Positions 1-64,000 of a DNA stretch of 64,000 bases are shown here, in pieces. The notes below the pieces were generated by a model. That model saw only the letters and a program-made list of their open reading frames with translations. It had not been told where the DNA came from and ran no database searches. A program made the position numbers and the translations under genes. This DNA is from an uncultured Prevotella sp. GTDB lineage: Bacteria > Bacteroidota > Bacteroidia > Bacteroidales > Bacteroidaceae. The stretch is taken from positions 4,101 through 68,100 of the forward strand of contig CALUFN010000003.1 in assembly GCA_944319945.1 (NCBI GenBank), in the 5' to 3' direction. How positions within the stretch are numbered: the stretch's first letter is position 1; every line of letters begins with the position of its first letter.

Positions 1-724
1 ATTGTTGATAGTAATCGCGTGGAATGCCCGGTGCTCCTGCTATTACGGCTTGGTATTTGTCCGCGTAGCGCGAGGCTGCCTCTATCATGCTCGGTAGGTT
101 GTCTTTTATCTCCTGACGGCGGCTGCCCGGCACCAATGCGATGATTGAGCGGTCGGCCATAAGCGAGTTTTCGGCATAAAAGTGTTCAACGCTCTCGTTG
201 TAACTTTTCAAAAACTCGTTTACCTCGTCGGCCGTAGGGTTGCCCACGTAGTGGATTGGGTAGCCGTGCTTCTTTTCGTAGAAAGGCACCTCGAAAGGCA
301 GGATTGAGAACATCTCGTCAACGTCGCGCTTGATGTTCTTAATCCTGTGCTCCTTCCATGCCCATATCTTAGGCGAAATGTAATAGTAAACGGGTATTGA
401 CGTATTGGCATGTACGAATTTCGCAATGCCGAGGTTGAAGCCCGGGTAATCTACAAGAATCACCACGTCGGGCTGCCAACTTACGATGTCGCGCTTACAC
501 AGGGCCATGTTATTGAATATGGTCCTTAAGTGCAACAGCACCGGTATGAATCCCATGTAGGCGAGCTCGCGGTAATGTTTTACCTGCGTTCCTCCCACGG
601 CAGACATCATGTCGCCGCCGAAAAAGCGGAACTCCGCTTCCGCGTCAAGTCTTTTCAGCGAGCGCATCAGGTGCGAGGCGTGCAGGTCGCCGCTGGCTTC
701 GCCGACTATAAGGTAATATTTCAT
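1..724 (-). CDS. lpxB: Lipid-A-disaccharide synthase (3' end runs off the window)
   Basis: Manual translation from ATG at 724: MKYYLIVGEASGDLHASHLM...VILVDYPGFNL...YYYISPKIWAW...ILPFE...HYVGNP, the LpxB signature motifs. Missing from the ORF track because it has no stop in the window. Confidence 0.95.
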   Translation of the reverse strand, partial: MKYYLIVGEASGDLHASHLMRSLKRLDAEAEFRFFGGDMMSAVGGTQVKHYRELAYMGFIPVLLHLRTIFNNMALCKRDIVSWQPDVVILVDYPGFNLGIAKFVHANTSIPVYYYISPKIWAWKEHRIKNIKRDVDEMFSILPFEVPFYEKKHGYPIHYVGNPTADEVNEFLKSYNESVEHFYAENSLMADRSIIALVPGSRRQEIKDNLPSMIEAASRYADKYQAVIAGAPGIPRDYYQQ

Positions 725-799
725 TATCTCTTCATTATGAATATTAACTCTTCATAATGCCTAAACAGGTTGGCCCATTCGGCTTGCGGCCGTAGCGTG

Positions 800-1570
800 T
801 CACGAGTTTTGCATCAAGTTGTTAATTTGTTCGATTACTTCATGGGCCGTGACGTCTATCGTGGTGGGCGTTATCGCAACGTAGCCGTGGCGTAAGGCCC
901 AATTGTCAGTGTCTTCGGCTTCGGGCTCGTCGTTGGTGTATTGCCCTACAAGCCAAAAGTAGTCATAGCCGCGTGGATGATGTGCGCGAACTACCTCGTT
1001 GCCCCATGTTCCATGAGCCATTCGGCATGCTTTTACGCCTTTAAACTCTTTCGCCAATGGGAAGTTTACGTTCAGGCATACTCCTTTAGGCAGTCCGTCA
1101 CGCAAAACCCTTGATGTTATGGTTCTTACGTATTTGCGAAGCGGCTCAAAGTCGGCATCGTCGTCATGGTCGCACAGTGAGAATGCTACCGAAGGAATAT
1201 ATTTCATGCATCCTTCGCGCACCACTCCCATCGTGCCTGAGTAATGCGAGTTGACCGAGGCGTTGTCTCCGTGGTTTATGCCGCCGATTACTATTGCCGG
1301 CTTCCTTTGTTGGCAAAGTTCGCTCAAGGCGAGTTTCACACAGTCTACGGGTGTGCCGTTGCACGACCACATCTCCATACCTTCACGCTTGCGGCGCAGT
1401 TTCAGCCGTAGCGGAGTGGTGGCCGAGAACGCCGTTGAAAATCCGGAGCGCGCCGATTCGGGAGCGCAGACGAGAATGTCGCCGAAATCTGAAATCATGT
1501 CTACCAAAGAGTTTATACCCTTTGCGTGGTAGCCGTCGTCATTGGAAATAAGTATTAACGGTTTCATCAT
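800..1570 (-). CDS. surE: 5'/3'-nucleotidase SurE
   Basis: LISNDDGY, GTPVDCV, GINHGDN and YSGT motifs. Start could be 1576, 1570 or 1567. Confidence 0.95.
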   Translation of the reverse strand: MMKPLILISNDDGYHAKGINSLVDMISDFGDILVCAPESARSGFSTAFSATTPLRLKLRRKREGMEMWSCNGTPVDCVKLALSELCQQRKPAIVIGGINHGDNASVNSHYSGTMGVVREGCMKYIPSVAFSLCDHDDDADFEPLRKYVRTITSRVLRDGLPKGVCLNVNFPLAKEFKGVKACRMAHGTWGNEVVRAHHPRGYDYFWLVGQYTNDEPEAEDTDNWALRHGYVAITPTTIDVTAHEVIEQINNLMQNS

Positions 1571-1595
1571 TTTCATTAAAAATCATTTTCTTTCG

Positions 1596-1658
1596 CCTAC
1601 AAAAGTACGAAAAAAGGTTTAAATCAACCGTTTATCAAGTAAAATATGTATTTTTGCA
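1596..1658. promoter_or_regulatory. Divergent Bacteroidetes sigma-A -7 boxes for surE (minus) and parA (plus)
   Basis: TACTTTTG on the minus strand near 1600-1607 and TATTTTTGCA at 1649-1658 on plus both fit TAnnTTTG. Confidence 0.6.
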
Positions 1659-1834
1659 AAATAATTTTAGTGTCATTGAGATACAAGCAGGTGAGACGAG
1701 GCTGTCGAGGATGGCTTAATGCCGCTGAAACGGGTACGGATGCAGTTGGTAGGCCGCATGTTGATCCGTTTTTTCTGAACGGCTGAAAGTTTTTGTTTTC
1801 GTATGTTTACCGCTTGTCAACAATTATTGCAAAG

Positions 1835-2596
1835 ATGGGAAAAATAATCGCATTAGCAAACCAAAAGGGCGGTGTGGGTAAGACCACGACCACTATTAAT
1901 TTGGCGGCTTCGCTCGCAACATTGGAGAAAAAGGTTCTGGTAATCGATGCCGACCCGCAGGCCAACGCCTCGAGTGGCCTGGGTGTCAACACGAAAGACA
2001 TAGACTGCACTTTGTATGAATGTATTATAGACAACGCCGACGTGCACGATGCCGTCTACACGACCGACATAGACGGGCTGGACATAATCCCCAGCCACAT
2101 CGACCTCGTGGGCGCAGAGATCGAAATGCTTAATATCGAGCATAGGGAACAGGTGATAAAAAACTTGCTTGCTCCGATAAGGAATGATTACGACTTCATA
2201 CTGATTGACTGTTCGCCGTCGCTCGGCTTAATCACCGTGAATGCGCTGACCGCCGCCAATTCGGTGATAATCCCGGTGCAGTGTGAGTATTTCGCGCTCG
2301 AAGGTATAAGCAAATTGCTCAATACCATAAAGATAATCAAAAGCAAACTCAATCCGAAACTTGAGATAGAAGGATTCTTGCTGACGATGTATGACAGCCG
2401 ACTGAAACTGGCCAACCAAATATACGACGAGGTGAAACGCCACTTCCAGGAGCTTGTCTTCAAGACGGTGATACAGCGTAATGTCAAGCTGAGCGAATCG
2501 CCGAGCCACGGCCTGCCGGTAATACTTTATGATGCAGACTCGACCGGAAGTAAAAACCACTTGGCTTTGGCGAAAGAGATAATTAATAAAAATTAG
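1835..2596 (+). CDS. parA: Chromosome partitioning ATPase ParA/Soj
   Basis: MGKIIALANQKGGVGKTTT deviant Walker A, IDADPQ, DCSPSLG. Likely start is ATG 1835 within ORF 1793-2596. Confidence 0.97.
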   Translation: MGKIIALANQKGGVGKTTTTINLAASLATLEKKVLVIDADPQANASSGLGVNTKDIDCTLYECIIDNADVHDAVYTTDIDGLDIIPSHIDLVGAEIEMLNIEHREQVIKNLLAPIRNDYDFILIDCSPSLGLITVNALTAANSVIIPVQCEYFALEGISKLLNTIKIIKSKLNPKLEIEGFLLTMYDSRLKLANQIYDEVKRHFQELVFKTVIQRNVKLSESPSHGLPVILYDADSTGSKNHLALAKEIINKN

Positions 2597-2733
2597 GTCG
2601 TAAGGTCGTGAATATGTCCGATACGGTCGTGCGTGGAGCTGACACGTTGGTGTTTAGCTCGAGGTGCCTAAATTTATGCCGAGACCGTGAACGACAGCAG
2701 GACCGTATTACCTTATAATTTCACATAATCGAC

Positions 2734-3633
2734 ATGGCAGTAAAAAAGAGATATGGCAACGCTCTCGGGCGCGGACTTGACGCTTTGATTTCCACCGACG
2801 AGGTGCGCCCGCAGGGTAGTTCGACGATAAATGAGATTCCGATAGAACAAATTGAGGCCAACCCCAACCAGCCTCGCCGTGAGTTCGACCAAAATGCGCT
2901 TCAGGAACTGGCAAACAGCATACGCGAGATAGGCATAATACAGCCGATAACCTTGCGCCAGATTGAGGTGAACCGATTCCAGATAATAGCCGGCGAACGC
3001 CGGTGGAGGGCTTCTCAGATGGCGGGCTTGAGGGCAATTCCGGCCTACATCCGTACTATTAAGGATGAGAACATAATGGAAATGGCTCTCGTCGAGAACA
3101 TCCAGCGTGAAGACCTTAACGCAATAGAGATAGCTTTGGCGTATGAGCATTTGATGTCAAGCACCGGGATGACACAGGAGAAAGTGTCCGAGCGTGTAGG
3201 TAAGAGCCGTACCGCCATTGCCAACTATTTAAGATTGCTGAAGTTGCCGGCCCAAGTGCAGATGGCTCTGCAGAACAAGGAGATAGACATGGGGCACGCA
3301 CGTGCGCTGTTGGCCGTTGACAGTCCGTCGTTGCAGGTCAAGCTGTTTAAGGAGATACAAAAGAACGGATACTCCGTGCGCAAGGTTGAAGAGATGGTGC
3401 AGAAGTTGAAGAACGGCGAAGACATTGTAAGCGGAAAGAAGAAGATCGCGTCGAAGCAACAGATGCCTGAAGAGTTCACCGCCCTGAGGCAAAGGCTTTC
3501 TGACTTTTTCAGCACTCCGGTGCAGATGTCGTTTGCAGCCAACGGGAAAGGCAAGATAAGCATTCCGTTCTCGAATGAACAAGAGCTGGAACAAATAATA
3601 AATATGTTCGACAAACTGAAAGAACAGCAGTAA
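2734..3633 (+). CDS. parB: Chromosome partitioning protein ParB/Spo0J
   Basis: ALGRGLDALI N-terminus, NPNQPRREF, IIAGERRWRA, ENIQREDLN, HTH; follows parA. Confidence 0.97.
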   Translation: MAVKKRYGNALGRGLDALISTDEVRPQGSSTINEIPIEQIEANPNQPRREFDQNALQELANSIREIGIIQPITLRQIEVNRFQIIAGERRWRASQMAGLRAIPAYIRTIKDENIMEMALVENIQREDLNAIEIALAYEHLMSSTGMTQEKVSERVGKSRTAIANYLRLLKLPAQVQMALQNKEIDMGHARALLAVDSPSLQVKLFKEIQKNGYSVRKVEEMVQKLKNGEDIVSGKKKIASKQQMPEEFTALRQRLSDFFSTPVQMSFAANGKGKISIPFSNEQELEQIINMFDKLKEQQ

Positions 3634-3637
3634 GATT

Positions 3638-4423
3638 GTGGATAATAATAAAAGACTGTTCGTGTCCATGCGGGCAAGGATGGCGGCCGTTTTCGTGTTG
3701 CTTGCGGCCGTTCTGCCGTGCGGGGCTATGGATTTGTACGTCGTCCCGTATGTTGCGATGGACGATTCGGTAGGCAATATCGAAAAAGACGCATATCCTG
3801 AGCTTAATGATTCGGTCGCTAAAATCGTATCGGCGGTTGATTCGGCCAGTCTTGACAATGTCGGTAAGGTAGACTCGGTTATAGTTGAACGGAAGAAGGA
3901 AAAGCGCGATTGGTCGACATGGCGTCCGAGTGCCAAGCGTGCAATGTGGCTTGCCATTGTAATACCGGGAGCCGGCCAGATATATAATCGCAAATATTGG
4001 AAACTGCCCATTGTCTACGGCGGTTTTGTTGGATGCTTCTATGCGATAAGATGGAACAATCAGATGTTTCGCGATTATTCGCAGGCGTATATGGACATAA
4101 TGGACAACGACCCTAATACGCAGAGTTACAATCAGTTTTTACATCTCGGAGTGACGATTACTCCTGAGAATACCGAACATTATCAAGATCTGTTCAGGCG
4201 GCGTAAGGACTTCTACCGTAGGTATCGCGACTTAAGCGTGTTCATCCTTGTCGGCGTTTATGCCTTGTCCGTTATCGACGCTTATGTTGATGCGTCGTTA
4301 TCCGAGTTCGACATATCGCCTGACTTGAGCCTTAAGATCGAGCCTGCCGTGTTAAACAACGGTACGTCGATGAATCCGTTGAAGTCGTCGTCGCTCGGTT
4401 TCCAATGTCTGTTTACATTCTGA
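3638..4423 (+). CDS. DUF5683-family protein
   Basis: PSAKRAMWLAIVIPGAGQIYNRKYWKLPIVYGG and SVIDAYVDASL are typical of this family; usual Bacteroidetes position after parB. Confidence 0.8.
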   Translation: MDNNKRLFVSMRARMAAVFVLLAAVLPCGAMDLYVVPYVAMDDSVGNIEKDAYPELNDSVAKIVSAVDSASLDNVGKVDSVIVERKKEKRDWSTWRPSAKRAMWLAIVIPGAGQIYNRKYWKLPIVYGGFVGCFYAIRWNNQMFRDYSQAYMDIMDNDPNTQSYNQFLHLGVTITPENTEHYQDLFRRRKDFYRRYRDLSVFILVGVYALSVIDAYVDASLSEFDISPDLSLKIEPAVLNNGTSMNPLKSSSLGFQCLFTF

Positions 4424-4465
4424 GGTCTAACCATTATATAATTTGATGATACTTGTATAATTAAT

Positions 4466-5779
4466 ATGAAGAAAAAACTTTTAACCGTTATCGCCGCAAT
4501 AGTTCTCGGAGGCAACTGCGTGACGCAGGCTCAGAACGAGGAGGAAATCACTGTGACCGACAGTGACGGCAAGGAAGAGATTATCGATGTGCCTGAAGCA
4601 ATGAATTACGAGGTGGACAGCCTCTTGAACTTATATTACTCGAAAACTTATCTACAACCGGATAATGATTGCAATTTACGTGACGAAAACGTAAGTTACC
4701 CTAAGGACGTATATATTGAAAGACTGGGGCGTCTGCCAAATGTTATGGAGATGCCTTATAACGACATCGTTCAGAAGTTCATCGACCGCTACACGGGGCG
4801 TCTGCGCCATTCCGTCAGTTACATGCTCGGCGCGTCTAATTTCTACACGCCGATATTCGAGGAGGCTCTTGAGGCTTACGGGCTGCCGCTCGAATTGAAA
4901 TATCTTCCGGTGATAGAGTCTGCGCTTAATCCTCAGGCCACATCGCGTGTGGGAGCGGCCGGCTTATGGCAGTTTATGGTGGCTACGGGTAAGCAATACG
5001 GGCTTGAGGTTAACTCTTTGGTTGACGAACGGCGCGATCCTATTAAGTCTTCTTACGCCGCCGCCCAGTATCTTAGGGATTTGTATAAGATATTCGGCGA
5101 CTGGAGTTTGGTTATCGCTGCATATAATTGTGGTCCGGAGAATATTAACAAAGCGATCCACCGTGCCGGCGGAGAGGCCGATTATTGGAAGATTTATCCT
5201 TACCTGCCCCGTGAAACGAGAGGATATGTTCCGGCTTTCATCGCCGCCAACTACGTGATGAATTATTATTGCGAGCATAATATCTGCCCGATGCGTACCG
5301 AGCTGCCGGCAAAGACGGATACCATAATCGTAAGCAAGGACGTGCATCTCCAGCAGATAGCCGAGGTCTGCGGCATTAACATCGACGAGCTGCGCACCCT
5401 AAACCCGCAATACCGCCGCGACATAGTGAACGGGAGTAACAAGCCTTCGATAATCCGCATGCCGGCGACGGCTACCAACACGTTTATCGCAAACGAGGAT
5501 TCAATCTACAAGTATAAGGCCGAGACGTTGTTTACAAGGCGCTCGCTGGTCGAGGTTGATAACAATACCGGCTCAAGCGTGTCAAGCAAAAGTTCGACTA
5601 AGAAAAAGAGCAGCGCACGTAAGAGAAGGCGCACAAGGGTGAAGAGGGTTACAATCAGGCAAGGCGACACCTTGTCGGAGATAGCAGAGCGCAACCATAC
5701 CACCGTAAGGAAATTGCGCCAACTTAACGGCATAAAAGGCAACAACATCCGCGCAGGAAAGAAAATCAGGGTTAGATGA
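4466..5779 (+). CDS. mltD: Membrane-bound lytic murein transglycosylase D-like (SLT + LysM)
   Basis: LPVIESALNP, GAAGLWQFM, AAYNCG and ETRGYVP SLT motifs; C-terminal LysM (IRQGDTLSEIA...LRQLNGI). Confidence 0.9.
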   Translation: MKKKLLTVIAAIVLGGNCVTQAQNEEEITVTDSDGKEEIIDVPEAMNYEVDSLLNLYYSKTYLQPDNDCNLRDENVSYPKDVYIERLGRLPNVMEMPYNDIVQKFIDRYTGRLRHSVSYMLGASNFYTPIFEEALEAYGLPLELKYLPVIESALNPQATSRVGAAGLWQFMVATGKQYGLEVNSLVDERRDPIKSSYAAAQYLRDLYKIFGDWSLVIAAYNCGPENINKAIHRAGGEADYWKIYPYLPRETRGYVPAFIAANYVMNYYCEHNICPMRTELPAKTDTIIVSKDVHLQQIAEVCGINIDELRTLNPQYRRDIVNGSNKPSIIRMPATATNTFIANEDSIYKYKAETLFTRRSLVEVDNNTGSSVSSKSSTKKKSSARKRRRTRVKRVTIRQGDTLSEIAERNHTTVRKLRQLNGIKGNNIRAGKKIRVR

Positions 5780-5839
5780 CATCGGCTCATGGCCGTGTCG
5801 ACATATCACCTTATTATATAATATCAAAAGAACACGATT

Positions 5840-8116
5840 ATGGAGGAGCAAAATAATATCGATAAAGTCCGTGAGATGGCTGAGGAGAAATTGGTAAACG
5901 GTGCTTTCCAGCATCTGTTAGACAGCTATTTGGAGACTCGTCATCGTAAGAAGGTGGATCTGATAACGAAAGCCTTTAATTTTGCTAAGCAGGCACATAA
6001 GGGCGTGCGCCGTTTGTCGGGAGAGCCGTATATAATGCATCCGATAGCGGTGGCTCAGATAGCCTGCTCGGAAATGGGGCTCGGGTCTACCAGCATCAGT
6101 GCTGCGCTGCTTCACGACGTAGTCGAGGATACCGACTATACGGTAGAGGACATTGAAAACATTTTCGGTCACAAGATTGCCCAGATTGTAGACGGACTGA
6201 CAAAAATATCAGGCGGAATATTCGGCGAGCAGGCTTCGGCGCAGGCTGAGAACTTTAAGAAGTTGCTCCTTACCATGAGCGATGACATACGTGTCATACT
6301 GATAAAGATCTGCGACCGCCTGCACAATATGCGCACGCTGGAGAGCCAGCCTGCCAACAAGCAGTATAAGATAGCCGGAGAAACGTTGTATATATATGCT
6401 CCGCTTGCCAACAGGCTAGGGCTGAACAAGATAAAGACCGAACTTGAGAACCTAAGTTTCAAGTTCGAGCATCCAGAGGCTTACAAGGCCATTGAAGACC
6501 AGCTTGCCGACACCCAGGCGTCGCGCGACACTTTGTTTGCCGACTTTACGGCCCCGATACGCGAGGCGCTTGACAAGATGGGGCTTGAGTATGAAATCAA
6601 GGCCCGTGTAAAGAGTCCTTATTCCATTTGGAATAAGATGCAAAACAAGCATGTTACTTTCGAGCAGATTTACGACATTTTGGCCGTAAGGATCATCTTT
6701 AAGCCTAAGAAGCGTGAAGAGGAGGTCAACGAATGTTTTAACATATACGTTGCGATAAGCCAAATATACAAGTCGCATCCCGACCGCCTGCGCGATTGGG
6801 TCAATCATCCTAAAGCCAACGGATATCAGGCTTTGCACGTAACGCTGATGAGCAGGCAGGGCCGATGGATAGAGGTGCAGATACGTTCAGACCGTATGGA
6901 CGAGATTGCCGAGCAGGGCTTCGCCGCGCATTGGAAATATAAGGAAGGCGAAGAGATCACCGAAGACGACGGCGAGCTGAACAACTGGCTGCGCACAATC
7001 AAGGAGATACTTGACGACCCGCAGCCTGACGCAATGGATTTCCTTGACGCTATAAAGCTGAACCTTTTCGCCTCTGAGATATTCGTGTTTACTCCGAAGG
7101 GCGAGATAAAGACGATGCCAGCCGGATGTACGGTGCTTGACTTTGCCTTCCAGATACATACTTTCCTCGGCAGCCATTGCATCGGCGCAAAGGTAAACCA
7201 TAAGCTCGTGCCGTTGAGCCACAAGCTGCAGAGCGGCGACCAGGTGGAAGTGCTCACTTCAAACTCGCAGCACGTGCAGCCGGCATGGATAAATTTTGCT
7301 TTCACGGCTAAGGCGAAGGGAAAGATACAGGCTATACTAAGGCGTGAAGCCAAAGAGCTGCAGAAGAAGGGTGAGGAGGTGCTTAACGAGTTTCTTACGA
7401 AAAATTCGCTTGAGTTCAGTTCGTCGGTCGTAGACAAGCTCTGCGCATTCCACGAGGTGCAAAAGCCTGAGACGCTATTCCGTGCTCTTGGTGATAAGAC
7501 TATCATACTCGGCGACAAGGACGTAGACGAGCTTACGGGTAAAAAGAAGAAGCCTGCTATCACGGGCGGTTGGCGCAAGTTTGTCCCCTTCGTCGGCAAA
7601 GATAAGAAGAAAGGCGGAGATAACGCCAAGAAGCAGAGTTATTTCACCGTGAAAGAAGGTTTCAATCGTAAGAAACCGATTTTCATTACCGACGAGAACA
7701 TAGGTCAGTTCATCTTCCCTACGTGCTGCCATCCTATTCCCGGCGACGACGCGCTCGGCTTCATCGACGGCATGAACCACATAGAGATACATAAGCGTTC
7801 GTGTCCGGTGGCGGCCAAGCTGAAGGCCGGTTTCGGCAACCGCATTCTCGATGCGAAATGGGACATGCACCGTCAGCTTTTCTTTGACGCCACCATTGAG
7901 ATAAAGGGCACCGACCGTATCGGAATATTGAACGAGGTTACCCAGGTGATTTCCGAGGAGCTTAACGTCAACATACATAAGATCACCGTGTCGTGTGAGG
8001 AAGGCATATTTGACGGAACAATCGAGCTGCGCATACACGACCGCGACGACGTTAAGAACATAATAGGAAAACTGAAGGAAATCAACGGGATTCAAGAGAT
8101 TATACAAGTAGTGTAA
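5840..8116 (+). CDS. relA: Bifunctional (p)ppGpp synthetase/hydrolase, RelA/SpoT family
   Basis: SGEPYIMHP, intact LLHDVVED hydrolase motif, RVKSPYS, GYQALH, EVQIR, TGS domain (VFTPKGE) and C-terminal ACT. Confidence 0.95.
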   Translation: MEEQNNIDKVREMAEEKLVNGAFQHLLDSYLETRHRKKVDLITKAFNFAKQAHKGVRRLSGEPYIMHPIAVAQIACSEMGLGSTSISAALLHDVVEDTDYTVEDIENIFGHKIAQIVDGLTKISGGIFGEQASAQAENFKKLLLTMSDDIRVILIKICDRLHNMRTLESQPANKQYKIAGETLYIYAPLANRLGLNKIKTELENLSFKFEHPEAYKAIEDQLADTQASRDTLFADFTAPIREALDKMGLEYEIKARVKSPYSIWNKMQNKHVTFEQIYDILAVRIIFKPKKREEEVNECFNIYVAISQIYKSHPDRLRDWVNHPKANGYQALHVTLMSRQGRWIEVQIRSDRMDEIAEQGFAAHWKYKEGEEITEDDGELNNWLRTIKEILDDPQPDAMDFLDAIKLNLFASEIFVFTPKGEIKTMPAGCTVLDFAFQIHTFLGSHCIGAKVNHKLVPLSHKLQSGDQVEVLTSNSQHVQPAWINFAFTAKAKGKIQAILRREAKELQKKGEEVLNEFLTKNSLEFSSSVVDKLCAFHEVQKPETLFRALGDKTIILGDKDVDELTGKKKKPAITGGWRKFVPFVGKDKKKGGDNAKKQSYFTVKEGFNRKKPIFITDENIGQFIFPTCCHPIPGDDALGFIDGMNHIEIHKRSCPVAAKLKAGFGNRILDAKWDMHRQLFFDATIEIKGTDRIGILNEVTQVISEELNVNIHKITVSCEEGIFDGTIELRIHDRDDVKNIIGKLKEINGIQEIIQVV

Positions 8117-8145
8117 AGGGAAATGGTAAAAAAGTAAAACCCCAC

Positions 8146-8210
8146 AACCGTATAACCTCAAACCGTATAACCTCAAACCGTATAACCTCAAACCCCTAAA
8201 ACCGTATAAC
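8146..8210 (+). repeat. Tandem repeat: 3 perfect copies of AACCGTATAACCTCA (8146-8190) plus a partial copy
   Basis: Read directly from the relA-pectinesterase spacer. Confidence 0.95.
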
Positions 8211-8221
8211 TGAAATAAACG

Positions 8222-9202
8222 ATGAAGAAGATTTTTATTACATTATTTGCCGTAATTTGCGCCTTGACATCGGTCAAGGCGGCCAATCCTTATGATAATC
8301 CGGACACGTTGTTCGTATCAAGAGACGGCACGGGACAATTTCGCACCATTGGCGAAGCCGTAGAAGTATGCCGTGCGTTTATGGAATATCATAAGGTGAT
8401 ATACGTGAAAAACGGAGTGTATAAGGAAAAACTCACAATACCGTCGTGGCTCACCAATATCGAGATATGCGGCGAGAGCAAGGAGAACACGATAATAACT
8501 TATGACGACCATGCCAACATCCGCCTGCCGCTGACTAACCAGCCGATGGGCACTTTCCGTACTTATACGGTCAAGGTGGAGGGTAGCGACATAACGTTTA
8601 AGAACATCACGATAGAAAACAACGCCGCCAAATTAGGGCAGGCCGTAGCCCTTCACACCGAGGGCGACCGTCTCGTGTTCGTGAATTGCCGTCTGTTGGG
8701 TAACCAAGACACCATTTATACGGGTGTCGGCGACACCCGCCTTTACTTCAAGGATTGCTACGTCGAGGGTACTACCGACTTCATCTTCGGCCCGTCTACT
8801 GCGTGGTTTGAGAATTGCACGATACACAGCAAGCAAAACTCATACGTCACGGCCGCGTCCACTCCGCAGTCAACGCCTTACGGCTACGTGTTCAACCACT
8901 GTAAGTTGACCGCAGCCGACGGGGTGACGAAGGTGTATCTCGGCCGTCCGTGGCGGCCTTACGCCTACACGTTGTTTATGAATTGCGAACTCGGAGCGCA
9001 TATTGTTCCCGCCGGATGGCACAACTGGGGCAACGCCTCCAACGAGCATACGGCCCGTTACCTGGAATACGGCAACACCGGAGCCGGTGCTAAGGCCGGT
9101 GAAAGGGCGCAGTGGAGCCGGCAGCTCACCAAGAAGGACGCAGCCGAGGTGACGCTTGAAAACGTTTTTAAGATGGATACCGCTTGGCTGCCTGAGCTTT
9201 AG
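8222..9202 (+). CDS. Pectinesterase (CE8) with signal peptide
   Basis: VSRDGTGQFRTI, GVYKEK, QAVALH, GNQDTIY, GTTDFIFG, LGRPW and YLEYGNTG motifs. Confidence 0.93.
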   Translation: MKKIFITLFAVICALTSVKAANPYDNPDTLFVSRDGTGQFRTIGEAVEVCRAFMEYHKVIYVKNGVYKEKLTIPSWLTNIEICGESKENTIITYDDHANIRLPLTNQPMGTFRTYTVKVEGSDITFKNITIENNAAKLGQAVALHTEGDRLVFVNCRLLGNQDTIYTGVGDTRLYFKDCYVEGTTDFIFGPSTAWFENCTIHSKQNSYVTAASTPQSTPYGYVFNHCKLTAADGVTKVYLGRPWRPYAYTLFMNCELGAHIVPAGWHNWGNASNEHTARYLEYGNTGAGAKAGERAQWSRQLTKKDAAEVTLENVFKMDTAWLPEL

Positions 9203-9234
9203 CGTGTTGAAATGATTTAACAATCAGGCGGTCG

Positions 9235-9293
9235 GACAAGGAGATTTGCGGCATCGGCTAATTGGTCGTTGATATGGAGCAAATCTCCTTGTC
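9235..9293. terminator. 15-bp inverted repeat between convergent genes, probable bidirectional terminator
   Basis: GACAAGGAGATTTGC (9235-9249) and GCAAATCTCCTTGTC (9279-9293). Confidence 0.6.
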
Positions 9294-9310
9294 TGTTTAT
9301 CATTACGGGT

Positions 9311-9658
9311 TCACTCCAGATAATCCAACTGCTTTTTCAGCTCTTTCAGTTCGTCGCGCACGCGTATGAGGCTTTCCATCAGGCGTGCGTTGTCGTCCAC
9401 GCCCTGTCTGTTTTCGCGCAGCATCTTGCGTGCGGCAGCTATCTTGAAGCCGCGCACCTTGACAAGGTTGTACACCGCCTTGACGTTCTCAATGTCGGCT
9501 TCGGTATATTGGCGCACGTTGTTGCCCGTAGTTTTGGGCTTGAGCATGGGTATCTCTTTTTCCCAAAAGCGCAACATGCTTTCCGATATGCCTATCATAT
9601 CGGCCACTTCCTTGATTGAGTAATATAGTTTCAGGTTCTTGTCCGTGTTGAGTGCCAT
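9311..9658 (-). CDS. MerR-family transcriptional regulator
   Basis: YYSIKEVADMIGISESMLRFWEKE...RQYTEADI MerR HTH. Confidence 0.9.
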   Translation of the reverse strand: MALNTDKNLKLYYSIKEVADMIGISESMLRFWEKEIPMLKPKTTGNNVRQYTEADIENVKAVYNLVKVRGFKIAAARKMLRENRQGVDDNARLMESLIRVRDELKELKKQLDYLE

Positions 9659-9670
9659 AAGCGGTGGGTT

Positions 9671-10012
9671 TTATTTCAGTCCGTTCTTTACTTAGCAGTT
9701 CGTCTATTTCCTTTGCCGTAATGTTGTTGCGCTCCGTCTTGTCGTAGATGTAGAGAAGGTTGACTTCCGTCTCATCCAGGCGGCGATGACCGTAAAGGTG
9801 ATGATTCTTGCTCCGCCGCCCTTACCTTTTCCTTTCGACGCAATGCGCATGCGTATTTTGCGCACCCCGCCTCCGAGGTCGGTGCCGAGCTGCGGGTTGG
9901 TGTGAAGCTCGTCAAGCAAACAGGCATAATCGTCTGTAATAGAGGCGTAACGCTTGCCTAACCGCTTAAGTTCCTTCTCAAACGAGCGGGCTGTCTTTAT
10001 TCTATATTCCAT
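9671..10012 (-). pseudogene. RelE/ParE-superfamily (HigB-like) toxin with two opposite 1-nt frameshifts
   Basis: N-terminal MEYRIKTARSFEKELKRL...GGGVRKIRMRIASKGKGKGGGARIITF. After about 9780 the expected tail (DETEVNLLYIYDKTERNNITAKEIDELL) is in another frame, and a second slip near 9692 would restore KNGLK-stop. Confidence 0.8.
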
Positions 10013-10220
10013 TGCGCAATTCCTCTAAAAATTCTTCCGCAGGTCTTGTTCTGCCTGCTTTAACATCTTTCAGACCGAGGTCGATGCCGGCAAGTATCTC
10101 TTCCTTGCTGATTGTTTCAGGGGTGTTTACGCTTAAGTCCTCAATGAGCTTATCAGACAGCCATTTCTTGTTGCTTTTCGGCAGCGACTAAAGGTGCTCC
10201 ATTGCTGTTAACGGCTTCAT
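10002..10220 (-). pseudogene. Putative antitoxin with in-frame TAG at codon 11
   Basis: Manual translation MKPLTAMEHL*SLPKSNKKWLSDKLIEDL...ISKEEILAGIDLGLKDVKAGRTRPAEEFLEELRNGI*. Overlaps the toxin start by 11 nt; GGAGG precedes the ATG. Confidence 0.75.
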
Positions 10221-10440
10221 GTCTTATTCCTCCTTGATTTTAATGTTATATTTGCAAAGATACGATTTTTTCCTGTTCGTGCAATGATTTTATCGTAAAA
10301 TGTTATTTATCCGTCAAATATGATTTCGATTTGTACCCGTTACCGGCGGGCACTGATGCGTCAATATAAGGAAGAAGCCTATTATGTGGTTTATGCTTGA
10401 TTAACTTATTGATTTACAATGTTTTATGACGCGCCTTGCA

Positions 10441-10519
10441 AAAGGCCGCCTTTTGCCGTGTAAAAGGTAACCTTTCAGGCCGTAAAAGGTTGCCTTTGGC
10501 GTGGTTAATGGCAACCTTT
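10441..10519. repeat. 22-bp-phased palindrome array 1 (4 units)
   Basis: Units at 10441, 10463, 10485, 10507: AAAGGCCGCCTTT, AAAGGTAACCTTT, AAAGGTTGCCTTT, AATGGCAACCTTT. Confidence 0.9.
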
Positions 10520-10573
10520 TGCAAGGACATTGGCATGCGTTTTCACGTTGTTTGAAAAATAATCGCAATTCGT

Positions 10574-10603
10574 TGCAACTTTTCCACCCTTACATGCGTC
10601 TAA
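10574..10603 (+). promoter_or_regulatory. ECF-sigma-type promoter of the DUF6249-sigma-antisigma operon
   Basis: TGCAAC (10574-10579), 17-nt spacer, CGTCTAA (10597-10603); resembles SigW-like AAC/CGTC promoters. Confidence 0.7.
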
Positions 10604-10631
10604 CATGCAGAAACAAAAAAACGATGAAGAT

Positions 10632-11315
10632 ATGAAGAATTTACTTGTTACGTTGATTATGGCCGTGGCGTTCGGCCTTGCGGCTGAGGCACAGTCGTCA
10701 GCCTATAAACCTAACGCCAATGCCGCATCGGAAGTGAGTGCCGACGACACCGCCGCCATCGTGGCTTATTCAGACACCGCTTCCTCTGACACTGTAGCCC
10801 ATGCTTCACAGTCTTCAAGGCAGACGTGGCAGCAGCAGGTGTTAGACGATGACACGTCGTGGAATCGCGTCAGCGACCCGTTCGAGCTAATCGCTTATCT
10901 CACCACGATAGGGATGGGAGGCGTGGTTGTCGCCATCTTTTTCGTATTGTTGTGCATCGTTGTGGTGTTCTCGCCCATAATCCTCATTGCCGTCATCCTG
11001 TATCTCGTGTTCAAGCGCCGGAACGAGCGTTACAAAGCCATGGAGAAGGCCGTGGAGTCGGGGCGGCCCGTGCCTGAAGAGATGCGCAGCCCGGTGTTTG
11101 AGAGCAGCGAAGTGTTGTGGCGCAAGGGCGTGAAAAACTTTTTCATAGGCCTCGGTCTGGTTGCCATGTTCCTGTCTTTTGACGTAGAAGAGCTTGTCGG
11201 TATCGGCGTGCTTGTAGCCCTTTACGGCGCAGGGCAGGCCGTGATAGCCTACACCACGCGTAAGAAGAATGAAGCTAAGGACGACGGCATTGACGACGAT
11301 TACACCGTAGACTGA
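10632..11315 (+). CDS. DUF6249-like membrane protein with signal peptide
   Basis: Signal peptide, low-complexity linker, long TM segment, RYKAMEKAVESG...LWRKGVKNFFIGLGL. Start at 10632 preferred because 10605 lies upstream of the predicted TSS. Confidence 0.7.
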   Translation: MKNLLVTLIMAVAFGLAAEAQSSAYKPNANAASEVSADDTAAIVAYSDTASSDTVAHASQSSRQTWQQQVLDDDTSWNRVSDPFELIAYLTTIGMGGVVVAIFFVLLCIVVVFSPIILIAVILYLVFKRRNERYKAMEKAVESGRPVPEEMRSPVFESSEVLWRKGVKNFFIGLGLVAMFLSFDVEELVGIGVLVALYGAGQAVIAYTTRKKNEAKDDGIDDDYTVD

Positions 11316-11355
11316 CTTCGCCGTGAGACCGTAAGCTATTGTATATAAGGAATAT

Positions 11356-11892
11356 ATGAAAGATCTGACCGACATATCACTAGTAGCCCGGGTAGTGGCG
11401 TTCGGCGACAAGCGTGCCTTCGACGCTCTCGTTAAGCGCCACCAGTCGGCCGTCAGGCGGTTCCTGTTGGGGCTGACGCTCGGCGACTCGGCCCTGAGCG
11501 ACGACTTGGCGCAGGACACTTTCATAAAAGCCTATACCCACATCGGCAGCTACTGCGGCTCGGCCGGCTTTTCCACATGGCTCTTCCGCATAGCTTACCG
11601 TGTGTTTCTCGACGACGTTAGGACGCGAAGGCTTACCGCCGACATTGACGGCGACGCGGCTAGACGCGCCGGCCGCAGTGCAGACGTGGCACTGAAAATC
11701 GACATTTACGAATGCCTTAAGATGCTAAAGCCCGACGAGCGCCTGTGCGTCACCTTGCAACTTGTCGAAGGGCAGAGCATTGGGCGCATCGCCGTGATAA
11801 CGGGTATGCCTGAGGGCACGGTGAAGTCGCACCTCGCCCGAGGTAAGTCAAAACTTGCAACGATATTAAAGGAGAACGGATATGATAGATGA
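11356..11892 (+). CDS. ECF RNA polymerase sigma-70 factor
   Basis: DDLAQDTFIKAY, FSTWLFRIAYR (region 2) and GTVKSHLARG (region 4). Confidence 0.93.
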   Translation: MKDLTDISLVARVVAFGDKRAFDALVKRHQSAVRRFLLGLTLGDSALSDDLAQDTFIKAYTHIGSYCGSAGFSTWLFRIAYRVFLDDVRTRRLTADIDGDAARRAGRSADVALKIDIYECLKMLKPDERLCVTLQLVEGQSIGRIAVITGMPEGTVKSHLARGKSKLATILKENGYDR

Positions 11893-12211
11893 CAGGGACG
11901 AACTTTTAGTAAGGAAGTTTTTCGATGAGAACAAGATTGAGCTGCCTGACGACGGCTTCTCGCGCCGTGTCATGCGCCGCTTGCCCGACCGCGCGCGCCG
12001 CCTTAACCGCATTTGGACGGCCGTGTGCCTCGTGGCCGGCGCGCTGTTGTGCGCCGTGTTCGATTGGTTCGGCACGTTGTCGGCCGTCGTCAAGGAGTCG
12101 GTCTCGCTTGTTTCTGCCGACCCCGTGCTCTCAGGGCATCCTTATCTGCTCTGGCAATTGCTGATAATGATAATCCTAATCGGTGGCTATAAGGTGCTGG
12201 CTAAGGAGTGA
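11882..12211 (+). CDS. DUF5056-like putative anti-sigma factor
   Basis: DDGFSRRVMRRLP followed by two TM helices; overlaps the sigma stop codon. Confidence 0.7.
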   Translation: MIDDRDELLVRKFFDENKIELPDDGFSRRVMRRLPDRARRLNRIWTAVCLVAGALLCAVFDWFGTLSAVVKESVSLVSADPVLSGHPYLLWQLLIMIILIGGYKVLAKE

Positions 12212-12223
12212 AACGCATTCAAC

Positions 12224-14296
12224 TTATTCAAAATCAAAGAATAAGTCGTCGTCACTCTTGCCGCCGTCGGCAGGCTCCTGCGGTTTGGGAGGATTCTTAA
12301 GGTTGCCGTGCTCGTCGAACATTCCGTAGGTGATGCGCAGCACTATGAACTCAGTACGCCTGTTCAGCTGGTTGCATATCTCCTGCTTCTCCTCGTCGAG
12401 CTTCTTTATGAACTCCTCGGTGAGCACGTCGCCTTCTTTCAGCCACGGGTATTTCTCAGTCAGCTTCTTGCGCACGGTCTTGGGTTTCTCCTTGCCGTAA
12501 CCAACGGGCGAGAGGCGATCTTTGGCTATTCCGTGCTCTACGAGATAGTTTACCACGGCTTCTGCCCTTCTTTGCGAGAGTGTCTTGTTGTATTCGGCAC
12601 TGCCCTTGTAGTCGCAGTGGGCGCTCAGCTCAATAGTCACGTTGGGGTTTTCGTTGAGCAGTTTCACCAGCTCGTCGAGCGCCTTTTCAGACTCGGGGCG
12701 AAGCGTGTACTTATCGAAGTCGTAGAAGATGTTGTCTATCAGCACCGGCACACGTATCGAAGCCAATGGAAACTGCAGCACGTATTCCTCCGATTCGGTC
12801 ACGGGCTGCACCCTCAGTTCTTCCTTGTGGTTGAGAAATCCCTTGCACGTGGCAAGGAAGATGTAGTCTACGTTGGGGTTTATCACCTGCGTAAACGAGC
12901 CGTCGCCCTTTACGCTCAACTTCAGGTTGGTGCCGTCGCTGCCCACCATGTACACCTCGGCGTCGGGCAGTTCGTAGCCGTCCATCTCGTAGACCCAGCC
13001 CTTTACGGTCTGTATGATCTCAGGTTTCTCGAAGCTGTATATGTGGTCCCAGCCGCGCGCGTCGCCCCGGTTTGACGAGAAGAAGCCTCGGTTGTGCAGC
13101 CCCTCGAAGGTCATTCCGAAGTCGTCGCCCTGCGAGTTGAGCGGATACCCCGGGTGTTCGAGCACGAATCTTTTCGTCCGTTTGTCCACTTTCGCTATGT
13201 AGATGTCGAGTCCGCCGAGTCCTTTGTGGCCGTTTGATGAGAAATACAGGTCGCCGTTTGGCCTGAACGTGGGGAACATCTCGTCGCCCGGCGTGTTGAC
13301 AGGCTCGCCCAAATTCTCTACGCCTCCAAGCCCGGCCTCGGTCAGGCGGATGCGCCAAATGTCGAGACCGCCCTTTCCTCCGGGCATGTCAGAAGTGAAG
13401 TAGAGCCAAAGCCCGTCGGGAGATATTGCGGGATGGGCGTAGCTTGACAGCGTGTCGCGCGTTATTTCGAGCGTCTGCGGCTTGCCCCACGAGGCGTCGG
13501 CCCTTGCCGACGTGGCTATCGTTGCAAACCTCGGATAGTTCGGGTCGGTGACGCATTGTGTCAGGTACATCTCGCTTTGGTCGGGCGTAAAGCAGCATGC
13601 GCCCTCGTCAAACTCTGTGTTCAGCCCCGATTCTATCGTCTCCGGCCGTTGCCATTTGCCGTTTTCGTCCTTCTGCGAGAAGAATATGTCGCCGGGTTTC
13701 GTGCCCGTTATGCCGCTGAGTTCGTCGCCCTGGGCCTCGTTGCGGGTGGAAGTGAAGTAGAGTTGGTCGTACTCGTCGCCGAAGAGCATCGGCGAATAGT
13801 CGGCCCGCCGAGAGTTGAATATGTCCATCTTCTTCACAATGTAGCGCGAGCCTGCTTCCTTTTCAGCCTGCGCCGTCTGTGCGGCGAGCAGTCCGGTCTT
13901 GGCCAGTTCGTTGTCGGGAAGCGAGTCTAAGACTAATTGGAACTCCTTAGCGGCCTCCTTGTAGCTTGCCGCCTTCATCAGCAATCGCGCCAAAGCGAGG
14001 TGTGTGTCCGTGCTGTCTTTCTTGTAACGGATGACGTTGCGGTAGGCGGCAATGGCTTTCGAGTTTGAGTTTATGCGGTCGTAGCAGTAGGCAAGTTTGC
14101 GCGCACGCTCGCCGCGTTTGGCCCTTTCCTTAGTCGGGGTCTTGTTGTAGGCCACCTTAAATTCCTCTGCCGCGTCGTAATATTCGCCGATGGCGAGAAA
14201 CTTCTCGCCCTTTTTCATGTAGTGGTCTGCGCCGCACGAGACTGTGAGCAGCACCATGACACACATTATCATATATGTAGAGACTCTTGCGTTCAT
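12224..14296 (-). CDS. porE: PorE-like lipoprotein (TPR + PD40 + OmpA-like peptidoglycan-binding domain)
   Basis: Lipobox LLTVSC, TPR N-terminus, PD40 repeats (LYFTSTR, LYFSSNG) and OmpA domain (IFYDFDK...LSQRRAEAV...NRRTEF). Confidence 0.8.
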   Translation of the reverse strand: MNARVSTYMIMCVMVLLTVSCGADHYMKKGEKFLAIGEYYDAAEEFKVAYNKTPTKERAKRGERARKLAYCYDRINSNSKAIAAYRNVIRYKKDSTDTHLALARLLMKAASYKEAAKEFQLVLDSLPDNELAKTGLLAAQTAQAEKEAGSRYIVKKMDIFNSRRADYSPMLFGDEYDQLYFTSTRNEAQGDELSGITGTKPGDIFFSQKDENGKWQRPETIESGLNTEFDEGACCFTPDQSEMYLTQCVTDPNYPRFATIATSARADASWGKPQTLEITRDTLSSYAHPAISPDGLWLYFTSDMPGGKGGLDIWRIRLTEAGLGGVENLGEPVNTPGDEMFPTFRPNGDLYFSSNGHKGLGGLDIYIAKVDKRTKRFVLEHPGYPLNSQGDDFGMTFEGLHNRGFFSSNRGDARGWDHIYSFEKPEIIQTVKGWVYEMDGYELPDAEVYMVGSDGTNLKLSVKGDGSFTQVINPNVDYIFLATCKGFLNHKEELRVQPVTESEEYVLQFPLASIRVPVLIDNIFYDFDKYTLRPESEKALDELVKLLNENPNVTIELSAHCDYKGSAEYNKTLSQRRAEAVVNYLVEHGIAKDRLSPVGYGKEKPKTVRKKLTEKYPWLKEGDVLTEEFIKKLDEEKQEICNQLNRRTEFIVLRITYGMFDEHGNLKNPPKPQEPADGGKSDDDLFFDFE

Positions 14297-14408
14297 GTCG
14301 TTTTAGGTTATACGGTCATGTATAATAACTTGTTTTTCCCCGTTTTATTGCTTTCGTTACAGTCAGAAAAACAAATCTGAGATCTATTGAACGCGGCGCG
14401 GCAAGGCT

Positions 14409-16451
14409 CTACTTAAACGGCAGGCGGAATGTGCAGCCTTCGCGCCAGCGGTCGCATCCGTAGGCGGTCTTGCCCTTTATTATGTGTCCTTTGCCGCATG
14501 CGGGGCACGTCGAGCCTATTATCGAGTCGTCGGCAGGCATCACTTCTGCCTGCCGCTTGCCGCCGGCCGGCGCGGCAGCGGCCACGGTCGCGGCTTTAGG
14601 TCTTGGCTTGGCGGCCTTCTTCTGAGTCTTCTTTTTCAGGTCCTCGTCGGTCATCACGGTCACGTGGCGGTTGCTGTTGTCGGCAAGCACGTCGTTCACT
14701 ATCTGCGTGATCTGCTGCTTCAGTTCGTCGATAAACTGCCCGGCGTCGTATTTCCGGTGCTCAATGTCGCGCAGTTTCTTTTCCCAGATGCCCGTAAGCT
14801 CGCAGCTCTTCAGCAGTTCTTCCTTTATGGTGTCTATCAGTTCGATGCCCGTAGGCGTGGCGACGATGTTCTTACGCTCACGCTTGATGTATAGGCGTTT
14901 GAACAAAGTCTCTATTATGTTTGCGCGCGACGACGGCCGGCCGATGCCGTTTTCCTTCAATGCGGCGCGCAGTTCTTCGTCGTCGACGAACTTTCCGGCC
15001 GTTTCCATCGCCCTGAGCAGCGTCGCTTCGGTGTAGTATTTGGGTGGAGTAGTCCACTTCTCGGTAAGCGTAGGCGCATGGGGGCCGCTTTCCCCTTTTG
15101 CGAATGCGGGCAACGTGCGCTCCTCGTCCTGAGGTTTTGCGCCGTCGTTGTCGGCCGTTTGCGCGTCTTTGGCGTATATGATGCGCCAGCCCGGGTCGAG
15201 AATCTGCTTGCCGCTGACCTTGAAGTCAACGTCGTCAACCTTTCCAGTGACCGTGGTGGTCGAGAACTTGCAGTCGGGATAGAATACGCTGATGAAACGC
15301 CGGGCCACCAAGTCGTAGACGTGACGCTCAAGGTCGGTGAGGCCCGAGGCCGGAACGCCCGTGGGTATGATGGCGTGGTGGTCGGTTACTTTCGACGAGT
15401 CGAACACCTTCTTGCTTTTAGGTAGTGGCTTTCCGGCAAGCGGCTGGGTGAACGTCTCGTATCCGCGCAGACCCTTCAGCGTAGCCGGGCACTTGGGATA
15501 GATGTCGTCGCTGAGGTACTGAGTGTCTACACGGGGATACGTGGTGAGCTTCTTCTCGTAGAGCGACTGTATCACGTTGAGCGTTGTCTCGGCGCTCATT
15601 GAGAACTTCTTGTTGCAGTCCACCTGCAGCGAGGTGAGGTCGTAGAGGTGGGGCGGAGCCTCCTTGCCGGCTTTCTTTTGCACGTCGGTTACGGTGAACG
15701 GCTTGTCCGCAATCTTGGCGAACGAAGCCTCGCCCTCCTCCTTGCTCGTAAACTTGCCTGCGGTGGCAGTGAACAGCGTGTCGCGGTAAACCGTGGAAAG
15801 CACCCAGTAAGGCTCGGGCTTGAAGTTGTCTATCTCCTTCTGGCGGTTCACTATCAGCGCGAGCGTAGGCGTCTGCACGCGTCCAATGGATAGCACTTGG
15901 CGGTTTTGCCCGTATTTCAGCGTGTAGAGGCGCGTGGCGTTCATGCCGAGCAGCCAGTCGCCTATGGCGCGGCTCAGTCCGGCGAGATACAGTGGTTGGT
16001 ATTCCTGCTGGTCTTTCAGCGTGCGGAAGCCCTCGCGTATGGCCTCGTCGGTCATCGACGAAATCCACAGACGCTTCACGGGGCACTTTGCCTGGGCCTT
16101 CTGCATCACCCACCGCTGTATCAGTTCGCCTTCCTGCCCGGCGTCGCCGCAGTTTATTATGCCGTCGGCGGCTTGCATGAGTCGCTCTATCACGGCGAAC
16201 TGCTTGAATATTCCCTTGTCGTCAATCAGTTTTATGCCGAACCGTTGGGGTATCATCGGCAGTGCGCCGAGGCTCCAGCGCTTCCACATCGGCGTATAGT
16301 CGTCAGGCTCTTTCAGCGTGCACAGGTGGCCGAAAGTCCACGTCACTTGGTACCCGTTGCCCTCGATGTATCCGTCGTGCGAGACGGTTGCGCCCAATAT
16401 CCGCGCTATGTCGCGCGCCACGCTCGGTTTTTCGGCAATGCAGACAATCAT
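14409..16451 (-). CDS. topB: DNA topoisomerase III (type IA)
   Basis: IAEKPSVA, DAGQEGELI, SIGRVQTPTL, catalytic TYPR, GIGRPSSRA and C-terminal Zn-ribbon (CPAC...C...C). Confidence 0.95.
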   Translation of the reverse strand: MIVCIAEKPSVARDIARILGATVSHDGYIEGNGYQVTWTFGHLCTLKEPDDYTPMWKRWSLGALPMIPQRFGIKLIDDKGIFKQFAVIERLMQAADGIINCGDAGQEGELIQRWVMQKAQAKCPVKRLWISSMTDEAIREGFRTLKDQQEYQPLYLAGLSRAIGDWLLGMNATRLYTLKYGQNRQVLSIGRVQTPTLALIVNRQKEIDNFKPEPYWVLSTVYRDTLFTATAGKFTSKEEGEASFAKIADKPFTVTDVQKKAGKEAPPHLYDLTSLQVDCNKKFSMSAETTLNVIQSLYEKKLTTYPRVDTQYLSDDIYPKCPATLKGLRGYETFTQPLAGKPLPKSKKVFDSSKVTDHHAIIPTGVPASGLTDLERHVYDLVARRFISVFYPDCKFSTTTVTGKVDDVDFKVSGKQILDPGWRIIYAKDAQTADNDGAKPQDEERTLPAFAKGESGPHAPTLTEKWTTPPKYYTEATLLRAMETAGKFVDDEELRAALKENGIGRPSSRANIIETLFKRLYIKRERKNIVATPTGIELIDTIKEELLKSCELTGIWEKKLRDIEHRKYDAGQFIDELKQQITQIVNDVLADNSNRHVTVMTDEDLKKKTQKKAAKPRPKAATVAAAAPAGGKRQAEVMPADDSIIGSTCPACGKGHIIKGKTAYGCDRWREGCTFRLPFK

Positions 16452-16455
16452 TTAT

Positions 16456-16570
16456 ATGAATTAAGAATTATGAATTAAGAGTTTCAATATAATTAAGAAT
16501 TAAGAGTTGAGAATTAAGAAAATATGACTTGTTGGAAATTTTCTTAATTCTCAACTCTTAATTCTTAACT
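16456..16570. repeat. Heptamer-built palindrome (perfect 31-bp arms 16493-16523 / 16538-16568)
   Basis: TTAAGAATTAAGAGTTGAGAATTAAGAAAAT and its exact reverse complement, with further TAAGAAT/TGAAT units upstream. Confidence 0.92.
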
Positions 16571-16572
16571 TC

Positions 16573-17208
16573 CTAATATCCCAAATCCTCGCCCACTAAA
16601 ACTACGGTGTGGCGGCCTGCCGGGTGTGAGTTGCGCATGAAGTGGATGTAGTTGCAGATGCTCTCGGGCGAGTTGCAGTTATGGCATACGCCGTCGATTT
16701 GGCAGGGGGTCTTGATGTCGAAGCGGGCTGCGTTGATGGGGCTGGCCGTCGAGCGGGCGCGCGCCAGCGCGCTTTCCACGTCTTGCGTCACCTTGTTGAG
16801 GCCCACCACGAAGATTACGTTCTTAGGCCCGAAGGTGATGGCGGCCACGCGGTTGCCGTTGCCGTCGATGTTTACTATCACGCCGTCTTCGCTTATCGCG
16901 TTGACGCTCGAGAGGTAATAGTCGGCCGAGAACGCCTCGCGGTATATGCGTTGGGCCTCGTCGCGGTCGGCGGCCAGGTCGCGGTCTAATATGTTAAGGT
17001 TGCGCTTGTGCAGGGCCTCGGTCAGCCCCATGTCGCGTATGGTCATCGAGCCGCCCCACGTAACGCTGCTTCCGTCGGGTATCATCGCCGATATCTTAAT
17101 TACGGCCTCGGCCGCCGTTGGGCAGTATGTTGCGTTAAAGTTACGCCGTTGCAGGTTTTTTATCATCTTCTGCGCAAGGCGTTCGTTGCGCGTTTCCTTA
17201 GGTGTCAT
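16573..17208 (-). CDS. LUD-domain (LutC/YkgG-like) lactate utilization protein
   Basis: VTWGGSMT, NAISEDG, NIDGNGNRVAA, VVGLNK and C-terminal CHNC...C motifs. Confidence 0.85.
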   Translation of the reverse strand: MTPKETRNERLAQKMIKNLQRRNFNATYCPTAAEAVIKISAMIPDGSSVTWGGSMTIRDMGLTEALHKRNLNILDRDLAADRDEAQRIYREAFSADYYLSSVNAISEDGVIVNIDGNGNRVAAITFGPKNVIFVVGLNKVTQDVESALARARSTASPINAARFDIKTPCQIDGVCHNCNSPESICNYIHFMRNSHPAGRHTVVLVGEDLGY

Positions 17209-17324
17209 AATGTTTTCGGATTAAATGTTTATGGATTTGGTGAATGCAAAGTTAATGATTTTTCGTCATTTCGGGCATAAAATCAGGGTTAATATTGACT
17301 ATGATTGTGGCAATTCGTGTTTCA

Positions 17325-17403
17325 GGAGGCCTTCTTCTGCGTCGTAAAAGGTAACCTTTCGCGTTGCAATAGGTTACCTTTTACGATGCGAAAGGTAACC
17401 TTT
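17325..17403. repeat. 22-bp-phased palindrome array 2 (4 units)
   Basis: Units at 17325 (degenerate), 17347, 17369, 17391: AAAGGTAACCTTT, ATAGGTTACCTTT, AAAGGTAACCTTT. Confidence 0.9.
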
Positions 17404-17657
17404 CGGATTGATAGCGTATGCCGCTCGTGTGCTTACGGTTTTCGTCGGTTGTTGCTACGGCTTGTGTTGTAGTGTAAGCTAAAGGATGCTTTGTACTTAC
17501 GGTTTTTACAGACTGACGGTTGCCAGCCGTGCCTCGTGCGTCTTATGGCGGCTTGTCGTGCCGCCGTAAATAAAGACGTGTTTACGTGATTAAAACATTT
17601 TGTATTTACATTGAAATGAGCTAACTTTGCAGCCCGTAATACAGACACCGCAAGTAG

Positions 17658-19073
17658 ATGGTCAGACTCATATCCATATTGTTGTTTTTAACTGTTGCGG
17701 CGGGCTCTTGGGCGCGTCCGGGCGGAACCGCGCACAAGATAGCTTACCCCGGAGGCAAGACTTACATGTTTCGTGTCATGCTGAAGGATAAGGCCGGTAC
17801 GCCTTTCAGCGTCAGTCGTCCGCGCGACTTCCTCTCGGCTAAGGCCGTGGCCAGGCGCAGGCGACAGCATCTCGGCATAGACTCTACCGACCTGCCGCTG
17901 AACCCCGCTTACGTCGATGCAGTGCGCTCCACGGGGGTCGACGTGGTGAGCCAAAGCAAATGGAACAACACCCTGCTCGTGCGCGGGCGCAACCTCGAGG
18001 TGCTACGCAGCGTGGCCCTGCTGGGCTGCGTCAGCGGCATAAGGAAGGTGTGGACATCGCCTGACTCTATCGACTCGGAGATGCCGAGGGTGAGGTTTCA
18101 CACGGAGTTCAACCGCTGGGACACCGTTGCGCAGAGTCGTTACGGAGTGACGTTCGACCAGATCGACATGCTCGGGGGCGTGAGCATGCACGACCGGGGA
18201 TTCCGCGGGCGCGGCATGACCGTGGCTGTGCTCGACGGCGGCTTCATGAACGCCGACCGCATACCGTGCCTTAAGGAGGCGCGCGTGGCCGGGTGGCGCG
18301 ACTTCGTGGTGCCACGGTCCGAGAGCGTGTTTAAGGAAATGGACCACGGCACCAAAGTGTTGTCAACGATGGCCGTCAACGTGCCCGGCGTGTTCGTCGG
18401 CACGGCTCCCGAGGCGTCTTACCTGCTGTTGAGATGCGAGGACAGCCGGACCGAGAGCCTTGCCGAGGAAGACTACTGGGCGGCAGCCGCCGAGTATGCC
18501 GACAGTGTCGGGGTCGACATAATAAGCAGTTCGCTGGGCTTCCACGCGTTCGACACTCCGTCAGACAATTACAGGCTGTCGCAGCTCGACGGGCGCACGG
18601 CCATGATATCGCGCACGGCCTCGATGCTCGCCGATAAGGGCATAGTCCTCGTGTGCAGCGCCGGCAACGACGGCATGGCATCGTGGAAAAAGATAAACGT
18701 GCCGGCCGACGCTACCGACATAATCACCGTGGGGGCCGTCACCCCCGACCGCCGCAACGCCTCTTTCAGCAGCATAGGCCCTACGGCCGACGGCCGTGTG
18801 AAGCCAGACGTGATGGCCCTGGGCAGCCCCACGGCCGTGATAACGGGGCGGGGCACCATAATTAAGGATGTGGGCACGTCGTTCTCTACGCCCGTAGTGG
18901 CCGGACTCGTGGCGTGCCTTTGGCAGGCGTTGCCCGGCCTGACGGCGAAAGACATAATACGCCTCGTAAGGGACAGCGCCGACAACCGCTCTACCCCCGA
19001 CAACATCTACGGCTACGGAATACCCGATTTCCGAAAGGCATACCAAGAGGGCCGGGCCGAAACAAGAAACTGA
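17658..19073 (+). CDS. Subtilisin-like S8 serine peptidase with signal peptide
   Basis: Catalytic triad motifs VAVLDGG, DHGTKV and GTSFS; SAGNDG; YGYGIPD. Confidence 0.92.
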   Translation: MVRLISILLFLTVAAGSWARPGGTAHKIAYPGGKTYMFRVMLKDKAGTPFSVSRPRDFLSAKAVARRRRQHLGIDSTDLPLNPAYVDAVRSTGVDVVSQSKWNNTLLVRGRNLEVLRSVALLGCVSGIRKVWTSPDSIDSEMPRVRFHTEFNRWDTVAQSRYGVTFDQIDMLGGVSMHDRGFRGRGMTVAVLDGGFMNADRIPCLKEARVAGWRDFVVPRSESVFKEMDHGTKVLSTMAVNVPGVFVGTAPEASYLLLRCEDSRTESLAEEDYWAAAAEYADSVGVDIISSSLGFHAFDTPSDNYRLSQLDGRTAMISRTASMLADKGIVLVCSAGNDGMASWKKINVPADATDIITVGAVTPDRRNASFSSIGPTADGRVKPDVMALGSPTAVITGRGTIIKDVGTSFSTPVVAGLVACLWQALPGLTAKDIIRLVRDSADNRSTPDNIYGYGIPDFRKAYQEGRAETRN

Positions 19074-19105
19074 ATGACACACAAAGTCATGACAAACAGC
19101 CGACC

Positions 19106-20425
19106 ATGAGGAATACATTATCCCTATATGAGCTTAACTCGCTCGTGCGCGAAGCCGTAGAGCTGACCCTGCCCGACGCCTATTGGGTGGAGGCTGAGTT
19201 GTCGGAAGTGCGCGAGCGCGGCGGACACTGCTATATGGAACTGGTGCAGAAAGACGCGCTCGGCTCCACTACCGTGGCGCGCGCGTCGGCAAGATGCTGG
19301 CGCAGCACGTGGGCTTTGGCCGGTCCGCACTTCGAGCACGTGACCGGAGAGCAGCTGCGCGCCGGCATGAAAGTGCTGTTGCAGGTGCGTGCGCAGTTTC
19401 ACGAGAACTTCGGCTTCTCATGGATAGTATCCGACATCGACCCCGTATTCACCCTCGGCGACATGGCGCGTAAGCGTCGTGAGGTGGTAAACGCGCTTAA
19501 GGCCGAAGGCGTGTTCGATCTTAACAAGGAACTTCAGCTCACGCCTTTCGCCCGTCGCATAGCCGTGATATCAAGCGACACGGCGGCTGGATACGGTGAC
19601 TTCTGCAACCAGCTGGCCGGCAACGCTTACGGCTTCAGCTTCAGCGTGACGCTCTTTCCTGCCGTGATGCAGGGCGGACGCACCGAGCAGAGCGTGATAT
19701 CGGCCCTTAATGCCGTCAACGCCGATGCCGACAACTTTGACTGCGTGGTGATAATCCGCGGCGGAGGAGCCACGAGCGACCTTTCGGCCTTCGACTCGCT
19801 GCTGCTTGCTGAGAATGTGGCCAACTTCCCGCTGCCCGTCATCACCGGCATAGGTCACGAGCGCGACGAGTCTGTTGTCGACATGGTGGCCCATACGCGC
19901 GCCAAGACCCCTACGGCTGCGGCCGAAGTACTGATAGGCAACCTGAAGCGCACGGCCGATCGTGTGGCCGACGCCGGACGGCGGATAGCCTCGTCGGTGA
20001 CACGCCGCATGGACATGGAACGCATGCGCCTCGGCCGGACGGCAGAGCGCATACCGGTGCTGTTCTCGCTCTTCAACGCCCGCAGCACGGCACGTCTCGA
20101 TGCCGTTTGGAGTCGGCTCGAGGCTGCGGCGAGGCGCAGTGTTACGGCGGCCGGAGTGAGGCTCGACCGCCTCTCGTCGTCCATTCCTCCGTCGGCTGCA
20201 CGCCGGCTCGTGGCCGCACGCCACCGCATAGAGCTGCTCGAGCAACGCGTGGCCGCAGCCGACCCCGCACGCCTGCTTAAGCGCGGATACTCAATTACGC
20301 TCCTCGGCGGCCGCGCCGTGCGCTCGGCCGCCGAGCTGAAAGCCGGCGACGAGATCGAAACACGTCTCGGGCGCGGTAGGGTTAAGTCGGTAGTAGGAGG
20401 CAAAACAACGTCAGACAAATCATGA
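19106..20425 (+). CDS. xseA: Exodeoxyribonuclease VII large subunit
   Basis: LSLYELN, WVEAELSE, GHCYMEL, IIRGGG and TGIGHERD. True start MRNTL at 19106, not 18914. Confidence 0.95.
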   Translation: MRNTLSLYELNSLVREAVELTLPDAYWVEAELSEVRERGGHCYMELVQKDALGSTTVARASARCWRSTWALAGPHFEHVTGEQLRAGMKVLLQVRAQFHENFGFSWIVSDIDPVFTLGDMARKRREVVNALKAEGVFDLNKELQLTPFARRIAVISSDTAAGYGDFCNQLAGNAYGFSFSVTLFPAVMQGGRTEQSVISALNAVNADADNFDCVVIIRGGGATSDLSAFDSLLLAENVANFPLPVITGIGHERDESVVDMVAHTRAKTPTAAAEVLIGNLKRTADRVADAGRRIASSVTRRMDMERMRLGRTAERIPVLFSLFNARSTARLDAVWSRLEAAARRSVTAAGVRLDRLSSSIPPSAARRLVAARHRIELLEQRVAAADPARLLKRGYSITLLGGRAVRSAAELKAGDEIETRLGRGRVKSVVGGKTTSDKS

Positions 20426-20442
20426 ATAATTAAAATCCCATC

Positions 20443-20637
20443 ATGCCAAAAGAACTTAAATACGAAGAAGCCCTCAGGCAACTTGAGGACATCGCCGCAA
20501 AAATGGAAAACGACGAGCTTGACATAGATAGTCTCGGCGAACAGCTGAAGACCGCCCAAAAGCTGATAAGGCTGTGCAAGGCCAAGCTCTCGAAAACCGA
20601 CGAGGATATCAAGAAAATACTCGAAGGCGAGTCGTGA
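20443..20637 (+). CDS. xseB: Exodeoxyribonuclease VII small subunit
   Basis: YEEALRQLEDI...ELDID pattern; directly follows xseA. Confidence 0.93.
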   Translation: MPKELKYEEALRQLEDIAAKMENDELDIDSLGEQLKTAQKLIRLCKAKLSKTDEDIKKILEGES

Positions 20638-20747
20638 CCTGACGGTGGGCCTTGCATGCCTTGTTGCAAATAATCCTGAAAAAAATTGCTCGTTACTGAG
20701 ATTATTACTATTTTTGCACTAACAAACTTAACAATAAAAATGATATT

Positions 20748-21770
20748 ATGAAAAATCTGGATTGGGCAAATTTGTCTTTCGGCTATGTTCCGACAGACTA
20801 CAACGTCCGTTGCTACTATCGTGACGGTAAATGGGGCGAAATAGAAGTGTGCTCTGACGAATACATCAAGATGCACATGGCAGCCACGTGTCTGCATTAT
20901 GGTCAGGAGGCTTTCGAGGGTTTGAAGGCTTACCGCTGTCCTGACGGCAAGGTGCGCGTGTTCCGTATGGACGAGAACGCCGCCCGCCTGCAGAGCACAT
21001 GCCGCGGCATTCTCATGCCCGAGGTGCCTACTGAGCTTTTCGAGGAAATGGTTGCTAAGGTCGTACGCCTCAACCAAGACTACATACCGACTTACGAGAG
21101 CGGCGCTACGCTGTACATTCGCCCGCTGCTTGTGGGCATGTCTGCCCAAGTAGGAGTGCATCCGGCTTCCGAATACCTGTTCATGATATTCGTTACTCCC
21201 GTCGGTCCTTACTTCAAGGGCGGGTTTGCCGCTAATCCTTACGTCATCATTCGCGAGTACGACCGCTCCGCTCCGCTCGGTACGGGTATATATAAGGTGG
21301 GAGGAAACTACGCCGCTTCGTTGCGCGCAAACAAGATGGCGCACGACATGGGCTACGCTTGCGAGTTCTATCTCGACGCGAAGGAGAAGAAATACATGGA
21401 CGAGTGCGGCGCTGCCAACTTCTTCGGCATCAAGGACAACACCTACGTCACGCCGAAGTCTACAAGCATCTTGCCGAGCATTACCAACAAGAGCCTGATG
21501 CAGCTTGCCGAAGACATGGGCATGAAGGTGGAGCGCAGGCAGATTCCAGAGGAAGAGCTTGCCACGTTCGAGGAGGCCGGAGCCTGCGGCACGGCGGCCG
21601 TGATAAGCCCTATTTCAAAGATAGACGACCTTGAGGAGAAGAAGAGTTTCGTGATAAGCAAGGACGGAAAGCCCGGTCCGATATGCACGAAACTTTATAA
21701 TAAGCTGCGTAACATACAGTACGGCATTGAACCGGACGTGCACGGATGGACGAAAGTTGTAATCGAATAA
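20748..21770 (+). CDS. ilvE: Branched-chain amino acid aminotransferase
   Basis: LHYGQEAFEGLKAY, KVGGNYA, LPSITNKS and GACGTAAVISPI. Confidence 0.95.
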   Translation: MKNLDWANLSFGYVPTDYNVRCYYRDGKWGEIEVCSDEYIKMHMAATCLHYGQEAFEGLKAYRCPDGKVRVFRMDENAARLQSTCRGILMPEVPTELFEEMVAKVVRLNQDYIPTYESGATLYIRPLLVGMSAQVGVHPASEYLFMIFVTPVGPYFKGGFAANPYVIIREYDRSAPLGTGIYKVGGNYAASLRANKMAHDMGYACEFYLDAKEKKYMDECGAANFFGIKDNTYVTPKSTSILPSITNKSLMQLAEDMGMKVERRQIPEEELATFEEAGACGTAAVISPISKIDDLEEKKSFVISKDGKPGPICTKLYNKLRNIQYGIEPDVHGWTKVVIE

Positions 21771-21863
21771 GTTAGGATTTAAGAGTTAAGAATTAAGAAA
21801 ATCATCGTTCAAGCATACTTTCTTATATTCTTAACTCTTAACTTTTAACTCTTAATCTTAATT
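21771..21863. repeat. Heptamer-built palindrome between ilvE and trmB
   Basis: TTAAGAGTTAAGAATTAAGAAA (21779-21800) versus TTTCTTATATTCTTAACTCTTAA (21819-21841), plus extra units. Confidence 0.85.
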
Positions 21864-21866
21864 AGG

Positions 21867-22637
21867 ATGAGCAAAGGTAAGTTAGCAAAGTTCGCCGACA
21901 TGGAACGGTACGAGAACGTATTCCAATACCCTTATTCCGTTGTCGAGCAAGTCCCCTTCGAGATGAAAGGCCGTTGGCGTGAGATGTATTTCCATAATGA
22001 CAACCCCATTGTGCTCGAACTTGGCTGCGGTAAGGGCGAATATGCCGTCGGGCTTGCCCGCTTATTCCCTGATGTCAACTTCATCGGGGTGGACATAAAG
22101 GGGGCGCGCATGTGGACGGGAGCAACGCAAGCGTTGGCCGAAGGCTTGAAGAACGTGGCTTTCTTGCGCACCAACATTGAGATAATCGACCGCTTCTTCT
22201 CGGCCGACGAGGTGCAGGAAATATGGCTTACGTTCAGCGATCCGCAGATGAAGAATGTGCGCAAGCGCCTTACAAGCACGTTTTTCATGGAGCGTTACCG
22301 CCGTTTCCTTGTCGACGGAGGCGTGGTGCATGTCAAGACGGACAGTAATTTCTTGTTCACATACACCACGTACATGGTGGAACATAATCGTCTGCCTTTG
22401 CTCTTCAGGACGGAGGATCTTTACCATACGGCCGAGCTTGACGATGACACACGCCGCATACTCTCGATACAAACATATTATGAGAGCCAATGGATAGAGC
22501 GTGGACTGAACATACGTTACATGAAGTTCAGGCTTCCGCACGGCACGGCGTTGGAAGAGTCGAATGTCGAGATTCCCGTAGACGATTACCGCAGCTACCG
22601 CAGGACGGGACGAAGCGGAGTGGAGAAGAGAAGATAA
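21867..22637 (+). CDS. trmB: tRNA (guanine-N7)-methyltransferase
   Basis: [27 protein letters not shown] and HVKTDS. Confidence 0.95.
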
Positions 22638-22643
22638 AGGCGT

Positions 22644-22748
22644 AAGGGTGGAAAGGTAAAAAAGTAAAAAGGTAAAAAAGTAAAACTGCATCACAGGATT
22701 TGAATGCTTTACTCTTTTACCTTTTTACTTTTTTACCTTTCCACCCTT
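22644..22748. repeat. Octamer-built (GGTAAAAA) palindrome with 41-bp arms and 1 mismatch, between convergent genes; likely bidirectional terminator
   Basis: Arms at 22644-22684 and 22708-22748. Confidence 0.9.
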
Positions 22749-22755
22749 TCACTTT

Positions 22756-23853
22756 TTATTTTATTTGTACGATCTTAGTGGGGCTTTGTTCCTTATTCCG
22801 CCTGTTGGTCATCGTCACCACGGCTTGGGCGAGATTGATAAACGCCTGGCCGGTAACGGTGCCTGCGTTGAGGGCCGACGGTGTGCCCGCATCGCCGCTT
22901 TCGCAGATGCTTTGCACCATCGGAATCTGCGCCAATAAGGGCAGGCCCATCTCTTTTGCAAGGTTTTTGCAGCCGTCTTTACCGAAGATATAATATTTGT
23001 TCTCAGGCAGTTCGGCCGGTGTAAACCAAGCCATGTTTTCTACAAGTCCGAGTATTGGCACGTTCACCTTGTCGTTCCTGTACATGTCTATGCCCTTGCG
23101 AGCGTCGGCAAGGGCCACCTTCTGCGGCGTGCTCACTATCACGGCACCCGTTATGGCCAGTGTTTGCAGCAGCGTGAGGTGGATGTCGCTCGTGCCGGGA
23201 GGCGTGTCAAGGATGAAATAGTCAAGGTCGCCCCAGTCGGCGTCGCCGATAAGCTGTTTCAGCGCGTTCGACGCCATGCCTCCCCTCCAAAGCGTGGCCG
23301 TGTCCGGATTGACGAAGAAACCGATGCTGAGCAGCCTCACTCCGTATTTCTCTATAGGCTCTATCAGGGCGCGTCCGTCCTTGTTCACGGCGTAAGGGCG
23401 AGCGTCCTCAACGTTGAACATCTTAGGCATCGACGGACCGAATATGTCAGTGTCTAATAGGCCCACCTTGTATCCCAATCGTGCCAGCGCGATGGCGAGG
23501 TTGGCCGCCACGGTGCTTTTGCCCACTCCGCCCTTGCCCGAGCTTACTGCTATGGTGTTTTTCACCCCCGGCAGCATCTTGCCCGGCTCGGGGCGCGGTT
23601 TTGATTTAGTCTCTACGGTAATCGTCACCTCTACGTCTTTGTTCACATGATAATGTATGGCCGCTTCCGCCGCTTTAATCGTCGACTTCATGAAGGGGTC
23701 GGTGTCGCGTGGGAATATCAGCGAGAACGACACCTTCATGCCGTCAATACGCATGTTGTCGGCTATCATTTCGCTTTCAACCAGATTCTTTTTCGTGCCG
23801 GGATACGTTACCGTAGCCAGCGCGTCTGTTATTAATTTAGGATATAGTGTCAT
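22756..23853 (-). CDS. mrp: Mrp/NBP35 (ApbC) Fe-S cluster carrier ATPase
   Basis: N-terminal DUF59-like region, SSGKGGVGKST, DTDIFGPS, DTPPGTSD and ENMA. Confidence 0.92.
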   Translation of the reverse strand: MTLYPKLITDALATVTYPGTKKNLVESEMIADNMRIDGMKVSFSLIFPRDTDPFMKSTIKAAEAAIHYHVNKDVEVTITVETKSKPRPEPGKMLPGVKNTIAVSSGKGGVGKSTVAANLAIALARLGYKVGLLDTDIFGPSMPKMFNVEDARPYAVNKDGRALIEPIEKYGVRLLSIGFFVNPDTATLWRGGMASNALKQLIGDADWGDLDYFILDTPPGTSDIHLTLLQTLAITGAVIVSTPQKVALADARKGIDMYRNDKVNVPILGLVENMAWFTPAELPENKYYIFGKDGCKNLAKEMGLPLLAQIPMVQSICESGDAGTPSALNAGTVTGQAFINLAQAVVTMTNRRNKEQSPTKIVQIK

Positions 23854-23944
23854 AATGGTTTTGTTTTACTGAGATGCAAAGGTAGTGCAATTAGGCATTA
23901 ATGCAAAATAAAAGCGCGAAGAAACGTTTTTTATTTTTACAGGC

Positions 23945-24046
23945 TAAGGCTGTATGGCGCATTTCCAAAAGGTGTCCTTTTGCCTTGTGAAAGGTAACCT
24001 TTTGCCTCCTGAAAGGTTACCTTTTGCAGCCTAAAAGGTGGCATTT
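23945..24046. repeat. 22-bp-phased palindrome array 3 (4-5 units)
   Basis: Units at 23968, 23990, 24012, 24034 (AAAGGTGTCCTTT, AAAGGTAACCTTT, AAAGGTTACCTTT, AAAGGTGGCATTT), plus a degenerate unit at 23945. Confidence 0.9.
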
Positions 24047-24384
24047 TGCAATCCGCTCGGGCACGCGTGCCGCCTTGAGTCCGTATGTCGTTGACTTTCA
24101 GTGAGGAACGAATGCAATCCGGTCGGCATTCTGACGCGACTTGGCGGCTCCCCGCCCGGCCGGGGCGCGTGGGCGGATGAAAACCCGGACATTTGCTCGC
24201 GTGAAAATGAAACGATGGCGGCCGTTTGTCATGTTTTTATCAAAAAACATAGATTGGAATGCGTTTTTATCGGTAAAATTTGTTATATTTGCACCTCGTA
24301 AGCGAGACGTGGCCAATATGCGGCTTGCATGTTTACCGCGCTGGCGTTGCAGGGAATCTAATTAAAGTATAAACACTAAATTTT

Positions 24385-25296
24385 ATGAAACCTACATTAT
24401 TGTTGTTGGCTGCCGGCATGGGCAGCCGTTATGGCGGCTTAAAACAGCTTGACGGTCTTGGCCCTAACGGTGAGACCATCATGGATTATTCCATTTACGA
24501 TGCCATTAAGGCCGGATTCGGCAAGATCGTGTTTGTCATCCGTAAGGACTTCGAGCAGGATTTCAGGGACAAGGTGCTCTGCAAGTACGAAGGCCATGTG
24601 CCCGTAGAGCTTTGCTTCCAAAGCCTCGACGCCCTGCCCGAGGGCTTCACATGCCCCGAAGGGCGAGTAAAGCCGTGGGGTACCAATCATGCGGTGCTTA
24701 TGGCTAAGGACGTGATCCGCGAGCCGTTCTGCGTCATCAACTGCGACGACTTCTACAACCGCGACGCCTTCATGGTTATAGGCAAGTTCCTTGCCGACCT
24801 TCCCGAAGGCAGCACCAACCGTTACGCAATGGTCGGATTCAGGGTAGGCAACACGCTGTCTGAGAACGGCACCGTGGCCCGCGGCATCTGTTCTAAGGAC
24901 GCCGACGAGAACCTTACCACCGTGGTGGAGCGCACTGAGATAATGCGCGTTGACGGCAAGGTGAGCTACAAGGACGAGCAGGGTGCATGGGTGGCCGTAG
25001 GCGACAACACTCCCGTGTCAATGAACATGTGGGGATTCACTCCCGATTACTTCGCCCACAGTGAGGAATACTTCAAGGGCTTCCTCGCAGATCCGGCCAA
25101 CATGGCCAACCCGAAGGCCGAGTTCTTCATCCCGCTGATGGTAAACAAGCTCATCAACGAAGGCACGGCTACGGTCAAGGTGCTCGACACTACGAGCAAA
25201 TGGTTCGGCGTGACTTATGCCGCCGACCGCCAAAGCGTTGTCGATAAGATCCAAAGCCTTGTCGACGAAGGAGTATATCCTAATAAATTATGGTAA
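24385..25296 (+). CDS. Sugar-phosphate nucleotidyltransferase family protein
   Basis: LLAAGMGSRYGGLKQ, KPWGTNHAVL, VINCDDFY and NMWGF. Confidence 0.88.
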   Translation: MKPTLLLLAAGMGSRYGGLKQLDGLGPNGETIMDYSIYDAIKAGFGKIVFVIRKDFEQDFRDKVLCKYEGHVPVELCFQSLDALPEGFTCPEGRVKPWGTNHAVLMAKDVIREPFCVINCDDFYNRDAFMVIGKFLADLPEGSTNRYAMVGFRVGNTLSENGTVARGICSKDADENLTTVVERTEIMRVDGKVSYKDEQGAWVAVGDNTPVSMNMWGFTPDYFAHSEEYFKGFLADPANMANPKAEFFIPLMVNKLINEGTATVKVLDTTSKWFGVTYAADRQSVVDKIQSLVDEGVYPNKLW

Positions 25297-25390
25297 CTGA
25301 TTAGCGCAAACGGGCGGATAAGTCGATCGTGACGACCGTCGGCTTATCTGTCCGTTCGTCGTATTTTATTCTGCTTGTCAACCTTAAAAA

Positions 25391-26422
25391 ATGAATATCG
25401 ACATACTTTCTCCTGCCGAACTTGAACAGTTGCGCACCTTGATTGACACTTCCTCGAAAATCGTATTGTGCTGTCATCGCAGCCCCGACGGCGACGCCGT
25501 AGGCGCGGTGCTCGGCCTGGCCGAGTATCTGCGAAGTTGCGGCAAGGTGCCCGTAATGGTGATACCCGATGCTTATCCCGACTTCCTGCAATGGCTCCCG
25601 GGCACGGAGCGTATGGTGCGTTACGACAAGCATAAGGGGTTTGCCGATGAGATATTGTCGGATGCGGAGCTGCTGTTCTGCCTTGACTTCAACACAGCCT
25701 CGCGCACCGACGACATGGCGCCCCGCATTACGGAGTCGCCGGCTAAGAAGGTGATGATAGACCACCACCTGAACCCCGACATGGATACCGTCTTGTGCGT
25801 GTCGCACCCCGAGGCATGCAGCACGTGCGAGCTGGTGTTCCGCATCATCTGGCAGCTCGGCGGGTTCGACTTGATGACGAGAAAGTGCGCCGTGCCGCTT
25901 TATTGCGGCATGATGACTGATACCGGAGGCTTCTCTTACAACTCGTCGCGCCCGGAGATATTCTTCATCATAAGCCAGCTGCTGACCAAGCAAATCAATA
26001 AGGACAAGATCTACCGCAACGTCTACAACAACTACAGCGAGTCGAGAATGAGGCTGACCGGATACGTGCTGTACAAGAAGATGGTAGTGATACCTGAATG
26101 CCGCGCGGCGTATTTCGTGCTTACGCGCGACGACTTGAAAAACTTCCGCTACATAAAAGGAGACGCCGAGGGGCTTGTCAACATGCCGTTGCAGATAAAG
26201 GGGACCAAGCTCAGCATCTCGTTGCGCCAAGATACGGAAAAAGACAACCTCGTATGGGTAAGCCTGCGCTCGGTCGACGATTTTCCGTGCAACCGCATGG
26301 CGGAGCTGTATTTCAACGGTGGAGGGCATCTTAACGCTTCGGGAGGCCGGCTCGAGTGTCCGATTGACGAGGCCGAGACCATCGTGCGTAAGGCTATAAC
26401 GGAGTTTTGCGCCGTGAAATGA
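25391..26422 (+). CDS. nrnA: DHH/DHHA1 phosphoesterase (NrnA-like oligoribonuclease/pAp phosphatase)
   Basis: HRSPDGDAVG, CLDF, IDHH, TDTGGF and GGGHLNASG. Confidence 0.85.
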   Translation: MNIDILSPAELEQLRTLIDTSSKIVLCCHRSPDGDAVGAVLGLAEYLRSCGKVPVMVIPDAYPDFLQWLPGTERMVRYDKHKGFADEILSDAELLFCLDFNTASRTDDMAPRITESPAKKVMIDHHLNPDMDTVLCVSHPEACSTCELVFRIIWQLGGFDLMTRKCAVPLYCGMMTDTGGFSYNSSRPEIFFIISQLLTKQINKDKIYRNVYNNYSESRMRLTGYVLYKKMVVIPECRAAYFVLTRDDLKNFRYIKGDAEGLVNMPLQIKGTKLSISLRQDTEKDNLVWVSLRSVDDFPCNRMAELYFNGGGHLNASGGRLECPIDEAETIVRKAITEFCAVK

Positions 26423-26549
26423 CCGACTGGGGAGTACGTCCGCAATAATTCGGGAACGCAGATCGGGCGGCGTTTAATAGGAAGAGGCATGACTGACATT
26501 CATGCCGGCTTGACCGTTATTATATGTTTAATTAATCAGAAATTGAGTT

Positions 26550-27113
26550 ATGAGAAAGAATTTCGGAGCCAAACCGTGGACTTATCCGCAACCGGTGTTT
26601 ATCGTTGCGACTTACGGTGAAGACGGTACTCCCGACGCGATGAACGCGGCTTGGGGAGGAATTGATTATGACGACCGTATAAACCTTTGTCTGAGCGCGG
26701 GGCACAAGACAGTGAAGAACCTGCTTGCTTCTAAGGCCTTTACGGTGAGCATGGGCACGGCAGACATGCTTGTGGCATGCGATTACGTAGGCATAGAGTC
26801 GGCAAACAAGGTGGAAGGAAAGTTCTGTAAGGCCGGCTTCCATGCCGTAAAGTCCGATTTTGTCAATGCCCCGCTGATAGCCGAGTTGCCGATGGCCGTC
26901 GAATGCGAGCTGGTGTCTTATGATCCCGGCACGTGTCATTTGGTCGGGCGCATAGTTAACGTGTGTGCCGATGAGAGCATATTGGACGAAAAGGGGAAAA
27001 TAGACCCTGCGAAGCTACGCCCGATAACCTTCGACCCCGTGCACAATGATTATCTGGTGATAGGCGGAAAGGTGGGCGATGCCTTTAAGGACGGAATGAA
27101 ATTGAAAGGCTGA
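26550..27113 (+). CDS. Flavin reductase family protein
   Basis: YPQPVFIVATY, DAMNAAWGG and APLIAELP. Confidence 0.88.
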   Translation: MRKNFGAKPWTYPQPVFIVATYGEDGTPDAMNAAWGGIDYDDRINLCLSAGHKTVKNLLASKAFTVSMGTADMLVACDYVGIESANKVEGKFCKAGFHAVKSDFVNAPLIAELPMAVECELVSYDPGTCHLVGRIVNVCADESILDEKGKIDPAKLRPITFDPVHNDYLVIGGKVGDAFKDGMKLKG

Positions 27114-27159
27114 AAGGCCGCGTGGCTTACATGCCGCGGTTACAGAATGATTGTGTGTC

Positions 27160-27846
27160 ATGGTAGCTTCTTCGGTCGATATGGAGAGCTTCGTGCTCGA
27201 AAACGGCTTTATGCCGTTCTTCTCCTGCGGAATACCCGGATTCTCGATAGAAGAGAATACGCCGGCGGAATTGTGGTTTTCGGCCGACGACGACGGCCCG
27301 TGGGAGTGGAAGGGTCCGGTGATACGTGAGGGGCATTGCGCCTACGGCAAGATGTTCTGTCGTAAGGCCGGCTTCGTAAGCCTTGAGTGGCTGCCCGACA
27401 TGATTAATTACCGCCGCTCGAAGCGTTACGCTAAAGACGACGACACCGCCGCGCTCGACGACGCAGTGCTGCAAACCATAATGTCGGAAGGCGGCGCCAC
27501 GGTGAAAGAGCTGCGCCGCATGCTCGGCTTTGTCAAGGGCAGGGGGCGGCGCGCCGACTGCGGCCTTGTAGACAGCATGCCTGATTGCGGCAAGGTGTCG
27601 CTTGAGTCTATCCTCACGCGGCTTATGATGAGCATGCGTGTGGTGATATCCGATTTCGAGTATAACATCGACAGGCACGGCAATCCCTACGGTTGGGGCG
27701 TGGCCCGTTATGCCTTACCCGAGACCCTGTACGGCCGTCTTGACGTGAGACGCACGCCCGAAGAGTCGTTTGACAGGATATGCAGCCACCTGGCCCGAAG
27801 GCTGCCTTCGGTGGCCGAAGATAAGATAATAAGGCTCGTAGGCTGA
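27160..27846 (+). CDS. AlkZ-related / HTH_42-like hypothetical protein
   Basis: GFMPFF, GPWEWKG, AYGKMF...GFVSLEW...YRR and YGWGVARY resemble AlkZ-related Bacteroidales proteins; start uncertain. Confidence 0.6.
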   Translation: MVASSVDMESFVLENGFMPFFSCGIPGFSIEENTPAELWFSADDDGPWEWKGPVIREGHCAYGKMFCRKAGFVSLEWLPDMINYRRSKRYAKDDDTAALDDAVLQTIMSEGGATVKELRRMLGFVKGRGRRADCGLVDSMPDCGKVSLESILTRLMMSMRVVISDFEYNIDRHGNPYGWGVARYALPETLYGRLDVRRTPEESFDRICSHLARRLPSVAEDKIIRLVG

Positions 27847-27904
27847 CCTTGTGTTGCGCCAGTCGTAAGTAGCTTGCAGTCAGGCTATTGCCGCAGGCCT
27901 TCTG

Positions 27905-27983
27905 GCTTGCCGCCTTTTACGCTGCAATATGCCGCATATTGCAGCGTAAAAGGTATCTTTTTACAGGCCGAAAGGCGGCCTTT
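27905..27983. repeat. 22-bp-phased palindrome array 4 (4 units, 2 degenerate), containing a perfect 19-bp-arm hairpin
   Basis: Units at 27905, 27927, 27949, 27971; CCTTTTACGCTGCAATATG-CCG-CATATTGCAGCGTAAAAGG. Confidence 0.8.
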
Positions 27984-28125
27984 TACATTGGGGCGGTCGG
28001 CTGCGCGCCTGCATCCAGATAACCGCTTGCAGATGAAAATAAAAGTTCGTTTCTTCGGCTTTTATTTTGTTTTTCGCCCGACTTGCACTATCTTTGCAGC
28101 GCAAAACGGAAATCATAAAGTAAAA

Positions 28126-28161
28126 ATGGACGATTATCACGCGGAGAAAATGAAATTGTAG
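28126..28161 (+). CDS. Putative 11-aa leader peptide upstream of corA (MDDYHAEKMKL)
   Basis: A-rich initiation region, about 30 nt downstream of the -7 box TATCTTTG (28089), followed by a hairpin. Confidence 0.4.
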   Translation: MDDYHAEKMKL

Positions 28162-28228
28162 GGTGAGGAGGCGTAGGCTCATGGCTGGTCTTCCCCACTT
28201 GGCGTAACATTTTTTGGAGGATTAGCAA

Positions 28229-29155
28229 ATGAGAACATTCTGGAACACCAACAACGGATTGAAGCAGATCGGCGAATGGGAGCCGAACTGCTGGATACAA
28301 GTGACATGTCCCACCGAAGACGACCAGCGCTTGCTGGAGGAGGAATTTAAGATTCCCGATTATTTCCTTTCAGACATCAGCGATAACGACGAGCGTGCCC
28401 GCTACGAGTATGACGACGGCTGGATGCTCATCATCCTGCGCATACCCTTCGTTAAGGAGATACGCTCGCGCACGCCTTACACCACCGTGCCGTTGGGCAT
28501 CATACACAAGCGCGACGTCACGATAACCGTATGCTTCCACGAGACCAACATGATGATAGACTTCGTGAGCTACCAGCAGAAGCGCGGCGAGGGCTTTACC
28601 GACTACGTAGACATGATATTCCGCCTGTTCCTTTCGTCGGCCGTGTGGTATCTTAAGCGTCTTAAGCAGATCAACAGTCTCATAGAGAAGGCCAAGCGCA
28701 ACCTCGACCGGGAGGTAAACAACGAGTCGCTCATCGGCCTTTCGCGCCTGCAAGACTCGCTTACATACTTCATCACGTCGATACGCGGCAACGAGAACCT
28801 GCTGGCAAAGCTGAAGTTCAAGCTGCAGGTGGACGAGCTCGACGCCGACCTTATAGAAGACGTCAACATCGAGATGAGCCAGGCGCGCGAGACCACCAAC
28901 ATATACTCTGACATTCTCGAGTCTACGATGGACACGTACTCGAGCATCATCAACAACAACATGAACACCGTGATGCGTACTCTTACGTCGGTATCCATCA
29001 TCCTGATGTTCCCCACGCTCATAGCCAGCATCTTCGGTATGAACCTGATCAACGGCATGGAACACAACAAGTTCGGCTTCCTTATCGCCATAGTCGTGTC
29101 GGCCATGATTTCAGGCATATCTTGGTGGATTTTCAGACACAAACGGCTCATTTAG
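28229..29155 (+). CDS. corA: Magnesium transporter CorA family
   Basis: NNNMNTVMRTLT, TM1 ending in the GMN signature (IFGMNL) and TM2. Confidence 0.93.
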   Translation: MRTFWNTNNGLKQIGEWEPNCWIQVTCPTEDDQRLLEEEFKIPDYFLSDISDNDERARYEYDDGWMLIILRIPFVKEIRSRTPYTTVPLGIIHKRDVTITVCFHETNMMIDFVSYQQKRGEGFTDYVDMIFRLFLSSAVWYLKRLKQINSLIEKAKRNLDREVNNESLIGLSRLQDSLTYFITSIRGNENLLAKLKFKLQVDELDADLIEDVNIEMSQARETTNIYSDILESTMDTYSSIINNNMNTVMRTLTSVSIILMFPTLIASIFGMNLINGMEHNKFGFLIAIVVSAMISGISWWIFRHKRLI

Positions 29156-29375
29156 TAATAAAAAACGAATTTTTCCGGATTTTGTTTGCGGATTTACAAT
29201 ATTTTTAATTAAGTTTGCAAGCCTATAATATAAATATGTGAAATAAGAAACAAGCAGACAAGACACGGGCCGGCAAGCATGAACGGCTCGGCCGGCGGTA
29301 AACGGCCGGCGACCGACGTAACACGGCTGCTTCCGTGACGGTCGGCGGTTGACTTGTCTACTAATAAAAACTTAC

Positions 29376-31265
29376 ATGATGGACTCTCAAGAAAACACTC
29401 TCGGTCAAGAGAAGACGGAAGAACGGCTGAATGTCGCACCGGCGGACAACGGCGCACAGGGCGACGGCGACACTGCCAAGACAGACAACGCGGAGGACAC
29501 ATCCGCAGCTAATGAGACAGCGGAAACTCCTTCTGCCGAAATCGACTCATCGGAACAAAAGAAAGTTTATAAGAGCAAGAAAGAGGTGGTTGAAAGACTA
29601 AAGGAGATCGCCCGCGGCGGCGACGCTCCCAAGAAAGACGAGGTAGACTATCTCAAGACCGCTTTCTACAAACTTCACTTCGCCGAAAGGGAAGCCGACA
29701 TGAAGGCTTACGTAGAGGCCGGAGGCGACCCCGCCAATTATAAGGTGGTGCCTGACGCCGACGAAGAGGAATTTAAGGCCGAGATGAACGTGATAAAGGA
29801 GAAACGCGCGAAGATCTTCTTGGAACAGGAGCAGGAGAAACAAGCCAACCTGAAGAAGAAACTCGACATTATAGAGAAAATCAAAGCCATGATAACATCG
29901 CCCGACGAGGCGAACAAGTCATATCAGGAGTTTAAGAAGCTGCAGCAGGAATGGAAGGACATAAAGCTCGTTCCGGCAGAGAAGGCTAACGAACTGTGGC
30001 GCAACTATCAGCTTTACGTGGAGCAGTATTACGACCTGCTCAAGCTGAACAGCGAGGCGCGCGAGTATGACTTTAAGAAAAACCTTGAGATAAAGACTCG
30101 TCTGTGCGAAGCAGCCGAGAAGCTCGCAGACGAGAGCGACGTGATAAGCGCCTTCCACCAGTTGCAGAAGCTGCATCAGGAATACCGCGAGACTGGCCCC
30201 GTGGCAAAGGAGCTGCGCGAGGAGATATGGGCGCGCTTCAAGGCCGCGTCTACGGTGATAAACAAGCGTCACCAGCAACATTTCGAGGAATTGCGCTCTA
30301 AGGAGGAAGACAACCTCACGAGGAAGACCGCATTGTGCGAGCGTGTGGAAGAGATAGCTAAGGCTGAAATAAAGAATGCTGCCGAGTGGGACAAGAAAAC
30401 TAAAGAGATAATAGCCGTCCAAGCGGAATGGAAGACCATAGGCTTCGCCCCGCAGAAGATGAACGTCAAGATCTTTGAACGCTTCCGTGCGGCTTGCGAC
30501 GATTTCTTCGGCAAGAAGGCCGAGTACTTCAAGAGCATGAAACAGCAGTTCTCTGAAAACGCCGAGAAGAAGAAAGCCCTCGTAGAGCAGGCGCAAGCCC
30601 TGCAGGACAGCACCGACTGGAAAGCAACGAGCGACAAGCTGATAGCCCTGCAGAAGGAATGGAAGACGATAGGCATGGTGCCGAAGAAGCTCGGCGACAA
30701 GCTGTGGAACGACTTCCTCGCAGCCTGCAACCACTTCTTTGACGCACGCAACAGTGCCAATGCCGGCACCCGCAACGAGGAGCGTGCCAACCTTGAGAAG
30801 AAGCGTTCGATAATAGAACAGCTCAATGCTTTGGCCGAACAGCCCGAAGACGACATACAAGAGAAAGTGCGCGAGCTCATCGACGAATACAACTCCGTAG
30901 GCCATGTGCCGTTTAAGGAGAAAGACAAGCTCTATAAGGAGTATCACAACATCTTGGACAAACTATACAAGGAGCTGAACGTCTCTACCGCACGCCGTCG
31001 CTTGGATAAGTTCAGAAGCAACTTGAAGAACGTGGCCGAAAAGGGCGGCGACGCTCTTGACAACGAGCGCGCAAGGCTGATGCGCCGTTACGAGGCTCTC
31101 CGTCAGGAAATCCAAACGTATGAGAATAATATCGGATTCCTCAACGCGTCGAGCAAGAAAGGCAATTCACTGATTGACGAGATGAACCGCAAGGTGCAGA
31201 AGTTGAAAGACGACATGAACCTCGTGCGTGAGAAAATCAAGGCTATTGACGCCGAAAACAATTGA
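29376..31265 (+). CDS. DUF349 domain-containing coiled-coil protein
   Basis: Repeated LQQEWKDI / LWxRF.A.CDxFF units typical of DUF349. Confidence 0.85.
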   Translation: MMDSQENTLGQEKTEERLNVAPADNGAQGDGDTAKTDNAEDTSAANETAETPSAEIDSSEQKKVYKSKKEVVERLKEIARGGDAPKKDEVDYLKTAFYKLHFAEREADMKAYVEAGGDPANYKVVPDADEEEFKAEMNVIKEKRAKIFLEQEQEKQANLKKKLDIIEKIKAMITSPDEANKSYQEFKKLQQEWKDIKLVPAEKANELWRNYQLYVEQYYDLLKLNSEAREYDFKKNLEIKTRLCEAAEKLADESDVISAFHQLQKLHQEYRETGPVAKELREEIWARFKAASTVINKRHQQHFEELRSKEEDNLTRKTALCERVEEIAKAEIKNAAEWDKKTKEIIAVQAEWKTIGFAPQKMNVKIFERFRAACDDFFGKKAEYFKSMKQQFSENAEKKKALVEQAQALQDSTDWKATSDKLIALQKEWKTIGMVPKKLGDKLWNDFLAACNHFFDARNSANAGTRNEERANLEKKRSIIEQLNALAEQPEDDIQEKVRELIDEYNSVGHVPFKEKDKLYKEYHNILDKLYKELNVSTARRRLDKFRSNLKNVAEKGGDALDNERARLMRRYEALRQEIQTYENNIGFLNASSKKGNSLIDEMNRKVQKLKDDMNLVREKIKAIDAENN

Positions 31266-31282
31266 TAATTGAATGCTTAACC

Positions 31283-31350
31283 GAGAGTTAAGGATTAAGA
31301 AAAATACTCCAACCGCTGTAGTTCGGTGTTTTTCTTAGTTCTTAACTCTT
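31283..31350. repeat. Heptamer-built palindrome after the DUF349 gene
   Basis: GAGAGTTAAGGATTAAGAAAAA versus TTTTTCTTAGTTCTTAACTCTT. Confidence 0.8.
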
Positions 31351-31366
31351 TATCATTTGGTCTGAA

Positions 31367-32038
31367 ATGAAACACTTGCTCCTTTCCTTATTGGCCTTTG
31401 CTTGTGCGATGACGGCCGGTGCCCAGTCGTTGAAGCAGTGGCGCGACTCGTTAGAAGTGATCAACGGGAAGATAAACCTGCATCCGGATTCGCTCGGTTT
31501 GCAGCTCGAGCAGGCCGCCGTTAACCTGCAGTTGCTTGAGTGGGAAGACGCTGCCGATGCCTGCGGCCGTGTGCTCGAGGCTGATCACGACAACCTGCCG
31601 GCCTTGTTTTACAGGGCGTTTGCCAACAACAACCTGCGGCGTTACGCACTTGCTAAGAGCGATTACGAGCATTTCTTAAGCCTGTCGCCCCACAACATGG
31701 AGGCGAGGCTGGGGCTTGCGTACACCTACGAAAGGCTCGGACGCACCCAAGAGGCTTCAGACCAGCTGAACAATCTTGTGGAGATGTTCCCTGACAGCGG
31801 CGTGGTTTATGCGGCAAGAGCCGAGTTTGAGAAGGGCATGAAGCAGTATGACGTCGCGCTTTATGACATCGACGAGGCACTGAAGCGTGAGCCGGGCAAT
31901 CGTGATTACATCGTGTCTAAGGTTGAGATGCTGCTGCTGTCGGAAAGGAAAAGGGAGGCCAAGAGAGTGTTAGACGATGCCGTGCGCAACGGTGTGCCAC
32001 GAGGAATATTGCTCGAATGGTACGCCAAGTGCAAGTGA
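31367..32038 (+). CDS. Tetratricopeptide repeat protein with signal peptide
   Basis: Helical TPR-like repeats (ALFYRAFAN, ARLGLAYTY, VYAARAEFE). Confidence 0.85.
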   Translation: MKHLLLSLLAFACAMTAGAQSLKQWRDSLEVINGKINLHPDSLGLQLEQAAVNLQLLEWEDAADACGRVLEADHDNLPALFYRAFANNNLRRYALAKSDYEHFLSLSPHNMEARLGLAYTYERLGRTQEASDQLNNLVEMFPDSGVVYAARAEFEKGMKQYDVALYDIDEALKREPGNRDYIVSKVEMLLLSERKREAKRVLDDAVRNGVPRGILLEWYAKCK

Positions 32039-32087
32039 TGCCTTAGTATATACGTATTATCAACTAACTTACGCCAATCCGAAAGCC

Positions 32088-33032
32088 ATGCGTACTCGTA
32101 TTTACCAAATAGATTTCCTTAAATGTGTGTTCATCGTCTTGATGATAATATTCCATTTGGTTTACGTCGGCGATAAGTTTCCTTATGCCAAGCAGGTGGT
32201 TTACACGTTCCACATGTCGGCCTTTTTGGTGATCTCGGGCTATCTTGCCAACATGGACAAGAGCGTCGGCAGGTTCGCAGGTCAGGTCAAGTGGCTGTTC
32301 GTTCCTTATGCCGTCATGGAGTCGGGCTACGTCGTCATGGCTTCGTTCTTGCCCATACGAGAGCACATCGACAGTCTTACGCCGGCCTTGTTTTTCGACA
32401 AACTCCTGCTGCATCCTCTCGGCCCGTACTGGTATTTGCATACGCTGATAGTCTGCTACCTTATTTATTATGCCGTAAGCAGGCTAGGAAAGCGTCTCGA
32501 CCCGGTGTCTCAGGTGTGCCTGTTTGGTGTATGCCTTTTCGTGGTTTCACGCTTTTTGCGCATCATGTCGTTCGACAATGCCATATATTTTCTTGCCGGC
32601 GTGTTCGCGCGGCAGTGCGGTCAAGGCTTCATGCAGGTGTTCCGGCCGTCGTGGTTGGCAGCCGTTCCGCTTGCCTTGTTTTGCGTGTTCAGTCCCGGCG
32701 GCATGGACCGCTTCACGCTTCAGGGTGTCGTCATGACCTATCTTGCCATGAGTCTCGCCCTTGCTGAGTATCCTTACATAAGGCCTAAAGCCCGTAGGCT
32801 CGCCCTGTTCGTCGGTGAGAACACGCTTTCCATATTGCTTTTCTCGCCCATGTTCACCATTATCACCAAGCGTTTCGTGCCGTTGTTCAGCTTCGACCCT
32901 ACAGCTTTGCTTTATACGGCGGTGTCGGTTGTGTTCGTCGTAGCCGGCAGTTTGGGTGTTGCCTGGCTGCTTGACAGGCTGCGCCTTTCGCGCTGGTTTT
33001 GCGGTAAGGACAGGCTGTTGGCCGTGTATTGA
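32088..33032 (+). CDS. Acyltransferase family 3 (OafA-like) membrane protein
   Basis: IDFLKCVFIVLMIIFH, YTFHMSAFLVISGY and PYWYL; about 10 TM segments. Confidence 0.85.
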   Translation: MRTRIYQIDFLKCVFIVLMIIFHLVYVGDKFPYAKQVVYTFHMSAFLVISGYLANMDKSVGRFAGQVKWLFVPYAVMESGYVVMASFLPIREHIDSLTPALFFDKLLLHPLGPYWYLHTLIVCYLIYYAVSRLGKRLDPVSQVCLFGVCLFVVSRFLRIMSFDNAIYFLAGVFARQCGQGFMQVFRPSWLAAVPLALFCVFSPGGMDRFTLQGVVMTYLAMSLALAEYPYIRPKARRLALFVGENTLSILLFSPMFTIITKRFVPLFSFDPTALLYTAVSVVFVVAGSLGVAWLLDRLRLSRWFCGKDRLLAVY

Positions 33033-33224
33033 AACACGTTTGAAACAATATTTTATCCGTAATTTAACGCCGAACGCCATGAAAGAACAGAATAATAAGT
33101 ATAATTTTGCAAAAACTTTGAACGCCTTCCGGCCTTCGGGTTTTCTACGGTTTCGGCCCGTGTCTTAGGCCGAAGCTCTTTAACTTAATGCTTTATATGT
33201 TTTCATTCTGAACAAAATAACGAC

Positions 33225-35324
33225 ATGGTTGTAAAGAATAATTCAAAGAAGAAGAAGGAAACGCGCTACGTTGAGCGCGACGTGAGCTGGATGTACTTCA
33301 ACCACCGCATATTGCAGGAAGCCCGCAAGGAGAACATTCCGCTGCTTGAGAGACTTTCGTTCCTCGGCATTTACTCAAACAACCTCGACGAGTTTTTCCG
33401 CGTGCGTATGGCTTCGCTCAACCGCCTGCTGGAGTCTGACAACAAGGAAATACGCAAGCAGCACGACAACATACGGAAAACCATCAAGACGATTAACAAG
33501 CTCAACACACAGTTCAGTCAGGAGTACACCGTCGCGATAGACGAAGTGTTCAGGGCGCTTGAGGAACATAACATACGCCTTCTTGACAACACGAAGCTCA
33601 ACGAGGAGCAGGAGGCGTTTCTCCGTGCCTACTTCCACGACCGCCTTAACGGTTACACAAATCCTATATGGTTCTCGGAGATCGACGAGATAGGCCAGCT
33701 TGAGGACAACCGCATTTACCTTTTGGTGAAGAAAACCGAGCAGACCGACGGGTTACACATGCCCAAGAGCAGCTTAGCTATAATCAAGGTGCCTGACAGG
33801 GAGAACGGACGTTTCGTCAAGTTGCCGTCGTCAGACGGTTACGACAACATCATGTATCTCGACGACGTGGTGCGTTATTGCCTTCCGCTCATCTTCATCG
33901 GCTTCAAGCCGAGCACGTTCGAGGCTTACTCGTTTAAGTTTACGAAAGACGCCGAGATGGAAATGGAGAACGACTTCGACTACGGCGTGCTGCAGAAGAT
34001 AGCCAAAGGAGTGAACAGCCGCAGGCACGGCGACCCCGTGCGCCTCATCTACGACAAGCAGATGCCTAAGGACATGAGGAAGAAGCTGATGTCGAAAATC
34101 GACGTGAGCAAGCTCGACGCGTCGCTCGCCAGCAGCCGTTACCAGAACCACCGCGACCTGATGGGCTTCCCCGACTGCGGCCACGAGGAACTGAAGTTCC
34201 CCAAGTGGAAGCCTATAATGAAGCCCGAGTTTCTCTCGCAGGAAAGCATTCTCGACCAAATACGCCGCAAGGACCTGTTCATACACGTGCCTTACCACTC
34301 GTTCGACGGCTACATCCGCGTGTTGCGCGAGGCCGCGCTGAAGCCTGAGGTGAAGTCGATAAAGACCACCTTGTACCGCTTGGCGAAAGACTCAAAGGTG
34401 GTCAAAGCGCTGATCTGCGCCGCACGCAACGGCAAGAAGGTTACGGCCGTGGTAGAGTTGCTGGCCCGTTTTGACGAGGAGAGCAACATAAAGTGGAGCA
34501 AGCGCATGCAGGAAGAGGGCATCAACGTGATCTTCGGCGTGGAGGGACTTAAGATTCACTCTAAGCTGTTGTACATAGAGTCGAAGCAGGGCAACATAGC
34601 CTGCATAGGCACGGGCAACTTCCACGAAGGCAACGCCAAGACCTACACCGACTACCTGATGATGACCGCGAGGAAGAACATAGTGCAGGAGGTGAAGAAA
34701 GTGTTCGACTTCATTGACCGTCCCTTCTCCCAGGTGCGTTTCAAGGAACTGATGGTGTCGCCCAACTCGATGAAAAACCGCATCCTCTCGCTCATCAACA
34801 ACGAGATAAAGAACGCCCGCGCAGGCCGCGAGGCGTGGATAAGGATGAAGATAAACCACATCACCGAGCTTGACGTAGTAAACAAACTCTACGCCGCGTC
34901 GGCCGCCGGCGTGAAGATAGGCATAGTGCTCCGAGGCAACTGCTCGCTCGTGACGGGCGTGCCCGGCGTGAGCGACAACATCAAGGCCGTGGGCATAATA
35001 GACCGCTACCTGGAGCATTCGCGCATACTGATATTCTGCAACGGCGGCGCGCCGAAGTATTACATAGGCAGTGCCGACTGGATGCCGCGCAACCTGCTCA
35101 ACCGCATCGAGGTGATGACGCCCGTCTACGACGCCGACATGCAACGCGACCTGATGCGTACGGTGGAGTACGGACTGAAAGACTCTACTAACGGACGAAT
35201 AGTAGACGGCTCGGGCATGAACGTGATACAGGCGGCCGAAGGCGACCGCCCCTTCCGCTCGCAAGAGGAGCTGCACAACGCTTACGAGGCCGAGGCTGCG
35301 GCCGCAAGCACGACGGCGGAATGA
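33225..35324 (+). CDS. ppk1: Polyphosphate kinase 1
   Basis: RDVSWMYFNHRIL, SNNLDEFFRVR, TTLYR, ELLARFDEESN, phospho-His KIHSK, GTGNFH, RYLEHSR and SADWMPRN. Confidence 0.97.
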   Translation: MVVKNNSKKKKETRYVERDVSWMYFNHRILQEARKENIPLLERLSFLGIYSNNLDEFFRVRMASLNRLLESDNKEIRKQHDNIRKTIKTINKLNTQFSQEYTVAIDEVFRALEEHNIRLLDNTKLNEEQEAFLRAYFHDRLNGYTNPIWFSEIDEIGQLEDNRIYLLVKKTEQTDGLHMPKSSLAIIKVPDRENGRFVKLPSSDGYDNIMYLDDVVRYCLPLIFIGFKPSTFEAYSFKFTKDAEMEMENDFDYGVLQKIAKGVNSRRHGDPVRLIYDKQMPKDMRKKLMSKIDVSKLDASLASSRYQNHRDLMGFPDCGHEELKFPKWKPIMKPEFLSQESILDQIRRKDLFIHVPYHSFDGYIRVLREAALKPEVKSIKTTLYRLAKDSKVVKALICAARNGKKVTAVVELLARFDEESNIKWSKRMQEEGINVIFGVEGLKIHSKLLYIESKQGNIACIGTGNFHEGNAKTYTDYLMMTARKNIVQEVKKVFDFIDRPFSQVRFKELMVSPNSMKNRILSLINNEIKNARAGREAWIRMKINHITELDVVNKLYAASAAGVKIGIVLRGNCSLVTGVPGVSDNIKAVGIIDRYLEHSRILIFCNGGAPKYYIGSADWMPRNLLNRIEVMTPVYDADMQRDLMRTVEYGLKDSTNGRIVDGSGMNVIQAAEGDRPFRSQEELHNAYEAEAAAASTTAE

Positions 35325-35411
35325 CCACGACAAAATAAACGGCCCCAAAATACGTTATTTAAATATACCATTCATGCGTAAGGCGTGTAAGGAAGTAAAA
35401 AAGCAAAAACC

Positions 35412-36296
35412 ATGAGATTAGCGGCAATAGACATTGGTTCAAACGGAGCGCGACTGCTCATTAAGAACTTCAGGACTGCCCAAGACGGCAGCCAACAGAT
35501 TTCACGCGTGATGTACATGCGTGTCCCCCTGCGTTTAGGTTCCGACGTGTTCACGCTCGGAAAGATATCAAAGGAACGCGCGGTGATGATGAAGCACATG
35601 CTGAAGGCGTTTTACCAGCTGATGAAACTCAACTCGGTTGACGACTACCGCGCCTGCGCCACATCGGCCATGCGCGACGCCGAGAACGGCAAGAAGGTGC
35701 TCGACAAGCTGCGCAAGGCCACCGACATCGACATTGAGATAATCAACGGCCGCGAGGAGGCCCGTCTGCTGTGCAACAACATTGTGGAAAACATCGGCAG
35801 CGCAAGCGGCAATTACGCTTACATCGACGTGGGCGGAGGCAGCACGGAGATATCTCTGCTCCACGACGGGCAGCTCAGCCACAGTCACTCTTACAACATC
35901 GGTACGCTGAGGATGCTCGGCGGCATGGTGTCGAAAGAGACCGTGGAGAACATGAAGGCCGACCTTCGCCGATTCGCCCAAGACATGCCCGACGTGCGCA
36001 TGATAGGCTCCGGAGGCAACATCAACAAGCTCTTCAAACTCACCCACTCGGGCAAGGACCCGCGCGAGGTGACCATTGCCGAGATAAAGGATGTCTACGC
36101 CAAGCTCAAGCAGCTGAGCGTCGACGAGCGCATAGAGCAGTACGGCCTTAAGGCCGACCGCGCCGACGTGATCATTCCGGCGTCTGAGATATTCATGATA
36201 GTGGCCGACGCCCTCGGATGCGACAGTATACAGGTGCCTAACATCAGCTTGGCGGACAGCATCATCGACGGACTCTATCGCACGAAGTATGAATAA
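35412..36296 (+). CDS. ppx: Exopolyphosphatase Ppx/GppA (catalytic domain only)
   Basis: AAIDIGSN, ATSAMRDA, GREEA, DVGGGSTE and RADVI. Confidence 0.9.
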   Translation: MRLAAIDIGSNGARLLIKNFRTAQDGSQQISRVMYMRVPLRLGSDVFTLGKISKERAVMMKHMLKAFYQLMKLNSVDDYRACATSAMRDAENGKKVLDKLRKATDIDIEIINGREEARLLCNNIVENIGSASGNYAYIDVGGGSTEISLLHDGQLSHSHSYNIGTLRMLGGMVSKETVENMKADLRRFAQDMPDVRMIGSGGNINKLFKLTHSGKDPREVTIAEIKDVYAKLKQLSVDERIEQYGLKADRADVIIPASEIFMIVADALGCDSIQVPNISLADSIIDGLYRTKYE

Positions 36297-36428
36297 TTAA
36301 GAAAATGAATAATGAAAAATGAACAATGAAAAATCAGGGAATGAAAAACGAATAATCAGGATATGTGTTTCAGCTTGAACAAAGTCTAACCGGAATTTTT
36401 CATTGTTCAGTTTTAATTTTTCATTCGT
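36297..36428. repeat. AATGAAW heptamer-built imperfect palindrome after ppx
   Basis: AATGAAT/AATGAAA/AATGAAC units on the left and TTTTTCATTGTTCA...TTTTTCATTC on the right. Confidence 0.75.
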
Positions 36429-36496
36429 AAATTGCGCCATAATGTCGGTCTTAACCGACATTATGGCGCAATTTGTGTATTGGTACGCATCTTGCA
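36429..36496 (+). promoter_or_regulatory. Perfect 21-bp-arm palindrome followed by a sigma54-like -24/-12 element upstream of hsp20
   Basis: AAATTGCGCCATAATGTCGGT-CTTA-ACCGACATTATGGCGCAATTT (36429-36474); TTGGTACGCATCTTGCA (36480-36496, GG-N10-GC). Confidence 0.65.
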
Positions 36497-36577
36497 ATAT
36501 GATAAGTGAAGGCCGACGGGAACACCGGAGGCCGCGAAACAAAACAGCATTCAATAACAATTAATGAATAGGAGACA

Positions 36578-37009
36578 ATGATTATGACACCAGTTAATCG
36601 TAAAAATTCTTGGTTACCCGACGTATTCAACGATTTCTTCGACACCGACTTCATGCCGCGCACCAATGCTACGGCACCTGCAATAAACGTCAAGGAGAGC
36701 GAGACCGACTATGAAGTGGAGGTTGCCGCGCCGGGTATGACGAAGGAAGACTTCAACGTGCACCTCAACCAAGAAGGCGACTTGCACATTAAGATGGAGA
36801 GCAAGAAGGAGCATACGGACGACAACAAGAAGGCTCACTATCTGCGTCGCGAGTTCGCTTACTCGAAGTTCGAGCAGACATTGATTCTCCCCGACGACGT
36901 TGACCGCAACAACATATCAGCCCGCGTGGCCGACGGCGTGCTCACCGTGGTGCTGCCTAAGATAAAGAAAGAAGAGCAGAACGTGGTTAGGCAGATTACG
37001 GTTGGATGA
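36578..37009 (+). CDS. Small heat shock protein Hsp20/alpha-crystallin
   Basis: PAINVKE, EVAAPG, YLRREFAYSKFEQ and GVLTVVLPK. Confidence 0.95.
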   Translation: MIMTPVNRKNSWLPDVFNDFFDTDFMPRTNATAPAINVKESETDYEVEVAAPGMTKEDFNVHLNQEGDLHIKMESKKEHTDDNKKAHYLRREFAYSKFEQTLILPDDVDRNNISARVADGVLTVVLPKIKKEEQNVVRQITVG

Positions 37010-37035
37010 CATTTTAGGATTTAGTGAAGTTATAG

Positions 37036-37070
37036 AAGTTACCGCTCCCTGCGAGCGGTAACTTTTTTTT
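37036..37070. terminator. Intrinsic terminator after hsp20, probably bidirectional
   Basis: AAGTTACCGCTC-CCTGC-GAGCGGTAACTT followed by a T-run. Confidence 0.85.
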
Positions 37071-37083
37071 ATTTTATAAATTC

Positions 37084-38163
37084 TCAAAAACCGTACACCT
37101 CCTTGAGCTTCGCGCCGAGCGCATCGCCGCGCAAGTCTACGGCCACTATCTTTCCGCTGCCGTCGAGCAGCACGTTGGCCGGTATGGCGTTGATGCCGTA
37201 TGTGGAGGCTGCGGCCGACTGCCAGCCCTTCAGGTCGCTGATGTTGGGCCACTCCATGCCTATCTGTTTGATGGCGTTTTTCCACGCTTCGGCCTTATTG
37301 TCGAACGAAACGCCGACCACCTCGAAGCCCTTTTCGTGGTATTTCTTATAGTTCGCCACTACGTTGGGCATCTCCTGTCGGCACGGTCCGCACCAGCTTG
37401 CCCAAAAGTCCACCAGCACATAGTTGCCCTTGCCGCACCAGTCGCTCAGCTTGTGCGCCTGTCCAGCAGTGTCGTTCATCGTCAGGTCGGTGAACTGCAT
37501 GCCCGGCCTGCGCTTCTCTAAGGCGGCCAACTGGCGCTTTACGCCGGCCATTGCGGGGTGGTTATAGTAAGGGGCGGTCTCGGGGAGCAGCGCCTTCAGC
37601 TCGTCGTAGCCGAGCATGTAAGACACCGTGCCGATATAAACGGCCGGTATGAGATTGTCCTTATTCTCGTTGATGATGCCGAGCGTAGCGTCTTTCTTCT
37701 CGCCCCAAGTCTCGTTGAGCTGCGCCTCCAGCTCCTTCGCCTTGGCCTTGCCTGTGGCCGAAGTGTCTTTAGCCACGGCCATGTATTCGGGATACAGCTT
37801 GTTCATCTGCTGGTTGTATTTGTCCAGTTGCTGCTCGTATCCGTAGAGTTTCTTGTTCAGTTCAGAGCCTGTCAAGGTGTTGCTTGCGGTGTTGAAGTCA
37901 ACGGGAGTGCCGTCGTTGAACACCGGATAGTAGTAGTCTTGTGTCATCACGTACATTATCTCGTTGAGTTGGCGAGTGCCGCTGAACTCGAATTTTCCGT
38001 TGTTTACTGCCGCGCTGTCTATCGGTTCGCGCTGGTTCATTACTCCCAAGTACACCTTCTTCACGTCTGCGCCCACCGTGCCCGTAATTTTGTAGACCGT
38101 GTTTTGCGCCGAGGCCGACATGCATCCGAGCGCAAGTGCGGCGATGGTAAGAGTCTTTTTCAT
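37084..38163 (-). CDS. TlpA-like thiol:disulfide oxidoreductase (DUF4369 + AhpC/TSA)
   Basis: Signal peptide, DFWASWCGPC and YGINAIPAN. Confidence 0.9.
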   Translation of the reverse strand: MKKTLTIAALALGCMSASAQNTVYKITGTVGADVKKVYLGVMNQREPIDSAAVNNGKFEFSGTRQLNEIMYVMTQDYYYPVFNDGTPVDFNTASNTLTGSELNKKLYGYEQQLDKYNQQMNKLYPEYMAVAKDTSATGKAKAKELEAQLNETWGEKKDATLGIINENKDNLIPAVYIGTVSYMLGYDELKALLPETAPYYNHPAMAGVKRQLAALEKRRPGMQFTDLTMNDTAGQAHKLSDWCGKGNYVLVDFWASWCGPCRQEMPNVVANYKKYHEKGFEVVGVSFDNKAEAWKNAIKQIGMEWPNISDLKGWQSAAASTYGINAIPANVLLDGSGKIVAVDLRGDALGAKLKEVYGF

Positions 38164-38289
38164 TGTTTGTCAGGTTTTAATGTATTACTTAACGCAAAGG
38201 TATCGTTTAAATCCAACAGTACAAACAAAATCGTTTAAAATCTCATCAAGTTTACGTTTTTTATATAAACCGAAATCGCACGAAATGCC

Positions 38290-38368
38290 GAAGGCCGTGT
38301 TTTGCGCCCTGAAAGGCGGCAAATGGCACGATGAAAGGTTACCTTTTGCAAGCCCAAAGGCCGTCTTT
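38290..38368. repeat. 22-bp-phased palindrome array 5 (4 units)
   Basis: Units at 38290, 38312, 38334, 38356: GAAGGCCGTGTTT, AAAGGCGGCAAAT, AAAGGTTACCTTT, AAAGGCCGTCTTT. Confidence 0.85.
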
Positions 38369-38473
38369 TGGAACGTTGAGTGTAATAAGCTGACAGCCAG
38401 TGGGTTATGGCGCGTGGTGAAAAGCGCGTCCATAAGTCGTCTGAAATGCGGGAAGTGCCGTTAAATTACCTTC

Positions 38474-39819
38474 TCATTTTTTATGCGCATAGAACCACCA
38501 AGAGCTTATTGCTGCCGACGTCAGTATTTCCGCCAACGGCATGGAAAGCCAGATGCCTTCCGTTCCCAACAGCAATGGGAGCAGGATAAATACGGGTATA
38601 AGCAATCCTATTCCGCGTAAGAACACAAACGTCATGGCCGCTTTCATGCGTTCAATGCTCTGGCAATAGCCTACGATGGCGACATTCAGGATGAAGAACG
38701 GGATGCCTACGGCGTAATAGGGGAACCCGTCTTGTGCGATGCGGGCGGCCGTGCTGTCCGGATTCAGGAACAAGCCAACCAAAAGGTGAGGCACGAATAT
38801 GAAGAGAGCCGTTACGGCTATGCCGCACAACATGGAGGTGGCGATCAGCAGGCGGCGCGCCTTCGCCACATAGTCCCAACGCGATATGCCGTAATTGTAG
38901 CTGATAATAGGCTGTGCCGACTGGGCCACCGCATTACCTATGTTGAAGAAGAAAGGCGTATAGAGCAGGCAATGCCGAAGGCTGCCACGCCGTCGTCGCC
39001 CAAATGCCTCATGAACATGAGATTTCCCATAAAGATAAGCACCGCCAACGTCATTTCGCCCAGCAACGAAGGCGAGCCGATGCGGCAGTGGTAACCGATG
39101 TTGCGCAGGGAAAGGCGCAGGCTCTTCATGCTCAACTTCGGCATGACGGGGCTTAATGTCCGGGCGTAAAACAGCAGATAGGCAAGCGCGATGATTCCGC
39201 CGGTCATAATGCTGATGGAGGTGGCGACGGCCGCGCCTTTCACACCCCAGCCGAGCGGGAAAATCATAACCCAGTCAAGCACGATGTTCATCAGTGCCGA
39301 TACGACATTGCACCACATCGCGACTTTGGGCGCACCGTCCAAGCGGATGATGAACAGTCCGATGAGGCTCCACATCTGAAAGACATAGCTTGGCATTATC
39401 CAAAACAGGTAATCGCTTGCCAACGGAAGTAAAGTGTCTGACGATCCCAGCAGGCGTGCGGACCGGTCGGGAAATAACATGGCAAGCACGCATACCATGG
39501 CTGTCAGCAATGTGGAAAACAGCAGGGCTTGCGTCAGGTTCATTCGTGCAGCCTTTATTTTTTGCCTTGCCATGTGTATTGACACGACTACGGAACATCC
39601 GGCGCCAAGCATCAACCCGATGCCGGAAAACACCTGATATACGGGCCCGACAATATTTACGGCGGCGACGCCGTCGCTGCCCACGGCGTGCCCCACGAAG
39701 ATGCCGTCGATGGTAGTCATTGCCGACATGGACAACGTGCCCAGCAAGGTGGGAATCAGGAGTTTGCGGTACAAAGTGGAAACATTCGTGTTTTTGAAAT
39801 CAATTGCGTCTTTTGTCAT
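38474..39819 (-). pseudogene. MATE-family (MepA-like) efflux transporter split by a 1-nt frameshift near 38964
   Basis: N-part MTKDAIDF...DGIFVGHAVG...IRLDGAP...AFGIAC, C-part AQSAQPIISYNYG. Adding one base (TGC T[A]C TAT) gives continuous GIACYYTPFFFNIGNAVAQ. Confidence 0.85.
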
Positions 39820-39982
39820 TTCCTCATTCTTTAGTGTTAAGATCGTTTTGCGTTTGCAAAGATAGGGCGGTTTTGCCGTATAAGTGCATAATAATCCTGC
39901 CGGTAATGGTACTTTTCGATACAAATGCATTGATGTTAAAGCTAAAACCTCTATCTTTGCATAAGATTGTCAAAACAGCCTT

Positions 39983-49501: not shown

Positions 49502-50065
49502 TTAGAATTTTATTTCGGGAGCCTTGTCGTAAGCCGCGCGCTCCTCTTGCGGCACCTCGAACATCGGCTCCTTGCCGAACTTGAACATCTTGGCGAAAAT
49601 GTTCGACGGGAACGTCTCCACGGCGTTGTTAAGCTCACGCGTGGTAGAGTTGAAGAAGCGGCGTGCGGCCGCCAGCTTGTTCTCCAGGTCAGACAGCTCC
49701 GTCTGCAGGTGCATGAAGTTTTGGTTGGCCTTGAGATCCGGGTAGGCTTCGAGCGACACTTTCAGTCCTGCCAATGCGCTCGACAGGGCGTTCTCGGCGT
49801 TGATCTTCTCGTTGATGCCTGTAGCGTTGACGGCGGCCGAGCGTGCTTCGGTCACTCGTTGGAGCACTTCGCGCTCGTGGGTGGCGTATCCTTTGACCGT
49901 AGATACGAGCTGCGGCACGAGATCGTGGCGCTGTTTCAGCTGCACGTCGATGTTGGCGAATGCGTTTTCGCGGTTGTTTCTAAGTTTCACAAGGTTGTTG
50001 TAAAGGCTCACTCCCCATATCACGAGGAGCACCACGATCACTAAAATAATGATTCCGATAGTCAT
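49502..50065 (-). CDS. lemA: LemA family protein
   Basis: N-terminal TM, YNNLV, QLKQRHDL.P, EAYPDLKAN and ENKLAAARRFFN. Confidence 0.95.
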   Translation of the reverse strand: MTIGIIILVIVVLLVIWGVSLYNNLVKLRNNRENAFANIDVQLKQRHDLVPQLVSTVKGYATHEREVLQRVTEARSAAVNATGINEKINAENALSSALAGLKVSLEAYPDLKANQNFMHLQTELSDLENKLAAARRFFNSTTRELNNAVETFPSNIFAKMFKFGKEPMFEVPQEERAAYDKAPEIKF

Positions 50066-50098
50066 GATTCTATAAAATTGTTATTTGGTCTTGGTATG

Positions 50099-50251
50099 TC
50101 TTATGCAAAGATAATGCCAGCGAGCGCAATGCAAGTTTACTTGTAAATTGCCGAGCGCAGCTTATCTTATCTAAAGATAATGCCAGTGAGCGCAATGCAA
50201 GTTTACTTGTAAATTGCCGAGCGCAGCTTGTCTTATGCAAAGATAATGCCA
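50099..50251 (-). repeat. 66-bp tandem repeat (2 full units + partial) upstream of lemA, each unit bounded by a -7 promoter box
   Basis: Units start at 50099, 50165 and 50231; TATCTTTG on minus at 50106-50113 and 50238-50245. Confidence 0.92.
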
Positions 50252-50417
50252 TTTGCCTGAATGTCATAGCTTTGTTAAGATTTAATTCAAATCTTTTTAT
50301 ATTTTATTCTTTTGCCGCTGTTCTTTTGCTTCACGGCTACTGTTGCGCATACGCTGCGGCGGCATGTACGGCATATGTTGGCACCTATCGTAACATGTTG
50401 ATTCATAATGTTTTATG

Positions 50418-50496
50418 AAAGGTTGCTTTTTACGTTGCAAAAGGTTGCCTTTTAGGCTGCAAAAGGTAACCTTTTACACGGCTTAAGGTAGTCTTT
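50418..50496. repeat. 22-bp-phased palindrome array 6 (4 units)
   Basis: Units at 50418, 50440, 50462, 50484: AAAGGTTGCTTTT, AAAGGTTGCCTTT, AAAGGTAACCTTT, TAAGGTAGTCTTT. Confidence 0.9.
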
Positions 50497-50558
50497 TACA
50501 TGAGCATTGCCGCTGTATAGCCCTTTAGGCCCGGACCGCAGGCTGTTAGTGTGGCATG

Positions 50559-50596
50559 AAAAAACGGCGTTACGCCACATCAGGCGTAACGCCGTT
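50559..50596 (-). terminator. Intrinsic terminator of the SLT gene
   Basis: 14-bp stem AACGGCGTTACGCC/GGCGTAACGCCGTT followed by a U-run on the minus strand. Confidence 0.85.
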
Positions 50597-50601
50597 ATCG
50601 G

Positions 50602-51033
50602 TTATTTCAGCAATTTCATCACCTTGTTGAAGTATTTCTGCGTGCCCCTTACGCTGTACTTCGGTCCGCCGTTCCACGACCTGATGGCCTTCTCTACGTT
50701 GTTTTGAGGGTTGTGGTATGACTGTATCAAGACGAACATTTCCTTAGATTTCGCCACGTTGAAACGGTCAGACAGCTTGAATCTTTTCTTACTGTTCCTC
50801 TTTTTCAGGATTTCGTTGCATTCCTTCACCAAGATCGGAGTTATCTGCATGGCCCCGCACGAGTTGCCGCTTACCGCTTTAGGGTCGCCCTCGCTTTCCA
50901 CTTCAATTATCGCATCCATCACCGGATTCCAATTGAACTTCGAGCCTTTCGCTCCGTTGCCTGCGGCAAGGACGTGCAGACCCGCCGCGAAGATAAATAA
51001 TGTCACAAATACTTTTCTTAACAATCTGTTCAT
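50602..51033 (-). CDS. Small secreted lytic transglycosylase (SLT/lysozyme-like) protein
   Basis: Signal peptide, AIIEVESEG (catalytic Glu), GAMQITP and AIRSWNGG. Confidence 0.8.
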   Translation of the reverse strand: MNRLLRKVFVTLFIFAAGLHVLAAGNGAKGSKFNWNPVMDAIIEVESEGDPKAVSGNSCGAMQITPILVKECNEILKKRNSKKRFKLSDRFNVAKSKEMFVLIQSYHNPQNNVEKAIRSWNGGPKYSVRGTQKYFNKVMKLLK

Positions 51034-51492
51034 ATTATCCTGTTTATGGCACCTGGACATAAGTGAAAGTTGGATGTCCGCGACGTGCGGTTTGTGTGTA
51101 AAATAATGCTTAAACCGCGTCTGGATGCCAGTTGAAAACTACACGGATAGCGGCTTTCAAAACAAAAGAAGACTCACTATCCTCATCTTTTTACCGCTGC
51201 AAAGGTATGAAAAATTTACTTACCAGCCAAGCATTTTTCGCTTTTTTGAACATTTTAATATATTGATGGTGTTTTGTATGTCATTGGTAATCAATGGTTT
51301 AATGTTGTTTTGTGTAAAATGTTTTAAACTCGTTTAATCATCCCGTTTCAGTCGTTTAACACTGCTCTGATGGTGTTTTTGCGCATGTCTTCACGGTGTG
51401 GCAGGCCGTGTCGACGGTCCGCCAAGCCGCCGTTTTTCGTGCAATTCTTATCATGTGTTTTCCTGAAAATTGCATTTGTCAGGAAAATTCCT

Positions 51493-51568
51493 TATTTTTG
51501 CATAAGATAAGCTGCGCTCGGCAATTTGCAAGTAAACTTGCATTGCGCTCGCAGGCATCATCTTTGCG
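51493..51568 (+). repeat. Single copy of the 66-bp promoter-bounded repeat upstream of queD, inverted relative to 50099-50251
   Basis: TATTTTTG at 51493 and CATCTTTG at 51559 are 66 bp apart; the interior matches the lemA units with few mismatches. Confidence 0.9.
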
Positions 51569-51606
51569 CCGGATAACGAGATAGGTAAAGTTAACACATT
51601 ATATAT

Positions 51607-51945
51607 ATGTATTACGTTTCAAAACAAATGGAGATAGCCGGTTGCCACCGTCTTGAGCTGCCGTATGACAGCAAGTGCCGCAAGGTGCACGGCCACAACT
51701 GGATTGTGACAGTATATTGTAAGTCGCGCGAGCTTAACGCCGAAGGTATGGTGGTAGACTTCAAGGATATCAAGGAAAAGATTCACGGCTATCTCGACCA
51801 CGGCGACTTCAACGAGCTGTTGCCGTTTAATCCCACGGCCGAGAACATCGCCCGCTGGATATGCGAGCAGGTGGACCACTGCTACCGTGTGGACATAGAG
51901 GAGAGCAGGAACAACAAGGTGGTTTACGTTAAGGATGAGGACTGA
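51607..51945 (+). CDS. queD: 6-carboxy-5,6,7,8-tetrahydropterin synthase
   Basis: AGCHRL, CRKVHGHNW, VDFKDIK and NPTAENIA. Confidence 0.9.
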   Translation: MYYVSKQMEIAGCHRLELPYDSKCRKVHGHNWIVTVYCKSRELNAEGMVVDFKDIKEKIHGYLDHGDFNELLPFNPTAENIARWICEQVDHCYRVDIEESRNNKVVYVKDED

Positions 51946-51951
51946 GCGGCC

Positions 51952-52524
51952 ATGCGCATTAATGAGATATTCTATTCGTTGCAGGGCGAAGGCTTTCATG
52001 CTGGTACTCCGGCCGTGTTCATACGCTTTTCGGGATGCAACCTGAAGTGCTCGTTTTGCGACACGTCGCATGAGGAGTTTACTGACATGTGTGAAGAAGA
52101 CATCATGCGTAAGGTGGCTGAATATCCGGCCGCGCACGTCGTAATAACAGGCGGCGAGCCTACGCTCCAGCTCACGCGTAGGCTCGTAGACATGCTGCAC
52201 GCTGCCGGTAAGTACGTCCAGATTGAGACCAACGGCACGTGCCCGCTGCCCGACGGCTGCCGTATAGACTGGGTGACGTGTTCGCCAAAGAACCGCCAAG
52301 TGAGGCTGGGGCATATCGACGAGCTGAAAGTGGTGTTCGAGTCGGCGGGGCAAGACATGTCGCAGTATGACCGCTATGCGGCCACCGTTTACAGTCTTCA
52401 GCCGTGCGACGTTGGCGACGCCTCAGCCAACGCCCGCATATTGCATGATTGCGTAGCCTACTGCCTTGCCCACCCGAAGTGGCGCTTATCGTTACAGACG
52501 CATAAGATGATAAACGTAAGGTAA
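51952..52524 (+). CDS. queE: 7-carboxy-7-deazaguanine synthase (radical SAM)
   Basis: EIFYSLQGEG, CNLKCSFCDT, ITGGEP, IETNG and LSLQTHK. Confidence 0.92.
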   Translation: MRINEIFYSLQGEGFHAGTPAVFIRFSGCNLKCSFCDTSHEEFTDMCEEDIMRKVAEYPAAHVVITGGEPTLQLTRRLVDMLHAAGKYVQIETNGTCPLPDGCRIDWVTCSPKNRQVRLGHIDELKVVFESAGQDMSQYDRYAATVYSLQPCDVGDASANARILHDCVAYCLAHPKWRLSLQTHKMINVR

Positions 52525-52527
52525 AAA

Positions 52528-52563
52528 AGAAACGACTTGTCGGATACCGACAAGTCGTTTTCT
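52528..52563. terminator. Bidirectional terminator between queE and the tRNA
   Basis: AAACGACTTGTCGG-ATA-CCGACAAGTCGTTT perfect stem. Confidence 0.85.
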
Positions 52564-52568
52564 GTTAG

Positions 52569-52641
52569 TTGCGGAGGCAGGACTCGAACATGCGACCTCC
52601 AGGTTATGAGCCTGGCGAGCTACCAACTGCTCCACTCCGCG
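52569..52641 (-). tRNA. tRNA-Met (CAT), initiator type
   Basis: CGCGGAG-TGGAGCAGTTGGTAGCTCG-CCAGG-CTCATAA-CCTGG-AGGTC-GCATG-TTCGAGT-CCTGC-CTCCGCA-A; C1:A72 mismatch; CCA not encoded. Confidence 0.93.
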
Positions 52642-52874
52642 ATGTTTAATCTGATGTTTTGCTCGTCATTTCTGATTTGCGTGTGCAAAGGTATGGCTTT
52701 TTAGCGAATTACGCAAACTTTTGTAGGTCTTTTTCTACTAATCTGTTAATTTTTAGTTAAATTCAGTAGGTTTTGTCCGTATTAATGCTGCGCTGAGAGC
52801 TTAAGAGTGACTTTTTTGCATGCCGGCGATGCATTAAGGAAGTTAAAATATTTTGCCGTTTCAAATAAAATTGA

Positions 52875-52907
52875 TACTTTTGCACACGATAAACCGAATG
52901 TGCAAAA
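52875..52907 (+). promoter_or_regulatory. tetR promoter -7 box overlapped by an inverted repeat (candidate operator)
   Basis: TACTTTTG at 52875-52882; TTTTGCACA-N12-TGTGCAAAA at 52878-52907. Confidence 0.5.
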
Positions 52908-52931
52908 TAAAAGACAAGGGGGAAAGTCAGT

Positions 52932-53525
52932 ATGTCCATATCTAAAACAAGGCAAAAATTGGTTGACGTGGCTCGGCAGTTGTTTGCGAAGAACGGTTTG
53001 GAGAACACGACGATGAACGACATAGCGCGCTCTTCCGGCAAAGGCAGGCGTACGCTTTATACGTATTTTAAGAGCAAGGAAGACGTTTATTATGCCGTTA
53101 TAGAGTCTGAGTTGGAACGGCTTTCCGATAAGATGGACGAGGTGGCGGCGAAGAAGATACGTCCGCAGGATAAGATCATCGAGTTGATTTACACCCACCT
53201 TAACATGATTAAGGAGACCGTGATGCGCAACGGTAATCTGCGTGCCGCTTTCTTCAGGAATATATGGATGGTGGAAAAGGTAAGGAAAAACTTCGACGAA
53301 GACGAGATAGAGCTTTTCCGTAAGGTCTATGCCGACGGGAAGGCCGACGGCGAGTTTGACATTGACAATGTGGAACTCGTGGCCGACATCACCCACTATT
53401 GCATCAAGGGGCTTGAGGTGCCTTACATTTGCGGCCGCCTGGGCCACGGCATGACGCCCGAGGCGAGCAAGCCGCTGGTGGCTAAGGTGGTTTACGGTGC
53501 TTTGGGTAAGTCGATTACTAAGTGA
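52932..53525 (+). CDS. TetR/AcrR-family transcriptional regulator
   Basis: ARQLFAKNGLENTTMNDIA...GRRTLYTYFKSKED HTH. Confidence 0.93.
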   Translation: MSISKTRQKLVDVARQLFAKNGLENTTMNDIARSSGKGRRTLYTYFKSKEDVYYAVIESELERLSDKMDEVAAKKIRPQDKIIELIYTHLNMIKETVMRNGNLRAAFFRNIWMVEKVRKNFDEDEIELFRKVYADGKADGEFDIDNVELVADITHYCIKGLEVPYICGRLGHGMTPEASKPLVAKVVYGALGKSITK

Positions 53526-53629
53526 CGCCTTACGGGCGTGCGGTTGGGGCGGTCATATATAATATAAGGTGGACTTGTCGCCCCTGTGTTTTTGAATAGT
53601 AAGTTTCATTTAAAATAAAATTAAACAAC

Positions 53630-54376
53630 ATGGGATTATTATCAGGTAAGACCGCCCTTATTACAGGTGCGGCGCGCGGTATAGGTAAGGCTATCGCGCT
53701 GAAATTCGCCGAAGAGGGTGCTAACATCGCCTTCACCGACCTTGTAATAGACGAGAACGGAAAGGCTACCGAGGCTGAGATCGCCGCTAAGGGCGTAAAG
53801 GCGAAAGGCTACGCAAGCAATGCCGCCGACTTTGCTCAGACTGCCGACGTGGTAAACCAAGTGAAAGAGGATTTCGGCTCTATAGACATCCTTGTGAACA
53901 ATGCCGGAATTACTAAGGACGGGCTCATGATGCGCATGACCGAGGCGCAGTGGGATGCAGTAATCGCCGTAAACCTTAAGTCGGCGTTTAACTTCATACA
54001 TGCCTGCACGCCGATAATGATGCGCCAGAAGAGCGGAAGCATCATCAACATGGCGTCTGTGGTAGGCGTTCACGGCAATGCCGGCCAGTGCAACTACGCT
54101 GCGTCGAAGGCCGGACTGATAGCACTTGCCAAGAGCATCGGCCAGGAGATAGGTTCGCGCGGCATACGTGCCAACGCCATCGCTCCCGGATTCATCGAGA
54201 CGGCCATGACGCAGGCTTTGCCCGACAACATCCGTAAGGAATGGATACAGAAGATACCGCTGCGCCGCGCAGGTCAGGTGGAAGACATCGCCAACGTGGC
54301 AACGTTCCTCGCCTCAGACCTCTCTTCTTACGTTACCGGCCAGGTAATACAGGTAGACGGCGGAATGAACATGTAA
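53630..54376 (+). CDS. fabG: 3-oxoacyl-ACP reductase
   Basis: TGAARGIG, NNAGIT, YAASK and NAIAPGFI. Confidence 0.93.
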   Translation: MGLLSGKTALITGAARGIGKAIALKFAEEGANIAFTDLVIDENGKATEAEIAAKGVKAKGYASNAADFAQTADVVNQVKEDFGSIDILVNNAGITKDGLMMRMTEAQWDAVIAVNLKSAFNFIHACTPIMMRQKSGSIINMASVVGVHGNAGQCNYAASKAGLIALAKSIGQEIGSRGIRANAIAPGFIETAMTQALPDNIRKEWIQKIPLRRAGQVEDIANVATFLASDLSSYVTGQVIQVDGGMNM

Positions 54377-54462
54377 TTAATTAAGAGTTAAGAGTTAAGA
54401 AAATACGCCCTTGCGGCTTTCCTAACTCTTAATTCTTAACTATAAACTCTTAATTCTTAATT
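54377..54462. repeat. Heptamer-built palindrome between fabG and the pseudouridine synthase gene
   Basis: TTAAGAG x3 on the left and CTCTTAA/TTCTTAA units on the right. Confidence 0.85.
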
Positions 54463-54466
54463 TCTA

Positions 54467-55138
54467 ATGGACGTAGTTTACGAAGACAACCATGTCATCA
54501 TCGTGAGTAAGCGCAGCGGCGAGATAGTGCAGGGCGATAAGACCGGCGACCGCACGCTTGCAGACGACGTAAAGGCGTATATCAAGGAAAAGTACGCCAA
54601 GCCGGGCAACGTGTTTCTCGGCGTAGCCCACAGGCTCGACCGGCCCGTGTGGGGGCTTGTTGTCTTTGCTAAGACGTCGAAAGCCCTTGCGCGACTTAAC
54701 GACATGTTTCGTAACGGCGACGTGCACAAGACTTATTGGGCTATATGCCAGAACGTTCCGCAGCAGCCCGAGGCCACTCTCACGCACTGGATAACGAGAA
54801 ACGAGCGACAAAACAAGAGCTATGCCTACGACAGGGAGGTGCCTGGCTCGAAGAAGGCCGTGCTGCACTATAAGGTGATAGGCCGTTCCGAGAGGTACAC
54901 GCTCTTGGAAGTGCGGCTCATGACTGGGCGCCACCATCAGATACGCTGCCAGTTGGCGAAGATAGGATGCCCGATAAAGGGCGACCTGAAATACGGAGCG
55001 CGCCGCAGCAACCCTGACGGCAGCATCTCGCTGCTGGCACGCAAGGTGGAGTTTACCCATCCCGTGTCGAAAGAGCCCGTATGCGCAATAAGTCCCGTGC
55101 CCGACGACCGCTTGTGGACGGACATCTCTCCTCGTTGA
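54467..55138 (+). CDS. RluA-family RNA pseudouridine synthase
   Basis: HRLDRP catalytic Asp, TGRHHQIR and GDLKYG. Confidence 0.92.
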   Translation: MDVVYEDNHVIIVSKRSGEIVQGDKTGDRTLADDVKAYIKEKYAKPGNVFLGVAHRLDRPVWGLVVFAKTSKALARLNDMFRNGDVHKTYWAICQNVPQQPEATLTHWITRNERQNKSYAYDREVPGSKKAVLHYKVIGRSERYTLLEVRLMTGRHHQIRCQLAKIGCPIKGDLKYGARRSNPDGSISLLARKVEFTHPVSKEPVCAISPVPDDRLWTDISPR

Positions 55139-55261
55139 GAGATTTTCACGTCAGGCAAGTTCATGAACGGTGTAACCTTAAATTTATCACCGAATCATTT
55201 CTTTTTTCCGAAAATAATTGTTTACTTTGCACGTAAGTACACTAAAACCAATATTTATTAC

Positions 55262-58200
55262 GTGCAAAGAAAGAAATTGCTAAAATGGGGAGCCGGCATA
55301 GTGCTGACGCCTGTTTTACTGTTCGTCATACTGACCGTGATGCTCTATCTGCCGCCCGTGCAAAACTGGCTCGTTAGGCAGGTGGCCGACTATGCCTCGC
55401 GGCAGACCGGCATGGACATATCTGTGGAGCGTGTCAGGCTGGTGTTTCCGCTCGACCTGGGCGTTGACGGATTTAGGATGATACAGCCTAACGACTCGTT
55501 GCCCGGCGTGAAGGACACCATTGCCGACGTGAGGCGCCTCGTGGTAGATGTGCGGCTGGCTCCGCTGCTCGATAAGAGGGTTGAGATAGACGCCCTCGAG
55601 CTTAGCGGCGTGAGGCTTAACACCGACGGACTGATACACGAGGCGAGGGTTAAGGGTTCGGTAGGCCGCCTTTACCTGAAGAGCCACGGCGTAGACCTCG
55701 GCGGCGAGACGGTAAGGGTGAACGAGGCACTGCTTGCTGATGCCGATGTTGACGTGGTGCTGAGCGACACTGTGCCGCCCGACACGTCTTCGACGAAGAC
55801 CAACTGGAAGATAATCGTCGACAGGTTGGGCATTGACCGCACGGGGGTGACGGTGCACATGCCGGGCGACACCCTGCAGATAGCGGCCTATCTGGGCGAT
55901 ACCGAGGCACTCGGCGGATACTTCGACCTGTATTCGGGCCTTTACAAGGTGCGCCGCATTGACTGGCGCGAGGGGCACTTGGCCTATGATAACAACTTCG
56001 AGGAGCGCGTAAAGGGGCTTGACGTCAACCATATAAGCCTGACCGACGTGGCCCTCGGCGTAGATTCGGTGTATTATTGCGCGTCAGACCTAAGGCTGTC
56101 GCTGTCCGAATGCTCGTTTAAGGAGAAGAGCGGCATAGCCGTCAGCAGGATGGCGGCCAGGGTGGACATGGACTCCGTGAGGTTGAGCCTGCCGGCGTTC
56201 ACCCTCAGCACGCCCGACTCTTACCTCTCGGCGCGCTTCATGATGGATCTCGATGCTTTCAGCCGTGAGGCCCCGGGGCGGATAAGTCTCAGTGCCGACT
56301 GCACTTTGGGCAAGCAAGACGTGATGCGCCTGCTGGGCGACATGCCTACGGCCTTCGTGCGCCGCTGGCCCAACCAGCCGCTGACGGTGAAAGCCGTGGT
56401 GGCCGGCAACATGGACAACCTGAGGTTCGGAGGAGTGAACGCCAAACTGCCCACGGCGTTCAACATAAACATGAGTGGCACGGCGGCCGGCCTTAACGAT
56501 GCCGACAGGTTGGCAGCTACGGCCTCGATAGACGCTAAGGCTTACGACTTGGGCTTTGTGACCGAGCTGCTTAAGGCCGGTGGTGGGGCCGTGTCGATAC
56601 CTCGCAACATAGGCCTGAAGGGCCGCGTCGGTATAGACGGTAAGCGTTACCGCGCCGACCTGACCGCCACCGAGGGCGGCGGCAGCCTTAAGGCCGAGGG
56701 CTGGTTTGACGCAGGACGAATGAGCTATGAGGCCTCTGTGGCGGTCGAGCGGCTCAAGGTTGGCCACTTCATTCCCACAGGCGGCTTCGGCGACCTCACG
56801 GCGCACGCCTCCGTCAAGGGGCACGGCGTGAGGCTAATGTCGCGCGCCACGGCTCTCACTGCCGATGCCGTGGTGGACAAGTTCTCCATAGGAGAGTATA
56901 ACCTTGACAGCATAAGCCTTGCGGCCGACATGAAGGGAGGCCGGGCACGCATAGGTTTGGGCAGCGATAATCCGCTGGCCAAAGGCACGGTGGCACTCAA
57001 CGCCGCAGTTAACCCGAAGATGATACGCTCCACGCTCGAGGCCGACCTTAAACACGTTGACTGGTACGGGCTGCGCCTCGTGGAGTCGCAGATGACGACC
57101 TCGCTGCGCTGCCGCGTCGACGTTGGCACCGACCTTAAGAACGTGCTCCGCGTGAAGGGTACGGTCAACGACCTTGTAATCACAGACTCGGCCCGCGTGT
57201 TCAGCCCCGACGACCTGCTGGTAGACGTCATAACAAGCCGCGACACCACCCACTTCGTCACCGAGTGCGGCGATTTCAGGTTGCACTTCAACGGCCGTGG
57301 CGGCTACCGTAAGATACTCGACAAGGGCAGGCTGTTCGCCGAGGAACTGTCGGCCCAGCTGGAAGCCAAGCAGATCGACATATCCGAGTTGCGCAAGAAG
57401 CTACCTTTGGCCCACCTATATCTCACCACGGGCAAGGACAATCCACTCAGCCGCTTCATCGCCGCTAAGGGCTTCGTGTTCCAAGACGCCGACGTCGACT
57501 TCGCTACGTCGCCCGTGACGGGCTTCAACGGTGACATACGGCTGCTCGAACTGCAGAACGCCTCGGTGAAGCTCGACACGATAAGGCTAAACGTAGTGTC
57601 TGACTCGTCCAGCTGCACCTACAGCGCGCAGGTGAGAAACAACGCCGAAAACAAGCAGTACGTATTCAACGCCCTGCTCGACGGCTACGTGTTCGAGAAA
57701 GGCTCTGGAGCCAACGTCAGGGTGTACGACGCCCGCGACAGCCTCGGCATAAAGCTCGGTTTCGAGGCCTCGATGGAGGCCGACGGCATAAAGGTGCGCA
57801 TGCTGGCCGACGACCCCGTGCTCGGGTACAAGACGTTCAAGGTGAACGATGACAACTATCTCTACATGGGAGCCGACAGGCGCGTGTCGGCCAAGCTGCG
57901 GTTGACGGCAGCCGACGGCACCGGCATACACTTGTATTCAAATGACGACAACGCCGAGGCACTGCAGGATATGACGTTGGGGCTCAACAAGTTCGACCTT
58001 AAGAAGGTTCTCTCAGTGGTGCCCTTCATGCCCGACATCGGCGGTACGCTCAACGGCGACTTCCACGTGATACAGATGCCCGACGAGTTCTCTTTGTCGG
58101 CCTCCGTGTCTGTCGACGGCATGACTTACGGACGCAGCCGCATGGGCGACATCGGCACGGAGTTCGTCTACATGCCAATGAGCAACGGCACGCATACGCT

Positions 58201-64000: not shown

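Follow-up and report, generated by a model that had tools for sequence, protein, structure and literature searches.

A ~115-bp interspersed repeat with a polar dyad box in part of the genus Prevotella: an apparently undescribed REP/BIME-like element with an IHF-like head

The dyad box described here is the polar head of a non-coding interspersed DNA repeat that is ~115 bp long and confined to part of the genus Prevotella. The repeat is best read as REP/BIME-like, with the box as an IHF-like head, and it is apparently undescribed, since a search of the literature found no published description of it. Judged from its sequence, the repeat is an architectural element at the DNA level, and its head a predicted site for a bending protein of the IHF/HU type, with a probability of about 60%. 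It is the putatively bent head together with phased A/T-tract palindromes that points to a DNA-level architectural element. The conserved repeat fills roughly 1% of some Prevotella genomes and is under positional constraint.

The window, which is the whole stretch of 64,000 nucleotides that was analysed, corresponds to positions 4101–68100 of one contig (C3) of a genome of 2.58 Mb, with 88 contigs and 52.5% GC. The preliminary description had named six copies of a box with the pattern TAA-n5-TGA-n3-TCA-n5-TTA, five of them beside arrays of 22-bp units, and all six sequences are present where it placed them; at 10402–10426 the sequence reads TAACTTATTGATTTACAATGTTTTA and is followed by four 22-bp units. 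Iterative refinement genome-wide gave a 27-bp box, cGTAAC-n3-TTGAT-n-ATCAA-n3-GTTAC, which is the earlier pattern with further conserved bases. When scored with the genome-refined PWM, the boxes at 10402, 50391, 38383 and the solo copy at 51277 are strong, and the boxes at 24084 (12.9 bits) and 27866 (14.9 bits) are weak. The features in the window are as follows, with distances taken from the box centre to the nearest unit centre.

10401..10427, forward strand: element 1 box (head), TTAACTTATTGATTTACAATGTTTTAT; PWM score 23.3 bits; centre at 10414, 33 bp from the first unit centre.
10436..10525, forward strand: element 1 array of four 22-bp units; AAAGGnnnCCTTT cores start at 10441, 10463, 10485 and 10507.
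50390..50416, forward strand: element 2 box, GTAACATGTTGATTCATAATGTTTTAT; PWM score 21.4 bits; centre 21 bp from the first unit centre.
50413..50501, forward strand: element 2 array; units at 50418, 50440, 50462 and 50484; DNA fold z = -3.1.
38285..38374, reverse strand: element 3 array; clear units at 38334 and 38356, degenerate units at 38290 and 38312.
38382..38408, reverse strand: element 3 box, GTAATAAGCTGACAGCCAGTGGGTTAT; PWM score 23.1 bits; to the right of the array, 33 bp from the nearest unit centre.
23963..24052, reverse strand: element 4 array; units at 23968, 23990, 24012 and 24034.
24083..24109, reverse strand: element 4 box, weak and decayed; 12.9 bits; distance 56 bp, about 5 x 11.
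27865..27891, forward strand: element 5 box, weak; 14.9 bits; first detected unit 77 bp (7 x 11) away.
27901..27989, forward strand: element 5 variant array; perfect palindrome CCTTTTACGCTGCAATATG-ccg-CATATTGCAGCGTAAAAGG, then units at 27949 and 27971.
17342..17409, no strand assigned: boxless array of three units (array 2 of the preliminary description); no PWM match of at least 8 bits nearby.
51276..51302, no strand assigned: solo box, GTATGTCATTGGTAATCAATGGTTTAA; 21.3 bits; in a divergent intergenic region.

The centre of the element 2 box is 21 bp from that of the first unit, so this box adjoins its array directly. The degenerate units of element 3 were found by direct reading of the sequence, which also revealed that a perfect palindrome with 19-bp arms (27901–27948) takes the place of the first units of the array in element 5. 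A GC-rich palindrome sits between the array and the weak box of element 4. The preliminary description had reported array 2 as lacking a box, which is borne out by the absence of any match of at least 8 bits near 17342–17409, and the copy at 51277 is indeed solo, with no array within 100 bp. It placed each box within about 40 bp of an array end; more specifically, the centre distances of 33, 21, 33, 56 and 77 bp fall on multiples of 11. As single-stranded DNA, element 1 (10398–10532) folds with -29.9 kcal/mol and z = -5.3.

Other repeats were observed in the window. A 66-bp tandem repeat of 2.3 copies with 93% matches occupies 50099–50251 and is separated by 140 bp from the 50391 box downstream of it, and four copies of a 15-bp tandem repeat, GTATAACCTCAAACC, occupy 8134–8203 between two forward-strand genes. 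A second intergenic structure consists of two facing, inverted arrays of 7–8-bp units between genes, with the units GAATTAA/TTCTTAA, AGTTAAG/TCTTAAC, AAAATGA/ATTTTTC and AAAAGTAA/TTTACTCT. It is found at five places.

16455-16577: facing short-unit arrays.
21770-21861: facing short-unit arrays.
36289-36425: facing short-unit arrays.
54381-54462: facing short-unit arrays.
22652-22758: facing short-unit arrays.

At one locus of a related species (L090) the box and array element lies inside such a heptamer structure; in the present genome (C42) the heptamer arms stand alone.

Across the genome, matches to the unit core feature a sharp 22-bp spacing, with 565 successive pairs at exactly 22 bp. Chaining the core matches gives 272 arrays with about 1,000 units, and four units is the modal number (163 arrays). 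The box is found on one side only of 201 of the 272 arrays (108 left, 93 right), on both sides of 3 and on neither side of 68, and these boxless arrays mostly have just 2–3 units. The distance from box to unit is 21/22 bp in 103 cases, 33 bp in 47 and 44 bp in 14, with a tail at 55, 68 and 77 bp, which shows that the box shares the 11/22-bp lattice of the arrays. When the flanks are aligned by their distance from the array, single positions carry little information. An unbiased k-mer test determined that TTGATAATCAA-like words are 5- to 6-fold enriched in array flanks, and their offsets from the array end, 4–5, 16, 27 and 38 bp, increase by 11 bp at a time. The genome-refined PWM gives 242 matches of at least 16 bits, of which 181 are within 100 bp of an array, in flanks that make up 2.1% of the genome.

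Since the genome-refined PWM was trained on the flanks, three independent tests of the association between box and array were run. The literal pattern of the preliminary description occurs 14 times in the genome, 12 times within 100 bp of an array; when up to one mismatch is allowed there are 113 occurrences, 80 of them within 100 bp of an array. A PWM made from the six sites, scanned at 14 bits with the window left out, gave 2.43 matches per kb in array flanks (GC 0.45) and 0.19 per kb in other intergenic DNA, which is more AT-rich (GC 0.40). The preliminary description had taken equal frequency near arrays and in other AT-rich intergenic DNA as the result that would speak against the association; the excess in the flanks is 12.5-fold. 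The oriented consensus has no conservation outside the box at one end and the fourth unit at the other, and the length of the element is therefore about 111–123 bp. Of 204 boxed elements, 5 overlap a called gene. The earlier suggestion that box and array may be one composite element is supported by the one-sided position of the box, the 11-bp quantised distance and the pairing of units in register with the box, all of which describe a single phased element.

The array utilizes a unit with the consensus (G/A)C-AAAAGG-nnn-CCTTTT-G(C/T), which has the form GCAAAAGG-nnn-CCTTTTGC. The units are arranged in alternating orientation, and this includes the free centre base, with the 2:3 and 1:4 pairs as internal controls. 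The centre triplets are reverse-complementary in 47 of 130 arrays for units 1:2 and in 44 of 130 for units 3:4, compared with 11–20 for the other pairs. Watson-Crick complementarity at the free centre base reaches 53% for units 1:2 and 45% for units 3:4, where each of the four pair types occurs, and 23–27% in the 2:3 and 1:4 controls. Compensated double changes at conserved stem positions number 19 (1:2) and 21 (3:4) versus 5 and 4 in the controls, and perfect 13-bp stems number 32 (1:2) and 25 (3:4) versus 7. In three-unit arrays it is the box-proximal pair 1:2 that is complementary (15 of 23, against 4 of 23 for pair 2:3). Numbered from the box, the pairs 1:2 and 3:4 are thus inverted complements that form two tandem modules capable of making a hairpin or cruciform. 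The lowest-energy folds of individual copies use other pairings, 1:4 nested around 2:3 in element 1 and 2:3 in element 2; the units are so similar that a given copy can exchange one pairing partner for another.

The box behaves differently. Its variable positions (k6–k9) feature no excess complementarity or covariation (z from -1.1 to 1.3) and its four blocks are conserved, which fits a double-stranded site of a symmetric protein, unlike a hairpin; a hairpin was ruled out by the lack of covariation at these positions. Each half of the box reads (T/A)ATCA(A/G)-n4-TTA, and this fits the IHF consensus, WATCARNNNNTTR, with equal spacing. WATCAR is a known variant of the IHF consensus. At least one half matches WATCARNNNNTTR exactly in 86 of 204 boxes (the array-distal half in 70, the array-proximal half in 22 and both in 6). 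Exact matches to the IHF consensus, which is given as WATCAANNNNTTR (PMC10380432, PMC9452768), have a density of 1.35 per kb in array zones, 0.27 per kb in other intergenic DNA (a 5-fold difference) and 0.08 per kb in coding DNA. The genome encodes one HU-like protein and two further HU/IHF-family proteins that score best against the IHF-beta and IHF-alpha models, below the curated equivalog cut-offs. Homologues of this family in the genome measure 90, 93 and 97 aa. In the integration of CTnDOT, E. coli IHF can substitute for the Bacteroides host factor that the integrase needs (PMC2034462), which indicates that an IHF-like activity is present in the order. Genes for HU/IHF proteins and for an HU-related protein of about 150 aa were considered as a lineage-specific partner of the element and rejected, since they are equally present in congeners with and without it; they are therefore candidates rather than a specific partner. 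A homodimeric IHF-like protein would favour a symmetric double site. The match to IHF is a resemblance to its consensus, and a different symmetric protein could bind the box.

The box is also found alone. There are 61 solo boxes (at least 16 bits, more than 100 bp from any array), compared with 11 matches in the whole genome after local shuffling, so that about 50 exceed the chance expectation, and most are intergenic. Of the 61, 43 are outside called genes and 38 of these can be assigned to an intergenic class; 14 of the 38 are in divergent regions, which is an excess. A sub-family of solo boxes has the extended palindrome ATGCTAAATAnnTGAnAAAnCAAnnAnTTAGCAT (C41:16153, C15:2672 and C24:614), with the C41 copy beside an integrase gene and the C24 copy near a contig end. 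One box (C46:6921, 19.6 bits) is located about 250 bp upstream of an HU gene (C46:6403-6672), which may reflect autoregulation or chance. Clusters of solo boxes lie upstream of three large integrase genes on contigs C41, C77 and C88, at loci that appear to be mutually related. At C41:16153-18025, C77:5753-6141 and C88:87-1979 there are 2–3 box-like sites 27–484 bp upstream of tyrosine-integrase genes, and such sites also occur just downstream. No such clusters were seen at 24 large integrase genes in P. histicola and P. bivia. As a weak hint, the solo boxes near integrases fit a shared host bending factor that serves integrase complexes.

A scan of public genomes and species representatives found arrays almost entirely in Prevotella, in many MAGs and in the cultured species P. 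histicola and P. bivia. The two-unit pattern is present in 3 of 25 sampled congeners (this genome and two of 24 others) and was missing from all 16 other families sampled in the order. When up to 3 mismatches are allowed, this genome has 436 adjacent unit pairs, another genome (G019) 354, P. histicola 654 and P. bivia 107, and a reversed control pattern gives 0. As the third independent test of the association, the PWM from the six sites places the box beside arrays at the same distances in UMGS1360 (13 of 14), ERR527124 bin 3 (15 of 17), UMGS1733 (7 of 8) and P. histicola (8 of 11), and the box is directly visible when the copies of P. histicola, P. bivia and UMGS1360 are aligned. A variant architecture of the family is found in UMGS899 and ERR1190646 bin 12 (L045–L121), which have five-unit arrays with an asymmetric centre, GGAGTCC/GGACTCC, about 1/5 of which have a box. 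In P. histicola most of the copies shown (L056, L077, L099, L100, L102, L108 and L113) are preceded by a variable hairpin and a T-run, located just before the conserved TTTGTAAC of the box and terminator-like in appearance; no terminator-like hairpin upstream of the box was seen in this genome.

The copies are old and well separated in sequence, with a mean pairwise identity of 0.63, a maximum of 0.87 and no pair at 0.9 or above. Nineteen arrays from other species have flanks that align to this genome at 73–86%, and the orthologous site here is filled in 9 cases and empty in 10. At the filled sites, identity is 85% for the array consensus and 85% for the box consensus, 49% for centre triplets, 52% for spacers, 40% for the variable positions of the box and 54% for flanks, although this contrast between consensus and variable positions is somewhat inflated because the consensus positions anchor the alignment. 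The divergence between filled and empty sites is too great for exact junctions to be set, and no clear target-site duplication was read. Within the species, 10330–10560, which spans element 1, is 100% identical in 7 other metagenome assemblies that have an identical flanking protein. A DNA search of 60 congeners with the flanks gave matches to the arrays only, and a look-up with the protein adjoining element 2 found nothing. A metagenome scan found one relative of 56% identity without the element upstream of the gene.

The position of the elements relative to genes, taken from crude ORF-based gene calls made for this study, bears on two readings that would place the function in transcription. 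In one, the elements act as RNA, as bidirectional terminators, as hairpins that stabilise 3'-UTRs or as a small RNA gene. Their closeness to gene ends in tandem contexts agrees with this (median 36–68 bp to the preceding end and 137–172 bp to the next start), and so do the GC-containing stems flanked by A4 and T4 tracts, folds that are stronger than those of shuffled sequence (z = -5.3 and -3.1) and the separate small hairpin with a T-run before the P. histicola box. RNA-level selection was nevertheless rejected, because on the strand read by the upstream gene stem mismatches are equally G:T (126) and A:C (123), without the asymmetry between G:U and A:C that it would leave. Additionally, the elements occur in all four orientation classes (61, 55, 41 and 20) and are slightly over-represented in divergent regions (31% against a background of 24%), and the box is without covariation. 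At element 1 a scan called no terminator-like or promoter-like site, and Rfam 15 has no family for it, giving sub-threshold matches to generic hairpins alone; in the window as a whole, only a tRNA reached the gathering score. An RNA-level function is thus quite improbable. In the other reading, box and units are the sites of a dimeric transcription factor with a large regulon, which is improbable as well. Dyad-symmetric sites phased on the helix would suit such an operator array, as would the enrichment of solo boxes in divergent, promoter-bearing regions (14 of 38 intergenic). Most elements, however, are nearer to the 3' ends of genes than to their starts, the neighbouring genes give the informal impression of being mutually unrelated, and a pure operator leaves the complementarity of the centre bases in adjacent units unexplained.

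A non-autonomous mobile element of the MITE or REPIN kind is an unlikely source of the repeat. Here some enzyme would recognise the box and hairpins, the box would be its binding or cofactor site, as are the IHF sites beside the ends of IS10, Mu and gamma-delta, and the present copies would be old insertions. The high copy number and patchy spread (3 of 25 congeners and 0 of 16 other families) are in keeping with mobility. The same is true of presence and absence at orthologous sites, 10 of 19 filled elsewhere being empty here, and of hairpin modules that resemble REPs; Neisseria Correia elements too have an IHF site. What stands against it is that no two copies are as much as 90% identical, that there are no terminal inverted repeats, the two ends being a box and a unit, that no target-site duplication is clear at the highly diverged orthologous sites, and that conserved positions have been kept while others were randomised, unlike neutral decay. 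Mobilisation by a RAYT or IS200 enzyme was rejected because no Y1/RAYT transposase (PF01797) matches in this genome (91% complete) or in the complete genome of P. histicola. IS5-type ends were rejected as well: the BrickBuilt/ISPg ends, TGCAAAGGTCTC, resemble half a unit, but the sole DDE_Tnp_1 match in this genome is a decayed remnant, and the ends of the abundant P. histicola IS, ACGCGAGTTCGGGATAAG, are unrelated to the element. The preliminary description had compared the arrangement of core and phased accessory sites with a tyrosine-recombinase attachment site or a replication origin, the latter of the iteron type, and this does not hold up, with only a very slim chance left to it. Attachment sites are expected once or a few times per element, beside an integrase gene, and an iteron origin at a single locus that has an initiator gene and an AT-rich region for unwinding. 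The anatomy does recall IHF-bearing attachment sites and the lambda origin with its palindrome and four dyad iterons, and 7 of the 61 solo boxes are within 2 kb of integrase genes, a zone of 1.15% of the genome. There are, however, about 200 copies in 2.6 Mb, in every type of intergenic region, against 8 matches to integrase domains. The composite elements do not adjoin integrases and are stable at orthologous sites across species, and the association of solo boxes with integrases comes down to three related loci and is absent around the integrases of P. histicola and P. bivia. An iteron origin is further opposed by a frequency of about one copy per 10 kb and by the lack of conserved sequence past the element ends.

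The favoured reading of a DNA-level architectural element suggests the following mechanism. The box would be a double-stranded site bound by a symmetric DNA-bending protein of the HU/IHF family, and the array would present A4 and T4 tracts at each 11 bp together with paired palindromes. The whole element may bend or wrap DNA in an architectural role like that of E. coli BIME-1/RIP, and behind genes it could serve as a supercoil or transcription boundary. Its upkeep would be due to selection or homogenisation rather than to recent transposition. From the 11-bp lattice one would expect face-of-helix geometry on duplex DNA, and from complementary neighbouring units either pairing within single strands or cruciforms or else templated homogenisation; no one model yet covers both. 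A bolder, rather doubtful extension is that the repeat is a chromosome-architecture device of Prevotella, in which a symmetric IHF-like protein would sharply bend the head and a second factor would have the lattice wrapped, or extruded as cruciforms, around it, so that each genome would contain about 200 fixed boundaries of supercoiling or transcription. In another version of this extension, the repeat may be the substrate of a RAYT-independent system of propagation or homogenisation that recognises the box and hairpins. Prevotella dominates in the gut, mouth and vagina, and genetic tools for it are few. Two cultured species, P. histicola and P. bivia, have the element, which makes the idea of an IHF/HU-bound head open to testing. 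Should the head prove to be a high-affinity site of a Bacteroidota IHF/HU protein, that little-known protein would gain a natural consensus, with about 250 sites mapped in each genome, and the design of a REP/BIME plus IHF would have arisen independently, without a RAYT.

Comparison with known repeats sets the element apart from most of them. Unlike MITEs, it has no terminal inverted repeats, no near-identical copies and no cognate IS. Neisseria Correia repeat-enclosed elements are abundant, small and intergenic and have a functional IHF-binding site. The Prevotella element showed no sign of the features that mark them, namely 26-bp terminal inverted repeats, a TA target duplication and groups of near-identical copies. 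PINSR of P. intermedia is likewise an intergenic non-coding Prevotella repeat with about 180 copies and no terminal inverted repeats; its function is unknown, and it is conserved between strains and restricted to a lineage. PINSR differs in its length of 188 bp and in having been reported, by PCR, only in the P. intermedia group, and its published description mentions no 22-bp lattice or box. BrickBuilt of Porphyromonas gingivalis (PMC4596501) is also an intergenic element of Bacteroidales, with 23-nt tandem units flanked by a 'leader' and a 'tail'. BrickBuilt carries terminal inverted repeats of the IS5 type (GAGACCTTTGCA), occurs in about 19 copies and varies in its number of units, which lack paired inversion. 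The Prevotella element, present in more than 200 copies, is without such terminal repeats and keeps to a fixed set of four units.

The closest system is the REP/BIME family of E. coli, in particular BIME-1/RIP-RIB. Both have hundreds of extragenic copies with short imperfect palindromes in alternating orientation, both contain a module that matches the IHF consensus (in the Prevotella element as a sequence match), and both are found mostly behind genes, where the Prevotella element too would act at the DNA level. The description of REP/BIME by size and copy number, as 20–40-nt imperfect palindromes that are extragenic and present in more than 100 copies, applies to the Prevotella element. Unlike REPs, its unit is without the GTAG/CGTC tag and unrelated in sequence, and no cognate RAYT (PF01797) is found in this genome or in P. 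histicola. Unlike in BIMEs, the units are on a rigid 22-bp lattice from which the box is offset by 11-bp steps. The L linker of BIME-1 often bears an IHF site (PMC3333891). In BIME-1 that site is located between two REPs, whereas its IHF-like counterpart in Prevotella is double and symmetric and stands at one end of the element. The host differs as well, the phylum of the Prevotella element being Bacteroidota. The element would thus be BIME-like in its working but is not a member of the REP-RAYT family.

Follow-up and report, generated by a model that had tools for sequence, protein, structure and literature searches.

A 66-bp hairpin-forming repeat found next to −7 promoter boxes represents an apparently undescribed family of small elements in Prevotella-group bacteria

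Introduction

What is the 66-bp repeat that separates a −7 promoter box from the start codon of two genes, lemA and queD, in an uncultured Prevotella species, and what does it do to the promoters in which it sits? Prevotella and Segatella, both dominant in the gut, remain difficult to work with genetically, and maps of their promoter architecture have become available only recently. In Bacteroidota, promoters of the σABfr type carry a −7 box, TAnnTTTG, and a TTTG near −33 (PMC7366714; 10.1101/2024.04.05.588293 for Segatella copri). A sequence-only reading of the window, the whole 64,000-nucleotide stretch of DNA analysed here, took the repeat for a mini-element that duplicates the −7 box and regenerates a full promoter, pushing the older regulatory DNA 66 bp away with each copy. 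We find that the repeat is one member of a family of small hairpin-forming elements, apparently undescribed so far, in gut and mouth bacteria of the Prevotella group; many unrelated genes probably acquire a structured leader or a spare promoter from it.

Results

The 66-bp period upstream of lemA spans 50099-50251 of the window, with 2.3 copies at 93-94% identity (Tandem Repeats Finder and a repeat search), in agreement with the two full units and the partial one that had been read by eye. The 40-nt core of the unit occurs exactly three times in the window, against 0.00 occurrences expected from shuffles. On the minus strand, in the direction of transcription, the resident −7 box of the lemA promoter, TATCTTTG (50245-50238), is preceded by the ancestral 5′ flank AAATGGCAT. 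It is followed by the distal 66-nt unit (50172-50237), with its hairpin core CAAGTAAACTTG at 50198-50209 and its terminal box mutated to TATCTTTA, and then by the proximal 66-nt unit (50106-50171), which has its hairpin core at 50132-50143, matches covariance model R1 with E=2.6e-20 and ends in the canonical box TATCTTTG at 50113-50106. Directly after this terminal box stands the 8-nt start of a third unit, CATAAGAC (50098-50105, minus strand), the fraction in an "n + fraction" array. The terminal box lies 40 nt from the ATG of lemA (49502-50065, minus strand), the first gene of lemA-htpX(M48)-DUF362 (Pfam LemA, Peptidase_M48 and DUF362), and the TTG reported 18 nt before the box can be read from the sequence. 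The array yields a spurious 65-aa ORF, and the LemA proteins of relatives are annotated with longer N-termini.

On the plus strand, the resident −7 box of the queD promoter, TATTTTTG (51493-51500), is followed by a single 66-nt unit (51501-51566; R1 E=1.4e-21) with its inner hairpin, GCAAGTAAACTTGC, at 51528-51541 and a non-canonical terminal pseudo-box, CATCTTTG (51559-51566), 40 nt before the queD ATG. The genes downstream are queD (51607-51945, plus strand; PTPS family) and then queE (radical SAM). This copy, also noted earlier, was recovered as an inverted match at 51492-51567, 92% complementary over 76 nt. The 1.3 kb between the inverted lemA and queD copies, which holds an SLT-like gene, was considered as an invertible segment; its orientation is the same in all nine related contigs that span the region, and the idea was therefore dropped.

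The internal hairpin described from the sequence is present in all three window copies, and it is just the centre of a palindrome that covers the entire unit. In the direction of transcription, the left arm reads A(T/G)AAGATAAGCTGC(A/G)CTCGG and the right arm (G/C)CTCG(C/T)TTGCA(T/C)T(A/G)TCTTTG(C), the last 8 nt of which mimic a σABfr −7 box and pair with the left arm. The outer stem joins the left end, GCAnAAGATAAGC, to the right end, GCAnTATCTTTGC; within it, 88% of the helix 1 cells are paired, with compensatory changes at columns 14-66, 15-65 and 16-64. Between the arms lies an inner stem-loop with an asymmetric 2-nt bulge of free sequence. The inner stem differs in sequence by subfamily and keeps its complementarity, so that copies with the same arms carry GCAAG/CTTGC, GAAAG/CTTTC, GTGAG/CTCAC, GTGAA/TTCAC or AGAG/CTCT. 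Over the whole palindrome 90% of cells pair, and 11 cells are changed on both sides compared with 4.7 ± 1.5 in shuffles, none of 500 shuffles reaching 11; when the partner is slid by 1-3 columns, at most one two-sided change cell is found. Folding of 40 unit variants gave no consistent strand bias (the antisense strand folds better in 24 of 40), nor did wobble counts show a clear one (24 G-T versus 18 A-C), and RNA and DNA structure are therefore indistinguishable here.

Scans of genomes, metagenomes and viral contigs, together with finished replicons, place the unit at 17 distinct loci in at least eight genomes or species of Prevotella, Segatella and Prevotellamassilia, from chicken, human and deer gut and from the human mouth. 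The usual layout is a −7 box, the unit and a box-like end, and at 15 of the 17 loci the unit points, in sense orientation, at a start codon that follows after 15-132 nt. The genes 3′ of the units are unrelated in function and include lemA, queD, sppA, UDP-GlcNAc 2-epimerase, fumarate hydratase, a porin and C_GCAxxG, among others. At one locus (L035/L041 type) the array is antisense, in the 5′ region of an MFS gene and beside a degenerate box, and at another (L042) a BrickBuilt-like element is inserted in one unit. In gut DNA runs the unit has 10-40 times the k-mer depth of its flanks, and a finished 317-kb replicon of Segatella hominis HDD12 (NZ_CP137560.1) holds three copies, at 214755, 265787 and 274774. 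A BLAST search of a 1.77 Mb oral Prevotella replicon with its own unit returned that one copy only, so that copy number is not high everywhere. Paralogous copies within one genome differ by 6-12%, and no recent transposition event was seen among them. As in the window, no transposase lies near any copy at the loci examined. A second scan of viral contigs with the right-arm pattern gave no match, and Rfam 15 gave no relevant one for the window at gathering score, for the region at E<=10 or for four other loci at E<=1. The literature on Prevotella MITEs, on TAnnTTTG in connection with repeats and on the Segatella copri transcriptome does not describe the element.

Sister species provide the empty sites that had been predicted. 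At lemA, queD and C_GCAxxG their orthologous promoters have just one box, and neither nhmmer nor the covariance model finds a unit in L047-L062 and L064-L074; the units at these promoters are therefore insertions. At the empty lemA promoters (L047-L053) the sequence reads AAATGGCATTATCTTTG and then becomes unrelated, while the empty queD promoters (L055-L062) have one box followed by GCATAAATAATTG or similar; the distance from box to ATG at empty sites is 36-37 nt. Presence and absence differ between species only, and no such polymorphism was observed inside one species. Copy number at lemA also varies, as expected by the sequence-only reading, with one copy in L004, two in the window and in L002, L003, L005, L006 and L008, three in L007 and five in L001, and the L035-type locus has from one to five or more copies, array counts from short-read assemblies being lower bounds. 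The arrays thus have the head-to-tail copies and the strain-to-strain differences in number of a variable-number tandem repeat. Several loci have a partial unit of variable length (0-25 nt) after the terminal box, for which a simple cut-and-paste model does not account. Furthermore, at lemA and at L023 the right end of the unit matches the 5′ flank of the resident box (GGCAT and GCGC, respectively), a match that points to copying by homology or to subsequent homogenisation and away from a clean site-specific insertion.

The two boxes that bound a unit behave differently. The upstream box is a canonical TAnnTTTG at 15 of the 17 independent loci, which bears out the proposal of a dispersed element beside −7 boxes, and the left junction always falls after TTTG(C) or TTTGT. 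The terminal box is canonical at only 5-7 of the 17. The two free positions of resident boxes differ between loci (TC, TT, AC, CC, GC and AT, that is TATC, TATT, TAAC, TACC, TAGC and TAAT), whereas the terminal box always reads ..TCTTTG, with TCTTT invariant, and in many cases is decayed or departs from the canonical form (TGTC, AATC, CATC). In arrays the G of the internal boxes is lost (TTTA), and at single-copy loci the sequences after the two boxes are unrelated. Because the sequence of the terminal box is independent of that of the upstream box, the terminal box is part of the element and there is no target duplication; the claim that the unit duplicates the resident −7 box has to be given up. 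In the finished S. hominis replicon the upstream boxes are intact and the terminal boxes degenerate in three cases out of three. This asymmetry, with intact upstream boxes and often degenerate terminal ones, makes the resident upstream box look like the promoter that selection keeps. Where a σABfr promoter has TTTG near −33, the unit has a shorter TTG, 18 nt ahead of its terminal box.

RNA data bear on one locus, L032, the runs for the window's own species covering lemA and queD too thinly to bear on their start sites. At L032 two metatranscriptomes show no coverage upstream of the left box, and their RNA contigs begin inside the unit (positions 858 and 823) and continue into the coding sequence; these are low-depth assembled contigs, not mapped transcription start sites.

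Discussion

The likeliest explanation, and one that we hold with some reserve, is a non-autonomous palindromic element, about 66 nt in length, whose point of insertion is immediately 3′ of TTTG(C). Transcription would make it a hairpin in the 5′ leader, and a second promoter would come with it only in some cases. Its copies lie directly 3′ of the TTTG(C) of a resident −7 box in sense orientation, the antisense array of the L035/L041 type being the exception. The element would be copied into new promoters by a mechanism that joins the unit after TTTG(C). This could be the work of a putative enzyme acting in trans, with the conserved arms and hairpin as its recognition site, in the manner of REP or IS200/IS605-type elements, or alternatively of box-guided template switching, and recombination or slippage between box repeats would lengthen and shorten the arrays. 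The main promoter would still be the resident upstream box once the unit is inserted, so that the mRNA would start with the element as a 5′-terminal hairpin, which could alter mRNA stability or translation. The pseudo-box of the element would presumably act as a second start point, often weaker or decayed.

A more specific and unlikely version of such an element is promoter-homing, in which a candidate enzyme, for example a single-strand-specific HUH/Y1 nuclease or a recombinase, would recognise the arms and hairpin and integrate the 66-nt unit at the TTTGC of the σABfr −7 box, perhaps during melting of that box in the open complex. A 5′-terminal leader hairpin and a spare −7 box would then come with every insertion, and re-insertion after the unit's own TTTGC would give tandem arrays; those with mutated internal boxes (TTTA) would persist because they could no longer be resolved. 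If integration were indeed directed at the −7 box, this would to our knowledge be the first mobile element with a core promoter element as its target, and it might serve as a promoter-tagging tool for Bacteroidota.

The model of the sequence-only reading, in which the unit is a complete promoter (TTG at −33 plus the terminal −7 box) that drives the gene and displaces the old regulatory DNA by 66 bp per copy, we regard as rather unlikely for the family as a whole. It draws on lemA, where the canonical terminal box has a TTG 18 nt upstream and its 40 nt to the ATG correspond to the ancestral distance of the empty sites, and on the canonical terminal boxes of L022, L023, L024 and L025. It is opposed by terminal boxes that are non-canonical or decayed at 10-12 of the 17 loci, queD (CATCTTTG) and all three S. 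hominis copies included, while the upstream box is intact at 15, by the L032 RNA contigs that run from inside the unit into the gene, and by a −33 match of TTG only. Judged from the boxes, a role as transcribed leader is likelier for the unit than displacement of regulatory DNA. Since both outer boxes are canonical at lemA, promoter displacement is still viable there and may hold at that gene. A transcript of the unit by itself is quite improbable. The unit would in this case be a small RNA gene or attenuator whose RNA of about 55-60 nt starts from the upstream box and ends at the hairpin and the U-rich UUAUCUUU of the next box, arrays being tandem sRNA genes. Indeed, the hairpin (columns 17-62) is directly followed by ATTATCTTT, in which TCTTT is invariant, one metatranscriptome contains unit-length RNA contigs of 95-96 nt, and the RNA runs are far deeper over the unit than over its flanks; but the DNA runs are deep over the unit as well, so high RNA depth is expected from copy number alone. 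Moreover, where the terminal box is decayed (L020 and two S. hominis copies), the gene 15-28 nt downstream could be expressed by read-through only, and the unit is therefore no efficient terminator at these loci. Rfam holds no match, and a simple terminator scan did not call the unit, a σ70 promoter and terminator scan being uninformative for this phylum.

Two further explanations would do without a mobile element. Dyad symmetry, location in promoters and high conservation across species would suit a vertically inherited operator for a dimeric transcription factor, with lemA, queD and the other genes as its regulon. We consider this very improbable, as sister species lack the unit at the orthologous promoters, the genes that it precedes have unrelated functions and the 66 conserved nucleotides go far beyond the needs of an operator; a stem that changes in sequence and keeps its complementarity, together with an asymmetric 2-nt bulge, fits a folded single strand and not a double-stranded DNA operator. 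That the repeat is purely local, a lemA promoter segment duplicated by slippage and carried 1.3 kb to queD by gene conversion, has next to no probability, although the two loci are inverted neighbours and have in common a species-specific GGCAT variant of the right arm. Fifteen further loci carry the unit, on different replicons and in different species, and those from the genome and metagenome scans rule out local duplication as a full explanation; the queD copy itself may have arisen from the lemA copy by a local event.

A non-autonomous leader element of the kind we favour, with its fixed offset from the box, its box-like end and its variable copy number, would be a new source of strain-to-strain regulatory variation. 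The units could also explain breaks between assembly contigs and mis-called upstream ORFs, and could serve as a marker for strain typing.

Several known systems share features with the unit. The Correia elements (CREE) of Neisseria are small, non-coding, intergenic and palindrome-ended, are often co-transcribed to form mRNA hairpins and can create or carry promoters. They measure 100-155 bp, with 26-bp terminal inverted repeats, a TA target duplication and promoters of the σ70 type, and we know of no transposase dedicated to them. Unlike the unit, they have no fixed offset from a resident promoter box and form no 66-bp tandem arrays, and there is no sequence relationship. The pneumococcal BOX elements (boxA-boxB(n)-boxC) and the enterobacterial ERIC/IRU are likewise intergenic, transcribed, hairpin-forming repeats, and BOX elements contain a variable number of tandem 45-nt boxB modules and can alter the expression of neighbouring genes. 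Both, however, belong to other phyla, differ in modular structure and bear no relation to a promoter box. REP and REPIN sequences resemble the unit in their short imperfect palindromes, conserved flanking bases, compensatory hairpins and extragenic dispersal, sometimes in clusters. An associated RAYT, an IS200/IS605-like Y1 transposase, is what defines REPs, which number in the hundreds and are found mostly behind genes or between convergent ones, whereas the unit precedes a start codon in sense orientation at 15 of 17 loci and is present at three copies per 317 kb in the finished replicon.

Within Bacteroidota, the BrickBuilt MITE of Porphyromonas gingivalis is also intergenic, has promoter activity, contains tandem repeats and is found at distances of 49-591 nt from genes (PMC4596501). 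It differs from the unit in being several hundred bp long and built of a leader, 23-nt repeats and a tail within terminal inverted repeats (PMC4596501), has no box-to-box architecture and shows no sequence similarity to the unit. In common with MITEs, the unit has terminal inverted repeats, dispersed non-coding copies and empty sites in relatives; the target-site duplication of MITEs is absent, as the right box does not follow the left. IS200/IS605 elements carry a hairpin near each end and a Y1 HUH transposase, whereas the unit has one central hairpin in one long palindrome. Their resemblance to the unit, which is a lead and not a test, extends to their miniature derivatives (PATEs) and lies in the way they insert, 3′ of a fixed short target of 4-5 nt and with no target duplication. 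These elements and their derivatives rely on DNA hairpins with extrahelical bases, and an element of this kind could re-insert after its own end, which would give tandem copies.

The repeat unit at lemA and queD

Tandem Repeats Finder and repeat searches delineate an array of 2.3 copies with a period of 66 bp (50099-50251, 93-94% identity) upstream of lemA-htpX(M48)-DUF362 (minus strand, lemA ATG at 50065), and an inverted copy at 51492-51567 (complementary, 92% over 76 nt) upstream of queD-queE (plus strand, from 51607). A small SLT-like gene (50602-51036, minus) lies between them, and a tRNA gene (52569-52641, minus) sits between queE and a TetR-family gene. The 40-nt core of the unit has three exact matches in the window, compared with none expected from shuffles. 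In the direction of lemA (minus strand), the upstream −7 box TATCTTTG (50245-50238) is followed by unit 1, with the right end TATCTTTA, by unit 2, with the right end TATCTTTG (50113-50106), and, directly after this terminal box, by an 8-nt partial third unit; the ATG is located 32 nt beyond the partial unit and so 40 nt past the terminal box. The queD locus (plus strand) has the upstream box TATTTTTG (51493-51500), a single unit with the right end CATCTTTG (51559-51566) and the ATG 40 nt further. Every sequence detail described at these loci in the sequence-only reading is present, and every contig from the window's species carries units. The lemA array also encodes a spurious 65-aa ORF consisting of a repeated peptide (50070-50267, minus), and three LemA homologues (P0009, P0011 and P0040) are annotated as 204-207 aa because a promoter-internal upstream ATG (aAATGGCATTATC) was taken for the start.

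The whole unit is a conserved palindrome

Folding shows that the inner hairpin is only the centre of one long palindrome spanning the whole unit, in which the left end GCATAAGATAAGC, directly following the upstream box, and the right end GCATTATCTTTGC, including the terminal box, pair with each other. The queD copy has a fold z-score of −4.75 on its antisense strand, and neither fold energies nor wobble pairs indicate a strand preference. When 18 aligned units from different loci are scored on the full-palindrome structure, 90% of cells are paired, and the outer stem carries double-sided changes at three pairs (14-66, T-A to C-G; 16-64, A-T to G-C; and 15-65). There are 11 double-change cells versus 4.7 ± 1.5 after shuffling, a number reached in none of 500 shuffles, and a control with the partner shifted by 1-3 columns gives at most one. 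The arms are conserved across copies and the inner stems vary with complementarity retained, the variants being GAAAGCAAGCTTTC (locus L063 and Segatella hominis), GTGAGCGAGCTCAC (locus L042), AGGATAAGTGAACTTTCCT (oral Prevotella), and GTGAACAAGTTCAC and AGAGCAAGCTCT (contig ends from sequencing runs). The inner stem contains a 2-nt bulge of free sequence, and the internal loop (ACTC/CTC) is invariant. In L042, an insertion of some 470 bp that resembles a MITE (10090-10545), with ~60-bp internal tandem repeats, inverted ends CACC(A/C)GATAAA and an 8-bp duplication CACAATGC, splits a unit between the hairpin and the right arm.

Empty sites and copy-number variation

Sister-species contigs, reached via LemA homologues with 96% and 90% identity, contain no unit detectable by nhmmer or a covariance model. 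The lemA promoters of the 96% group (gggaAATGGCATTATCTTTGttctcat..., 36 nt from box to ATG) and the 90% group (aaaATGGTATTATATTTGta...) have a single box at the ancestral distance to the ATG, and the queD promoters of the 90% group have a single box followed by GCATAAATAATTG or similar. Likewise, the C_GCAxxG gene has a unit in human-gut contigs, and its promoter in relatives (87% and 90% identity) shows a single box with no unit. These single-box promoters show that the units are insertions, or gains, younger than the respective species splits, in agreement with the earlier prediction of empty orthologous sites. In the closest "empty" C_GCAxxG relative (L074, 1460-1490), the leader after the single box, GCATGGGATAAGCCGCAC, is identical to the unit start at 15/18 positions when compared with the unit-carrying locus L032 (817-925), and could be the scar of a lost unit or an extended homology favouring insertion. 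Between the C_GCAxxG gene and an OPT transporter gene, spacer length ranges from 168 to 340 bp in ten samples of one species (L064-L073, about 2253-2600), which suggests another variable repeat.

The predicted copy-number variation is also borne out. Independent assemblies carry 1, 2, 3 or 5 units at lemA, and the L035-type locus carries 1 to 5 or more, these counts being lower bounds since short-read assemblies tend to collapse arrays. Microhomology-flanked deletions occur in two lemA alleles, one of 37 nt that takes the left box (L005, about 340-380, junction AAGCT) and one of 11 nt in the 3-unit allele, within the proximal unit's right arm (L007, about 390-440).

A dispersed family placed after resident promoter boxes

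Genomes, metagenomes, viral contigs and finished replicons combined yield 17 distinct loci. A pattern scan of species-representative genomes finds the unit in gut MAGs of Prevotella and Prevotellamassilia (human, deer and other hosts), metagenome contigs add several human-gut loci and viral contigs one match, and BLAST against plasmid records adds finished replicons of S. hominis HDD12 (317 kb) and of Prevotella sp. oral taxon 299 (1.77 Mb). The complete HDD12 replicon holds three copies of a single hairpin subfamily. In chicken-gut DNA runs containing the window's organism, unit k-mers reach 10-40 times the depth of the flanks, and these communities therefore contain many more copies. A Rikenella MAG (L019, 3086-3128) has a 43-nt hairpin homologous to the core (nhmmer E=1.8e-10), without promoter boxes, between ahcY and rho and inside another palindromic repeat (GTCATCCCGAGCGAAGCCGAGGGAC ... 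inverted).

At 15 of the 17 loci, a sense-oriented start codon follows 15-132 nt downstream of the unit. The genes are unrelated, encoding LemA, QueD, SppA, UDP-GlcNAc 2-epimerase, fumarate hydratase, a porin-like protein, a C_GCAxxG protein, lipoproteins and a 56-aa protein. The exceptions are the L035/L041-type array, which is in antisense orientation, separates the ATG of an MFS gene from a promoter and adjoins a degenerate box, and an oral Prevotella unit 185 nt upstream of its gene with another box intervening.

A canonical TAnnTTTG box bounds the unit upstream at 15/17 loci, as predicted, and the two free positions of the resident boxes vary (TC, TT, AC, CC, GC, AT). The terminal box is constantly ..TCTTTG, with TCTTT invariant in the unit alignment; being independent of the resident box, it belongs to the element and does not represent a target-site duplication. 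It is canonical at 5-7 of 17 loci, with the queD and L076 entries classified by eye, and elsewhere reads TGTC, AATC, CATC or is decayed. In two unrelated species, array-internal boxes have lost the G (TCTTTAG in the window; TCTTTAA/TCTTTAC in the L035 type). In the S. hominis replicon, the upstream box is intact and the terminal box degenerate in all three copies, two of which have the gene start 24-28 nt beyond the terminal box. Because the terminal box is mostly degenerate and the upstream box mostly intact, the resident upstream box seems to be the one kept by selection. The earlier interpretation is supported in part: targeting, empty sites and copy-number variation stand, but outside lemA it is doubtful that the gene's promoter has been replaced by the unit's own box.

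In S. copri, too, promoters are marked mainly by the −7 box (10.1101/2024.04.05.588293), and the median 5′ UTR of Bacteroides thetaiotaomicron is 32 nt (PMC7366714). Transcription from the upstream box would place the RNA 5′ end at the base of this extended hairpin. At L032, two metatranscriptomes show zero coverage upstream of the left box and contigs that start within the unit and continue into the coding sequence, weak but direct support for read-through from the unit into the gene.

How the unit may spread

The left junction always lies directly after TTTG(C), and the element itself ends in TCTTTG(C). A fixed target without duplication resembles IS200/IS605-type insertion. Recognition by a protein that acts on a folded strand is favoured by the conserved arms, the invariant ACTC/CTC loop and a bulged hairpin maintained through compensatory change; no transposase was seen beside any copy at these loci. 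Since the unit ends in its own target, re-insertion after itself could yield tandem arrays. Alternatively, three features favour template switching guided by the boxes, or at the least subsequent homogenisation and deletion: GGCAT, matching exactly the ancestral sequence 5′ of the lemA box, is present at the right end of every lemA unit and in the queD copy, GCGC precedes both boxes at locus L023, and an extra partial unit of 0-25 nt follows the terminal box at several loci.

Other repeats and comparison with known systems

Two other kinds of repeat occur in the window. Tandem 22-bp repeats (consensus AAAGGTAACCTTTTNCGNTGCN) occupy three intergenic sites (50418-50499, 17339-17405 and 23968-24050) and recall the 22/23-nt repeats of Porphyromonas gingivalis (PMC4596501); in DNA runs their k-mer depth reaches 5-7 times flank depth, and they therefore constitute a second dispersed minisatellite family. 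Heptamer arrays (AATTAAG/TTAAGAG) followed by inverted arrays (CTCTTAA/TCTTAAT) form long hairpins right after stop codons (16455-16577, 21770-21861, 22652-22758, 36289-36425 and 54381-54462), for example after fabG at 54376, and appear to be a family of terminators built from repeats.

The 66-bp unit has no match in Rfam, and a literature search found no description of it. As a small palindromic intergenic repeat it works like Correia elements, REP/REPIN, BOX, ERIC and the BrickBuilt repeats of Porphyromonas, but it lacks the features that define those systems, having no target duplication, a position that is not after genes, and a single hairpin. What distinguishes it is a fixed site after a −7 box, a box-like end and arrays with a 66-bp period.

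Follow-up and report, generated by a model that had tools for sequence, protein, structure and literature searches.

The BIMEs of E. coli are clusters of REPs; BIME-1 (RIP/RIB) has an IHF site and in BIME-2 the REPs alternate. Canonical REP classes have a conserved 5′ foot, GT[AG]G, and form a near-identical population made up of a master sequence and its mutants. Other abundant repeats include the Neisseria dRS3 (ATTCCC-N8-GGGAAT), which in NIME arrays of variable length alternates with RS units of 50–150 bp, and the Correia elements, which have terminal inverted repeats, a TA duplication and an IHF site. Duplication of a TNA target is a property of some IS5-family elements. Plasmid iterons, type II (ParR–parC) and omega-type centromeres occur once per replicon beside their cognate genes, and the parS/ParB centromere is a 16-bp palindrome, TGTTNCACGTGAAACA, with a few copies near the origin.

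Two described systems come from the Bacteroidetes. RAYT genes of subclass 2.6 are flanked by atypical REPs with a 3–5-nt foot, an 8–10-bp stem and a 3-nt loop (PMC6006769). BrickBuilt elements of P. gingivalis are intergenic 23-nt direct tandem repeats without spacers, with leader and tail segments of up to ~300 nt that carry IS-like terminal inverted repeats; each element has 1 to 22.8 repeats and a genome has 19 loci (PMC4596501).

We analyzed a 64-kb stretch of Prevotella DNA (the window) that contains six intergenic arrays of short palindromic units, about one per 10 kb. No named element or described repeat family matching the arrays was found in the literature, and Rfam gave no match for any array, whether searched at its gathering threshold or with E≤1, in line with the initial annotation, which had named none. 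The arrays resemble dRS3/NIME and Correia elements in being abundant short palindromic repeats in intergenic arrays, but differ in their 22-bp lattice and fixed four-unit size. Like iterons, ParR–parC and omega repeats they are short repeats spaced by one or two turns (bound cooperatively on one DNA face in those systems), whereas a few hundred chromosomal copies (extrapolated from density), the lack of an adjoining cognate gene and the covariation of inverted neighbors distinguish them from those systems. The window contains parA and parB at 1835–3633 and no GC-skew switch, and parS (TGTTNCACGTGAAACA) is absent from it at up to 3 mismatches. Identity with parS was rejected, as the array sequence is unrelated and the copies are far too many. 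The earlier idea of a centromere-like or condensin-loading site is left without support on the same grounds, there being no parS-like sequence and, by extrapolation, a few hundred copies.

BrickBuilt shares the order Bacteroidales with the arrays, and its terminal repeat GAGACCTTTGCA has CCTTTGCA in common with the unit (PMC4596501). The arrays differ in their period of 22, in their four units in inverted pairs, in their density of ~10 per 100 kb and in a 27-bp palindromic head. BrickBuilt membership was rejected based on the period, the inverted pairs, the fixed number of four and the absence of an ISPg1-type terminal repeat.

Six arrays of four units in exact 22-bp phase

There are exactly six arrays in the window, and in each one four units keep exact 22-bp phase, a regularity far above chance. 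At ≤1 mismatch, 19 AAAGG-N3-CCTTT cores are present where 1.75 are expected, and none of 100 shuffles reached 19. Twelve adjacent core pairs have a spacing of exactly 22 bp, the only value seen up to 100 bp, compared with an average of 1.8 cores and no pairs over 300 first-order Markov simulations. Printed in 22-bp phase, the four-unit runs begin at 10441, 17325/17347, 23968, 27905, 38290 and 50418. TRF calls period 22 at three of the six. A profile built from 108 arrays recovers the same six and nothing else in the window (E ~1e-15 to 1e-22). The arrays noted in the initial annotation are thus real, although the extra unit that it placed at 23945 is barely a unit, and the start that it gave at 50391 belongs to a flanking palindrome at 50390–50416. 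The arrays are as follows:

10441..10519, array 1: cores at 10441, 10463, 10485 and 10507; profile E 1.6e-21; ssDNA fold z −3.8; near reverse complementarity in unit pairs 2–3 and 3–4
17325..17403, array 2: degenerate unit at 17325 and cores at 17347, 17369 and 17391; profile E 2e-18; ssDNA fold z −6.8, with 17347 pairing with 17369; no head palindrome detected
23968..24046, array 3: cores at 23968, 23990, 24012 and 24034; profile E 9e-23; fold z −4.8; triplets of the middle pair, TAA and TTA, perfect complements
27905..27983, array 4: units at 27905 (degenerate), 27927 (an ATATG...CATAT variant), 27949 and 27971; profile E 7.5e-17; fold z −6.2; palindrome with a 19-bp stem centered at unit 2
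38290..38368, array 5: degenerate units at 38290 and 38312, good units at 38334 and 38356; profile E 8e-18; ssDNA fold not better than shuffles (z −0.2)
50418..50496, array 6: cores at 50418, 50440, 50462 and 50484; profile E 7e-19; ssDNA fold z −2.9, with 50440 pairing with 50462

An 11-bp lattice with a palindromic head

The 22-bp phase is kept in other genomes. Across 191 loci and the window, 330 spacings are of 22 bp and 33 of 21 bp, with at most 5 for any other value between 14 and 27 bp. The core center prefers Y-S-R. The 9-bp linkers had been described as free, but in 98% of units the 22-mer has C or T at position 2, and in 98% it has A or G at position 18, so that the linkers are partly conserved (T-R-C ... 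G-Y-A). The array is therefore a lattice with an 11-bp step, on which the 8-mer GYAAAAGG alternates in orientation. Positions within the half-sites are 85–96% conserved and neighboring positions carry ~0 bits. Such near-invariant half-sites beside randomized positions, in copies that are not products of recent duplication, argue for sequence-specific recognition by a protein.

Arrays most often have four units (111 of 169). So do 18 of the 24 arrays in an unbiased 202-kb sample, in which solo units are at about chance level. This strict quantization, together with the lack of solo units, is unlike REPs.

A 27-bp palindrome, GTAAC-N2-GTTGA-N3-TCAAC-N2-GTTAC, here called the head, lies beside 103 of 161 arrays (~64%), compared with 1 of 161 when the flanks are shuffled. 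Its offsets of −29, −40, −51 and −62 are 11-bp steps. The element thus consists of a palindromic head, in about two thirds of copies, followed by four 22-bp units in 11-bp register. Heads also occur alone (83 solo heads where ~8 are expected by chance), which is the behavior of an independent binding site. A tail motif is a minority feature, convincing in ~12 of 160 arrays. The head is found on a single side of the array, and the tail is not its inverted copy. The terminal inverted repeats and target duplication expected of a MITE are absent, given the one-sided head, the rare and unrelated tail and the lack of a duplication at array borders. The accessory features of the window are:

10401..10427, head of array 1: TTAACTTATTGATTTACAATGTTTTAT; begins 40 bp before the first core (−40 class); PWM 21.3 bits
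24083..24109, head right of array 3: moderate match, PWM 14.8/15.2 bits on the two strands
27865..27891, weak head-like palindrome left of array 4: PWM 12.8/13.7 bits
28012..28036, tail-like motif on the minus strand: accessory motif near array 4; reverse complement TCATCTGCAAGCGGTTATCTGGATG
38382..38408, head right of array 5: GTAATAAGCTGACAGCCAGTGGGTTAT; PWM 22.9 bits
50390..50416, head of array 6: GTAACATGTTGATTCATAATGTTTTAT; directly adjoins the first unit; PWM 18.3 bits
51276..51302, solo head without an array: in a divergent intergenic region; PWM 19.8 bits

The conserved head positions TCAA-N4-TTA coincide on both strands with WATCAANNNNTTR, the presumed IHF consensus of E. coli. Of the 103 heads, 30 match this presumed E. 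coli consensus perfectly. The window contains no HU/IHF gene.

Neighboring units covary as an inverted repeat

The structure that pairs neighboring units is 79.7% paired, with a covariation of 0.296 compared with 0.200 ± 0.006 in shuffles, and none of 500 shuffles equals it on any of five measures. Covariation within the 13-bp palindrome of a single unit is at shuffle level (0.185 vs 0.184), and a nested structure spanning the whole array is not above shuffles (61 of 500). Center triplets are exact reverse complements in 48–49% of unit pairs 1–2 and 3–4, but in 13% of pair 2–3. Since off-consensus bases are compensated in the neighboring unit and not in their own, the evolving module is a ~35-bp inverted repeat of two units. 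The normal array is two such modules, each composed of a unit, a linker and a reverse-complement unit. The 13-bp palindrome was rejected as the functional unit, as there is no covariation within units, and the whole array was rejected as a single long palindrome, its covariation being at shuffle level. The initial annotation had proposed binding of a dimeric protein. Sequence-specific recognition is favored by the half-site conservation, whereas the palindromic dimer unit is disfavored by the absence of covariation within units.

The covariation of neighboring units suggests that they pair as hairpins or cruciforms, or that they began as a palindrome. Based on ssDNA folding, seven of eight arrays have z-scores of −2.9 to −8.0. 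The two-unit stems have A-runs in front and U-runs behind.

Arrays in relation to genes and transcripts

Three of the window arrays are in divergent and three in tandem contexts, and all are upstream of at least one gene. Their neighbors encode a DUF6249 protein, an S8 peptidase, a LUD-domain protein, CorA, an Mrp/NBP35-type ATPase (a Pfam ParA family match), a thioredoxin-like protein, MatE, LemA and an SLT transglycosylase. Pfam annotation of ~50 window ORFs gave no visible cognate gene, as initially reported.

The position upstream of promoters stated in the initial annotation describes the six window copies but not the family. Of 115 classified arrays, 24 (21%) lie between convergent genes, and 26% of arrays lie between divergent genes. 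Arrays are found in every intergenic context, roughly as often as the length of each would predict, and their orientation relative to genes is unbiased. Promoter association as a family property was therefore rejected. By inspection, the units lack the Bacteroidetes −7 box TAnnTTTG. It is most improbable that the arrays are operators of a single transcription factor that define one regulon. The six window copies, each upstream of at least one gene, would suit this explanation, but the flanking genes are functionally unrelated, a fifth of the arrays are convergent and the copies number a few hundred per genome when extrapolated from density.

In tandem contexts the arrays have a median distance of 80–108 bp to the 3′ end of the upstream gene and of 178–250 bp to the start of the downstream gene. 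The RNA data that cover the window are one thin metatranscriptome (X24), in which a contig runs from an AlkZ-related gene (PF24741; ORF 27151–27846) to the edge of array 4 and stops there. This contig, the proximity to upstream 3′ ends, the strong hairpin potential and the A- and U-runs about the stems are what would be expected of RNA-level elements, that is, of bidirectional terminators, stabilizing 3′-UTR hairpins or a small RNA family whose two-unit hairpins work in transcripts. We nevertheless consider such elements quite improbable. On the head-oriented strand, G·T and A·C pairs are balanced (169 vs 166), a DNA-level symmetry. On the sense strand A·C exceeds G·T (195 vs 144, p = 0.0065), whereas a sense RNA helix would show the reverse. 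In addition, there is no Rfam match even at E≤1, a quarter of the arrays are divergent with random orientation, and window gene ends have separate hairpins of their own. The pair counts led us to reject a strand-specific RNA helix, and agree with the initial annotation in disfavoring an RNA structure.

Putative RNA runs of Palleniella muris are DNA-like, with flat depth and long contigs.

Clade restriction, persistence and strain variation

Array density is 9.4–14.7 per 100 kb in the clade of gut Prevotella to which the window belongs, compared with 0.29 in other Prevotella. Extrapolated from ~10 per 100 kb, a genome would carry a few hundred copies. The arrangement is found in many genomes of the Prevotellaceae, and among the genome matches listed 76 of 80 belong to this family. 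Carriers include the cultivable Xylanibacter rarus, Palleniella muris and Marseilla massiliensis, and array-rich species are represented among the matches by the complete genomes OZ007015.1 and OZ006992.1. A single match in 2.9 million viral contigs indicates that the arrays are not a phage feature.

Arrays are kept at orthologous sites between species, although the flanks are only ~70% identical. Flank-matched comparisons of relatives (28, a small sample) revealed neither empty sites nor gain or loss events. Synteny is broken in the orthologue comparison upstream of corA, which is uninformative on insertion. Strains with >95% identity, again a small sample, differ by internal changes only, of 44 bp and possibly 22 bp. 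In a related strain, for example, array 4 lacks 27915–27958 (44 bp, one module), with a joint 27914→27959 (run X10).

Unit types are genome-specific and the preferred center sequences differ between genomes. An identical 35-mer module occurs about three times in the Palleniella muris assembly graph, and such recurrence at several loci of one genome suggests copying. Across genomes, copies are mostly unique at variable positions and 25-mers spanning the unit–linker junction are rarely shared. In the metagenome from which it comes, array 6 is nearly unique, and the assembler passes through it with only one branch. The arrays do not look like an actively copying population.

The arrays could also be decayed or miniaturized ends of an IS or MITE, for example solo terminal inverted repeats in tandem; decayed ends of a known IS/MITE had been named in the initial annotation as contrary to its own explanation. 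The half-unit CCTTTTGCA does resemble GAGACCTTTGCA, the terminal repeat of ISPg1 and BrickBuilt in P. gingivalis, with 8 nt in common (PMC4596501). Arrays that are intergenic, abundant and lineage-specific fit such an origin, and the center triplets TAA and TTA are compatible with a TNA target duplication. However, GAGACCTTTGCA at ≤1 mismatch occurs only five times in 1.74 Mb of local sequence and never at an array. No transposase-like partner, bounding terminal inverted repeats or target duplication was seen, head and tail are not an inverted pair, and the 28 comparisons contain no empty site. Decay, moreover, would not yield an exact four-unit size and a 22-bp lattice. We regard this origin as improbable.

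The main rival to the reading favored below, and less likely than it, is an array that only binds protein as duplex DNA, essentially a refinement of the initial proposal. A Prevotellaceae-specific protein would bind GYAAAAGG and polymerize along one helix face on the 11-bp lattice through head-to-head and tail-to-tail contacts, with a second protein at the head possibly nucleating or bending. On this view the arrays were never mobile and would serve the host as nucleoid or topology landmarks, and the inverted-repeat covariation would be a residue of their origin. The conserved half-sites beside uninformative positions, in copies that do not stem from recent duplication, the 11-bp quantization that reaches the head offsets, the unit number fixed at four and the excess of solo heads are all consistent with this, as is the orientation-independent, strictly intergenic placement that persists at orthologous sites. 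But a protein that reads half-sites would not explain why the center triplets and off-consensus bases of unit 1 are reverse complements of those in unit 2 and not of those in unit 3. The preferred centers vary between genomes, the copying suggested by identical modules counts against this proposal, and no candidate protein was identified in this analysis.

Discussion

We tentatively favor (probability roughly 0.45) the reading that the arrays are a clade-specific, REP/BIME-like DNA element of the Prevotellaceae, which proteins would recognize either in duplex form or as extruded hairpins. In its favor are the 22-bp phase and four-unit quantization, the covariation confined to neighboring units, the strain difference of one module, the hairpin potential, the DNA-level symmetry, the placement in all contexts without orientation bias, the phased head, the clade-specific abundance, the genome-specific unit types, the module present in several copies and the persistence at orthologous sites. 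Like E. coli BIMEs, they are intergenic, abundant and independent of orientation, and are built of short imperfect palindromes that alternate at fixed spacing. The head, judged by the presumed E. coli consensus, is a candidate for the adjacent IHF-type site of one BIME class. Copy number between strains changes by whole modules, as in BIMEs. Alternating units, fixed spacing, intergenic position and variable module number are thus all present, with the modules strongly fixed at two. Unlike BIMEs, the arrays have an unrelated sequence without a GTAG foot, A/T-rich 8-bp arms, a strict 11/22-bp lattice, four units and practically no solo units, and they are as frequent in divergent promoter regions as elsewhere. 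Counting against a REP/BIME-like reading, classical REPs of E. coli are mostly found in 3′ regions that are transcribed, whereas about a quarter of the arrays are divergent, and some arrays consist of direct and not inverted units (e.g., L033, L120–L122). The mostly unique copies, the lack of empty sites in the 28 comparisons and the strict four-unit size also count against it.

The comparison extends to RAYT-associated repeats. Although GTAG is absent from the units, the conserved flanking g-Y-a / t-R-c could act as a foot. One 22-bp unit has the same geometry as the subclass 2.6 REPs, but the sequences are unrelated, and the published list of these REPs has no Prevotella entry and no matching sequence (PMC6006769). 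As in REPIN/RAYT systems, the module is an inverted doublet that makes a long hairpin (PMC6006769; PMC3116915), sequence types are genome-specific, and inheritance is vertical with persistence at orthologous sites; unlike REPINs, identical copies are few. Scanning the six-frame ORFs of related loci totalling 1.74 Mb for RAYT/HUH motifs revealed no such gene, a weak test because RAYT-type genes are single-copy per genome. Pfam annotation of ~50 window ORFs likewise gave no HUH/Y1 domain (PF01797).

Under the favored REP/BIME-like reading, the element would act as DNA and not as a strand-specific RNA, and one or more sequence-specific proteins would read the conserved 8-mers and the head. The two-unit modules may have originated as hairpin- or cruciform-forming palindromes and may be partly maintained as such. 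Their source could be a RAYT/HUH-type enzyme that recognizes single-strand hairpins, or template-switch repair of quasi-palindromes. A4/T4 tracts 11 bp apart and a head resembling the IHF consensus would together make a bent, protein-loaded and structure-prone intergenic landmark, for which the BIME/RIP elements of E. coli may be an analogue.

A more specific proposal, which we consider unlikely, is that the arrays are docking sites of an unrecognized nucleoid-structuring system of the Prevotellaceae. A sequence-specific protein would form an oligomer of fixed size on eight half-sites of the 11-bp lattice, covering ~88 bp of intrinsically bent DNA, with a bender bound at the 27-bp head nucleating or positioning it, and a few hundred such sites would be scattered over intergenic DNA. 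If true, this would be a quantized architectural element without a counterpart among REP, BIME, parS, matS and SBS-type sites.

The arrays have practical consequences. Short-read assemblies break at them, with contigs that end or branch inside, and they may confound motif and promoter searches. Because strains vary by a 44-bp module, arrays could serve as typing markers.

Among the bacteria of gut and rumen the Prevotellaceae are dominant; genetic tools for them are few, and their non-coding DNA is largely unexplored. The arrays constitute an overlooked repeat class; we found no description of a family at ~10 per 100 kb. The regular 11-bp lattice, the four units and the phased head offer a clean entry to the organization or processing of intergenic DNA, and open the question of whether REP-like elements outside the Proteobacteria are selfish replicators, host architecture, or both.

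Six arrays with a 22-bp phase

Allowing up to one mismatch, the window has 19 copies of the unit core AAAGG-N3-CCTTT, where 1.75 would be expected. Twelve neighbouring pairs of cores lie exactly 22 bp apart, with no other spacing of up to 100 bp; 300 first-order Markov simulations averaged 1.8 cores, and none produced two cores 22 bp apart. Printed in 22-bp phase, the sequence contains six four-unit runs, hereafter arrays:

10441, array 1
17325/17347, array 2
23968, array 3
27905, array 4
38290, array 5
50418, array 6

TRF calls period 22 at three of the six. A profile HMM trained on 108 arrays from other genomes matched the same six arrays (E 1e-15 to 1e-22) and no further site in the window. 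Units standing alone outside arrays are about as frequent as chance predicts. Motif counts, simulations and the profile HMM thus confirm the six phased arrays of the initial annotation; its interpretation as a whole is partly supported.

Distribution of the arrays

The window (53% G+C, GC skew positive throughout) is bacterial chromosome with ordinary housekeeping genes, including parA/parB, relA/spoT, a topoisomerase, xseA, ppk, corA and queD/E/F, and DNA near-identical to it is present in chicken-gut metagenomes. Scanning one genome per species (596 Gb) with two perfect units 22 bp apart retrieved at least 111 loci, where chance would give <1 for 20 specified bases by our arithmetic. Among the 80 matches listed, 76 are from Prevotella, Prevotellaceae, Xylanibacter, Palleniella or Marseilla. 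The period read from the window is kept in the loci of these other genomes, with 330 spacings of 22 bp versus 33 of 21 bp and 15 of 44 bp. The modal unit number is four (111/169 arrays). Array density was measured in 80 corA-orthologous metagenome loci, a sample not chosen for arrays and so unbiased.

Array density per 100 kb
Window: 9.4
Relatives with CorA 97-98% identical: 14.7
Relatives with CorA 93-94% identical: 7.5
Relatives with CorA 85-91% identical: 0.29

Based on these densities, we conclude that the element was amplified in one clade. By extrapolation, a 3-4-Mb genome would carry a few hundred copies. Arrays are essentially absent from 2.9 million viral contigs (one match).

The evolving module is a pair of units

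The 22-mer profile is g-Y-a-AAAGG-Y-S-R-CCTTT-t-R-c-a-n-t. The 9-bp linkers had been taken to vary freely, a view that does not survive: 98% of units have a pyrimidine at position 2, and 98% a purine at position 18. In each array, therefore, the 8-mer GYAAAAGG and its complement repeat on an 11-bp lattice, with 3-nt spacers between them. We compared three pairing structures with 500 shuffles in an ungapped alignment of 108 four-unit arrays.

Covariation by pairing structure (observed; shuffled; shuffles reaching the observed score)
Unit 1 with unit 2 and unit 3 with unit 4: 0.296; 0.200±0.006; 0/500 on all five measures
Each unit self-folded: 0.185; 0.184; 229/500
Whole array as one nested palindrome: 0.207; 0.201; 61/500

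The single unit as module and the whole array as one nested palindrome are both rejected by these scores, and the neighbour-pair structure also beat all slid controls. For the centre base, which symmetry makes uninformative, 65% of neighbour pairs show pairing (CG 33, GC 27), as against 32-38% in other registers. Exact reverse-complement centre triplets are found in 48-49% of unit pairs 1-2 and 3-4 versus 13% of pair 2-3, and direct identity of the triplets in only 8-12%. Variants are compensated across units, for example AAAGACGGCCTTT/AAAGGCCGTCTTT and ATATGCGGCCTTT/AAAGGCCGCATAT. What evolves as a module is therefore a pair of units and not the single unit; it forms an inverted repeat about 35 bp long, with arms of 13-16 bp and a centre of 3-9 nt. 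A normal array comprises two modules with a 44-bp period, and a related strain has a 44-bp deletion within array 4. As single-stranded DNA, 7 of 8 tested arrays fold far better than shuffles (z -2.9 to -8.0). Some arrays (related loci L033, L120-L122) have direct instead of inverted units.

Flanking motifs

A 27-bp palindrome, the head (consensus GTAAC-nn-gTTGA-taa-TCAac-nn-GTTac), lies on one flank of 103/161 arrays, against 1/161 shuffled flanks, and of five of the six window arrays; that of array 6 contains 50391, where the initial annotation began the feature. Its start precedes the first core by 29, 40, 51 or 62 bp, so that an 11-bp register is maintained. Heads also occur without an array in the window and related loci (83 versus about 8 expected; one at window 51276-51302) and are probably binding sites in their own right. 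On both strands the conserved positions of the head, TCAA-N4-TTA, fall on those of the E. coli IHF consensus, WATCAANNNNTTR; 30/103 heads match it perfectly, a resemblance that offers a lead and not a test. A rarer tail motif, TCATCCGCAAA-N3-GTTGGATGA, adjoins only about a dozen arrays, 4-6 nt off the far end and usually opposite the head (window 28012-28036; also L073, L075, L102 and others).

Evolution of the arrays

Arrays hold orthologous positions across species. In a set of three species (L011, L111 and L025), flanks are about 70% identical and arrays 82-89%, with length unchanged; array identity in other orthologous pairs is up to 100%. In this set (L011:4951, L111:955, L025:6523), the partner of which unit 1 is an exact reverse complement differs: it is unit 2 in one species and unit 3 in the two others. 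The switch amounts to a two-base change and resembles templated conversion between units, not point mutation. Genomes prefer particular unit types (GGCCACC/GACGGCC; GGACTCC; GGGCCCC/GGAACCC; GGTAACC in the window). Copies are mostly unique, unit-linker-unit 25-mers are seldom shared, recurrence of linker 9-mers does not exceed that in column shuffles, and assemblies traverse array 6 with a single branch. Palleniella muris has one perfect 35-bp module about three times with different flanks.

Known elements and structures considered

A known RNA family is rejected, as no array matched Rfam even at E<=1. A strand-specific RNA helix is rejected by mismatch counts: G·T and A·C balance on the head-oriented strand (169 vs 166), and the sense strand of tandem neighbours has more A·C than G·T (195 vs 144, p=0.0065; helix positions of two-unit modules in 54 four-unit arrays, window and loci). 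These counts also speak for the initial view that this is not an RNA structure. Both an RNA helix and the usual leading-strand skew would predict the opposite of this A·C excess.

The arrays had also been linked to promoters. Their gene contexts (++ 34, -+ 30, -- 27, +- 24) are near intergenic-length shares, and head orientation is unbiased relative to genes; the link is not general in the family and a promoter-bound element is rejected. A regulon operator is rejected on the functionally unrelated neighbour genes.

The arrays are not parS, which is absent anywhere in the 64-kb window at up to 3 mismatches. Chromosomal parA and parB are present at 1835-3633 despite this.

BrickBuilt elements consist of direct repeats of 23 nt (1 to 22.8 copies, at 19 loci); their leaders and tails are long and end in IS-type terminal repeats (PMC4596501). 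The arrays, built of inverted pairs with a 22-bp period, lack an ISPg1-type terminal repeat, and this identity is rejected. A MITE by its defining features is likewise rejected: neither bounding terminal repeats nor target duplication was found at the arrays, and empty sites were seen in 0/28 flank-matched comparisons, a small sample.

Other features of the window

Several gene ends carry hairpins whose arms are tandem 7-8-bp repeats in opposite orientation, e.g. (GAATTAA)n ... (TTCTTAA)n:

8126-8210, repeat-armed hairpin
16455-16577, repeat-armed hairpin
21770-21861, repeat-armed hairpin
22652-22758, repeat-armed hairpin
36289-36425, repeat-armed hairpin
54381-54462, repeat-armed hairpin

They give weak, miRNA-precursor-like Rfam matches and are probably a local form of intrinsic terminator with unusual arms. 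Related loci L171-L188 have a similar style downstream of genes, (GTAAAAA)n - GC hairpin - (TTTTTAC)n.

Adjoining array 6, 50099-50251 contains 2.3 copies of a tandem repeat of 66 bp (93% identity, inner period 31 bp); its k-mers reach about 3-28x local depth in the metagenomes, which makes it a member of another multi-copy family. The leader of corA (28229-29155) contains a conserved 11-codon upstream ORF, MDDYHAEKMKL* (28126-28161). The version MDDYHAE[NK]xxL, followed by a conserved GGAGG-rich stretch, is found in 70/80 corA-orthologous loci; no Rfam family matched the region. The ORF could serve the Mg2+ channel gene as a leader peptide or an attenuation device. Directly adjoining array 5, the MatE efflux gene (38474-39930, minus strand) is in two ORFs (38938-39930 and 38474-38929), possibly a frameshift, pseudogene or assembly error.

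Interpretation

Near-invariant half-sites beside randomised positions, in an old and diverged population, point to sequence-specific recognition at each locus, a pattern favouring a protein that reads duplex DNA. This part of the proposed dimeric, polymerising protein stands, but a half-site reader leaves the complementarity of neighbouring units unexplained. Since such a reader would not impose that complementarity, which includes off-consensus bases, the modules appear to have been born as palindromes: they would arise, and partly persist, in hairpin- or cruciform-capable form. With A4/T4 tracts at 11-bp intervals and an IHF-like head, the element may, as we infer, be intrinsically bent.

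The known class that would unite duplex-protein and hairpin properties is REP/BIME/REPIN. Proteins recognise its members in hairpin form (RAYT) and in duplex form (IHF, gyrase), and the members are intergenic, orientation-free, lineage-specific and long-lived. Because that class combines both properties, we consider that the element works like REP/BIME and file it, by analogy, as REP/BIME-like. RAYT subclass 2.6 is the Bacteroidetes' own, with atypical REPs whose stem and loop dimensions equal those of one unit here (PMC6006769); membership of a RAYT-associated family is a candidate only. A scan of local loci found no HUH gene, a weak test that covers local sequence. We found no description of the element in the literature.

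The arrays differ from classical REPs in their strict lattice, quantisation at four units, absence of solo units, scarcity of identical copies and occurrence also in divergent promoter regions. With these features, a purely architectural binding array stays a serious, if rather unlikely, rival to the REP/BIME-like reading. They also make the array family a variant, more than another REP member.
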